Shown: piece by piece, positions 1 through 63,719 of the stretch | Position numbering within the stretch: the stretch's first letter is position 1 | How the letters are laid out: every line of letters begins with the position of its first letter | DNA from: Parasitella parasitica NRRL 2501 | Lineage: Eukaryota > Fungi > Mucoromycota | Direction: 5' to 3' | NCBI GenBank assembly: GCA_025201805.1 | Contig: MU619267.1 | Coordinates: 191,250-254,968 of the forward strand | DNA: 63,719 nucleotides | The notes under the pieces: generated by a model | What the model was told of the DNA's origin: nothing | Database searches by the model: none | Seen by the model: only the letters and a program-made list of their open reading frames with translations | Translations under genes and position numbers: made by a program

Positions 1-250
1 TCATATGCTGGCGTGCTATCAAGATATTGTGATATGTCCAATGGCAATTCTGAGCCATGTACCCTTTCTTCTCTTTGTTGTCGCTCTTCCAGTTGGAGGC
101 GCTTAAATAATTCAAATGCCTCGGTAGTAGTAAGGTATTTTGTTGTTTGATCATCATTGATATCACTCATAGTTTGTTCCACGATGCGCGGCTTTGAAAG
201 ATATAGGGAAGAAAGGGATTCAAATTTATTATTACTATATATATGAAAAA
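1..250 (-). mobile_element. 5' end of a probable DIRS-like (tyrosine-recombinase) retrotransposon; ORF1 starts at 170 and runs off the window
   Basis: Minus-strand ATG at 170 reads MSDINDDQTTKYLTTTEAFELFKRLQLEERQQREERVHGSELPLDISQYLDSTPAY to the edge. It is too short for the ORF track and resembles the N-terminus of Mucorales DIRS gag-like ORF1 as I recall it. The adjacent repeat family stops at ~250. Confidence 0.4.
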
Positions 251-1719
251 TAAAGCGTGGCTCTGAGAGCATTTACCACATTGGAAGCCGAAGCGGAGGC
301 AACTGAGATTGTTATAGGTACGACAAACAATGAAAACATAACTTTCAGCCAAAATATTTCCCATTTGAACTATTCTACAAAATATCCAATTCTCAAATAT
401 CTCTGACCATGATTCGGATTTTGCGATGTTTGGACCCCAAACCTCATATTCAATTTTCAATTTTCAACTTTGGGTAAACCTTCAGGGTATTTTTAGGTAC
501 GATTTGGGTTCCAAGAAAAGTATACATCCTCATAACAGTACAACAGCTGTATCTCTACACCATACTTTCCGAATTCCAATATCTATTTTAGTTGTCGAGA
601 TACTGCCAAAGCAAGACCTTACTGATTTTATAGCAAGTTAGGTGGATAATGATTGATCAACACTTACGTCTATAAAATTCTCCAGCTGTGTATTGGAGTT
701 TTATTCAGAGTCTTTATCACCACGTTAAAGTAACACATTAGCACAACATTTTGCTGTGCGTTTTATATTGGGAAAACGGAGATGCTCTTCTAAATTATAA
801 TGGAAAAGATGTTCCCTTAAAAAAGATTATATATAATTTGTTTTGGGGAGACCAAAATTTGTTAATAAAAACCCAGCATTGTGAACCGAGTCTTCGACTT
901 GATCCCGAACTTATAAATTGACACCCATTACACATCACTACCTTTTCCCTTTTTCCCCATTTTGATAACCTCAACAAAGCTACCAACAGTTGTTCTGGTA
1001 AATTCATAACTCTAACGATTGTTGTTCATAACTAATTATATAATAAAGTTGGTTCATTTAAAACTTCAAAACTACAATCCTACTTTACACAAGACTCTTA
1101 ACCCTCAAATTAAATTACAATGCTTGCTTGTTAAACTCAATTTCAGGAACAACCCGATCTCTATATCAATAGGGGAAAAAAGCGTTTGGTATGCAATTTA
1201 CCAAAAAGGGTTCTTGTGATTACCGATATATTTTGTTGTTTTTTCTCCACTCAATCGATGAACTGAACAAATTTTAATGTGTAAAGGCACTGTTAGAAAA
1301 CTAGAGAATACTGCGTATTATTTATTAGCTGTAGAAGTATATCATCCATAATTTTTGTCCAAGCATTAAACTATGAAAAAGCAGACATGTTGGCCTAAAA
1401 ACAAAATTTCTGCTTTTCTGCTTTATCCATTATTTTTCAATGCGATTCACTTAAATCTTTGCACAGTTAGATAGAGCACCAACTCTTGTATCAATAAGCA
1501 GTATTATCCTTGGATACTAGTCATGAAATGTGCAATCAAAAAGATTTTTTTTGTCAAATTGAACGAGCCATCCAGAACAAAAAATTGCGCTTGCTTTTTT
1601 CAAAGAGTTTAAGGTGAAGCTTGTAACTACATCATACCAAGTCAGCATAGAATTATCTCTATTTTAACAGATCAGTACTAAAAGATAGATCAGAACCCTT
1701 ATATTTCGAATATAATACC
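250..1719 (-). repeat. Non-coding dispersed repeat (family A, probable non-autonomous DNA transposon), left copy
   Basis: Reverse complement aligns colinearly with 57660-60100: 435-790 with 59220-59566, 1126-1360 with 58371-58612, 1360-1500 with 57930-58080, 1620-1719 with 57660-57760. It also matches part of 61190-61760. Confidence 0.85.
839..1112 (+). mobile_element. Old, degenerate solo-LTR-like insertion in family A copy
   Basis: Segment is absent from the right-hand copy. It starts TGTTTTGGGG, ends in a decayed inverted terminus (CCTCAAATTA), is flanked by TAATT/AATT and contains TATATAATAAA. Confidence 0.4.
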
Positions 1720-2524
1720 TGTGAAATACATTGACGATAATGATCTTCATTCCACTTCTAGATTCACCCAGTTACCTTAAGCTGATATAGACTACATCAT
1801 ATGTGCATAGTTAATAAGATATAGCATACAGACTATACTATATAAGATATAGGCTAGAGATGGCACCATTAGGATGGAGGACGCTATAGACTTATATTTA
1901 TATCTTGACAGGAGTCTTAGACATTTACTAGATTTAGTGTATGCTTCGATTTTATGCCTTATAAGATCTATGCTTCGGATGCGTATTCCCAGTTTCTAAA
2001 TACGCACTACAAGACATGTACTTATATCCATGATACTAGCTACAGATACATTATTTACTACAGACTTGTACAATATGTGGAATGCTATAGATATGCTCAT
2101 GACATGTTATAGACATGCTACATATACCGATATATGCTAAGATGAATCCCAATTATACATTCAAGATATATACTGTTAATATAGACTAAATAAGACTGTA
2201 CAAGAAATGATATACACCAATGAGTTGATATTAATAACCTTCGTATAAAAGATTGATCAGGGTATCTCGGGTAAAGTCTATCTACTCATTCAGATAGATC
2301 CAAGTTGTTTTTTGTCTGCTGGGATGTCGGTAAGCACAAAGTTAAGATGCCAATTTATCAGAATTGTCGTACACATCAAGTTACGTGATTAGAACATTTA
2401 TCCATAGCTTAAGTATATAAAGGTTCATCAACCTGGCTAGTCGATTAACCAGAGCTTTATACAACTGTCTATTTGATAATAAAACCTATACCTTTACTAT
2501 ATAACGTATTATACTGATTTCACA
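1720..2524 (+). mobile_element. LTR (805 bp) without matching target-site duplication
   Basis: Perfect 8-bp inverted termini TGTGAAAT...ATTTCACA, TATATAAAA at ~2414 and AATAAA at ~2478. The first ~200 bp match 62470-62681 in reverse. Flanks ATACC and GTGAC differ. Confidence 0.65.
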
Positions 2525-2817
2525 GTGACCATTGCATTCTATGGATACAACAATATTGTTGTTTTGTTTAATATATTTTATTCTATATCATGATACTATG
2601 TACTATAGAGATAAGTACTACATACTGTCAAAAGATCTCTTTTTTCATTTATGAATGGTTAGCCTATCTGAATATAGCTTGGCTCTTATATCGACACAGA
2701 ATATCGAAGAAACTTCTGGTCACGAGATGGGTATTACAACGTGATGAAAGCGGGCAATCAATCTAACCTCATTGCATTAAGGAGCATCAACAACAACGTT
2801 TTTTCTTCTTTGTTACA

Positions 2818-4255
2818 ATGGAAAACGACTTGTTACAATCAGTGATAGAAGAACCACCTTCCAAACCAGTTAGGGCTCCTAATTACGCAAAGCAGCAAGA
2901 AAAACAAAGGGCACTGCCTATCGGATATGCTTTGAATAGTAACACCAATTTCTACGATATCCCTGCTGCAAGTAATTTGGCGATATCTTGCAAAAATTTG
3001 ACTAACAAACGGTGGTTTTTAGAGTGATGCTTTTAATGAATTGCTTGAGCGATATTTACCTTCACAAGGGAGACCCCAACGTGATGCTGTTGATTCTGAT
3101 AAACAAAAAGGGCTTGAGATAATGGTGGTAAATAATTAAATAAGGCCTGGGATATCTCAGTTGGTTTGACAGTCTGTAATAGATGAATAACATGTGGAGA
3201 TCAATAGCTAAATATGCCCGTCATCAGATTGTTCAATCTGACCCAACACAAGTAGAATCTATTCTCCATGTAAAGATAGGAAATGCAGTATACGACTTGA
3301 AAGATGGCTCTCTTAATGTTTTTTTCCTTTTCCAACTTTTAGCTTTGGTATGTTCGATTACTAGCTTTAACAAAACTAGGTCTCTGTCAGTTAGCCTCTG
3401 CCGAATTTGAAAAGATTGGAAATTTAGACAGGCTAGAGCTTTGCGACCACAATCAACAGTCTCTTGCACCATTTGAATTGCGTGTCTTGTTTGCAACGTT
3501 GCCTTCTCACCTCAAATTCCCAGTGCTTGCATTAGAGAGAATAACCATGCTGGCTGTTTATTGCAAGAAAATGCAAAAGAAATCTGCAGATGACATTTGG
3601 AAACAACGAGAAATTCAAACCTATTTGGTTTTAGCGACGCATTGGATTAACATAAAAGACTACTCGGCGGCTGCAACAACTATGCAACTCATCCTTACAA
3701 CAAAAGCGGTAGCACCTGATAATATTGATATACTGTCCAGTTTGGGTCGTTTATATCTTCAGATGGGTGATTTGAAATCTGCTCAAGATATGTTTGAACG
3801 CATGGAGCAGCAGCTCAGCAACAGTGATACAGCAAAAGAAGCCATTGATACCAACAAAGCATTTGCATTTATGGCAAAAGGAGAATGGGCCCAGGCCCGA
3901 GATATTTTACAAAGAGTGTATCAATCCAACAATGAAAATTTGCTGGCCATCAACAATCTAGCCGTATGCGAGGTTTATTTAGGGATGCTGGTCAAGGTCT
4001 ATAAAGACAATTTCTGTAAATATGCAATCCACTCATATTTTTTTTTGTTATGGTTATTAGGCAATCGAGATTCTGGAGACATTAATTTCCAATAACCCAA
4101 CATCGGCAGGAACTTGCGAAACGGCTATCATGAATTTGTGTACACTATATGAACTTCGATTTGAAGATGCTACTGTGAAAAAGGTAGAGGTGATGAAGCA
4201 GGTTGCTCGATGGGCTGGTGATTCTTTCCAAGCAGATTGCATCAAACTTCAATGA
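2818..4255 (+). CDS. TRAPPC12: TRAPP complex subunit 12 (TTC15), TPR protein; multi-exon
   Basis: Spliced product includes LWYVRLLALTKLG, PFELRVLFATLP, TPR-like helices, INNLAVCEVYLG, NLCTLYEL and GDSFQADCIKLQ*. The first intron is GC-AG (2968-3022). Confidence 0.85.
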
Positions 4256-4264
4256 TAATAAACC

Positions 4265-5663
4265 TTACTTGTTGAAACTTGAACCTCGAAGAATTCCGCA
4301 TTTTTCTTCTATCCTCTTTTTTAAATGCGACCAAAATCCCTCGAAATGTTGCTTGTTTCCTCCTGACAGCCACACAATTTGATACCAAGTGCTGGATTTC
4401 GAACGGCTGCAAGATAACTCTAATCTAAACAGAAAGGGTTCTTCGGTTGTTAATGGAATTGAATCTGTCTTTTGCAGCTTCTGCCTCTTTTTCTGACGTC
4501 TTGCTGCTCTAGACCAATTATTTCTCAACGCATTACAAGACAAGATAGTCTCTTGAGTCTTGTCTTGTTCAGTTGAATAGTCTATCTTTAAATCTTGAAG
4601 TATATCTCTTGTGCAGTCGAGCACAAAAGAGATTTCTTTGGGTAATTTGATTTCAAATTGATAAACAGGTCGCCATGTCTCAATGGCGTGTGCCTTGGTA
4701 GGGCGCTCTGCATAGAATGACCACGCTATGGCCCATCGCACAGTTTTCCCCTGAATAAAATCAGTTACAATATAGTTTGTGATGCCTTGATCATTCAATA
4801 GTCGAACTAAAGGACGGATGGTTCTTTTCAATCCAATCATGCTTGTGTACCAGTGTACCTGTTGCTGCAATTTCAGGCTTTCCATTACCATGAGCTTGAT
4901 AAATGCAAATTCACCGCCTTTAGTGATCATCTCATTGTCAGATCCAGTGCAAATTGCCGACGGCTCCAGTTCTTTGTTAAGCAACCCTTGATCTATCTCT
5001 TCCTGGCTACTGTAAAATGGCGGATTACACATGCTAAATGTATACTGTTTATCTTGTTCTAGTAAGAATATTTTGCTTGGGTCAGAGTTGTGTTTAATAG
5101 TAATCCGGTCCTCCAGATGGTTGCTCTGTACGTTTCTGTTGGCAAAGTCCACTGATCTTTGGTTGATCTCTGTGCCTAAAAAGTGCCATGTTGGATTTGT
5201 TGCGGAACCTAACAGCGGATAGATACAGGAAGCACCAACGCCACTATAGTATTGTAGGGTAGTCAATATTTACACTATCGCACAAAAGGAGCTAACCTAC
5301 ATGTCAATGCCTTGGCAGTTTTCCCGCTTAGATAAAGTGTCTTGGATCAAATCCTCGAGCCATAGAATATAGTTTAAACGATTGGGCACAGCAGGGCATA
5401 GTGTATCCAAGGGAAAATCAATGCTTATGTTGAAGTCTCTTTTCAACAAGCATTTACATAACTCCCTATTTGCCTGGGCGTCTTTAAAGTCGATGTAACT
5501 TCTACCATACTCTGTTTGTTTTACGCTTTGTTTATTTTATTTTTTATCAATAATGCTGTGTCTCTCCATCATACAAACTCACTTACAATGGATTGAATGA
5601 CGCGTAGTCTTTGGCTAGTGCGGCAAAATCAGGTTCAGTCTTGTAAATGTTTCTGGGATGCAT
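4265..5663 (-). CDS. METTL16: METTL16/PsiM-family U6 snRNA m6A methyltransferase; 3 exons
   Basis: MHPRNIY start, LCPAVPNRLNYILW, GIDIGVGASCIYPLLG, catalytic MCNPPFY, WYTSMIG and QGKTVRWAIAWSF. Confidence 0.93.
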
Positions 5664-5768
5664 GCTTAAAAGTGAAACAAGAGAGCACCGATCTTTTTCT
5701 TTCCGGCGTAAATGGACAAGTCCCAGTTTATTTTTTCTATTTCTTTTCTCCCCTCTCCTTGTCTCACT

Positions 5769-7530
5769 ATGAACGATGAAGAAGAGCTATTTCCAGAGAG
5801 AAATGAGTTCAACTTTGAGTCTAAATTGATCCGAAATGACAGCAAAAACATGTGAGCAACCTCAGCAAAATGGCAAAAATGAACTGATGTTAAATCCAAT
5901 CTGTCAGATACAACCGTCTTTGTTCAATTGTGGACGATGCTACTTTTGTCATGAACGTGGCCAACATTATGCCAGATTTGGCTTTGATCGGTAAGCCAGC
6001 TTAAGCTTTAGGATAAAGAAAACCAATTGACCAAGCAAATATTAAGCGAATGAACGCTGTGGATCCTGGTACATTGATCGTACAAAGGTAGGAAGGTGAT
6101 TGACCTTGGCTTTTTGGGGCTTGAAATTTGATCATCCATGCCCGACTTTAGAGAAAGGCTTACTCGGCCTACTTCAAATCAACAGACGGACACATGCACA
6201 TCTGGGACTTCAACGTTCGTCGCAACAACCTTCATCTCATACCTATTTTAATGCAGCACAATGGCTGTCTTATCGTGGATTCCACTCGAAAAGGAAAGCG
6301 CATACCAGACGCATTATCGAAAACTATACCCATTTGGTGTTGCACAGTAAACAGAGCAGTGGCTCAGTATGCTGGAAAAGATTGGGATGTAGAACTACAC
6401 ACACTCCCTTCCGCTGTATCTCGATCAGAACATGCTCAGATCGAAGCTAGAATAGATGGATTTGTAGACAGACTACTTACTTCTGGAGTAGATATGGAGA
6501 AGCTCAAGAGCCAGCTTGTAAAGCCGTTGAGGCCCATCTGGTTCACACCACAGTCATATGATGCATTGCTCGAGTCACCACCAGATTTCCAAGATGCTTT
6601 GTTCTGTCCTGTGGTTTGTCTAAGCGCTTCCGAGGCTGTTGAAACAGGGTACCAATTAAGACCTGGCTATATGTATGTGCAAGGCTCTGCTGATGACGAA
6701 GAGGCCTGGGCTTTTGGCCTGACTCACTTGGCATTTTGGAAACATCGCCATGACATATTGACAAGCTCAAGTGAATGCGAAGGCAATGTCAAGGCACTTG
6801 TGTCGTTTTTAAAAGATAATGCAAACAGACACAATGACGATAATGAAGACGACGACACAACAAAGCACTATGCTTTTATAAAATCCACACCGTTGGCTAT
6901 TGGGGATGCTTACAGTGGGAAACCGCCTCGATGCTGGGATATATTCGACTATGTGATCAACTGTTGCCAAGATGAGTATGAACTGAACCGACAGCATGCG
7001 CACTACTTGCATTTGCCGATACCAGATGGAAAAAAGGGCCAAGTTATTTTTGGCTCTAGCATACAAAAGGCAATCAATTTCGTAAATGGCCCCATAGCGG
7101 AAAACAAGAAGATTCTCGTCTACTGTGCAGCGGGTAAGTCCTTCTTCCTCCGCGCACGCACTGGCCATAGTGCACTCACCTTGTTCGTTTTGCAGGCAAA
7201 GACTACTCTGTTGGCATACTGTTGTCTATCCTGCTTCAGTTCTACACCTTGGAATTCGAATTAAACACAACAAACAAACCACGTGGTAATGTTTAGATAT
7301 CCATAGTTGCAACATGTTATTAAACGAAACTACTGCAGTGGACAAAAAGATGGTCCAGCACCAACTGGTCCAGATTATATCCAATTGGGAAAAGGTATTG
7401 TACACGCTAGGATGATACTGAATCCACATATGCTAAAATACTATGATGATAGGCTGCACCATCCAGGGTAACGTTAAAGCGAATAAATACACACTTTATG
7501 AGTCATTCATCCCATGATAATGCAAAATAA
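5769..7530 (+). CDS. RIT1: Initiator tRNA A64 2'-O-ribosylphosphate transferase; multi-exon
   Basis: YNRLCSIVDDA, ANERCGSWY, AYFKSTDGH, IVDSTRKGKRIPDALSKTIPIWC, YVQGSADDEE and the C-terminal PSRVTLKRINTHFM. Confidence 0.93.
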
Positions 7531-7911
7531 AGCCCTATTTTTATTACGACTGTGAAATTTCATTTTTTAATGCATGACGACTGAACGACGTACAGCAGGA
7601 TTCATGGTGAGATAGGAGCATATTTGCTACCAGCATACATTTGGAAAAAAAGGGGGATTTTCCTACTTGCAACTGCCACTAACTCTATGACTAAGGTGAG
7701 AAATATATTTTCCTTATTATCAAGTGATGGTATTCTAAAATACATATATGCTGAAAAATGATCGCATCACGTTATCTTATTTCTATATAAAATCAACCCT
7801 GCTAGCAATGCTTTTTGTTTCTTTTCTCTTGCTCTCTGTTGTCGCTTGCCGTTTTATCGTCATCTTCATACATATAATCCCTTTACTATTATTGCCTTTT
7901 TCTTCCTATAA

Positions 7912-8325
7912 ATGCTTACTAATTGGTTGTCTTCCTGGTATCAACAGAATGAGCAACAACAACAACAGCAGCAATTAGAACAGCAGGAATCATCATTTCA
8001 TAACATTGAACAAACAGTTGGAGAAGGAGGGGAAGAGGATTGGGTCCAAGTGATTACGCCGTCCGTCCGGCAACCAAAGCTGTCCAATGATACAGTTGCT
8101 GTGGTGCCAAATTCTGTAACGACCATTGCTGATAGTAACATGACATCTACTATTGACAACGATAAAAATATGAAAGGATTATCTAGACAAGAGAGAAGGG
8201 CCAAGGCACGACTTGCTGTAAGAGAGATGAAGAAGCAAGCACGTAATACTGCAATGGCATCTAACCGTAGTAAGAAGGGGTTGGCTTCGTCCACATGTCT
8301 GCCTACAAGTCCCTTGACTGCATAA
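7912..8325 (+). CDS. Small disordered protein with acidic W-x-x-V (AIM/LIR-like) motif and basic C-terminal helix
   Basis: 137-aa intronless ORF, TATATAAAA at ~7784, pyrimidine-rich leader. Contains polyQ, EEDWVQV and LSRQERRAKAR. Confidence 0.7.
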   Translation: MLTNWLSSWYQQNEQQQQQQQLEQQESSFHNIEQTVGEGGEEDWVQVITPSVRQPKLSNDTVAVVPNSVTTIADSNMTSTIDNDKNMKGLSRQERRAKARLAVREMKKQARNTAMASNRSKKGLASSTCLPTSPLTA

Positions 8326-8924
8326 GAACGACATCCATTTTTTTCTTTTCTTTAATTTCTTTTTATTTTTTTTCATTTTTTTTTTCATTTTTTTCATTTT
8401 TTTTTCATGATATACAACAGTAATTTGCCGAGCTCATAGTGATTCTATTTTGAATAACGGCAGGACTTTCTAAGTCCTTAAAATAAAGGGCTTGATTACG
8501 ACATTAATTACTGTGTATTAGATGAATGGCTCATTTGAATTTTTACATAAAGAATATCGAGAAGAAGCTATTTGTTCCATCGTCTGAAAGGGACAATATC
8601 GAGTCCGTATGCTTTTAGATTGCCTCGATATAATTCCATTGATGGCAGACTGTATTCAACATTGTCTCGTTCTGAAACCTGACATCATTGTAATCAATTT
8701 GAGCCAGGAAGCTGTATTGTGAATTGCAGTACGCAAACAAACGAATCCTCTCTATAATAAATCATTGTGCAAAAATAAAAAAAATTAAACAAACCCATCA
8801 TTCGTAACGACCAAGTGTGTAGGCTATTATCATTGTCATGAGAATTGATGCTTTACAAAATTTACTTTTCTTTCTCGACATTGAAAATCCATAAAGAAGT
8901 TACAATTTACATGGAAACCTCTCT

Positions 8925-9414
8925 TTATTTTTCTACATCAGGCTTTAATAAAATTAATTCTTCGGTTGCTGCTGACGGAGATGATGATTTTGCTGGATTT
9001 CGTAAAAATTGCCAGTGATAATATTGCATTCTATGCAGTTCTTGGGTATTTTCTGAGGTACTAACATAATCGCGAAATTGAGCATGCTGTAAGAGATCTA
9101 AAAAATACAGGGCATGTGGATATCTGCCTTAGCAAATAAATAAACTGATATTTTTCCAGAAGCATGGCATACTTTACACAACAAATTTCGCATATTCTGG
9201 TTCTTTCCAATATTGCAGATATTCCAAATAGTTGATGAAGGCTTTGTCTTTGAAATACTGCTGCTGTGCTAAATCTACGTGAGGGTCAGCAAGCGCCTCC
9301 CTTTTGATTGTTTGCATAGACCAACTTACTATTCAAGTACCAGGGATTTGACAGACATTGTATAAACTCCAATTCGATCTGAAATCTTCGTTTTTCTTCC
9401 TCTGCATCCAGCAT
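8925..9414 (-). CDS. MED31: Mediator subunit 31 (Soh1); 3 exons
   Basis: RFQIELEFIQCLSNPWYLN, LAQQQYFKDKAFINYLEYLQYWKEPEYAKF and YPHALYFLDLLQ. Confidence 0.95.
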
Positions 9415-9505
9415 GTTGAGCAAGAAAAAAGAAAAAGGAAAGAAATGTCTGGGAGCTTTAAAATGATGGTGACCCTTTTTTCTCAGTTTTCTCAACTTTG
9501 ATATT

Positions 9506-10438
9506 ATGTCAAAAAGACCTTTGAGATCTATCATTAGGGACTGGAATACAAAAATCACTAGGCCAAGTAGAAAAACAGCTTTTCAAATACGCAAAGCTAT
9601 CAAAGAAACTCCAGACTCGTTGGAATCAAAGCTGTATACGAATCCATATGGTATTTGCATCAAGCCCGCTACTTAGGCTCACTACTAACAACCAAGTAAC
9701 TTGAATCAGCTTCCATCTTGGCTTCGCCTTTACGAAAATGTTCTTTCCATAGCCGTGTATTTCCCTCCAGTAAGCTTTGTATAAGAAACATGTATTGGAC
9801 AAGATGACTAATCAGGAGCTCAGAGTTATTGCTTCGTTTTGGATTAGCATTGCACCCGGAGACAAGTCGCAATTGGGCATTTCCTACACTACGGAAGACA
9901 TCAGGATTTGGTTACTATGTGAACGCTAAAAAGGATGTTCTTCAAGAAATGCAGAAAGGAGGTAATGTCAGCTTTTCTGCATACATATCAATATTTAACG
10001 TGTATTGCAATAGCTTACCAAGCAATATTTAGAGGTGCAGCCACCTACAGATCTGACATGGTAGAGCATGTCCAAAATGCAATATTCCAGCAATCCTATA
10101 CTGAATTCTGTAAGCACCCTGTCCATATATACGATATCCTTACACCTTTAGCGGAGAAACAGTGGAAAGGTACTGCCGTAGATACAATTGAGTATCAGTG
10201 CATTTTGGCATTTGATGCAACTGATGCAATCGTTTGCGAATTAGACCATCAGATACGATCACAACTGCATGTACCGTGTTATAACATGTCTCAGTTTTGG
10301 CCTCAGAAAAGCATAGAGAACCTTAAACTACGGCTGAATATGCCTAAAGAATCATCGTTGACATTAGGTGTGCCTAGATCGATGGACACAGTGCAATTAG
10401 CGAATGATTTATGGCATTGTAGACAGTTTATTGCGTAA
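9506..10438 (+). CDS. Conserved fungal protein, Rrg8-like (probably mitochondrial); 4 exons
   Basis: Basic N-terminus MSKRPLRSIIR. The spliced motif NPYASILASPLRKCSFHSRVFPS-LLLRF resembles the NP(F/Y)AxxLASPxR motif of Rrg8-like proteins. Family call is tentative. Confidence 0.55.
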
Positions 10439-10446
10439 TAAACATT

Positions 10447-12489
10447 TCAATCATGAATGGTTGGCTTTCGACAACAACTTAAGCACTGGCTGATGTGGCC
10501 TACATGGTTCCAACCAAATACTTGAACTCGCTTTTTAAAGTAAAGCTGTGCTAGCTCTGTTACAAATGCAGCATCTGCTTGAGGATCTAATCCCATATGC
10601 ACCATATCTTTTGGGTAAATCGGTACAAGTGCAAGCCTGTCTTCTTGATTTATAGACAAAATCGATTGCAGTTTCTCGAGTAAGAAACACGTAAGATTGT
10701 GAAAGAAGCTACACAGAACCTGAATACCAGTTTTTCTCAAGCAATGCAATGCCCTCCCTTATTCCCTTATTCCCTTATTACCTTAATAGTGCTTCATTTT
10801 GTCCCCTGACATGTTGTTCGTGTTGCATTTCACTGGATGCCCTTGCTGCAACGGCATCAAACACAGCATTATTATTCAGTTCCTCAGCATCTCGCTCCTC
10901 TTCCATCAATAAAAGGTCAGTTTCCGACGACTGATCCAATCTTATTTGTCGTTGACGCTGCGATCCAGCAAATAAACCCTGCCAGTTTGATGATGTGAAT
11001 GGAGTCGTTGTTGCTTGTTCATGTTCCTCGTAGATCCAATAGCAGACACCTGTCATCAAAGCAGACACTGTACTGAAAATATCACTCGGTTCATTCTTTG
11101 CTTCAAAAGGTCTTGTGTGAAATAATTTCCACATGATGCGGAATCGAGTAAAATCGGCAGAATTGTGCTTGGTTGAAATGACACTAGATTTAAAATCGGG
11201 CTGCTGATGGCAGCTTAAATCTGACAAGGCAATATGTTGTGTTGTTTTCCTATTCGTTGTTACAGCATCTTTGATAGTATGATGGAAAGATGGTGCTGGC
11301 AACGTGACTAAAATGTCATATAAATCTGATTTCATTTGAAATATCGAATCAGGAGTGCCTAAGCGATGGAAGTTGGATAACATAGCATACATATTTAGGA
11401 TTAAGGACTCTTACATGCTACATAGCTCGAATGCGTTTTTTCAAGCTGGGGTATATCATTTACACCCACTGTAAATTTAGGCACAATGTTTTGTATCGAC
11501 TTTTGGAATTTAGCTGGTACTTGACCTAGTAAATAAACAAGATATACTAATGAAGGATTAGTCTTATAGCCGTCATTTCCATTAACAAACTCACCATAAT
11601 GACATCCTATTTCCATCGCTGGCATATGGATAAGCATGATCTTTTTTCTCAATAAAGCAGCTTTCCATAGCACAAATACGTCAGGTCCAAATCTGTTGAC
11701 AAAGTTCATGCATGAGTTTATGCTATATTCAGTTGAATGTATCATCGTTTGAATACTGTTTTTTAGGTTATAATTGACAGTGTGGTCTAATAATAATGTT
11801 TCATAAGACATGAAATCAGGAGGTTCGCTCTGTTTAATCATATTGTCTGGTTGGCGATATTGATGATGGGTATAATACTGCAACAGTTGTTCATACCGGC
11901 TTGGCTCGATTGTATCAGAAATAACCATGTGATTCTGTAGTTGTTGTTGTAAAAATGCTTGGTGGTTCCATACTTCGCCACATATACCAGTATCCTGTGT
12001 TGGTTGAACAATGATTCCAATAGCTTTCATATATGCTCCTCTTTCAACATCACTCGGCATATTCCGAAATACACTGACACCGTACCCGTTTTCTCGAGAA
12101 AAATATCTATGTGAAAATTGCTGCCGTCAGTGCACTGATCCATACCCTTCTCCCCCCCCCCTTTTTTTTTGTAAACACACATGATATCATTTTCAATTCT
12201 ATGTAAACCACTGCAAATAGCTTGATATTCTACTCCTTTTAAATCAAACTCTATGTGACAAAAAAAGTAGTTATTAATCTTATCGACTATGTTGGTAAGT
12301 TTGCATACCTTCAGGATACTGCCATTCAATAACGTTTCCCTGATGAACGTCAAACTGAACCACAAATACCGCAATGATATTATTCTTGACCTCAAAACTA
12401 GTACAAGTTATTAGTGTATGAATGGAAATCCTTTATAGCCAAGTACAGTACGTTTCACTCTGAACAATAGTCGATGTACTTTGTTCCAT
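10447..12489 (-). CDS. DENN-like protein DENND11/LCHN (DUF2347/Anr2 family); multi-exon
   Basis: FVVQFDVHQGNVIEWQYP, LKGVEYQAICSGLH, ERGAYMKAIGI, FGPDVFVLWKAALLRKKI and MGLDPQADAAFVTELAQLYF. Confidence 0.8.
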
Positions 12490-13229
12490 TATTTTTCTGT
12501 TATTATGCAAATTCAATAAAGTTAAAAAGGGTTGTTGTCTCTGGGGAAGAAAAGAAAAAAAGCTTGGATACTGATTCATTATGATTGTAGCGGCGCATCC
12601 ACGCGAATTTGCGCTTTGACAAATAGACCTGTAATGACGCTAAGAGAACTTCGGTGAATCCATTATCAACACGAATGGAACACAACAAAGGATTGTGAAA
12701 TTATAGCATACTCGTTTCTCGCAAAACAAGCTTGATCCCTATAGATAAAAGCAAAATTCTCGTCTTAGCATGACAGCAGAAATTAAACACGCATAAAAAT
12801 AATATTGAAGTTCAATTTCCTTATGAAAAAAAAGTGGATTTGAATGATGCATTTGACAATGCCCGTTGCTTAAGTTGGTATATTACAGTACGATCATCCA
12901 AAAGAACCTCTGAAGCTAAAAAGTGTATTTTCTTCAACAACAAAATGGTACGTTATATCCAAGCTGAACTTGTATCTTGAACGTTAGCTGTTTTATGAGA
13001 TTAGTTCTCTTAATTCTCAATTTTGTGTTTGATATGGTACACTAATTATGTAAAACCACATTCATTTTTGCTAAATATAAAGTTATCAAAAGTAAGCTTA
13101 AAGCCCCAGAGTTTAGAAACCAAAAATCACAGCTTAAGCATGCAATACTGCCACATATGCTTTAGACATTAGTAAACATCCGGGCCAAGGCAGAAAGTAC
13201 AACACATTTACTGACATTTTGAAAGTGAT

Positions 13230-13660
13230 TTGTTGCCCCCCCCCCCCTATAATGAATCTTCGATAATGATTCTTCGAAACATCGATCCTGCTGCCAGCCT
13301 GTGCAATGGCACAAGACCAAATTCTGAGTTCCGTTGGGCTATACATCTGCCATGTCATGTCATGTCATGTTTTGGATGTGTGTTAGAACACCACGATCAT
13401 CGAAATTGATGGATTCTTCGGATATCTCTCAAATACAACATCATGATGGCAAATTACCAATAATATTGTATTCCGAGAAGTTTCTGACTAGTAAAGAAAG
13501 TTTTTACTTCGATTGTTCGCATTGGGTTATGGGACAGCCCGCTGCAGGCGCAAACTGTGCACCCCTCCCGCATTAGAGCAAAGGTCCAAAAAATCACTTC
13601 AGCGAGGCGAAGGGCGAGTTTTTTACCATAGTAAGGGGGGTTGGGATAAATGATAGATCG
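13230..13660. mobile_element. Probable MITE-like non-autonomous element
   Basis: Imperfect inverted ends (C-run CTATAATG at ~13237; CCATAGTAAGGGGGGTTGGG at ~13626) and a GC-rich subterminal block in AT-rich DNA. No TSD identified. Confidence 0.3.
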
Positions 13661-14698
13661 TAATATTTGAAATTGTTATGCTTTAAAGCTTAAAGAATTT
13701 TAAAAATAGAATCAGGTAAAAAGACTATTTCACAAAATCTAGGTTGGTCTTTGTTAAACTTTTGTTTCTACCGATGACTATTTGACAAGACTGAATTATC
13801 AGATAAATTCCCTCATTTTTTTAAAAATCATTGACGCATCCATCTAAATGCTTAATCAACATCCATGTCATCATTCTAGGCAACATCTGGCTCTGTATCA
13901 CAATATCTTACTTGACACACATTGCCATTATTGTTTGTCAGATCTCCTTGTCAAATTTCCTCCATAATAATCACTCTTACCTGATTACCTGCATTTCTCA
14001 ATAATTCATTGATAGTTTATTTGGTTGAATTAAACTTATCTGCGTTAATATAACGGTGTTCAAGGTTATACACAGTTTTCAGGTTTCTTTGAATGAATAA
14101 AGTAAAGTACTTTCATATACAAACAAATAAGCACGTGATCCACTTTAAAACTTCGACATTCAAAAACGTGAAACTGTTTTTGTAGATAACTTTTGATAGA
14201 GACATTGGCCAGTGGAAAGCAAGTTATGCTCAGATAGCGCCAAGTTAGCGCTAAGGTTTTCAAGTTAGATTGCGGTTCTACAATCATTATAGCAGAAGTA
14301 AAGGGAAAATATCTGATATTTATGCTGACTACTGAAAATAAAACTGTTTTTACTGATAATTTTTGGTAGGCACGTCGGCCAAGGAAAATCAAGCTTTCTG
14401 ATGCTATGTTACTGCACGTACTGTAGTTGGTATTATTTACATCCTGATAATGTTAACCTGAAATAAAATCGATTTTTACCAAAAATTAATGAAGCAGATT
14501 AGAGTAGCAGACATGGACAAAACGATTCAGAAAAGCAGATTTACATATTTATCAACAAAAATGCTATTATCATTAAAAGCAATTTATATTCCTCCGAAAT
14601 ACAAAAAATGACAAGGAGGGGAGGGGAGGGGAGGGGATATTATAAGAATGGAAAAAGAAAAACAAAAGATATAATTTACTCGATCGCTATGATGTGAT

Positions 14699-16104
14699 TT
14701 ACTCAAAGCCGTTGTAGATGAGAAGGTTGGGAGTCTTCGCAGGGAGTTCCTCAAATACATTGCGAGTAGCCAATTCAAGAACTTGCATCTTAATTTCCTT
14801 AGGGCTAGTACCTTCTGGTGCTTGTGCCAAGAGATAGGCGGCAAGACCAGCAACATGGGGAGAGGCCATGGAAGTACCAGAAATAGTGTTGGTGGCATGA
14901 TCATTGGTGTTCCAGATGGATTCAATATTCAAACCGGGAGCAAATACATCAACACATTCACCAAAGTTGGAGAAATATGCACGCTCATCAAAAATAGTGG
15001 AAGCACCGACAGTGATAGCCTTTTCAGCACGAGCAGGAGAATAGTTACTGCAGAAGGAAAAATAAATACTTGATGCAACTTCAAATATACTAAAGGCTTA
15101 CCAGGCATCCTTATTGTCATTACCAGCAGCAACAGCAAACACAAGGCCAGCGTCAACAGCACCGTTTACGGTGGCATCCAAAGAAGGAGATTTGCCGCCA
15201 CCCAAACTCATGTTAGCAACAGAACCCTTGAAAGGCTTCTTGGCTTCCGCAGCAGCCTTCTTTTCTTTAAGGAATTCGCTGGTAGCCCAATCAACACCTT
15301 TGACGACATCAGACATACTACCACTGCCGTTTGAAGCCAATACTTTGACAGCGACAGGGATCGATTTCTTGGCTACGCCGTACTTCTTTCCTCCGATAGT
15401 GCCTGCACAATGAGAACTAAATTGGGGATTGTTTAACATCAAACATCCAAACAATGCAAATTTCAAAATTTAATTTACCCGTGACCATTGCCATCGACAT
15501 CTTCATCATTTCTGGGGATAGTCTTACCCCAAATAGCTCTACCATTAAAGTCAACATGTTTTGTGTTGATACCGGTGTCAATGACGTAAACCTTAACACC
15601 CTCGCCAGCAGTGTCAGCGTTATAATTGTATTTGTTAAAGTTGCGGAGGGAGAGACGATCACGTGTAGAGATACGAGCAAGGCCCCAGGGAGCGCCGCGT
15701 TGCAGCTCGCTGGCGTAAACAACAGAGTCTTCTTCGACAAAGGCAACTTCATCTGATTGACGGATGGCATCCAAAAGCTTCTTATCAAATCTACCAGAGT
15801 AACCCTTGAAATTAGGCATGTCATAAACGTGATTGATACCATGGTTAAATTCATTCAAATAATCGCCGTTGTTGGAGGCATGAGCAGCAGACATGCTGCT
15901 GATCCATTCAGCATGATTTTCGATTTGCATGGCGTCTAAATCACTTTTGAGAACGACGATATAGGAACCACGAACGGTTTCTGTTTCGGCAGGAGCATAC
16001 AAGGGTGCTACGGAACCATCATTGAAGGATGTAGGATTCACCATGGGAACGGCAGTGGCATAACCAGCCATTACCAAGGCAGCGGTCAGAATAGAGAACT
16101 TCAT
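14699..16104 (-). CDS. Subtilisin-like S8 serine protease (proteinase B/cerevisin type) with signal peptide and I9 propeptide; 3 exons
   Basis: MKFSILTAALV signal peptide and catalytic triad motifs VIDTG, HG(S)HCAGT, AAGN and ISGTSMASPHVAG. Confidence 0.95.
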
Positions 16105-16119
16105 AGTGAACTGTGTTAA

Positions 16120-16174
<55 letters not shown>

Positions 16175-16934
16175 AAAGGAAAAGAGATGAAAAGAATAGG
16201 GAAATTGGGAAATCTCCTCCTTTTTCATGCTTTTTCTACTTGTTTCGCAATAAGGGAATTTTCTTCAGTGATTGGTCAATGTGATGTCATTGGAAATCAG
16301 TCAGTTGATGAGTCTACAGCAAAGTGTGGGTGCCGGTGCATGTATTTTCATGGTTTGTGGATTGATCATCTATTATTTCGAAATGCGTTTCATCTACAAT
16401 TCGAGCGATAAACAATACGGGGTAGGATTACATGTTTGAACGAACATAACCGAGAGAACTGAAGTGACATCACATTAAACGTATCCAACATCCACCTTTC
16501 TTGTATTGCCCTTGATAGTATCTACAATATGGCAGTTGAGGATCTCACGGCTATTAATAGATAATCCCCTTCTTTTTTTTTAATGCTGGCTTGATTAATA
16601 TTCTCACATGAGGTGTGTCACTTGCTAACAAATTATCAGAGCACTATATAAAGAAAGGTGCCCGGTAGTAAATTACTCTATGATACAAATAGCCGATAAA
16701 TTATTATAAAACTTTTGATAGCGAGGATACTCCATTTAAGAGCGTACAAATTTCCCACATTCCGCCAACTAAGTTTTTCAAACGTAATCTTGCGATGACA
16801 ATAGATCATTTAACTAGTTCGGTCTGTGGTATAACGGTTCCGCAAATTTTTGCAGTTCATAGCTGCCATCAACTGAACATCTTCTCAATAGGAGGAAGCA
16901 GCGACTGGATGCCAAAAGCTGTCCATTTAAATAA

Positions 16935-17850
16935 ATGATGCCACTTTACGTCGTACACATTACTTTTGAATACTCATGGCGATTATACATGGAGCAGCCA
17001 TTGTCGCCGAATATAAGACGTTGATAATTTGACAGGAGTGAAGTCTTGCAATGTTTTCGGGGTTGCTGATCTCGCAAGTGCATCACTGCGCAGATCTTCT
17101 TCGGTTTTGCTGGCGATTCTGGAATAGATGCCGTCCAACAATTCAAAATTAGCCTATGTGTATGACAGGTAAACATCACACAAATATGCACAGCATGTAT
17201 GAGCGAACTTACAAGCCATCTCATTTAAATAATTATTTCGCTACATTCTTGAAGATGGGATCACATACGCATGTACGACCAATGAATCCTTTGGCCACTG
17301 TTTATGCTGTATTCTTCTCAGGACATTCAATCAAACTTCTCACTTCGTACACTACATGACAGATTTCAGATGTACCTGTTTACGGCATGAGCGCCTTCAA
17401 TAAAGTGACTGAGAAACAGATGAGCTTTTACAGCAACAGTAAAAACGCTGAGATGCTTAAGCAAGTATAAGGCAGAACTGATCAAGTCAAAGGCATAATG
17501 GAGCACAATACCTGAGCGAGCGCTGGAAAGAGGTGAGCGTATAGACATCCAGTCGACAAAACAGACGGGCTTGGCCAGCGGCCATTTGCCTTTAAAAAGA
17601 GAAGCATTTCACTAACGCTAGAATTTGTCAAAGTATTATAAAAATGATGATAATATTCGTTACTTTAAAGCATTCCTATTAAAGAACAATGTGGTGGAAA
17701 AATACCAAAATTGTGATGGCAATGATTGCATTCGTACTAGTAGTACATATAACATTGACCAAAGTAGTAGACTCCCAACACCAACCGTAGTTTGTCACAG
17801 CCTATTCTTCTCCTATTCATGTATATTTATTCACGCTGGGAGCGACCCTA
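16935..17850 (+). pseudogene. VAMP7: Decayed VAMP7 (longin R-SNARE) gene retaining introns
   Basis: Cross-frame translation gives AILE*MPSNNSKLAYVYD, EDGITYACTTNESFGH, YGMSAFNKVTEKQMSFYS, KQV*GRTDQVKGIMEHN, ERALERGERIDI, VDKTDGL, FAFKKRS and MWWKNTK. Stops at 17125, 17357 and 17468 plus frameshifts. Confidence 0.85.
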
Positions 17851-18079
17851 TTGCTACTGCTAGTATTTCGTTGTCAATTTATAAAACTATTCATTGTACA
17901 TAATTGTATTGTGTGCATATATACATAGTGCTCTTTTATTAATGCGCATTTACTACTTAAAAAAAAAAAGATAAAAGAAAGCATAACAAGAAGTACTATA
18001 TCAATTATTGTATGATATATTAGAAAGAAAAGGTATACAGGATATAAGATGTGAAAAGTGTATAATTAAGTTGTGTGTT

Positions 18080-19327
18080 CTATTTGTTAGGAGATGATGC
18101 AAGTTTCTTGGCAGCTAATGATTTCAAAGTGAGAACAACAGCTTTTGTAAGTGGTTCACGGATTCCCATAGATGAAGACAGCAATAAAGCATGCTGGATA
18201 CAATCCTTGGAGGTTTCAAGGGTTAGTACCAGAGGGATCATATCCAAGAAGCCGTGGTTTGCAGCATAAAGAAAAGAAGGGTTCTGGCCATTGGATAAAC
18301 AAGGATTAGCTCCTGCTGCTGATAATTCACGGACCATATCAATTTTACGTTGTTGGACAGCATTAAGAATACTTTCATGGTCAATAATGCATCCACGTTT
18401 GATCAATAGCTGAAGACAATCAATGCGATTCCATACAACAGCCAGTGATACAAGGCCAGGTGTGCGCTGATGTGGGGGATTCTTTAAAGTGGAATCCAGG
18501 TCTAATAGCATTTGCAGCGTCCCTGTAAAACCGGTGACAATAGCCAACTCAATGGTGCTGCGATTATCCAGTGTATTCTGAAACCAAAGCATGTCGATTT
18601 GGCTTGGATTGTTGTCGTGGCGTTTGCGTTTTGATAAGAGTAAAGAGACGCATTGTTGGAAGCCATGTTGAACAGCTGTATGGATAGCAAGACGGCCCTT
18701 AGAAATGAGATCAGTGCGAGCACCAGCCGATAATAAAATCCTTAGACATTCAGTTTGATTTGCTTGTGTTGCACAATGAACTGCTGTTTGGCCTTGGTTG
18801 TCTATAGTATTGATGTCGATGTCTGGATGCTGCAATAATAGCTCGACTCCTTCTGCAAAGCCAATGATACAAGCCTCATGCAATGCTGTCGAATTATTTG
18901 GTCCAGTCTTCAAGTTAATGTCTAAATGAACTAGGCTCAGTAGGCTTTGGATGGCTTCTGTCGAACGGCCGATGCAAGCCCAGCTCAAAAGCGATCGCTT
19001 GAATTGTGCATCGCATGTGTTTGGTGATCCCTTCTGATTCAAGAATGTTTTCAAGCAGTTCAAATCAAACTTCTGTTTCTTGCCGACTGTAGTAGGTTCA
19101 TTGTTGTTCAAAAATGAGATGGAATAGGCACGTTTTCTTTTATGTTCAATGGGCTGTGAGTCGATGGGCGATGTTGGAGGTGTTGGTAAAGCTGATTTCT
19201 TTTCGCTGCTCGAATTAGCTCTTGTTGTTGCTGTTGCTGAAGCTGTAGTCGCGCTAGTAGCATTTGTAGTAGTAGCAGAAGTAGTCGAAGTATTGGAAGT
19301 GGCAGTAGTAGTGTCAATCGCTTGCAT
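18080..19327 (-). CDS. Ankyrin-repeat protein with Thr/Ser-rich N-terminus and basic NLS-like patches
   Basis: 415-aa single ORF with ankyrin repeats (TALHEAC, TAVHCAT, LAIHTAV), KRKR and KKQK, and a TATAAATA box at ~19390 on the minus strand. Confidence 0.9.
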   Translation of the reverse strand: MQAIDTTTATSNTSTTSATTTNATSATTASATATTRANSSSEKKSALPTPPTSPIDSQPIEHKRKRAYSISFLNNNEPTTVGKKQKFDLNCLKTFLNQKGSPNTCDAQFKRSLLSWACIGRSTEAIQSLLSLVHLDINLKTGPNNSTALHEACIIGFAEGVELLLQHPDIDINTIDNQGQTAVHCATQANQTECLRILLSAGARTDLISKGRLAIHTAVQHGFQQCVSLLLSKRKRHDNNPSQIDMLWFQNTLDNRSTIELAIVTGFTGTLQMLLDLDSTLKNPPHQRTPGLVSLAVVWNRIDCLQLLIKRGCIIDHESILNAVQQRKIDMVRELSAAGANPCLSNGQNPSFLYAANHGFLDMIPLVLTLETSKDCIQHALLLSSSMGIREPLTKAVVLTLKSLAAKKLASSPNK

Positions 19328-19447
19328 ATTGAATTAAATTTCTGTTTAAACAAAAAGAACGAAAGCTTTGTTGCAAAAAAATAACTTATTTATAGTTAAA
19401 AAAAAAGATCGACATGAAATTATAGAAATCATTTGAACAGCAGCACT

Positions 19448-20166
19448 CTTGGCACAAATAACCAATGTCGAGAAAGAAGATTAAATGTCTTGGCAACCTG
19501 CAAACTCCAAATCTAGTGTCCCCTTTATTTTTGATTCATCGCCATATTCATGGAGTCGTTTTATAGCGTATTTGAGCTAAATAGGCCACAGTTTCACTAT
19601 GGACACCATGCTCTAATTTTTTGTTTTGTTTGGATTTATAAATGTTACAGTCTAAAATGGTCGTACAAAACGATGTGTTGGAAAGGAGATGCAATTTCAT
19701 TACCAAAGCTTTGTTGTCAGAGCATAATATATATGAAGCGTGCCTCTCCTTCTTCTAGTACCTTGGCATCAAACATCTAAATAAAGTCTAGTAAATAGAC
19801 ATGCATCTAGCGTTATATAATCCCTTATGTGTGGCATTCCGAGAGTCTTTTTTATTGGACCTTAAATGGAATGCCACTAGGTTTTGTTTATGATCCTTCA
19901 GATTCAACAGATGACATTCCCACCCTATTTAGTCGTTTAATCTATATCTAGATCAACGTCCGTAAAAAGTGTTTCTTTCATGGTTCAAGGAAAGCAAATC
20001 GTGATTGCCAAGTATTCACTGTGTATTTGTTTCCATGGCAACTTGCCATATCTATATACAGCTCATATGCTAATGGTTCATAACGAGCGCCTACACTGCC
20101 CAGACTGTGTCATAAACTGAGTCAGTAAAAATAATCAAACTTGGCCCCGTTAGCGGCATTGCCAAG
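19448..20166. promoter_or_regulatory. Cluster of six GCCAAG (PacC/Rim101 consensus) sites upstream of the ankyrin gene
   Basis: GCCAAG or CTTGGC at 19448, 19489, 19762, 20007, 20140 and 20161. GCCARG is the established PacC site in Aspergillus; function here is inferred. Confidence 0.5.
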
Positions 20167-20193
20167 GATGCTTACACAGATATTTCCTAATAG

Positions 20194-20258
<65 letters not shown>

Positions 20259-21427
20259 ATGTATTCAAGGCTTCACCAGAACGCAACGCCTATTCTATAC
20301 TATGTGATGCACAGCAAAGTTAGTTAGAAGTTCGGTTCGGTAACATTCAAAATTTTTGAGTCAAGAAATTCTTTTTTTTTTGTGGACGTGTAAATTAAAA
20401 AGTGCTTGGTCTCTATACCAAGATAAGCGTAAAAGCCATTGCTTCACTACACAGTATACACCTTGATGTCGAGCTTTTTTTTTCAACGCTTTACATGTAA
20501 GTTTAACAATCATTAAAATTAATAGGTTTTGATCAAGTTTTTGCCTTTCCTCTCTGGCAAATCACCCCTGTCGATGCGCATCGTTTCATTGAACAGGTTT
20601 CCAAAGTCAAGGAATTATGGAAATTAAAATAAAGCTAGATCAACTTTGCAAATGTTGATTATTCTTTGGTACAATTCAAAATTGCACTTTTCTGTAGAAG
20701 AAGAAAAACTGGATATAGCCGATTTATAAAGAAACCAAGCATGTTACTCTTTTTAAGTAGTTTTAGGTAGTTAAATGTCCAGAAAAAGGCATCGTGTTTC
20801 TACTCTGTCAAATCGTCTGAGATGATCAACAGAATTTGAAGCACCCTTTAAAAAAGCTGCAATCAGCACCGAATGCAGAATTTCTGTTGTTTTAAAGCCA
20901 ACTAATACACATACAAAGTAGGATATTTAATGCATCAAAGTTAGGATTTTACCTTTATACGAGGACAATTACAACTGATTATTCCATATACTGTAAAAAG
21001 CAGCAAACAGCAGTAGTGGTAATAGTAAATTTGCATGGTTTTAATAAAAACCACTGCCTAGTTTAAAGATTTATTCAAGCTTCAAAGCTTAACATACGGG
21101 GCAATCACCTTCGTAGTATCTCCTGTATCTGTTAATACTTTTTACATACGAAAAAAGGCCATGTATGTCAGTTTTTAGCGCAAGATATGTATTTAAACTG
21201 AATACTCTTTACGTTTGCACATAATAATTTTTATGAATCAATATGGGATCGTTTTCAAACAATGAAGCTTGATCAAATCAGCCCTATTATTTCATTTAGA
21301 TAATTCATTCAGTGTAACGTTGCTACAGTGTTAAAAGCCACACCAGAACACTTAAATAATGGAACCTTGCTAAGCAAGCACTCTATTTCTTTTTTCCATC
21401 TCGTCTGTATTTTGCTACAATCATAGC

Positions 21428-22351
21428 ATGGGGAAACAATACAGTGATAAAATATGTTGCTGCATACCTACTCGACTTGGTGTTCTGCTGATGTCGACTA
21501 TCATCTTTGTAAGCTCAAACGTAATTACTGCTCAAGCTTTTCTAACGTAATTTTTAGAGTATCTATCTTGTTTTAACAGTGTTGATGTTTTTCTACAAGC
21601 AAGGTAGTGTAAATTCTTACATTTAAAGCGGATCACTGATAGATTTTAAATGGGATCAACAATTTATACATAGATTTGCAAAAGTGGTCAACTTTGCAGA
21701 GTAATGTCGATGCACCGCTGACTATTGAAGCTTTCAATGGGTTATTTCATGCATTTTCAATTATATTTATTGTATATTCCGTTGTGTCCATTATGGGTAT
21801 TATTTCAATTGCTGTGGTAAGTGTGTACGCATATACTTCAGAAACATGTCTAAATAAAAACAAAAAATTGTATATCTAGCAACATAGAAGAATGGTTCGC
21901 ATATATCATGTAGCAAATTGGTTCTTTGTATTATTACTACTTACAGTTACAGTCGCATTTTGGATATACTTTAAAGTAAAACAAGATAGCTACGTGAATG
22001 ATTGTCAAACTCTACGAAACATTCAAAACAACAGTACTTCGGATCCTTTCTATAAGTCGATCCAAATACCCGGTAAACAGATAGTGGCAGGAGGATCTGA
22101 TAAATCAGAGTGCATTCAATTTATTAGACGCTTGGTGATTGCTTCTGGTGTGTTGACATTTGTTTGCAACATTATACAGGTAGTATATAGAGTATATAGT
22201 TTCTTTGGTATATAAATAATACTAATTCGTTTTTAAGTTATATTGGGCACGATCTATTGGAGTGTACGCTACTTCATTGAAAAGGCATTACCAGCACAGA
22301 CGCCTACAGGTACACGATGACGATGATTTGATCTCTACAAGAAGCGTTTAA
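21428..22351 (+). CDS. Four-TM membrane protein (tetraspanin-like topology); multi-exon
   Basis: MGKQYSDKICCCIPTRLGV start, four hydrophobic segments, Cys-containing loop and GT-AG introns. Confidence 0.7.
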
Positions 22352-22573
22352 ATAGCCACCAAAAATGATACCCACCTTACTAGCACCACATCTTGTTCTT
22401 TTTATTGCAGCTTAGATAATAAAGTTACTTTTATTTATTTTTGCTCAAGTATTGCTGTAGTTTCATTCAAACATGTGCCGTTGATATAAACTTTGAGCGG
22501 GGTTATGTACCTTTTAAGCTTTATAGATGTAATTATTCCATCACCCAAATATTCCACGTTTTTCAATAATAAT

Positions 22574-24275
22574 ATGTCAGACACTAATTTTATTGCTGTT
22601 CATGTCGGTGCAGGTACGAATCAATACTTTGATATACTAACGTGTATAATATTCAAGCAATTTTTTCAATCAAGGGTATTTATCACGGACAAAAGAGACA
22701 AAATACACGTCTGCTTGCAAGAGGTAAGTCTTTTCTCTGCTTGAATCAACGGCTCTCACAATATACGGTTGGATCAGAGCATGTACCCATGCTATGGACA
22801 TTCTGAAGCAGGGTGGTTCATCAATTCAAGCTGTTACGGAGGCAATCAAGCAATTAGAAGTAGGTATATGTTGTGATGTTTGACATGAAACTTCCAGTTC
22901 ACCTAGTATCGCAGAACGACCCTAGCACAAATGCAGGCTATGGATCAAATTTATGTTTGACAGGTAAAGTCGAGTGTGATGCAAGTTTGATGACCGGGAA
23001 AAATGGTACTTTTGGTGCTGTTGGCGCTGTCAGTGGTCTACGAAACCCTATTGAAACACCATTCCAGATGGTTGCTGAGGCAGAGAGAGGATTGCTATCT
23101 TTAGGGCGAATTCCTCCAATGCAAGTATCTTCATTGACGCTATTCCCAATTATCGGTAATTCGATTAATATATATAGTTAGGTTTCTCGCAGGAGAAGGG
23201 GCCAAAAATTGGGCTAAAAGTCGTAAAATTGCTACAATCGAAGACGATGATTTAATCGAACGTAAATTTTGTGCATTTTTTATTATCATATTACTTGTAA
23301 GACTACTGACAAGGCTACGGTAGCAAATGCGCATAACACATATCTAAAACATATACAAATGCTTGTTGAAGAGCAGCAATCGCAAACCACAGATCTGGGG
23401 CATGATACTGTTGGCGCCATTTGTATTGACAACAAAGGAGACATAGCTGCCGGGGTCAGTAGTGGAGGGATATCATTAAAGTCGCCAGGGAGAGTAGGAG
23501 AGGTAAGTTTTCTGTGTTTGTATCTGCCTGAGACATGCCAACATAAACTACACAACAGGCTGCTATGTATGGAAGTGGCTGCTGGGCTCAGAATGAGCGA
23601 GATAACCTGCCAGGTGTGGCATGCAGCACAACAGGTAAGTACTGGAACTCAATCATCTTTTTTAGCATTTTTGTAAAAGGCAGGTGTCAGGAACCGGGGA
23701 GCAAATTATGCGAACCATGTTTACATACAAATGCATAGACCGTCTTTTGAAAGAGGATGATATTCAAGTAGCTGTAATAGACACATTAAATAAAGACTTT
23801 CTTGGTATGTGGCTATCATTTGATCACTATACTGCAGGCAATCACATCATACCTGCTTTCTCTTCTTTTTATCACAGAATCTCCAATGCTTGATATGTAT
23901 GATCAGAAATCAGTTGGCACTATTGCCTTACGATCACAGAAATCACACGGCAAAACAAGTAATAGTTCTATTACATGCAGATCAATTAACCGCTGAAAAT
24001 ATGTACATTTTAGGAGTTGAATTCTGGTTTGGACATGTTACCGACGATATGGTATAAAAACATTACTCATACTTTTGAAGCCTTTACTATATAATGCTAA
24101 GATATTGATTTTAGGGAATTGGATACTTTTCTGGTAAAATGAAGAACGCAAAAGTAAGAATATTTGTAATGGGTACACATCGAACCCGGGAAAACTAATG
24201 GTTTTCTAGGCTTTTATTTCAAGAAAGTCATCGTCAAGCGACAAGACTGTGTCTCGTGGCTGGTTGGTACTCTAA
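22574..24275 (+). CDS. TASP1: Threonine aspartase 1 (taspase, Ntn hydrolase); many exons
   Basis: [38 protein letters not shown], nucleophile motif [23 protein letters not shown] and GTGEQI. One GC-AG intron (23121-23181). Confidence 0.9.
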
Positions 24276-24739
24276 ATCATTGACAATGCCCTCTTTATTG
24301 ATCTTATGTGCTATGCAAGAGTGAGATAAATTGAGAGACTAGTTTATAATCCACACAGAAAAGTTTCATAAAAGGCTGTATGTTTACACACTTCTTTAAT
24401 GAGTTCATCAGTCCTGACGCTGTTACAGCGTCTCCTTATTTAAACCAGCTTTCGAATGTTGAGTGTAGTGCTATGGGGATATATTTTTTTAAAAACGTAT
24501 CAAATGAAGATAAATAATTGGAAATATCGAACCTGATAAAGTCGTTATATGTGTACAAATAATCACAATTTTAAGCTTATAAATGTTCTCCAGGCTAATG
24601 TGGCATGAACTCGATTAAGCCACATAAACAGTTTTGATATTTGTGATTCAAAATCATTTGTTTAAAATCTCCAGGAAAAAAGTAATATCAGTGTATAGCA
24701 TATACAAAAAAAAAACAAGTTTATTCAAAACTACTAATC

Positions 24740-27434
24740 TTACAGTTTAACTTTTCCAACATCAACTTTAGCATAGTCTTCTAAAGTAAATGGAACATAT
24801 GTATCACCATTGAGCCAGTAAACAGGATCAGTTTCAGGGATTTTACTGAGATCAATGCCTTGGTTGCGGAACTCAACCTTTTGCTGTTTGAATGTACCAG
24901 TTACCTCCATGGCAGGAACAAAGCGAATGAATACAGGGATAGCATATTTAGGCAATTTCTTACGCAAATATTGATATAGTCCTTTGAAGTCAAGAGTCGA
25001 ACCTTCCTTTAGTACAATCGCAGCCATACCGGCACGGCCGTCGTGGTTGGGAACTTGTGCGCCATAAACGTTGGCTTCGCCTATGCCAGGGTAAACACCC
25101 AAAGCTTGAGCTACTTCAGTTGTAGCTACATTCTCAGATTTCCACCGGAAAGTATCACCAACTCTATCACCAAAGTAAAAGTAACCTTCAGAGCTCAGTT
25201 TTAGCAAATCACCACTACGGAAATAACTATGAAGAAGCGGTTAGCTTTTTTGGTAATTCATATCGTGCAAAAGATAAAAGACTTACTTGTCCCCCTTCGC
25301 AAAAACGTTAGATAAGATCTTCTTTTTAGTAGCGCCTGCATTCTTGTAATATCCATCAAATGATATGGGTCCATCGGCGTCAATGCGTACAATTAATTCA
25401 CCTTGCTCACCAAATGCAGACTTCAGGATTTATGCAATACATATTAGCTTTCAAATTGGTCTCTTTTTTTTNNNNNNNNNNTTTCAGTACAAGAACATTT
25501 CTTACTTTGATGCAATTTCCGTTTCTATCTCTAAGAGGTTCTTCAGTGATAGGGTCAATTTTTATTAATTGAACTTCACTACGAAGTAAACGGAAGAGTT
25601 TACCACGGAACCCGACAGCACCTGCGCCCATCTCACCGGTATTGACATTAAATAAACTAGTTGGGGCTATGCATATAAATCTTAAGAAAAGGCCTCTTAC
25701 TAGCAACCACGAGTATTTCTTACCTTCTGTAGCAGCATAAAACTCGCAGATTTTAGGAATGTTGAATCTATCTCTGAACTTTTCCCAGACATCAGGCCTC
25801 ATGCCATTACCATAAACCAATTTAACGTTATGATTTCTTTCTTGCGGATGATGAGGTTGACTTAGTAAGTATCTACAGAATTCACCAATATACTAATATA
25901 TTTCAGTCTTTGTATTTTCATGAAAAAAAAATAGATACTATACAGTGAAGACATCAACTTTGTAATCAACACAATCATTCCAGAAACGACTTGCAGAAAA
26001 TTTACGACCCAAAACAATGGTACCACCTGCGTACAGACATACAGACGACGCTACAATTACTAGCAAATGATATCAGCCATATGTATTATCATCTTTTTTC
26101 TTTCTTTTGATATTCTTACGTCCAGAACTATGGTACAATGGTAATACACAATAGACTCTTTGGTCTTTTTGAACACCTGTTGTATTTGAATACATCACCA
26201 TGGCAACTGAACAAAAAATTCAGGGGTAAGATTTTAGTTGCTATGGAGGACTGAATTACTTACAATTGACACGAGCATGTTGAGTTATAGCAGCCTGTAC
26301 AAATGTAATGAGTTATTTGAACTGATTTGTACAAAAAAAAAGTATGTTGATTATACCTTTGGCATGCCAGTAGTGCCGCTGTAGAGTTCAATTGCATGGT
26401 GAGTTATTTTTAAATTAAACACAAATCTTGTGGCCTTCTTACCTGGTATATATTAAATAAGCTGGATCATTAGCCGGAGCGCCTTTGATATGCTCGTCAC
26501 TAGTATCCTTATCAGAAAAACGGCCCAAGATGCTTGGATTAAGAGTCAGCGCGTTTGCCAAAGGAGTCAATTCAGCTTCTTGAGTATGTTCACCGTATGC
26601 AACTAGCCTGACATTGAGTTCCTTGGTAGCTTCAGCAATAGTGTTCACTTGTGATTCATAAATAGAGTCGAATATGAAGAGCTTTGTATTTGCAATTTTA
26701 ATACAATGCAAAAGAGAGTCATCAGACAAGTTGGTGTTAATCAATGAAGGAACCGCACCGATTTTACTGATGGCAAACAAAGTAATAAAGAAAGTAGGGT
26801 GGTTTTGATGCATCATGCAAACGATATCTGGCGTACGAATCACATGAGCACATGAAAATTTACCCCTGGATAAATTAATGCTTACCGTTTCTCTTGATAT
26901 TTTGAGCAAGTAACCAATAAGCCTTATAAAGTATGTGTCAATGCATATGTTCAATTTTTGTATGCAGTTAATCTTACCAATCTGTTTGATGCTAAATTAG
27001 GCAGGATTAATATGAATAATATTATATTCTACGCTTTTGGTGTAACTTACCTTTTTCAATCTGACGAAATGTGTATTCTCTTCCTTCAAATAGAAGGAAA
27101 ATTTTATTGGGATTAGCCTTTGCCTTCTCTTTGAATCGGTAGTAAAAGTGAAGTTTATCTTGAAATTCCCAAGTCTTGTGCCTGAATTATGTTTTTAGAG
27201 ACAAAAACTTGATGTTGATTGACTTTTTTTTTAGAAGACTTACGAAATTGTAGCAACTGCTCCTGCCCTTAATTGATGAAGATCTTTGCCGAGCAGTAAT
27301 TTGGCATCAAGATACATGCTGCCTAGCAAACCACTTATACCTGCTGCAACTACTGGAAGAATATCTATGTGTGTACAATTTTTTCAGCCAAGATATTTTC
27401 TTTTTTAGTATATCTTTACTTTACCGAGACTCAT
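24740..27434 (-). CDS. FAT1: Very-long-chain acyl-CoA synthetase / fatty acid transport protein; many exons; spans an N-gap
   Basis: YLIYT(SGTTG)MPK AMP-binding motif, LPLYHSSG, YGNGMRPDVW, EFYAATE, FATP signature DRVGDTFRWKSENV and a PTS1-like VKL end. Confidence 0.92.
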
Positions 27435-27728
27435 TATTATTGCCGTGATGATGAGAAATTAGCGTAAAGGAGAAAAAGCGAGTAATGGGACATTTTTTGC
27501 ATTTAAATATTTAATTTTTCACATACACACGAGCACACATTATAATATGACCAGCTTCAAAAGTCCAAAATTAGCATTGAATGTTCCCAGCTTAATTTGA
27601 TTTTTAGTAAGCTTATGAAAATGCAAAAGTAGAATAAAAATTATTTTGTAATGAATTATGTTGCTCTTATGCAGTGTTATGTTGGCCGAAATTTGAATTT
27701 CCTAATTAGAAATGTTACGTCGCTTTAT

Positions 27729-29409
27729 TTATTGGCATGAAACAACAGAAGCAGCAGCAAATTGATTTTTATGATAATTTTCGTTAATCCATTCAGTCAT
27801 CTTTTTCAAGAGCAGTAAATGAGTTACTTTTGCTGTCGATCTTACTGTGGTTGTCGTTGTGGTGGCTGTAGTAGGATATAATGATTTGGATTCATATTCC
27901 TTTTCAATGACAGATTCAGAACTAATATCATCATCCTTCAAAGAGAGTTTAGACAGATCGCTAGTGATCAAATCGCGAATCAGATCATCTGTTGATTTCT
28001 CTTTTTCTTTCTCTTTCTCTTTCTCTATTTCTTCTGCTTTCTCGGGAGAGGCAGCAGGCTTGAAATTATTATCAGTCATTGCACTAGAGAATGTATTAAT
28101 AAGCGTAGCCATGTTCTTCTTGTCTTCATGCGTAATTGGTTTTGAAGGCTTGAAAGACTCAGTTTCTTTTTTCTCAGTTTCTGCATTTTCCGGAAGGTTC
28201 GCTTTGGTGAAATTTGTTGTTGTACGAAGCTCAGGCTGGAAATATTGATTGGCCATATTTGGGATTGTCGTGTAATGCTGTCTTTGGCCTGTAACTCCCA
28301 CGTTATGTTGTTGATATGGTTGATATAGGTTGGTAGACAAAGGTAAACCAAGATAGCTCTCTATGTTCTGGCTTGGTACGACAGGCTGCGGCATTGGTTG
28401 AGATCGAACATACATGTCATTTTCTTCACATGGAACAGGGTACATGTTGTTGCTATTATGAGATGGTACAACGGTTGGATACTGTTGCTGTTGCATATCG
28501 AAATTGGAAATCTGGTTATATGCAAACGATGTTGCAGGGTCCATTACAGGTTCCTGTGGTAATTGCCCCGTAGTAATGCTATCAGAAAGACGGGCCAGCC
28601 ATTCATTCATGTCATTCAGTTGCTGCTCGTTGCTAATACTCAAGTTGAAGTTTGATTGGTTGATGGTTCCTGCGTCCATAAAATTTTGAATCTGGTCAAG
28701 GCTATGGGCAATGGAAGAGTTATACTCGATTGGCTTTGAGTCCATATCCATAGGAAAGAACAAATCATTAATGATGTCTGCAGGTGGTTGTGTAACAGAA
28801 GTAGGTTGTGGAACTTGATTGTTGTAATGCTGTTGATGTGTGGATGATAAATCAGACATTGCAGTAGAAGGAGAGACCCCAGCATACATCCAATTATCGT
28901 CCGAGTAAGTGCTTGTCGGAGGAGAAATGGGATGATCGTTGGATAGTACAGGCGATACATCTCGGCTTGAGTGATGGGTGGAGCTTGGTGGCGTTAATGG
29001 CTGCTGATTTCTGTGATGACAACGCAAACTTGAAATGTGCTGCTCACTGTGGATCTTTTCATGCTTCTTTAAATCTTGTGGACGCTTGAATGATTTGCTA
29101 CAAAACTATTCGCTGCATTAGTATGTAATAACATGCATATACAGAAAAAAATTGATTATTCCATACTTGGCATCGATGTGGTTTTAAGGGTACATGAACT
29201 CGGAGATGACTAGTGATGTGATCTCTTTTGATCACAGTTACATCACATTTCTCCCAATGACAAGTAAGGCAGAGATTTCCAGTCGATTTTCTACCAACAT
29301 GGTCATTTGTTAAATGAATATAAAGATGCTCAGGATCATCAAATGAGATTGCACAGCCAATCCAACGGCAAAAGTAAATTTCTGTGTCCATTTCTAGAGA
29401 ATTTTGCAT
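27729..29409 (-). CDS. pacC: PacC/Rim101 pH-response C2H2 transcription factor; 2 exons
   Basis: Three fingers: CRWIGC...[44 protein letters not shown] and [20 protein letters not shown] sites at 29542 and 29622 in its own promoter. Confidence 0.95.
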
Positions 29410-29736
29410 AAATAGAACAAAAATTGAGGAAAGAAGAAAGCCCAACAAAAAGGAAAAGATTAAATAAACAGAGAAAAAAAGGAGACACCAAAAGGAAGGG
29501 GTTCTTGAGATGGAAAAAAAAAAAGGGCGTATGATTAATATCTTGGCAAAACTTGAAAGTGTACAAATAAGAGACCACATTTCTCTTCTTTGCATTGAAA
29601 CGCAGCCATTTGAACTTGGTTGCCAAGCAACTGATGAAATGGGTCTAAACGCAAATACCAGAAAGAAGTACAAAAATTATATTTGTATTGATATTCATTT
29701 AGAATAAAAACCTTGCCGAGTCCATTCAATAAACAA

Positions 29737-31423
29737 CTAAAAAAGTTAGCATCGCTAGTTATCAACCCAACTCTTCTTTTAAAGAAGGCAGACGAAAGAG
29801 TGTGGAATTGACTGATTTTAATGAGTGAGAATTGTGGTAAATAAAAAATACGCGAGTCCAAAGAGACTATTGCCAATGATGATAATGAATCCCGTGATTT
29901 GTCGCCGTTCCATTCTTTACAGGTATACAAACAGGATTAAGACAGAGCAACGAGCCTTTAAACTGATCGGTGTTGCTGTTGTCTTGGATGTACTAACCTT
30001 GTATTAACCAAAGATACAAGTTTTTGATGTTTTGCGTTCGTTGGTGATACAAATATTAATACTTCCAACCACCTCCCACCGCATCTTCTAAATTCTTTTA
30101 TCGAAGATCCAACGCCGGTCCCTCTGTCACCCTCAAACTGAATCAGCTGCTTGTTATCTATTAAACTTTCGTAGGATTACTGAGTTACTTTGATAAGTTT
30201 CGCATGCACGGCATATAGTTCTTGGATACTTGGGCACTTGTCAAGTGATGTAATTGACCTCACTTGACAGGACATTGTCAGCCAGCATTGCTTTTTTCCG
30301 CTTCTTTTATTTCCTCTTCCATTGTAGTTCTTACCTTTTTATATCCGCAACCGAAATCAATATCAGTAAATTTTATAACATACTTTTTAGATAAGTCCAA
30401 AAAGTCATATTGTTTCTTGCTGATTTCAATATTTTCATTTTGTAGGACGTGATGCTTGTTATAAAGCTCTATGTGAAATGCAAACCTTTCCTTTAAGAAA
30501 GGTACAGTCGTAGACATATTCGCGAGACCATTGTCTGTACCGGAAAACTCGAAAAGGGATAGATCTTCAATGCTACATTTTAATGTCTTGAGTATACCAA
30601 ACGTGTTAACTGGTAAAGTGGACGAGGTGCTTGTCCTATGGTAGACGGTATCGTTGTCTTTAAGAGTTTATTCTAAATCATAATCATCCACCTTTTCAGG
30701 TGCTAAATGCAATCGTAATGAATAAATTAACTGCAGAAGTTGATCCGTAAACGACAAGTTTATATCTTTTTTATAAGCCGCTTTTACATTAGCAGAGAGA
30801 AGTGTTGCAGAAAATGATGGCTTCAACTTATTCTCTTTGACATTAATATCTGGATTATATCAAATGTAGTTCCTTCTTGCATGTTCAGTGGGCCGTTCTC
30901 AATGAAGAATGCGTTATTCTTGAATGTGATAATCAACATTTGCAAAATAGTTAAGAATTGGCCTGGAAATCACTAGAATCAATGATTGCCTGCTTTAGTT
31001 TGCTATTGACAACCTTTTTAATATTTGTTGAAAGATCCTTTCTCCAAATCTTATTGATAGAGACTGAGCAAGTAAGATGGACTAGTTGATTTTAGTAAGC
31101 ATCGGATATTAACGGTACAGGAACGTCTGCTTGTTCAGACGTAGCATTTCTTGCTAGCTTGGTTTCTTTCTGTATAGTTCCAGGCGGTCAACGTTTTTTT
31201 TTTCAGTGAATCTTGTTTAAATTTTTTCAATTCGACTTTCATAGCCGTACTGCTACATGTATCAATCTTGCTTTTGATGAATGAACGAACAGTGATACTT
31301 ATAGATTGGTTGAAGGAAGGCAAATACTTAGATTCATGATTACTACTAGGCCTTTTATGTATTTTTTTCCTGAGCGTTTTCAAGTTCTAGCGGAAGGATT
31401 AAATCGCCAACATAGCTGGGCAT
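29737..31423 (-). pseudogene. Degenerate Fanzor1 (TnpB-like RuvC RNA-guided endonuclease) gene of a decayed DNA transposon
   Basis: Ordered motifs across frameshifts and stops: CSVSINKIWRKDL, FSGTDNGLANMSTTVP (RuvC-I D at 30533-35), GDRGTGVGSSIKEFRRCGGRW (30131-30069), CITNERKTSKTC (RuvC-II E at 30037-39), KGSLLCLNPVC (Zn ribbon), SRDSLSSLAI (RuvC-III D at 29889-91). TATAAAAG at ~31460 and ATG at 31423. Confidence 0.85.
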
Positions 31424-31499
31424 TTTTGCTCTCGTTTACGATTACACATTGCATACTTTTATATTTCAAAGATAAAAAGTACACTTCATCATTTTAGTA

Positions 31500-34300
31500 T
31501 AAATGAATAGCTTACTTCTTAAAAAATGCTTTAAAGGTTGTTCTTTGTTCTTTGTATACTAAGAAAACCTAGGAAAAACGGGAAAAAAAAATGTATAATA
31601 TCAACTTTACATATTATTAAATATAATTTCTGTCCATTAATATATTTGGTGAGAAGCCGAGATTAAAGAGTAAAATTTAGGACTATACCGTAGCTATATG
31701 ATTGAAATCAATTATCATTTAAATTATTTTTCCCTGCTGAATATCTGAGGGTAACAGGGAATGGTCTTAGTCATAAGTATTCACGCAATCATAAATGTCA
31801 AAATGAAACCAATCGATATAAGATAGTGTTTAAATTATGTATCTTATCAGCTCTTTATAATTAAACATTACAATCGGTTATGAAGTTCAATACTTTTATC
31901 ATGCTGATTTTTGCACATGTTTTTATTTACATTTTCTTTATTGTTTCCGAAAAAAAAGTTCAAGTAGATGATAAATGTCACGGTGTTTGTGATAATATAT
32001 ATGAGTTTCTGGTAACAAACCTTTTATTTCTGGTAAAAGCTGAGAAGTTTCTGAGAGAAGCGAAATGTCTCCCTAAAAATACTTTAAATAGGAACTAAAA
32101 GTATTAAATACACTCACATTTTTTAGATATTAGAAATGCCCAAGAATAGAGAACATTTATTTTATCTTTGATCAAACAGCCATTTTCCAGGAGCAATAGA
32201 CTATTTGGGTTTTTTATTATTCTATTTTTCAATGCAGTGAGATTTTTTATCAACACTATCGACATGTACATCAGAATCTGGAACTGAACAATCATCATCG
32301 GGCCACAATACAAAATTGCTTGAATTCCATAATGTTTAAATGTTGATAAATTATTTCAGATATATCCGTTAGAAATTAGACATACGAATATGCTCAAATA
32401 TTCAGTCATGCCTATAGAACTGCTTACGTATTTAAACTAAAAAATGGTTTGATTACAAAACCGTCAAAGTATCAAACTTCATTTACACCATGGCTTTTGA
32501 ATCTAAATTTAAACCAACTATTTCATTCTGTTTTCTCCTTTAATTATATGCCTTTTCAAAAATCATAGCATATTCAAGCAAATGACAATCTCTATATTTA
32601 AAACTTTACATTATCATTTTATGTTACATCTGATGAGTAAGTCAGCATATCCAATATCAAAAAAAGAATATACAATCTGGATTCGTTAAAACAGACGGGT
32701 TGGTGTACAAAACTGTGTTCGATATAGCGAGTTATCCCCTATATTAAGAATTTGATACTCTATAGTACAGTGCCTGGAACCTTGAATCTACCAGAAGCTT
32801 ATTATGAAGCTTAGCTTTTGTTAGTAAAATTACTCTCAACCTCAATCCTAACCTCTATTCTAATTTCTATTTTACATGCTTAGCATTAGAATCACAAAAG
32901 AAGGAAATCTTGAGCTGACGTTAAGTATTATTATAAACAACAATGGTAATAGGGCTTCTCTGTCACTAGCAATTAGCAACTTGTGAATTATTCACAAATA
33001 ACAAGGGGTCATTACAGCAAAACATTGTATTCATTAATTATTCTCTTCTACTTCCAACTCAATGAGCCACACCTTTTTTATCATATTACTTTAAAGAAAA
33101 AGGTATACTTGTGGCATTAAAATTACTCACTTTATAGAGTTGTATTATGTACTAGAATTGAAATTGACGTGATATCGTCTCCAGATAGATATTTCTTACA
33201 GCTTAGAAGCAAACACTTGAGCTTCCTGTGCCATTTTTTGATTAATTTTGATACTCAAAAGTGCCCTGAAAACACTGGAAATAGTATCCGTTGGGGAAAA
33301 GCTATATTATATATGAATTTGGTGCAATTTCAGCATGATTTTTTTTTCGATGCAAAATGACGGATTTTTTTTAATTTTTTCCTTGTATCCACCCATTCAA
33401 AATCATTGATTATGCATTATTCTCAATTTTCGACCCAAAAATGCAACTTTTTACTATGGGATATATTGGAGGAAAATGATGGCAAAAGACCATTCCATGA
33501 TCTGAAAGACTGGAAATGCGCTTTGATTAAGCAAAATATTGATTTTTCCCTGTTAATTTGTTTTGACGTTTTTTTTGTAGAACTCTTTCCATAAGCATAC
33601 GGGAATTGTGAAAGTATATCACCGTGTAGAGCGCCTAAAAATACAGCTATTATCATAAACTGACAGCCGTGATATGCATAGTATCAGAGGATGATATCTT
33701 GCCTAAAAGGAGTAATTTTGTTTTTAAATGTCCAAATGGAATTTTTGAAAGAAGTTTTCCTTCCTGGTTTTGGACACGTTTAATCTCCGCTATAAAAGAA
33801 AAATAGTGTTTTTTTTGACGAAAGCATTAGCTTTGAGAAGCCATGGTTTACCCAATTCAAGAAAAAACAATTGCAACCTAAATTAATTAAATAATGTGCT
33901 TCTTGGCTTTCTAGAGGTAGTACTCAAATGTTTGTTCCTTGCCTGACGATCTCACGCTCCAATTTTGAAAAATACTTTTTCGAAAAAAGTTAGAAAAGTC
34001 GCCACCTTCATCTGATGTCAACTTCAAAAGTACAAAAACTTGCTCTAAGATGTGCAAATATGTAATCAAAAGATGCCTTATAGTTTAATTCATTAATTTT
34101 TATTACTTTGCATTCCTTTTTTTTGTGTTTGAAATCGCTAAACCTTGTTTTCTTACAGTTTTTGTCTTTTTTTCTGACAATAATACACTGAAGTTCGTGT
34201 AGGCCCCTAGAATCTACGCTGGCTTTACAAAGACACATACTTTTGACCCACTCCAATATTATATTTTTCAGAAAAAATGGTAAAGATTTGACTAGCTGTT
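31500..34300. repeat. AT-rich region without recognisable genes; probable nested non-autonomous transposon debris
   Basis: No plausible protein, composition similar to the flanking repeat zones, and adjacent to the Fanzor relic. Individual element boundaries are not resolved. Confidence 0.4.
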
Positions 34301-34487
34301 GTACTACACAACTGGATGTAGAGAACCCAGCTTGGTACTTATCTGATAAGACCCTCTATACTAAAAGACGCCAGATCAACTGAATGTATAAGAAAATGCC
34401 ACCGGGTTAATACACCCATGCATGAAAAATTATCTGTATAAAGATTTATGAAATCTGAAGGACATAAATGTGTTTATTAAATGTAAC

Positions 34488-36101
34488 CTAAAGCATGTAA
34501 ATCATACAAATGCTAATCACAGCAGTACCAAAAATGCTGAATGATTTAAGTGCTCCTACAGCCGCATTCCCAGAAGCATTGTTGCTAGAGCTATTCTCAG
34601 AACTAGTATATTTAGTGTTGCCTGTAGCACCTGAAATGAATGAATCTGATCCAATAGCACTTGCGATACCAATTCTGTTTTGATCTACATCATACACTTG
34701 GTATAGACTTTGTAGGATGGTTTTACCTAAAAATATCTGCCCTGCTGTGGGCACAATACCAATCATACAAACGCTTGCAGTAGACATGAAATCACTATCC
34801 ATGGGATAGATAACATCGGCAATTGCAATATTTAATACAACCGGTGTATCAGTAACATTAGCCGAAGGTGACAACATGAATTGAAGAGAGATGTTTTTTT
34901 GAGCCATGGAACATCGAATCTGAAAGGATGAGAAAATTAATATTATGGATATATTTTCACTTGGCATTATTGCCAAATATGTAGAGCACGAACCTGAAAG
35001 TAACCATTGGCTGAGTCATATGCCAGGTTTGTACTTCCAATGGCCGCAGCGAAAAGAGGTTCAATAACATCGATAGGCAGATAGGTCAGAGTAGTGCCTG
35101 TGTCAAATATGATTTCAGTAGTTGCGTTGAATGGTGCATTGAGAGCTGTTTTTCCGTCGACAGTTGCTCCTACTCCTTGTCCGAACACTTGCCAATAGCC
35201 ATAATCAGATTTACCACCAAGCGATACTCTTGTTGTCTTTGCTAGTGGTAAATAAACGATATCTCCTTGGTATTTTGTTGAGTCAGTGCCACCAAATATG
35301 ATTTCACCCACAACATCCGCAGATTCTGATTTATTAAGAAAGATGGAGAATACATTCTGGGAAATCTTGTTCTGTTCTTTCAAATTGAAAAAAAATGGGT
35401 TATAGCTTTTGCTGGGAGATGTAATAAATGGATACCCTAAGCCAAAGATGCCATCCATACGGTGGTCTGAGCTGTATGTAGAGCTGTTGTCTGCGCTACT
35501 GACTGTAGGCGTGTAGCTCTCTCCAGAAAGTGTACGCATGTTGGTTAGAATGTTTTTAGTGCTGTTTATCAATGCAAATTGTTGCTGTTCGATAATTGCA
35601 CCGCCAATATTCACTTTATCCATGCCGAATCCTCCCGAAGCACTTCCTATGTTGTACGTAATGTTGAAGACTTCATTCATATCTTTAAATGTATTGGAAA
35701 TGCTTTCATTGAACTTGGCTAGGGGGCACATGGTACTAGGACAGCTTATTCCAGGAACCCAAAGATCTGCACTAATAACATTATGATTTAATCCCAGTTG
35801 TTTTTTTGTTCTGTTTAGCAATATAAACAAACCTTCCCGTATCGAGTACAAGTTCAAAGTTTTGAGGTGGTGTACCAATTGCTACGTCGACCAAGTAAAT
35901 AGAGCCATCACCAATATATAAGTTTCCTTTGTAATCGGCACGTTTACGAAGAAATGTACTTGATGGACCACCATGAAGAATCTTTTTTTTGCTGATAGGC
36001 ACTCTCAATAGTTTGAATTCTTCGTCTGTACCTGCATCTGATGCAGCGGAAGCAAAACTTAATACAGAAACCAAAAACCCTACTGAATATTGTATTTTCA
36101 T
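34488..36101 (-). CDS. Secreted A1 aspartic protease with probable GPI anchor (yapsin-like); 3 exons
   Basis: Signal peptide MKIQYSVGFLVSVLSFASA, KR processing site, VLDTG(S) and IFDTGTT catalytic motifs, and a Ser/Asn-rich linker with hydrophobic tail. Confidence 0.92.
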
Positions 36102-36516
36102 ATCCAACTGGATGAATACAATGAGATGGAAGAAAAGAAGAACAATTGTGTAGCGTAATAAACCAATTCTACTGTATATACACAAGTCAGATGTGAGTAT
36201 GACAAAAGCCGATAATGTATTACAGTTATTGGTGGCACACAATTTGTTGATGATTTTTTAAATCAAGTCTATGCCATTCGATCAAATCATTTATGTGCGT
36301 TGACCTTATTTCGCCATACATTACGATAAAAAATCAAGAAATATGGTTTTGCTTTATCCAGCACAATCCATGGTTGTGATCCGCGCAAAGGATACTATAC
36401 AACCAGAGCGATTGTTCACTATGTAAGATGCCTAATGCAGCTAAACTTTACACTGCAACTATAGCAGATTTCTCGCATTTCTATTCTATTCACTGATGTC
36501 ATTGTCTGTAGGAACA

Positions 36517-36595
<79 letters not shown>

Positions 36596-37626
36596 NNNNN
36601 NNNNNAAATTGTTGACGGAAAGCGATTTGTTTTAGAGAACACCAGTAGTCTGAGACTAAAGAAATGTCTTGTTTAATCCAATTTTCCTCATTTACTTTTG
36701 CAGAATATAGACTTTCAAGCTAAAATTGCTTTAAATTTTGGGTGTGCTAATTCTTTACAAGTTGCAGCATTAGATTCAACATTAAAAATTAATTTCTGAA
36801 GCACATCAAATATTTTTAATAAATTCTTGCGACATAAAGGAAGCGATGATGGTGGTTGAATCATCAAAAGCAGCAGCAGACATTATTATACGAGAGAGAC
36901 AATACACATGAACTAAATCTTCTGTAGGTCAACTAGACACATAGACATATGTTCACTATATACTTGCTTTTAACTCTTGAGCAAGAACAGAATTCTTTTA
37001 TACCATGAGATGATTCAATGAATAGACTTTTAAACGCATGAACAGTGCTAATCAATGACTCTGGTTCCTGATAATTCAAATGCTAACTTCTAGTTTGTAA
37101 GAAGACCAGCCTTTATTCTACAAAATATAAGTATTAACTCAATAACATTATCGACAACAGAAATATTGATAGGTATTGTCACAAATGACTGTAGTTACAC
37201 GATAAGACTGTAAATAAAGACCATTTTTTCTCAGTTACCATAGTATCTTGATTAGGTTGATAGATACTCCCTAAATAGCCTTCTTGTATACTTATTTCAT
37301 TGCATGGCAAGTATATGGTGTATGTATGAGGTGTCAGCTCTTTCTACATGTACATCTAGTTTATAGATGAATCGTAGGGTTAAACTACCGAATGAATGTT
37401 ATAGGTTTATCTCTATATTTGAGATGAAAATAATGACTTATCGTTTATAACCAATCATACGAATGCATTTCTATATGTCAGAACTGGTAAACGACTCATA
37501 GGCCTTTCTATTTGACATAAAGTTTTGCATTTTAATTCATAATCCCGTCTTTTCTTCTTCTTCTTTTACAAACAAGATCCGAAATCACTCCCTACTCTCT
37601 TCTCTTCTTCTTGCAACTCAATCATA

Positions 37627-39747
37627 ATGGCTTCGAAACTTCTCTCAAGAGCCACGCCTCTTGCCTCTCGTACATGGTAAGTGACAATGGAGCATTTCTC
37701 GGTGAAATATCTCAAAATGGCCATACTATAGTCGCGACATTACAAAGGCTGTGCCCATTGGTCTCAGACATTACGCCACTGAAGGCAATAAAAAGAAGTT
37801 GAATACCTTCAGCTCCATCATTACCCAGCCCAAGAGTCAAGGCGCTTCTCAAGCCATGTGTAGGCGTTTTAAACTTTTAAAACCTCAATGTCCATGATCT
37901 GATATGTTACATATAGTGTACGCCACAGGTTTGACCGATGAAGACATGAATAAGGCTCAAGTTGGTATTTCTAGTGTGTAAGTTGTGTGCATCAAGTTTA
38001 TGCGGTCTGGGTGAACCACCTCTTTTACTGATTTGCATGTCATCCTATTATAGTTGGTATGAAGGTAATCCTTGCAACATGCATCTTTTGGACTTGGCTG
38101 GCGAGATCAAAAAAAGCGTCAAGGAAGCTGGCCTCATTGGTTATCGTTTCAACACTGTTGGTGTGAGTGATGGCATTTCTATGGGTACTCGTGGTATGAG
38201 CTATTCTCTCCAATCCAGAGATTTGATCGCTGACAGCATCGAAACCGTAAGTTGCATGGACTGCATTTGCCCGTATTGGGTTACCAACTTTTCCATATAG
38301 GTGATGGGCGGTCAATGGTATGATGCTAATATTTCTATTCCTGGTTGCGATAAAAACATGCCTGGTGTTTTAATGGCAATGGGCCGTGTAAATCGTCCTT
38401 CCTTGATGGTTTACGGTGGTACCATCCAGCCTGGTCAAAGTTGCGGCGGTGCCAAGCTTGATCTTGTATCTGCTTTCCAAGCTTATGGTGAATACGTAAC
38501 CGGCGCTATTGATGAAGAGAAGCGTTATGACATTATTCGTCATGCTTGTCCTGGTCCTGGTGCTTGTGGTGGCAGTAAGTTTTTTTTTTTTCTTCTTTTT
38601 CTTAGATAACTGTTTGTTGCTATAATAGGAATTAGCTAAACCAAAATGTTTTACAGTGTACACTGCCAACACCATGGCATCTGCTGCTGAAGCTATGGGC
38701 ATGACTTTACCTTACTCCTCATCGACTCCTGCTGCGTACCCCGAAAAGATTGAAGAATGCCACAAGGCCGGCTTCGCTATCCGCAATCTTCTTGAAAAAG
38801 ATATCAAACCTCGCGATATCATGACTCGTGCCGCCTTTGAAAATGCCATGGTCCTTACTATGGTTCTCGGTGGGTCCACTAACGTTGTTCTTCATTTGAT
38901 TGCCATTGCCAAGAGTGTCGGTGTCAAGCTAACTTTGGACGATTTCCAAGCTGCTAGTGACAAATCTCCTTTCTTGGCTGATTTGAAGCCTAGTGGCAAG
39001 TATGTTATGGAGGACCTGCATGGCATTGGTGGTATCCCTGCCATTCTTAAATACCTCATGGAGGAAAAGATGATTGACGGAAATGTCATGACTGTCACCG
39101 GTAAATCTCTTGAGGAGAACCTTCATTCGCTCCCTAGCCTTCCTCAAGGCCAAGATATCATCCGCCCTCTGTCCAACCCCATCAAGGCCAGTGGTCACTT
39201 GCAAGTTCTTCGCGGCAACTTGGCTCCCGAGGGCTCCGTCGCCAAAATTACTGGTAAGGAAGGTCTCCAATTCTCTGGTAAGGCTCGTGTATTCGATGGC
39301 GAGGAGCATTTCATTACTGCCCTTGAAAACAACGAGTTTAAGAAGGGTGTCAAGACTGTCGTTGTCATCAAAAACGAAGGCCCCAAGGGTGGACCTGGTA
39401 TGCGCGAAATGTTGAAGCCTTCATCTGCTATTATGGGAGCTGGTTTGGGCAACGATGTTGCACTTTTGACTGATGGTCGTTTCTCTGGCGGATCTCACGG
39501 CTTCATTATTGGCCATGTTTGTCCCGAAGCCCATGTCGGCGGCCCCATTGGCTTAGTTGAAGACGGTGATACCATCACTATCAATGCTGAAACTCGTGAA
39601 ATGAATGTTGACGTTTCTGACGAAGAGCTTGCTGAGAGAAAAAAGAGATTTGTTCCCAATCCCCCCAAGTATACCAGAGGTACTCTCGCCCGTTATGTCA
39701 TGACCGTCAAGAGCGCCAGTGAAGGAGCTGTTACTGATGAATTGTAA
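37627..39747 (+). CDS. ILV3: Dihydroxy-acid dehydratase, mitochondrial; multi-exon
   Basis: [56 protein letters not shown] and [13 protein letters not shown]. Confidence 0.97.
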
Positions 39748-40393
39748 TGCAAACCCGTGTATACTCTATTTTTTATAATTTATACTGAAAAACACTAGAC
39801 TATTCAGTTTTTTTTTTCGCACCAAAATGAACATGTAATATATAAATATACTCGAATAAAATTGATAGTTTCAGGGTATATTATTTTATTTCATTCTTTA
39901 TTTTGCGGCTCAGCAGATATCAAATATCGGTATACCTGGCACTCAGTATATCCAAATTGATAAACCTTGATCAAGTCAAAAAGAGATCACCAATGTTATA
40001 GTCTCTTCGTGCGGGTATTTATTGTTGCGCCATCACACGTTCAAACGACATATTGCGCCATAATGTGCCTTATTATGGACAGACATTCAGGACTTGAATT
40101 TATGGATGTGCTCATACCTGAAGCCGATCACTCTTCAGCGAATAAACGCATTGATATTATTGCCAATGTATTCTGCCAATATTTATTTGTTTATGATTGT
40201 TTGCAGCAAGTTTGTAACAATGTGTCAACTGGAAACCTCTTTTCTCGTGTTACATGTAACAAGGAACACGTTGCGATCTCGCCAATTACATTGGATAGCA
40301 CAACCTTGACTTGACATTTATGTGTTTGGAAATCAAATGTTGGTTGCTTTCTCTCTTCTTTTTTTTTTTCCACTTGAACATCGTAACGTAACA

Positions 40394-41297
40394 ATGGTAG
40401 GCAAGATCATCAGTTTCAGAATATGGAAAAAAAAGAAAAGCCGCTGACCTATTTCTACCAGAATGTCCGAGAGTATCAGCATAAAATTCTTGTTGTAGGA
40501 GACCTGGGTACTGGGAAAACATCGATTTTAAAGAGATATATACACAATGCATTTTCCAGCAATTACAAATCAACGGTATTTATATTGATATTATGGTCTC
40601 CATTCTAGGAATATCCTTCTAAAACCAGTTTGTTTTTGACAGATTGGAGTTGACTTTGCATTAAAAGTCATTCAGATCGATCCACACACAGTCGTAAACT
40701 TGCAAATGTGGGACATAGCTGGCCAGGAGCGATTTGGAAGTATGACCCGAGCATACTATAAAGGCGCTATGGGCGCATTTATTGTCTATGATGTGACAAG
40801 ACCAATCACCTTCCAAAATGCTTTAAAATGGAAGCAGGACTTAGACTCCAAAGTGGAGCTTCCTTTAGGCTGGGGAGGGGGCGATATACCTGTGGTTTTA
40901 CTGGCAAACAAAGTATACAAGGGACATACATCTATACGGCATTGTCACGTCTAACTCTGTAATACACATATATAGATTGATCAACGACACAACCCCAAAT
41001 CAAAAGAAGAGATGCAAGGCTTTTGCGCCCAACATAAGTTTATCCGCTGGTACTACAAGTCTGTAATTAATAAAACAAACTGTAATACTAACATATTGGC
41101 TTGATAGGTTTGATACATCAGCAAAGGAAAATACAAGTATAGAAGCCGCCGTTGAATACCTCATAAATCACATTGTACAACTAGAACTGTCAAAGCAGAC
41201 TGACAGTGATTACGAGATTGACTACAGTAGCAGTAGTAGTAGCGAATTCTCTCTTTATGATGATCGGCCAAATTTGCGCAATTCAAGCTGCTGTTAA
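40394..41297 (+). CDS. RAB32: Rab32/38-family small GTPase; first exon is the ATG only
   Basis: GDLGTGKTS, IGVDFALKV, the Rab32-type WDIAGQE, ANKID, TSAK and a C-terminal SSCC prenylation motif. Confidence 0.88.
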
Positions 41298-41429
41298 CTA
41301 TAATAAAGATGCTTCCATGTGCCGAGTATACCCATTGAAGTACGCGTATACTTTTTTTTTTTATATATATTTATATATTTATTCATCATGTTTGAGTATT
41401 TACAATCTTCTGATTTATGATATGATAGA

Positions 41430-42212
41430 TCAAGAATTCTTCTTCATTGCTTCATGCCTATCAGAGGCACCCGCAGCAGCACGACGAGCAGCGGATCTGT
41501 TCAAAACATCTTGAACCTGTTCTCTGGCTTTCACCTTTTTTTGGCGCTCCTCTTCCATCACAACACTGTCTGCCAAAAGACTATGGAATCCATAGTAAAT
41601 TCCTACCATCAAAGATACAAACATAATACCCATCGTAATCTGAAATGTAAGCCATTTAAGGCGAATAACGTAGGTAGTGATTAGCTCTGCTGTTTTGTTA
41701 CGATGAGGAAAAGCCTTAATAAGGCCAAAAATCATGAATGACTCAAAGAGATCAGCAAACATATTCAAAAGAGGAAGCCAAGCGCCAGGACGAACCGCAT
41801 CGGGCGCCTTCTTGTAAGCCCACGTGCAGACCACAATGACAGGCGCGGAGCGTGCAATCACGAATACAACATCGTAGAACAAATATGTCAAATAGGCTTG
41901 TCTTCCTTTGGGTCCATAGCTATTCAACGCATAAAAGACTTCATTCGACGTCGTGGGATTCTGGTATTCGAGGATATCCAACATGGCCTCACCATCAGCA
42001 TCATACCCCAAGGGATTGATAATCTAGCCTTAATCCAATCAGTAAATTTCTTGGTGATTTTATTAAAATCGATACATTACCACAGCATACTTATATAAGC
42101 GATCCAACATAATTTTGGTCACCACAATGGAGAAGATAAGAATACGAGCATTCAACAACGAGTTTAGCAACATCGCTGAAACTTGAGGAAAGGGGTCTAA
42201 TCTGAACTTCAT
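41430..42212 (-). CDS. Conserved hypothetical multi-pass membrane protein; 2 exons
   Basis: MKFRLDPFP start, one GT-AG intron (~42030-42074), YGPKGRQAYLTY and ADLFES motifs, and hydrophobic helices. Confidence 0.75.
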
Positions 42213-42789
42213 GGTTGAAATGAATAAAGAAAAGAAAAAAAGCACGGAAAACTCGTATGTAGTGAAAGATCTCGGTTTATCTTTTTGCATGTTAATGTGA
42301 CTATATTAACACTAAACAGCCTTGCTGTCTTTGATGAGAGAATGAAGACATAATTATGATATCAACAGTATTAGGCAACAGAAGGATCGAATGATGATCC
42401 CGAGACAAAATGGAAAAAACACAGAAGGGTAAAGCTTTTCAATAGAGTGTCATTTGTTGTATATATGCTCCAAGTAACAATTTTGTTGATAATAATATAC
42501 AATACCTCCAGTACCAAATAGGACCCTTGGTGCTTTTGACTACAACAATCTGCACATTCGCCTAGTCTAAATTGCACTTTTTGTAGTCTCCATTTGCGAT
42601 TTCGCAATATATCTTGCTTTTGTTGATTTTGTTAAAACAGAGAATAGTCGTTTTTCCATAGCAGGAAAAAAAGAGGTAGGCTTTGAACTAGTACGAATTT
42701 GGTATACATGCTATTAGATAAGATAATTACATTCTTGGGCAAAATCACATAATATTTGCTTTCAATTCTGGTTTGTTTGATGGTGTGTT

Positions 42790-43125
42790 TTGAAAAATAG
42801 TTCTCCCCTTTTCAGTTTATTGAATAAGCCCTCTGTTATCGTTGATCAAATCTCTCGTGAGTTATTTTGAGTATGAATTAGATCTGAATCAAATTGCTTC
42901 ATTTGTAAGAAATGTTTTATTATATGATTGTTTTATTATTTGAAGCTTCGAGGCTCTTTTTATGTGCATGATTACAGGACAAAGCTTCTTGGTCCCATCT
43001 GCAGCGTAGGTACTGATACATATATGCTGCATGAAAAGGTCGATGTTTTGACACATTGTGTGCTACAAATCAAAATCAGGTGTTGCGTGCATCCTGAATA
43101 CAAATGCGTACACCCTGTTGTCGTT
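42790..43125 (+). pseudogene. Possible highly decayed YKT6 (longin SNARE) relic
   Basis: Fragments in the expected order: VILS/ELDLNQIASF, GTAAG intron, LRGS..RTKL, HIVCYKSKSGVACI, HPEY and AYTLLS. Many indels are needed, so the call is weak. Confidence 0.3.
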
Positions 43126-43364
43126 TGGTAGCTCAAGCAAGTAGGGAAAGGAATCAATTTATAATGATCAACCTATGGTATACAACCACAGTAGAACAGG
43201 CCTTAGGGTGTTAATGTATTTATCATACATCGCCTAATTTTATCAACCGAAAGGCCCAAATAAAGGGGAAAACGAATAGACTCAAGGTCACATTGAGCCC
43301 AAAGGATAAAACGATCAACAAGCGTCCCCAAAATTGAGCTGCATTCTCTTTCACCGATTAAGAA

Positions 43365-45069
43365 ATGGATGCTTTTTTCGAACTAGCATCTAGCAAGCTG
43401 GGTGGCAATCCCACAGCCGAGCAATTGAAGATTGTAGCTTCCATTTTGTCGTCCTATCCCTGTGCTCTGTTATTCCGGCTGATTCCTGACAGCCAGACAC
43501 AAATGAAGCACTTGTTTTCCATATTGGTAACATCCTACATCATGACATCAGTTCTGCACTACTACCATGGATTCCTACACATCGTTATAGTCTGTCTGTT
43601 TACATGGACATTTATGAAATTCTACAAAGGGAAGCACGGTCCTTGGGTTAATTTCGCTGTGATTATGCTACACATGTCAATCTGGTGAGTTAGTTATTGC
43701 ACTTTACAGCAAATATTTTTCATGCTAAAATCAAAACACACATGCACATAACAAAGCCATTTACAACGCCAATGGGGTGGTTATGACATAGACGATTCGA
43801 ACGATTATTCTGGTATTTTGATGATCGCAACTGTCAAATTGACATCTTTTGGCTTCAATGTAGCCGATGGTCGCACAAAAAACCAAGCCTTGTTATCCAG
43901 TTACAACGTTCGCATGAAAGTGGAGCGCTATCCAACTCTACTCGAATTTTACGGCTGGATGTTCTTTTTTGGCGGTTTCTTGGTAGGCCCTACTTCAGAA
44001 TTCATGGACTATATGCGCTTTATTTCCATGCAAATGTTTCTTGTCAAAGGCAAAGTCCATGTTCCTTCGTCGGGCAAGCAGACACTCTTCCTCGTCGCCA
44101 AAAGTTTGTGCTTTGTCACAGTCATTGTCACAGTTGCTCCTTACTACAACTCTGCTAGTATAAGCTCTGCTGCATTCGCTGATCTCTCGTTTGGTAAAAA
44201 GTAAGGTTTTTGTTTAGCAGTGGTTTTTCATCGCAATTGCGTTCCTAACAGATATGTGTGTACATTCCACAAAACAGACTGATCTATCTACAAATTGCTG
44301 CATTTACTTCACGTTGCAAATACTATGTTGCCTGGCTTTTGTCTGAAGCCGCCTGTGTGCTTTGTAATTTTGGATTCAATGGGTACGATGTCAGTGGAAA
44401 TCCACGTTGGGATCGTTTCACCAACATCTTTGTGCTCAAGTGTGAGCTCAGTCAATCCCTCAAAGAGATGCTTGATCATTGGAACATTGGTGCAAACCGT
44501 TGGCTACGCTATTATGTATATATGCGTGTTACTCCTCCTGGACAAACCGGTGGAGCTTTGAGTGCATTCGTTACATATGCTGTTTCTGCTCTCTGGCATG
44601 GCTTCTATCCTGGCTATTACAGTAAGTATTGAATGAATATCCTGTAGCTTTCAACTCAATTTCTATACTAGTGTTTTTTTTGTCCATTACGCCTTTCCAA
44701 ATGCTAGCTCGTCATATTCGCAGAACATTCCGTCCTTTGGTCATGATTCCGGGTACCAAAAACCCTCAACCTGCTCTCAAATTTCTCTATGACATGACTG
44801 GAACTATTCTTACCATGTCTATTGTCAACATTTTGTCTGCAGCTTTTAACTTATTGTACTGGCATCCATCTATCACTGTGTGGAAGCAAGTTTACTTTAT
44901 CCATTATGTCGTTGGTTTCTCTGGCTACATTCTCTGGAAAACAACGCATTGTTCGTTAAGAGAATATCAAAACAAGAGAGAAGCAAAGGCAATTTCTCAA
45001 CGAACACGTCCCCTTACACCACCCATTGATGAACAGATCCCCTCTATTATCCAGCAGAAAAAAGTTTAA
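43365..45069 (+). CDS. ALE1: MBOAT lysophospholipid acyltransferase (Ale1/LPCAT3-like); 4 exons
   Basis: KLTSFGFNVADG, FFGGFLVGP, KYYVAWLL, WNIGANRWLRYYVY and catalytic SALWHGFYPGYY. Confidence 0.9.
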
Positions 45070-45125
45070 TAAAATGACACGCCTCATACGTAAATAGGCA
45101 CACATAGACAGCACCCAGGACAGTT

Positions 45126-45580
45126 TTATTCAAAATAATAACTACAATTATAAATTTTGATGCGAGGAGTGTTGATCTCTTTGTTGCCAATAGCCATTGC
45201 AGTAATTACCAACAAGTTTCTGAGGGAGTGGAAAGGGTAAGTTCTCAACTGCACTTGATAAGGATGCATTCGTGGATAATGGGGTGGCAATGGATAATCG
45301 ATATTGGCGCAAGATATATGAGGATTGGCATCGCTATTCAACTGCTGCTGTTGCTGTGCCTGTTGATAGTTTAACAAAACAACGCCAAAAGCTACTGCTC
45401 ATGCACACGAGTAGTAAAAGTATAGACAAGACTATTTTCAGAAACAACCAGGAGAAGAACTTGAGTACCAATTAATGTGCTCAATTCATAAGCCTGTGTT
45501 TTATTATATACGTGTAAAAAAAGAAGGATAGAAAGAGAGAGAATACTTTTTATGATGCAAATGCTTGACTTTATGTAACA
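45126..45580 (-). pseudogene. Relic of an MCM1/SRF-type MADS-box gene
   Basis: After an ACACAG acceptor, 45493-45392 reads AYELSTLIGTQVLLLVVSENSLVYTFTTRVHEQ* (MADS C-terminal half). The upstream exon is eroded. A Q/P-rich remnant follows (YQQAQQQQQ...YPLPPHYP). Confidence 0.8.
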
Positions 45581-45663
45581 ATCGCTAATAACTTTGGATT
45601 CATATCTGCATACATATACGAAAACCGCCTCAACAAACCTTACGCGCTTTACCCAAAAATTTT

Positions 45664-47996
45664 TTATTGTGAAGCAATGAAATGGCTGGCGTCATACATC
45701 ATGGCAAACCAAGGATGAGGGAATCGATCATAGTAATCAATGTCGAACTTACCGCCGTTCAACAAGTTGATTGTGCCTGCAACCAGCGGAGATGTCAAAT
45801 CTTCGCGTGGCACCTGGTGGCCCTGCGTAAACTTTATAGTATCTAATTCATTTAGACAAGACTTCATCATTGATCGAGCTTCCTTTGCAATACGCTTGTT
45901 TGGCGATAAAGCTAATAGCACGAGAACATCTAAAGCATGGAATAGGAACTCACTAGCAGACAGAATGTAGTTGCCTGCATNNNNNNNNNNNNNNNNNNNN
46001 NNNNNAAAAAAAAAAAAAAAAAAAAAAAGGAGAAAAGAATACACTTACATGAGTTTGGGTTAGCCACTGCAAGTCTGTGGATCGCATGAAGTAACAATTT
46101 GCAACTCTCTAGCGCTTTGGTTAACGAATGCTCTTGCACCCGGGATAGTAAATCTTGGCCGTAATCAGACAAGGATTTAGGTTGTAATAAACAAGAATAG
46201 GTGCTGACATGGAATACGTGAAATTGTATAAAATTCGTCAACAGTATGGAATCGGTAACTTGATCTATCGCTTTGTAACATTTCTCCCAATCATATAGAT
46301 CATCGCAGAGTCGAAATTCTGCAGGCATAGCTGATGCCCACTCGCGCATTACGTCTTCGATCCTGATGATAGATTCAAAACTAAGCGTACATGTTCTACC
46401 CACATGGACACGATGAATTTGGCCCTGTGAAAGTCAGTGTTAATAAGAGAATACAGGCAGAGCAAACAGCGGAAGCTTTACCATGAAATTCCTCACAAAC
46501 TCATGATTATACAAGTTGATTACCCAATTCTGTGATCGAACGAATCGCTTTGTTTCGTCGGGCTCGTCCTCCATGTATTTCCAAGTTGGAAAATGGAAGC
46601 AGTTGTTGTCTGAAAAGTCATTTGCAATGAAATCCATTAGTTTGCTTGTGGACATGGAAAGAGTAATATGCCGGGTAAACAGCATTTTGTCGACATCGGT
46701 AATTGGGTCTTCTTGTTTTGTATAGGTATAATGCCCCATGTGCGACGAGCCCTCAAAGCAATCGTGATATTTAGGCCCTTGGAATTCAGGGTAATCATGC
46801 CGCAGATCAAGCAAAATCTGATAAGCCATCGAGACTAATTGTCGACATTCCGCGTATTTAAGAGTTACATGCATGTACTGAATTTGTAAGTTGATCCCAA
46901 TTACGTTTTCTAATCGTTTCTCGGGTTCGTCGAATTGATCCATAATGATGTTTCTAGCTTTAGCATGAAAAAAGTCGCCCATGTTTCGTCGCTCTCGAGG
47001 AGAAAACCCCAGATGCTTACAGGGAGTTGAGCACACATAGGAACAAATGCCTAGTGTGATCAGATCTGTCAGTGGGTCTTCAATAGTGGCCAATTTCTGT
47101 CGATAGGATGGCTCATGCACCAGAGGGTTATTTATATTGTGGCATTTGAAATAAATGTTCAGCAGCTGGTCTACAAGTGATTGCGGATCCAGTAATAATG
47201 TACTCGGCAGGAGGAGAGATGACGGTGAGCTGGAGGGATTTGTGTTTATACATCTTGTCAAAACCTTGATCGTGAATGGAATGAGACTTCCGGTGCCTTC
47301 TTTTCCAAAGCTTATAATGATTCCAGCGTCGTTTCCTCTGTAGAAAGAATCGTTAAAAAAAGAGCCATCGTCACTGTCGCTGTTGTTTGACGACGCTGAA
47401 AACGAGGATGACGATGACCATGTCGTTGATCTTTCTCGATGACCACCCAACGGGGATAAATAGGTTATCGAAGGGTCGAACTGTAGCAATTCACTTATAT
47501 TACGTATGCCTGTCTCTATTTGAAAACTGCCATTTTCAATCTTGAACTTCCAGTTGTGAAATAAACTTTGAATCATTGTATTTGACAGTTCTGACAAGTG
47601 TTGGCTGCTGCCGCTTGTGATCGACAATTCGTTATTGCTGGTGTTGTTGTATCTGGAAAGGCTTGCATTATGGCTGCTGCGGCGTACCTGCAACTGCCGC
47701 TCCATGAAAGACACGGCCTCTTCAAGCTGTCTCACTTGATCCTTCAAGTTATTGATATCCTGATCTCCTTTCAGTTGCTCACACTCATACTGTTCATCTG
47801 GCTGCTCTTCTTGCTGTGCTGGCTGCTGGCAAACCTTGCCAAGTCTCTCGCACCTGGAGCATTTAGATATCAAATTGGGGTGTACACATTTTCGACGATG
47901 CTTTCTACATTCTAAATCAATCATTTCATTACACAAAATATCAATGCAATGTAGAATGAGTTTATTACCAGTGCAAGGAGTGTTCCTGACTTTCAT
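45664..47996 (-). CDS. Zn(II)2Cys6 fungal transcription factor with fungal-specific TF domain; multi-exon
   Basis: After removing intron 47968-47912: CTECRKHRRKC-x7-CSRCERLGKVC, then a coiled coil and the YFKCHNINNPLVH middle-domain motif. Confidence 0.88.
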
Positions 47997-48090
47997 GGTT
48001 CAGATTCACGCTGTAGAAGAAAAGTGGATAGAGAGAGATTGAGAGAAAGAAGAAGAAACATGAATTAAAAAAAGCAAAAGAACCCAAAAT

Positions 48091-49686
48091 TTATTGGAAG
48101 GTGCTGAACATGTGATTGGTCATATCAGATCGTAAAGGCTTGACTTTTCGAACACCTGCAAATCCTCTTCTATCACCTTTGGTCATCATGATCTTCCAAT
48201 TCGCTTTCAGGTTTGACAAGACTCTTTCGATTTCCTCATTGTGATCCGGCGAAGACGCCAATAATGAGGTCATTTGGAGCATTTTCGCTGCTGTGGCTGC
48301 TGGATTTTGCGATGATCCGAAATCAGTGAACAGTTTGTTGAATACATCTGCAAAAAAAAAAAAAAAAAAAAAATGCGTCAAGACGAGTGCGCTATGTATG
48401 CATCAGGTGCTGTATCTGCATATCTGCATATCTGCATATCTACCTTCTAGTCTCTTTGTCTGTAGCAAAATGACATTATCTCTAAAGCTACGCAAGGCCA
48501 TGTTACGTACATTCCACATTTCTGCTTCGTCGGGTGATCTATACCGAACGTCTGTTCGCAGCGGCAGAAACACTGCTTCAAAGTAGGGCAATGCGTACGT
48601 AAAGAAAAAAGACCATTGCTCCACCAGTCGATCCAGCAGCTTCTCATCCGTCACACCAAACATCTTTGCGTTCAGAGTAAACATCCCGTCCCTCAGTAAA
48701 GCTTCTATGTCATGGTAGAACTTTGTGGTGATTGATTCTGACAAACATCGTCGTAACAGATCGTTCAGATCTTCAATCGTTCCCTGGACACCCTCGCCGT
48801 TGAACAAAGGTAACACCCTCACACACAGTGTCTGCCAAGCATCTCCCTGAGCTGTGTTGAGGTGATGATTCACCGTTGGTGGTAGGGTGGCGCTACTGAG
48901 GCTATTCTGTCGATGGTATTGAAAGCCGGAGGGTCCTGTCGCTGCCGCCATCGATTGGAAGGATATACTGCTGGTGGTGTTATTCCCAAAGTAAAAGTTT
49001 TGCTGTTGCTGTTGCTGCTGCTGCTGCTGTTGCTGTTGTTGCTGTTGCTGTTGAATTGAACTATGCGTGGGCGAAGTGGGTGAAATGACATCGTCTCCTC
49101 CCTTTGTGTGAAAGACAGATTTTTCCATATCACGAGTTATTGATTTTGCATCTAACGCTGTTAAAGACTTGTGGATCGAGGGTGAGGTAATGGGAGATGT
49201 TGGTCGTTGTGCTGGTTGCGACACTGTCCTATCGAGACTGGCGGCACTCGCATGTCTGGTGGGATAGGCATTGGAAGAGCCAGATCCAGGGATTGACCGC
49301 ATACTATGGCGCTTATTTTGGCTACCTCCTCCACTAGGTGGAGGTCGCATTGTTGGTGTGGTAGCTGATAACGACCGTGTAGGGTTCGGTTGCGATGTAG
49401 CACCTGATGTATTGGCGTTTGCTGGAGCGTTATTGAGAGAAGCCGAAAGCGAGGACGATGAGTTGGAAGACGATGAAAGAGCAGCTGGTGCTTTATCGTT
49501 TACGTCGTCCTTTTCGATTGGCAGTGGTGGGAGCGGTGCATCGTATATGCTAGGAGATACCATTTCTATATTCTCAAAATTGCGGGTTAAAGATGTATGT
49601 AAAAAGTGGACACTTGTACGCATTTGGTTATATTTTTGATTGGCTCTCATGACTTGATTGTGTAAGGGGTTGTTGGGAAAAAACAT
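48091..49686 (-). CDS. HbrB/Bit61/PRR5-like protein (TORC2-associated family); 2 exons
   Basis: DAWQTLCVRVLPLFNGEG..IEDLNDL, WSFFFTYALPYFEAVFLPL and ALRSFRDNVIL, with a polyQ tract at ~49001-49053. Confidence 0.85.
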
Positions 49687-49911
49687 TCGGTTTCATGATA
49701 ATTTGCTTTTAAAAGATACTAGTGATTTTTATTGACTCGAGCAATCTACCTCTAAGTGTGATAGCGTATATGCTTATATTTATGGAGAAAAAAAAAGAGC
49801 CAGATATAGGATAAAAGATGGTTATCAGATGGGTAAATATTAGATTGGGTGTATCGTTGAAGGGACTAAGAATAATTCATATATATGCATAAAATTGATG
49901 GGGTGTGTGTG

Positions 49912-52197
49912 TTAATGCACACGAAGTGCTTTAATACTATTTTTTAGAGAATGCCCGTTTTCCTTGCTGCTGCTGTTGCTATTGTTTGATTTTTTACTGG
50001 AGCGTTTGGTGCGATCATTATCTAACGATTTGGGAGTAGCAGGTACTGATTGTCTTTTCAATTTGTTGTCTGAAGAAGGAATAGTGGGTATAGATTTGAA
50101 GGATGGCGGCGGTATGTTTGATGAGGAAGAAGAAGCGGCATATGACATGGGGCGTTTTTTGTTGGAGCTCGTTGGGCTTGTTGGTTCATGCTTGTTACTG
50201 CTGCCGAATAACTTGCCAAAGCGATGGCCCAAGGTGGGCGACAGTTCCTCGGTTGACATCTCCTCTCTTTGCTTAAATGATTGTCGCCGACCATTTGTGC
50301 TGACGCCCATCATTAATCTAGCGGTTCGGCTCTCCCCAGCAGGAAGTCTTTTGCGATAAACGGAGCTCTTTGGTGGCAATTCTCTTTTCAATTTTGGTGT
50401 GGTTGCTATGGAAGTATTAATTTTGGGTCGTCTGCTACTGGTATTGGCTTTGAGTTCAGAAAGGGGCGATCTTTGAGATGCTCGTTTCTGTGAGAGCTTG
50501 TCAACTGTCGATTGGGTAGCTGTTGGTGGCTTCAATTGACGATTTGGTACTTTCAAAACTTGATCTATGCGTAGGGGAACCGTGATAGATCTACTTAGAG
50601 GTTTGCGAGTAAAGTTCTCTTTGCTATCGCCTGAGACAGACTTGTTTTGTATTGATGCCTGGAGTTTGACAGATTTGACGGATCGTAATCTCGGTGCGTT
50701 TGATTCTATGTCTCTTGGATCCTTTAGATCCTCAATAACAGGTTGTAAAATGCAGAGCATTGGAATGCGAGAACCTTGGCTGCGGTAGGAATCAGATATG
50801 GATTGTCTTTTACGGATCACATTGGCGATTTTCTCTTTCACAGGCATGGAGGCAGATACGCTTTTGTCAACTGAAAATGCGGGAACAGGAAGTCTACATT
50901 TGGCAGGATGAGGTGGGGATGAGGGTGGTTTTTCGATCATGATAGTGTCATTATCGCTGTTTACAGTTGCTGTTGTGACGGTAGATAGGGGTAACACAGA
51001 GGATAACCCAGTATCGAAGCAATGCATGTCGTCTCCAGTGTTGAACTCTTTACGATCCAGCATGTTCTCCTGTTCAACATCGTGCATAATATCGGACGGA
51101 TCAGATTCTGATTGAGAGGAAATGTCTTGGTCGATTCGAGTAGCTGGAAACAGCAATTCTGGCTCGTAGTCATTCAAAAATGGATGCTATTGTTTTGTAA
51201 GGAGTTGAGTACAAAGAAAGGGGCTCGGCATTTGTTTGTATTTGTTACCTGTAAAATGCTACTTGCTGATGATCTAGTGCGAGGATCAGGATCAAGACAA
51301 CAGTCTAGCAGATCAACAAGGCGAGAAGGCAAGTCTGGTGGATACTCTGGCTTTCCGTTTTGCAAGATGCGTTCCTTGATCTACATTTGGGTGGGTGCAT
51401 AAGCCTTATTGTTTACACTAGAAAAAAAATTTTTTTCGCTTTGTATACCTCTTCTTCGTCGAGTTTCTCGTCTTCGTAGGGCGCCTTTCCTCCATTCAAC
51501 ACCTCCAAAATGACAATGCCCAACGCCCAAACATCAACTTTGTGATTGACAATCTTTTGTTGAACTAATTCAGGTGACCAAAACAAAACTACCCCAGCTT
51601 CTTCCACACTCGAATCTGCTGCAGGCGAAATAGAAACCACGCCAAAATCACCTATACAAAGGCAGTGAGTATTCCGTTATAGCAAAAGTCTGGCAGAGCA
51701 AATTTACCAATGACAATGGTGTTGCTTCCCTGATCCAAAAAGATGTTGTCACATTTGATATCTCTATGAATATAGCCATGTCCGTGAACTTTGGCTAGTC
51801 CAGATGCAATAGAAGTGATGATGTGAACGAGCTGGCCCACAGTGAGGTGGTGTTCAAACACATACTGTTGCAGTGAGCCGCCTGTGCAAAGCGGCATCAC
51901 CAAAAAGACAAACTCCTGGTGCAAATGAACAGCCAGTAGCTTTAATATGTTGGGATGCACGCATTTGGTCATTGAGTATATCTCGTTCTCCACAAGCTCT
52001 TTGGGCATGACAAACATATCTTCGTACTGATTTTCTTCCACAAGGTATTTTTTAATAGCAACCTGCTTGTTTGTTGCACGCTCGATACATTTATAGACTC
52101 CACCCTGAGCACTGAACCACGTTGGCTCTTTGTCCAGGCCGTAATATATTAAGCCTGGATCTGACGAAAGAACGGGCACTCCATTCACTTGCTGCAT
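49912..52197 (-). CDS. STE20/PAK-like Ser/Thr kinase with N-terminal kinase domain and long basic disordered tail; 4 exons
   Basis: VAIKK, HRDIKCDNI, GDFG, FWSPE, KVDVWALGI and HPFL joined across three GT-AG introns. No CRIB domain seen. Confidence 0.88.
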
Positions 52198-53047
52198 ATT
52201 ATGTTGGAAATAATAAAGAATAAGAGAGAAGGGAGAGAAAAAGGAAAAACGTGTGCATCAAGAGTAAATCCCAACTTGAGCCTATCGGAACGCTAATCCT
52301 TCAATGAGCAAAAAAGAAATGAAGCTCGAGCTAATCTGTATTTATCCTCACCCTGAATGATGCATCAAGACTGTATAGACCATTTAGATACAAGAAGAAG
52401 GGGAGTGTGTATGTGTGTGTGTGTGTGCTTGTGTGTGTGGGAAGGGGTCTTTTTGCCTTTATAATAATATTTCTTTTAATAAAATGTTCATAATCACAGC
52501 ATTTTTTAATTATAGTCATGCCAACTTTTTTTGTATCCGTGATTTGCGTTATCATCTTGGTCGTAAATGCTTGATGTAGCCTCTATCCTATCCTTGGATG
52601 CGATTCTATTTAAATACCAACGAGTCTGCTTGTCAGCACTCTGGAACACATCGAAATATGAAAATACTCCCAACGTTATAGCAATGCTAGAAATGCTTCA
52701 TCTTTCCAGAAATTTGTTGCAAAATTACGCCATACACATACTATGGAATTTTAAAAAGAGAGGCAAAGATTCGATTGCATTGTAAAATACAATTTTGTTT
52801 GCGCCGATAAATATAGAAGTGTGCAATCGAGATGCTGTAGAGTATCATGTATGAAACCATTTAAGTTAAATGTAGATATGATGTGAGAATATAAGGCAGA
52901 AATATATGAATACGCTCTTTGTTCTATGTGCCTTTCGACCTCAACTTCATTCATGCACCATGATGGTTGTGTCGCATAAAAGTATTTTCTGAGGCTATAT
53001 ATAATGGCTGTCTGTTTGGTTTGTTTGAATTTCCCATATAAAAGAGC

Positions 53048-54342
53048 ATGGCATCTCTTCCTGTGCCAGGAATTGAACAGCGACAACAACTTGAAGGCGA
53101 TAGCCCCACAGTACACATTATTACTGATTCGAAAGGCTATATAGAGTCTTCCAATTGTAAAATACGCATGTTCTCTTCTCTATGGCTTCAAAAGCAATGG
53201 AAGTCTGTATTTCACACACCAAAAGGAGTTCGCCCACAACATTTCTTCATTGTAAGTTGGCTTGGAAGGCTAGGTTTCATATCGAAAGGAATCGTCTATG
53301 CTGTCATGGGTGGATTATGCGTTGCCACAGCGCAACATTTAAGAGGGGACATTACCGGGACAGAATCTCCAATGGTTTGTACATTATGCACTCTTTTGAT
53401 ATGAAAAAGTGATTGATTTTTGCTCAGGGCGCGTTCGTTTTTCTTGGCCTTTTTTCTATCGGTACGCCCATTTTGGTAGTAATGTTTATTGGTATACTCT
53501 TTTATTCCATTTGGAGGTTGTATGTGCTCTGTTAAGTCATACAAGAGCTATCATTTATTCATATTTTCATTGTTTAGCTGGGAAGGGTCAACAGGGCAAG
53601 GATACGATGCTCAGCACTCTCATTTTAGCAACTTTTTTCGTGCAAGACTCTCTCCAATTGTATCTGGTATCGTTTATATTGTGTACTTGGTATATATCGG
53701 AAAGCTATTAACACAAACAAGAGGCGAAAGGATGAAAAGTGCTGTACAGTCTACCGGTTGCTTCCCCTCGTGTTGGGCAAGTTCAGATTACTGGGTCTAT
53801 CGAATGGCTGTAGGCGTATTTGGAGTAGCATTTGTAATTGCATTTATAACACAGGCGCAAAATGGGTTCTCCAATAGATGGCATAGAGATTTAAGAGGTG
53901 AAGATCGAAGCAAAGTTGAAAAGTATATGATTTATACTTTAGGGCATTTGGGGTTTCTTGCTCGTGCAGGTGTAATATATGTTTGAATAGTGAGCCGAAT
54001 TGAAATGTTAACGTTTTTACACAAATATACAATTTTTAGGTATTTATGTTTGTGGCTGTGTTCATGTTTAAAACATTACGGCATCCAACGATGGTATCAG
54101 AAAGAGATGCATTTTCTGATGCCATAAATCAAGTCATTAGTGTTCATGGAGGGTTCATTGGCCTCTGGTTTCTGGGTATTGGGCTTATATTGTTTGGTGT
54201 CTTTGCGGTATTGAATGCCTATTATAAATATTTCCCAACACCACCTCCTAGTCGAAACTATGTCTATGATAAAAAATCCGAAATCGAAAACGTATATACA
54301 CCAGGAAATAACGTCGTTGAAAGAGTCGAGAATAATGTGTAG
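53048..54342 (+). CDS. DUF1206-domain membrane protein; 4 exons
   Basis: Repeated motifs LGRLGFISKGIVYAVMG, LGHLGFLARAG and GLILFGVFAVLNAYY, typical of DUF1206. GT-AG introns present. Confidence 0.75.
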
Positions 54343-54345
54343 GTT

Positions 54346-54349
<4 letters not shown>

Positions 54350-54442
<93 letters not shown>

Positions 54443-54452
54443 NNNNNNNNNN

Positions 54453-54487
<35 letters not shown>
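54350..54487. repeat. Very long poly(A) tract with N-gap; similar tracts at ~16121, 20198, 36519, 46006 and 57128
   Basis: Directly visible. Lengths are unreliable where they abut assembly Ns. Confidence 0.8.
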
Positions 54488-54489
<2 letters not shown>

Positions 54490-57123
54490 TTTCATGAGGA
54501 TTACCACCTAAAACTACGAAGCAGTAATATTTTACTATTAGTTAGCTTGGTACATTATGCCTTTAAATTTATTACTAAAACCAAGCACTCATTAAATACT
54601 CTTTACAGTAGCATTACGAAACTCTCATATATGGGCGTCTCTCACGACATATACATAACTAAACCTAACCCTTAAGGAGGCGCATAAAGCTTGAAAATGC
54701 CTTGTAGCGTTGCAAAAGAGGCAGGGGCTGGCAGAGTGAGTTTGCGTCTCAAGAGCTTAATGATTTTGCCAAGAAATAATTATTTGATATTACATATATG
54801 GCCTTTCAGCGAGGAGAAAGCAGTGTTTCTGGGTAGTATATAACTGACTGACAGAATAAGCCAACTCTCAAATATCGATTCATGATATTGAAACATGTCC
54901 AAAAGGTGCCGATCGGGATTAGGTCTTGCTGTTTAATGTATTGAAAATAAGTAATCACTCGCAATGCATTGTGCCCAATATTCACATGAAAAAGTATAAA
55001 TAGTTTAGGAAAATAGATATCTCAGTTTTCAAAAATGATCTATCATTAGAATCAAAATCCCTATAACGACACTTGTAGAAATATATGCAATTTTCAAAAG
55101 TAAGCATTTCGCACACAAACATCAGATTAATTAGAACTTTAAAATATCGGTTCTAATTTACATTTAATAAATGTATATGTTACGGCTTAAAGCAAATAAT
55201 ATGAATAGCTAAATACGAACCATTAATAAAATGGTACAATTTATTTTCTTTTAACAATGACCACATTAATAAATCCTAAAAGTTTTCCAAACAAATACCA
55301 ATAATGTTTGATAAAAATTAGTAAATTAATTTATGTTGGGCACATCAAGGAATGATAATCGCTATCTGAGCATGACTTGGTTTCCACTGGGTAATATCTT
55401 CTTAAAAGTTATGTGCAAGAGCATATTTACTCATAGCTTCTACCGTACTAAAATGATCGTAGAATTATGGTCCAACTTGGAAAACGTAACCTTGACTTGG
55501 GCGCTATGTGGCAACAACATTGGCATCCATGTTTTCGTTGATATCTATTAAATTATCAGATGTTATCACAAATTTATATATCAAATTTGCGTATAATCAA
55601 TGATAGGCTTCCATAAACAGCCAAATTAACACTTTCTTATGCACCGCAAGAACAGGCATGATCATCGCTATTTAAGCATAACTGTTGGGTTAAAAAAGAT
55701 AATAAAAAACCAAATGTTAACGAGATACGAAAACTTAAAGTTATTTAAAATCGAAATTGCATCTGCTATTTATACTTTTTACGACTATATAAATTTATGG
55801 CGGCTTATTTAGATTACTAATTGACTAGACTAATTCACAGTGACAATCTACTTGACAGGGTACAATATGAGGTTATTATACAACAAGGACTACTCTTTGA
55901 TCTGACAGTGCCTTAATCTTTATCCTGGTGCTCAGATATGTGTTACTTACAGGAATAACCTTCTTGATTTGAAACAGAGACTTCATTCTCCAATTTACAC
56001 AAACGTATCACATCACATCACTGGGCAATCTTCAATCTTCAATTGAAGTACATTGCCATGATCTCCTGTCTATGATTTTGGCAGATCAATTTTTTTTTCG
56101 TAAATCTTTCAAATTTACTGCAATAACAATGAGATCCAGAAGATAAAGTAGATTGTATCTACTCCAAATGTCATGTCGTATTATTTTGTGATTTGACGTT
56201 TTACTCTTTAATATAATTTTATTATAGCATATTAACATCTGGGAGAATTGCTACATCAATGCTAATTTAACGTATTATTACGTAAATAATGGAGCAAAAA
56301 AGCATTATATGTTTATTGTAAACCAGCTCTAAGTTTCAATGTAAGTACCGGCATGCTGATTGTCTATGCTAAAATGAAGTGGGAAGATGATTATGTATTT
56401 TCAATTCTGTTTATTTTTTTTTTTTCATTTCTGTTTTTCTCATAAAATCAGGATTAATTTGGCTAAGTCAACCCTAAAATCCTAAAAACAAAAAAACAGG
56501 GTTTCCCCCTGTTTTGATGTTAGGCGGAGCTTGAAATTCGACCAAAAATAGAAATTGGTAGAATTTCAAGGAATACCACCCCTAAACAGCCAAAAAATGC
56601 CTTACCGCACTTCCTAGCTTCGGATAAAATGGCCCATCTCAAGAACTGCTAGAGTAAGCACAGTAGATGAGTAGAAACAGCCTACATGCTCCTGTATGAC
56701 CTGGATAGAGATCTAATGTCAAGTTTCAATGATAGGCTATCCACTTGACATGAAGAGAGAACCAAAACTACAAATGCAAAACAAAAAAGATTTTTCAGTT
56801 AGTAAAAAAGCTCTTACAAAACATAATAAGAAGTGATATTACCTGAAGGAACTACTGCACCAGAAACACACCATCTTTTATATTGTTTTCTTGTGATAGG
56901 TTCTATAAAAAAAAGCAAATGAGAGTGTTAGTTATGTTTATTTTTTAAAAAACGTGGGTAATATTTACTGTTTTTAAAGAAATAAAGCGACTTTACCCAC
57001 AACCAAAGAGGTACAGCGTATAAAACCAGCAGTAATGAACACAAATTCCACGCGTTTGCATTGTAGATATTCAAGCATAAGAGTATATAATAGTAACATA
57101 ATAGCGGAATAGAAGTAAGGAAG

Positions 57124-57155
<32 letters not shown>

Positions 57156-57158
57156 GTG

Positions 57159-57189
<31 letters not shown>

Positions 57190-58080
57190 AAAGGAGGCGT
57201 AGCCATAATTTTTAATACGCCTGTGACCTTATTTTTGCGTGAACAGTAAATGCATGCAAACCAGTAAACAATATAAACTCACAAAACTAAGGTAAAAACT
57301 ATAATCTGGTGCACCAAAGCTAAATGACAAGATAACATTGGTGTTGTGGAATATGATGCTTTTTATGTTTTGAAAATTGGTTGATTGGATGAAAAGTTAT
57401 TTAAATTTAAAGACTTGATGAAAAGAGACAAAATGGAAAAAACAGCTATGTCAAGTCTCATAGTTGTTTTTTAGACTAGTAGTTATGACAGCTAAGTTTG
57501 AATGCATTGTAGCATTCGAATGGCGTACTATAATTGACATGTGGGTTATTTCTCTTGCCTTTACACTGCTCAATACAAACAAGCGAAATTGAGAAATCTG
57601 CGACATACCGCAGTATCACTTTCAAAATATTACGATTATAAGGTATGTTGTGTTTTTTATTGATATTGTATTCAAATATAGAGATTCTGATCTATCTGTT
57701 ATTAATGATTTCTTGAAATAGTAATGATTTTATGCTGATTCATCATGGTATAGTTACCAGCTGTATACCTCAAGGGCCTTTACTTGAGCACGCAGCTGAA
57801 TTTAAAAAACAAGCACATGTTTCTGTTCTGATATGCTTCAGCAATTAGCCAAAAAACCCATTTCGAAACACTTTGATTGCATATTTAATGCTAAATTCAA
57901 CACAAAGTCTTCAAGATGCATAATATGACACATTGATTCAAGAGTTGGTGTGCTCTGGTGTGCTCTGTCTAACTGTGCAAAGATTATAGTGAATTGTATT
58001 GAAAAATAATGAATGAAACTGAAAAGCCGAAATTCTGTTTTTTAGCCCAAAATCCCTAATTTTTGATAGTCTAATGTTTG

Positions 58081-58370
58081 TGTTGTGCCAGAAAGGCATG
58101 AGATTAAGCAATTATTAGATTGGTAATTCTTTGTATACAATGACAAGGAATAAGCTATTAATGTACAGTAGAACATGTAATAAACTTGGTATTACATACC
58201 AAGTTCAATGTTTAACCTGAAAATAGTGTTACAAGTAAGAGATATAATCTAGTATAAAAAGATGGCATTTTCTTATCAATAAAGTCATTAGTTTTTGTGT
58301 CTGATTTTATTTTTATAAAGTTATACATTTTTTTGAGCAGATCATATTTATATATCCTCTGCGCATAACA
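58081..58370 (+). mobile_element. Solo LTR, 290 bp
   Basis: TGTTGTGC...GCATAACA termini, perfect GTTTG TSD (58076-80 and 58371-75), TATAAAAA and AATAAA. A near-identical copy starts at 63466. Confidence 0.9.
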
Positions 58371-58612
58371 GTTTGAGCAAAAATTGCGAAAGACATAGTC
58401 CTACAGCTAATAAATGTTATGCAGTATTCTCTAGGTTTTTATCTTTTTTCTACAATTTAACATTTATTCAGTTCATTGATCGAGTGGAGGAAAAACAACA
58501 AAATATATCGGTAACCACAAGAGCCCTTTTTAAAGGTCGGGTAAAATGCATAACAAAAGCTTTCTTCCCCAATTGATATAGAGATCGAGTTGTTCCCGGA
58601 GTTTAACAGAGC

Positions 58613-59132
58613 TGTTTAGGATACAGATCAAATCTTTATTAGCGGTAATGTATTATACTCTGTATAATACATCATAAAGCGAGCATGAGTAGAAATGCGT
58701 AGTAGAATGGAATGACTTTATTCAGACATGGCAAAGAGACATAAGTGGTGCCATTGAATGGCGGATCTTTATCCCAGTACAAAGTAGTGATATCTTACGA
58801 CATTTGGTTCCTGAGGTCGGTGTTAAATCCTGATGAATGTTCTTCCATCAAAGCTACTAGGAACAACATTCTATTCTTTATACGTATCTATGCTCTTGTC
58901 TTACTGGTAACTCGGAAACTCTTATCCACCAAGCTCCTAGGGATTGGTTCAAGGTGTACCCAATTATCACTCATCCTAGATCATGGTCTTATTGCTGCTG
59001 CGGCACAGTCAAATAACTATAAATACCTTCAAAACATATACTAGTTTAAATTTGCATTCAATCTTGGAATAGCAAAATAAATATATTCAGTTCTAATTGT
59101 ATTTCTCTGTCTATATTTTGTTATTCTAAACA
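58613..59132 (+). mobile_element. Solo LTR, 520 bp
   Basis: TGTTTAGGATA...TATTCTAAACA termini, perfect AGAGC TSD (58608-12 and 59133-37), TATAAATA and AATAAA. Empty site visible at ~1125. Confidence 0.9.
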
Positions 59133-59566
59133 AGAGCAAGCATTGTACAATTATATATAGTCTTTTTTAAGAGAACATCTTTTCCTTTCTTATAGTTTGG
59201 AATAGGTTCTCTTTATATATGGAGGATCGTCTCCGTTTTCCCAATATAAAGCGCACAGCAAAATGTTGTGCTAATGTGTTACTTTAACGTGGTGATAAAG
59301 ACTCTGAATAAAACTCCAATACACAACTGGAGAATTTTATAGACATAAGTGTTGATCAATCATTATCCACCTAACTTGCTATAAAATCAGCAAGATCTTG
59401 TTTTGGCAGTATCTCGACAACTAAAATAGATATTGGAATTTGGAAAGTGTGGTGGTGTGAAGAGAAACAGTTATTGTATACTTTTCTTACAACCCAAATC
59501 CGTACCTAAAAATGACACTGAAGGTTTGCCCAAAGTTGAAAATTGAAAATTGAATATGAGGTTTGG

Positions 59567-59884
59567 TGATGTGTCAATTTCCCAACCGGAAGTCAAACTC
59601 AATTAAATTCAATCCTGAACGCAATTCAGGAACATATCCCAATGGATTATGTTCCTTATTTATAACTCAACAACATGACATGTTCATGGACAACAATAGA
59701 TACAATCTATCGTTCCAGTCTCACTAAATCACACCATGTCTCCTCATACTTGTATCTTATCCTCCCATCAGTTCACTTAGATTCACTAGTATATAAACCA
59801 TCACTTTTTGCATGTAATGAACCAGATCTTTACTTGACTAATTCACAACTGTTTTATTGAATAGTTTCTCATTCCGATAAATCA
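59567..59884 (+). mobile_element. Solo LTR, 318 bp
   Basis: TGATGTGTC...GATAAATCA termini and perfect TTTGG TSD (59562-66 and 59885-89). Empty site GAGGTTTGGGGTCCAAAC seen at ~61363 and, in reverse, at ~428-445. Confidence 0.9.
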
Positions 59885-61189
59885 TTTGGGGTTCAAACAC
59901 ATAGCAAAATCTGAAAAATAGTCAGAAATACATGAGACTCGGATATGTTGTAGAATGGTGCAAAAGAAAAATATTCTAGCTATAAAGATTAAATTTCTAT
60001 TGCTTAATAGTTTTTAAAGTTATTAGAGATTGTAAATTAAACCTTTAAGCGTGGAAAAAGATAATATTTCAGATTAGGTGATATTTATTTAATCCAAAGA
60101 TAAAGGTATACAAAAATGGTTTTTGAGCCCGAATTTTGCAGTATCTCAGCTATCGATTCATATGGAGACATACGCAAGGTACCTGTTAGAATGATGCTTT
60201 GCTCCTCAATTGAAAATAAGTGTTCCAATCATTTACAACAAAAAAAAAAGGCTGTAGATTAAATCTCAGCACTGTGTTTCCATTTGACCCAAACCAGTTT
60301 CGAGCTTTTTTTCGCATCGTTCATTGCTAAATATCTCATAAACACAATAAGTATATCGGGTATGCGAACTAAGTGTTTTATGACAAAAATTAAATTCTGC
60401 ATCCAACCATATATATTACAAGGCTATGGAAACACCTTTTTTTATTACCAATTTTCAAATATTCAAAAAACGCTATTTTTGATAGTTTTTGAGTAAAATC
60501 AAGTATATTTTGAGCACATTCAACTCTATAAAGTTGACCAAACAAACCATCATGTCAATACCTACAAAACAATACCTTATTTACAACTGTAGCTTTATTA
60601 TGTCTGCCAAAAATCAAAATCTTGTCTCGACCAAAATGAATCCACCATTTTCCGGTCCTATGTTTAGAGGGCCAAAATGAAGCCATTCAAAAGGGTAAAA
60701 ATCAATGTCGTTTTTCGAGATTTCCTCGCTCAAAAATTGGTATTTTCAGACCAAACTAAAATCTTTTGGTAGCTATTTTGTAGTTCCATTTTGGTATTGG
60801 CATATCATGTATCTTTAAATACCATTTATTGCTCTGAAAACAGTGAAAATAAATAAAGCTTCTGCTAAAAACATCTGAAAAAAAATTTTTTTTGACATAT
60901 CTATCTAACACTAATACAACTAGCAGAAAACTAAGTTTTAAAAATATTCTGGTAATTACTCAGGCCAAGTTGTCATAGTGGTTTGTAGAGAAATAGGGGG
61001 ACAAAGTTTAACGTAAAAAGACAAAATTGGCTCTAAATTGTCGAATTCGAGCTTTTGTACAACATGTTTAACACCAGTAAGTGTACCCAAATGTGCTTTA
61101 TTACTTTACTTAGGAACGTAAACTTGGTTTAGTTGCAAAATAAGGTACTTGTAATAGGAACATATACTGTAAAATCCGCAAAATCTGAA

Positions 61190-61760
61190 AAATCTAGTTG
61201 TGGTAATATCTCGACAACAAAGATAGATATCGAGAATCGGAAGACGTAGTGAGATACAGTTGCCATAGTAGTATTAGCCTTTATTCTTAGTTTGGACCTC
61301 AAATCCGTACCTAAAAATGACCCTGAAGGTTGACCCAAAGTTGAAAATTGAAAATCGAATCTGAGGTTTGGGGTCCAAACATAGCAAAATCTGAAAAATG
61401 GTCAGTGATGCATGAAACTCGGATATGCTGTAGAAGGACGCAAAAAAATAAGATGTTGGCTGAAGATTGTGTCTTTATCACTTACTAGTTTGTAAAAATA
61501 TCAGAGATTGTAGATTATGCCTTTAAGCGGGGAAAAAGGTGATGCTCATGATTAGGTGGCATTTATTTTAACCTAAACATAAAGCTCATAAAAATAGCCT
61601 TTATATTCATATTTTACAGCATCTTGGGTATCGATTCATGTAAAGACATAACCAGATTGTTTTTGGGGTTCATGCTTTGCTCCTCATTTGAAATAGGTGC
61701 TTCACTGCAATAAAGAGCTGTATTCGCAGTGGTAAATTCAAGCTCAGAAATATGTTTCCA
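61190..61760 (+). repeat. Third, partial copy of family A repeat
   Basis: Direct match to 59400-60300 without the LTR, e.g. CCCAAAGTTGAAAATTGAAAAT and CATAGCAAAATCTGAAAAAT. Confidence 0.85.
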
Positions 61761-62469
61761 TTGCAACTTGCGCACATCCCAAATTTGCATTGCTTACTAT
61801 CTCAAAAAGTAAGTCTAAAATGTTGCATTTGTTTGCTAAATTGATTTATATTTCAAATATTATTTCAATACAATAAGAAGAGACTTGTAATAATTCGCAG
61901 CTTTCAATTGTATCCGAACAATAAAAGAAGTTGCAGTAAATTTGAAAGATTTACGAAATAAAAAAAAAAAAAGTAAAAATAAAAGCGATATGAAATTACA
62001 ATTATAATCAAGTTTGGGGTTCTTTATTATAAAAGTATACTGAGGTTTTATCTAGAGAAAAACATCTTAGTATTTATAGAATTTGAATTGTTGTACTGTA
62101 TATCAGTTCTCATGAATGAAGCATTGATCCTAGAGTCAATGCGTTAATTTGTCGTTGTTTAATTTTAGGTTTTAAGGAGAAGCAAATCATGCTGAATGCT
62201 TTCACCATTGATGGAGATTTGCGTAACATTGATTGGCCGTGTTAGGATGGCTATCGTCATACTTTAGTTATTCTGTTAAAGATATCCTTATCTAGAATGA
62301 TGGGAAAAACTCATTGAATGACGAGCTGCCATAATTGATATCTTTGACATTATTATTCTTATTCTGAATGTCTATTGTGTAAGGGAAAGCACTTTGATCA
62401 GGAGTGTTTTTCTTCACACGACATTCATTGATAAGGTCTTAAATTGTATTTGTAATTCGATTTGATTTA

Positions 62470-62681
62470 TATGACTTAATATCTAAGGCTCGTGTCGAGA
62501 TATAAGTATCAGTCTATAGCGCCATCCATCCTAATGGTGCCGTCTCTAGCTTATATGTTATATAGTACAAATTTTTATTACACATCTTATTATCTGTGCG
62601 CATATGTGGTTTATATCAATTTAAGGTAACTGGATGAATCTAGAAGTGGAATGCAGATCATCATAATGAATGTATTTCACA
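62470..62681 (-). mobile_element. LTR fragment related to 1720-2524
   Basis: Reverse-complement match to 1720-1925, ending at ATTTCACA (62681). The other end is not resolved. Confidence 0.7.
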
Positions 62682-63465
62682 GTATCTATTGTTATTTTTA
62701 CACTTTTTTATTACAAGTGGAATGCAGAGCATTATAGTGGGTGTATAGCACAGTTGCATTAGTTTTTTAGTAATTGATACTGTTCTGGCTTTATTGAATT
62801 ATAGTATTTGAAAAAAAGTAATGGGTGTTGTTAAATAACCAAAAAAAAAAAAAAAAAAATGGGCGTGGTAAATGATTTTGATATTTATCGCAACATCGAC
62901 AAATTGACTTGAATTCACATCTATCATTTCGAATTAATTCAGTTTTATCTGCTTTTATGGTTGTATCCGTAGGCAATAGTAATATTATTAAAAGCTGCAT
63001 AAAAAGAGAACAGAATAGTGTCATGTCAAAATCTGATAAAGTAAATCTACCAAAGAATTACACTTTTATTCATAATACAGCTCTTGATGTATTATATACA
63101 CATTCACTGTACTAGGGCTCTACTGCCTAATTGCATAATGTATAAATTATGACTGCCCATGATTTACTGTAAGACCCTGGGACTGATCTAAGATCTTGAT
63201 GCGAGATCTTGATGTGAGATCTTGCCATGTTATTGTTATAACAAATAGAGTGAGAAAACGTAGATAGAAACAGTTTTTAACATGAGGATTATCTTTATCA
63301 CATATCAAAATTGTATTCATGATTTGCCCTGAAACAAAAACATCAAAAATTGCAAGAGCAAGATCATTTGGAATAGGAAAAAGTGTTTTTAAAGCCTGAA
63401 AACCGATATAGTTTGATGCAGAATTCAAAGGTTGACAAAAAATATTTAACAAAAATAGGCATTGC

Positions 63466-63719
63466 TGTTGTGCCAGAAAGGCATGAGATTAAGCAATTAT
63501 TAGATTGCTAATTCTTTGTATACAATGACAAGGAATAAGCTATTAATGTACAGTAGAACATGTAATAAACTTGGTATGTAATACCAAGTTCAATGTTTAA
63601 CCATGATGACAAATAGTGTTACAATAGATATAATCTAGTATAAAAAGATGGCATTTTCTTATCAATAAAGTCATTAGTGTTGTGCCAGGTCTTGAAATTG
63701 AGCACAGCAGGTGATTGTA
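63466..63719 (+). mobile_element. LTR (same family as 58081-58370) with a second LTR-like sequence nested at 63678
   Basis: Near-identical to 58081-58290 until CATTAG, then a new TGTTGTGCCAG terminus begins at 63678 and runs off the window. Confidence 0.8.

Follow-up and report, generated by a model that had tools for sequence, protein, structure and literature searches.

Fanzors, the eukaryotic TnpB-like, RNA-guided nucleases carried by transposons, were defined by Bao and Jurka in 2013 through the motif layout D-X(125,275)-[TS][TS]-X-X-[C4 zinc finger]-X(5,50)-RD (PMC3627910). Among the Fanzor1 families named there are ROr-4 from Rhizopus oryzae, PBl-3 from Phycomyces blakesleeanus, and MCi-4 and MCi-5 from Mucor circinelloides (PMC3627910). 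The full-length consensus proteins of these families measure 1165–1245 aa and are carried by elements of 4.5–7.3 kb; the non-autonomous, MuDR-like elements of the ROr-4/PBl-3/MCi-4 type, 4.5–5.2 kb in length, have TIRs of 31–42 bp and 9-bp TSDs (PMC3627910). One Mucorales Fanzor has been solved, namely PpFz1 of Parasitella parasitica (PMC11423790; PDB 9CF0–9CF3). The named families come from Mucorales, as does the host of the DNA considered here, a window of 63.7 kb from P. parasitica to which all positions below refer. We are highly confident that positions 29733–31073 on the minus strand of this window hold the relic of a Fanzor1 gene, belonging to the long Mucorales clade, that is now a pseudogene and encodes no nuclease. 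The family has been known in these fungi since 2013, and the relic is real but ordinary.

The initial annotation had picked out five motif peptides on the minus strand, in the order of a TnpB-like protein, and three-frame translation of positions 29500–31700 recovered all five in their places (Table 1). They follow the order D..E/TS-C..C..RD, but are spread over different frames with many stops between. The Asp codon of RuvC-I (30535–30533) precedes the TS pair (~30030) by ~168 codons and the RD (29894) stands ~11 codons past CLNPVC, spacings that lie within the Bao and Jurka layout. In ROr-4, PBl-3, MCi-4 and MCi-5, the same blocks occur in the same order as in the relic, that is, F.GTDNG.., (D/E)IDFGCG, FIGDRGTGVGSRIKG.(K/R)RYGG.W, (I/V)TNE..TS.TC.FCF, C.NP.C and SRD.LSALAIG (PMC3627910). 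Closer to the N-terminus, relic and named families have in common a TC..(S/Q)INK...DL motif, with (..TCTASINKLIREDL..) in ROr-4 and PBl-3. The ROr-4 protein reads ..FCGTDNGLVNMTAAVPFSLKRFSFHLKLHNYY..EIDFGCGAFKQRV..FIGDRGTGVGSRIKGFKRYGGRWKEV..NVCVTNENLTSKTCIFCF..CTNPLCVSV..KSRDSLSALAIG, and its counterpart of the LIQFEGDRGTGVGSSIKEFRRCGGRW block of the relic is FIGDRGTGVGSRIKGFKRYGGRW (PMC3627910). Unlike these four families, the relic is frameshifted, deleted and without recognisable ends, and the likeness was judged by motif blocks.

The closest database protein to the relic is CAO3636577.1 of Mucor hiemalis (P0055 in Table 1; 937 aa), annotated as an 'unnamed protein product' and encoded at positions 6001–9292 of a locus that we call L043. 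It is collinear with the relic through the N-terminal region, RuvC-I, the GDRGTGVG block, RuvC-II and RuvC-III, at 36–67% identity per block, but keeps a middle region of ~400 aa (REC-like, coiled-coil) that the relic has lost. Its own C-terminus looks frameshifted, the RD block being found by tblastx in another frame of L043. The three N-terminal tblastn HSPs between P0055 and the relic have a summed E of 8e-12; the HSP of remnant 2 as printed reaches 30984, beginning across three stop codons. Besides the RuvC-I motif, the longest stop-free piece holds the helix and insertion that follow it (FHIELYNK.., DIDFGCGYKKVR), and over 30604–30305 it aligns with P0055 aa 624–723 (tblastn, 41% identity, E 3e-17). 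The beta-strand and loop that mark the clade ahead of RuvC-II are found in the LIQFEGDRGTGVGSSIKEFRRCGGRW block, which is 63% identical to P0055 aa 830–861 over 30152–30057 (tblastn), and P0055 aa 867–882 correspond to 30057–30010. At the far end, the RD block (29924–29868) is 63% identical to L043 by tblastx, detectable protein homology ends near 29733, and DNA homology to the one sibling copy described below ends at 29802.

Table 1. Features of the Fanzor1 relic and of the adjoining transcribed stretch, with positions in the window and the matches on which each rests.
Feature	Position	Strand	Match or evidence
N-terminal remnant 1 (TCSVSINKIWRKDLSTNIKKVV...)	30966..31073	-	P0055 aa 106-141; tblastn, 53% identity
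N-terminal remnant 2, other frame than remnant 1	30844..30969	-	P0055 aa ~142-182
N-terminal remnant 3, third frame	30719..30853	-	P0055 aa 183-227
Deletion junction	30605..30718	-	114 bp in place of P0055 aa 228-623
Longest stop-free piece, 129 codons, with RuvC-I Asp motif	30281..30667	-	A1 positions 94-190, E 1.9e-19; tblastn
RuvC-I Asp motif FSGTDNGL	30547-30524	-	three-frame translation
Stop-free piece with LIQFEGDRGTGVGSSIKEFRRCGGRW block	29961-30176	-	A1 positions 269-299, E 1.7e-9
LIQFEGDRGTGVGSSIKEFRRCGGRW block, other frame, stop before it	30057..30176	-	A1 E 1.7e-9
GDRGTGVGSSIKEFRRCGG	30131-30075	-	three-frame translation
RuvC-II Glu, TS, first zinc-ribbon Cys (NICITNERKTSKTCIFG)	30007..30087	-	A1 positions 299-322, E 7.9e-6
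ITNERKTSKTC (RuvC-II Glu, TS, first zinc-ribbon Cys)	30048-30016	-	three-frame translation
Zinc ribbon, second half (GSLLCLNPVCIPVKNGTAT), yet another frame	29870..29992	-	A1 positions 340-366, E 2.4e-4; like ROr-4/PBl-3
CLNPVC	29944-29927	-	three-frame translation
RuvC-III motif and decayed C-terminal tail	29733..29936	-	translation, tblastx, tblastn
SRDSLSSLAI (RuvC-III; KSRDSLSSLAI)	29897-29868	-	three-frame translation
Unspliced stretch covered by RNA-like run X7: relic 3' half (from DIDFGCGYK to its end) and pacC 5' leader	29167..30366	-	
pacC intron, 61 nt, GT..AG	29166-29106	-	removal joins zinc-finger exons in frame

Short pieces stitched together by eye, on which Pfam is blank (ten stop-free pieces gave only noise matches, e.g. 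PerC and Tag1_N), might be taken for motifs assembled by chance in AT-rich DNA or for part of an unrelated host protein. We regard the probability of this as practically nil on the strength of a family profile, A1, an HMM made from 22 Mucorales homologues. All 2714 pieces of the window's six-frame translation were searched with it, one stop-free piece at a time. Four of these matched, all of them at this locus and collinear with the profile, at E-values down to 1.9e-19, and nothing comparable lies elsewhere in the window, where the best other piece has E 0.32; the RuvC-III piece by itself is not significant (E 5.6). Searches of the window with family proteins (tblastn, E below 0.01) gave ~190 HSPs, the strongest of which are at the relic, and those with E below 0.001 within 29000–31500 carry protein-level homology across the interval given above, a recognisable coding remnant of ~1.34 kb. 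The only look-alike place, at 40486–40539 (+), was considered as a possible second relic and rejected; it is a Rab-type GTPase P-loop (KILVVGDLGTGKTS, E>0.04). One earlier suggestion, that the gene began with a TATA box and an ATG at 31423, is unsupported: no sequence farther upstream than 31073 looks like that of a relative, the ORF opened by this ATG has only 22 codons, TATA-like strings occur often where DNA is AT-rich, and no contig of the RNA-like run described below covers 30774–31600.

The copy had been called dead from its stops and frameshifts, with a probable internal deletion before RuvC-I, and both points hold. Six frame changes interrupt the relic, at least four of them within blocks that are contiguous in relatives. 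By tblastx, the three N-terminal blocks of the M. hiemalis gene are in one frame, as are the blocks from RuvC-I to RuvC-II, and because the corresponding blocks share a frame there, the frame changes in the window are real indels. About 1.55 kb is missing before RuvC-I, where tblastx blocks (window 30719 to 30553) lie 166 nt apart compared to 1721 nt in L043, and there is a further shortfall of ~55 codons ahead of the GDRGTGVG block, before RuvC-II. The first CxxC of the zinc ribbon reads C-I-F-G and a TAA stop (30004–30006) follows directly on the NICITNERKTSKTCIFG block, so that the second Cys of the pair is gone, CLNPVC alone is left and the C4 zinc ribbon is not intact. Given the large deletion, the lost codons, the frame changes and the stop in the zinc ribbon, the relic makes no nuclease; several in-frame stops likewise interrupt what would have been a single nuclease-coding open reading frame. 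A live, intron-rich gene, with introns at the frame changes and a shortened Fanzor-like product, might be proposed on the grounds that part of the locus is transcribed, but we consider it highly improbable. The GGRW/RWEV (~30075–30060) and KNGTAT/KSRD (~29900) shifts fall inside blocks that are contiguous in relatives and span a few bases, which leaves no room for an intron; the TAA follows TSKTCIFG where relatives have TC.FCF; the matching M. hiemalis blocks, as noted, need no change of frame; and through 29167–30366 the RNA contig follows the genomic sequence unspliced, so that the frame is not restored there by splicing. The dead relic cannot move or cut.

The initial annotation had further pointed to a Fanzor family in this genome, and this was borne out by searches of the host's own assembly (G000; 32.8 Mb, 450 contigs). 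At the DNA level the search found a single sibling, where contig C112 begins, with 76–77% identity over ~570 bp; it is full of stops and as degenerate as the relic. At the protein level, the RuvC-I piece finds ~15 other places. One of these, L041 on contig C233, has two clean ORFs side by side, 296 and 292 codons long, which read ..AVFSGTDNGIIKT.. and ..FVGDRGHGFGSRIKGHRRFGG..TKEHNTSQTC..CLNPEC..CRDQVSALAIG; these ORFs hold the motif set of the relic, which therefore recurs in a readable gene. Intact paralogues had been expected as well, and here the result is mixed: the RuvC half of L041 is readable in its two clean ORFs, whereas small ORFs break up the N-terminal half, so that L041 is no more than a candidate intact paralogue. 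Open frames of 500–1400 codons beside other copies were also discarded, since these copies adjoin long runs of N and the frames are artefacts. The C-terminal ORF of L041 has 125 six-frame matches in the genome, many of them 76–92% identical, and the window locus is a distant match to it (35% identity, E 1.8e-3). PF07282, the TnpB/Cas12f zinc-ribbon model, occurs at 79 places, ~36 of them above its cut-off, and the sites that were read are classic Fanzor1 genes of other lineages (DEYLTSQVCNNC..WNRD, DEFRTSKACSKC..WQRD). Besides the relic, many more Fanzor1 copies are thus present in this genome, and some, from a related family, are young.

Against 1.84 billion representative proteins, the C-terminal ORF of L041 matched 407 at E<=0.001, and where a source is named, the protein is 'hypothetical' or unnamed and comes from Mucor, Rhizopus, Lichtheimia or Halteromyces. 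Full-length members (450–1081 aa) have F/Y-S-G-T-D-N/Y-G, then E-x-x-T/S-S-x-x-C ~200–260 residues on and RD ~50 residues past that, with the whole layout in one frame. Pfam finds in the family proteins either no domain or PF07282 below threshold at the expected C-terminal position; on full-length relatives its E-values are 7e-4 to 1.6e-2, at 15.8–20.1 bits compared to a cut-off of 26.3. With PF07282 below its cut-off and the relatives entered as 'hypothetical', even long copies, like the relics, go unlabelled. The point for annotation is that this Fanzor1 clade escapes Pfam.

The identification as Fanzor1 had been made from motifs alone, and profile, structure and literature agree with it. 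Searched against the PDB, A1 has a sole significant match, the Fanzor1 of Spizellomyces punctatus (SpuFz1; 8GKH, 9CEU–9CEZ), at E 4.4e-8; with the E-values of 1.9e-19 to 2.4e-4 at the relic, this supplies the significant profile match that had been named beforehand as a test. The next matches are Cas12f and are not significant, and phmmer searches of the PDB with single family proteins gave nothing, only the profile yielding a match; the relic is linked to SpuFz1 transitively, by way of the family profile. Over the 238 aligned positions RuvC-II (E-x-x-TS-x-x-C), both zinc-ribbon halves, including C.NP.C, and the RD of RuvC-III line up. Identity between SpuFz1 and the Mucorales clade is ~16–17%, and the clade has a much longer N-terminus and an insertion of its own, GDRGTGVGSRIKG. 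An AlphaFold2 model of another family member, P0036, was made from an alignment of 86 sequences (mean pLDDT 75.7, the RuvC half mostly above 90), and in a Foldseek search of the PDB its first match was again SpuFz (E 7e-6, prob 1.00), followed by Cas12o, Cas12f, PpFz, GtFz, a mimivirus Fanzor2 and ISDra2 TnpB, with no other fold among the best 50 matches listed. The TM-scores of the P0036 model with SpuFz1 are only ~0.3, the placement of domains being either different or poorly modelled. The family thus has the predicted RuvC and zinc-ribbon (TNB) fold on the model of a relative, P0036, rather than on the broken relic; PpFz1, TnpB and Cas12f have the same RuvC and TNB core (Foldseek E 6e-4 to 3e-2). 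PpFz1 is absent from the A1 matches to the PDB at E<=10, from which we conclude that the clade is a Fanzor1 lineage distinct from PpFz1. The intact members of the family had also been suggested to be uncharacterised. In part this needs correcting, as the 2013 report already describes the clade in Rhizopus, Phycomyces and Mucor (PMC3627910); in part it stands, since a full-text search of the literature on Fanzor in Mucorales, Rhizopus or Mucor found the 2013 report, a structure paper of 2024 and an unrelated preprint on giant viruses but no biochemical study of the long (~1,200-aa) clade, which therefore seems to be biochemically undescribed.

The boundaries of the element were sought at the relic and at its relatives. 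The best inverted pair bracketing the relic (29692–29709 and 31492–31509) is complementary at 16 of 18 positions, but inverted pairs around the relic are at chance level (2 real compared to 1.0 +/- 0.9 in shuffles), and the flanks of this pair have no common 9-bp repeat. Neither a MuDR-like TIR (~31–42 bp) nor a 9-bp TSD was found at the relic, the M. hiemalis copy has no clear TIR either, and no 5' TIR of the young family was found in the loci examined. Aligning copies had been suggested as the way to define ends and TSD, but the C112 sibling is so degenerate that it cannot define element ends. The ends of the relic are probably eroded, and with neither TIR nor 9-bp TSD the assignment to a MuDR-like carrier is drawn from the protein clade alone. 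The 371 nt after the RD motif (29500–29870) fold no better than shuffles (z -1.17), Rfam has no match over the whole window (no omegaRNA model of this clade exists), and downstream of the coding remnant, the side on which an omegaRNA would be encoded, there is no DNA similarity with the C112 sibling (beyond 29802) or with the M. hiemalis locus. The locus offers no evidence on either an omegaRNA or a TAM.

Directly downstream of the relic, on the same strand, lies a gene with C2H2 zinc fingers (Pfam) and an ATG at 29391, which, by the likeness of its finger sequence to PacC/Rim101, is probably pacC/RIM101-like; it is called pacC here. Of the public runs that contain this sequence, X7 is judged to be RNA. 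A contig of 2139 nt from this run, at high depth, covers 30366–29167, skips the pacC intron exactly and resumes at 29105, continuing past 28800; because a canonical, in-frame intron is precisely removed, the contig is RNA-derived. A second X7 contig, at low depth, covers 30446–30746. The 3' half of the relic is represented in RNA that runs on into the pacC coding region. This is most simply read as a 5' leader of pacC, at least 975 nt long, or as read-through, with inert transposon remains inside it. A function for the relic at the RNA or DNA level would be compatible with a dead Fanzor1: its 3' half might have been co-opted, without coding, as the promoter of pacC, as the region where its transcription starts or as a regulatory 5' leader, as the common strand and the spliced, high-depth contig running through the pacC ATG and across the intron would allow. 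We think this unlikely, as contigs, here from a single RNA-like run, show neither a transcript start nor a single molecule, and the leader has neither unusual predicted structure nor an Rfam match. Leaders often contain transposon relics, most of them neutral. The narrower version, in which the 3' half, possibly with remains of the omegaRNA end, was domesticated as the start region or a long, regulatory 5' leader of pacC/RIM101, is slightly less likely still; if it were true, an ancient RNA-guided-nuclease transposon would shape expression of a central pH-response regulator.

Homology with SpuFz1 suggests that the ancestral protein was a nuclease of TnpB type with an omegaRNA as its guide, a split RuvC site (D, E, D) and a zinc ribbon of the form CxxC..Cx4C. 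This copy has lost the ~1.55 kb that separated RuvC-I from the N-terminal region and the ~55 codons before RuvC-II; its ends can no longer be recognised, and its 3' half now lies in a transcribed stretch continuous with the pacC mRNA, most likely as passive sequence in a long 5' leader. The relic itself is without nuclease potential, and its inclusion in the pacC transcript is the one mildly unusual point about it: with its tail transcribed together with pacC, it offers a small case of transposon DNA in the leader of a master regulator.

At least three Fanzor1 lineages are present in the Parasitella parasitica genome. The dead Fanzor1 pseudogene of the window (hereafter the relic) has a single sibling at the DNA level in this assembly, which stands right where its contig begins, approximately 1.7 kb from a Pus10-like gene, and is as degenerate as the relic itself (DIDFGCGYK.., ..ERNIPQTCIF.., CINPACISVKNG). 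A young, multi-copy Fanzor1-like family gave 125 matches across the genome in a six-frame search, its copies sharing 90–94% DNA identity. In the copy L041, the RuvC half comprises two clean open reading frames (2839-3726 and 3773-4648) and the N-terminal half is split. Four copies have a common 3' terminus approximately 180 nt past the stop (...GGAATTTAGCTTGATATACNGTTACAGTAT), beyond which their flanks are unrelated; L041 lacks the final 140 nt or so of this end, and a 5' TIR was sought in the family's extracted loci and not found. Other, classic Fanzor1 lineages carry the motifs DEYLTSQVCNNC...WNRDIMAAKNI and DEFRTSKACSKC...WQRDINASRNM. The TnpB/Cas12f zinc-ribbon domain PF07282 produced 79 six-frame matches in the genome, approximately 36 of them above the cut-off and several containing stops.

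On many contigs the longest Fanzor copies adjoin N stretches, and these are probably the most intact copies; since they adjoin such stretches, the very long 'open frames' returned by six-frame searches were rejected as artefacts. In Mucor hiemalis, the gene model of the relic's closest relative, an 'unnamed protein product', reads ..MCVNLNVLQSS.. at its end, whereas the family has C.NP.C there, and the RD block lies in a different frame; this copy, too, may carry a frameshift at its C-terminus, or be wrongly modelled there.

Features of the window and of related Fanzor loci (L, extracted loci; C, contigs of the P. parasitica assembly)
Feature	Location	Strand	Details
C2H2 zinc-finger gene (PacC/Rim101-like, presumed)	window 27729-29391	-	intron 29106-29166
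Rab-type small GTPase gene	window 40400-40900	+	introns; KILVVGDLGTGKTSILKRY.., ..WDIAGQERF..
Sibling of relic	L042 (C112) 572-1220	+	DNA identity 76-77%
Pus10-like gene	L042 2906-3865	-	Pfam E 2e-83
Young family, copy	L041 (C233:5000-12500) 355-4687		
Young family, further loci	L019, L023, L026, L027, L028, L030, L039		
Classic Fanzor1 lineages	L004-L015		C77, C122, C33, C2, C169, C84, C39, C70 and more
Fanzor copies at N stretches, examples	C64:48132-49536, C45:14419-17183, C52, C55, C40, C25		
Closest relative's gene	L043:6001-9292		937 aa; M. hiemalis GCA_977110905.1

Immediately downstream, and in the same orientation as the relic, lies a C2H2 zinc-finger gene, in which Pfam detects C2H2 fingers only and which is presumed to be PacC-like on the basis of its finger sequence. 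Its 61-nt GT..AG intron is confirmed by a spliced RNA-derived contig (from a public sequencing run, X7, presumed to be RNA), and because this RNA is continuous into the gene from at least position 30366, the leader is probably at least 975 nt long. Short N runs of 10–25 bases in the window (25472-25481, 36596-36605, 45981-46005 and 54443-54452) are assembly gaps or masked spots, none being inside the relic. Weak matches of the Rab-type GTPase P-loop to the Fanzor GDRGTGVGS block were dismissed as spurious.
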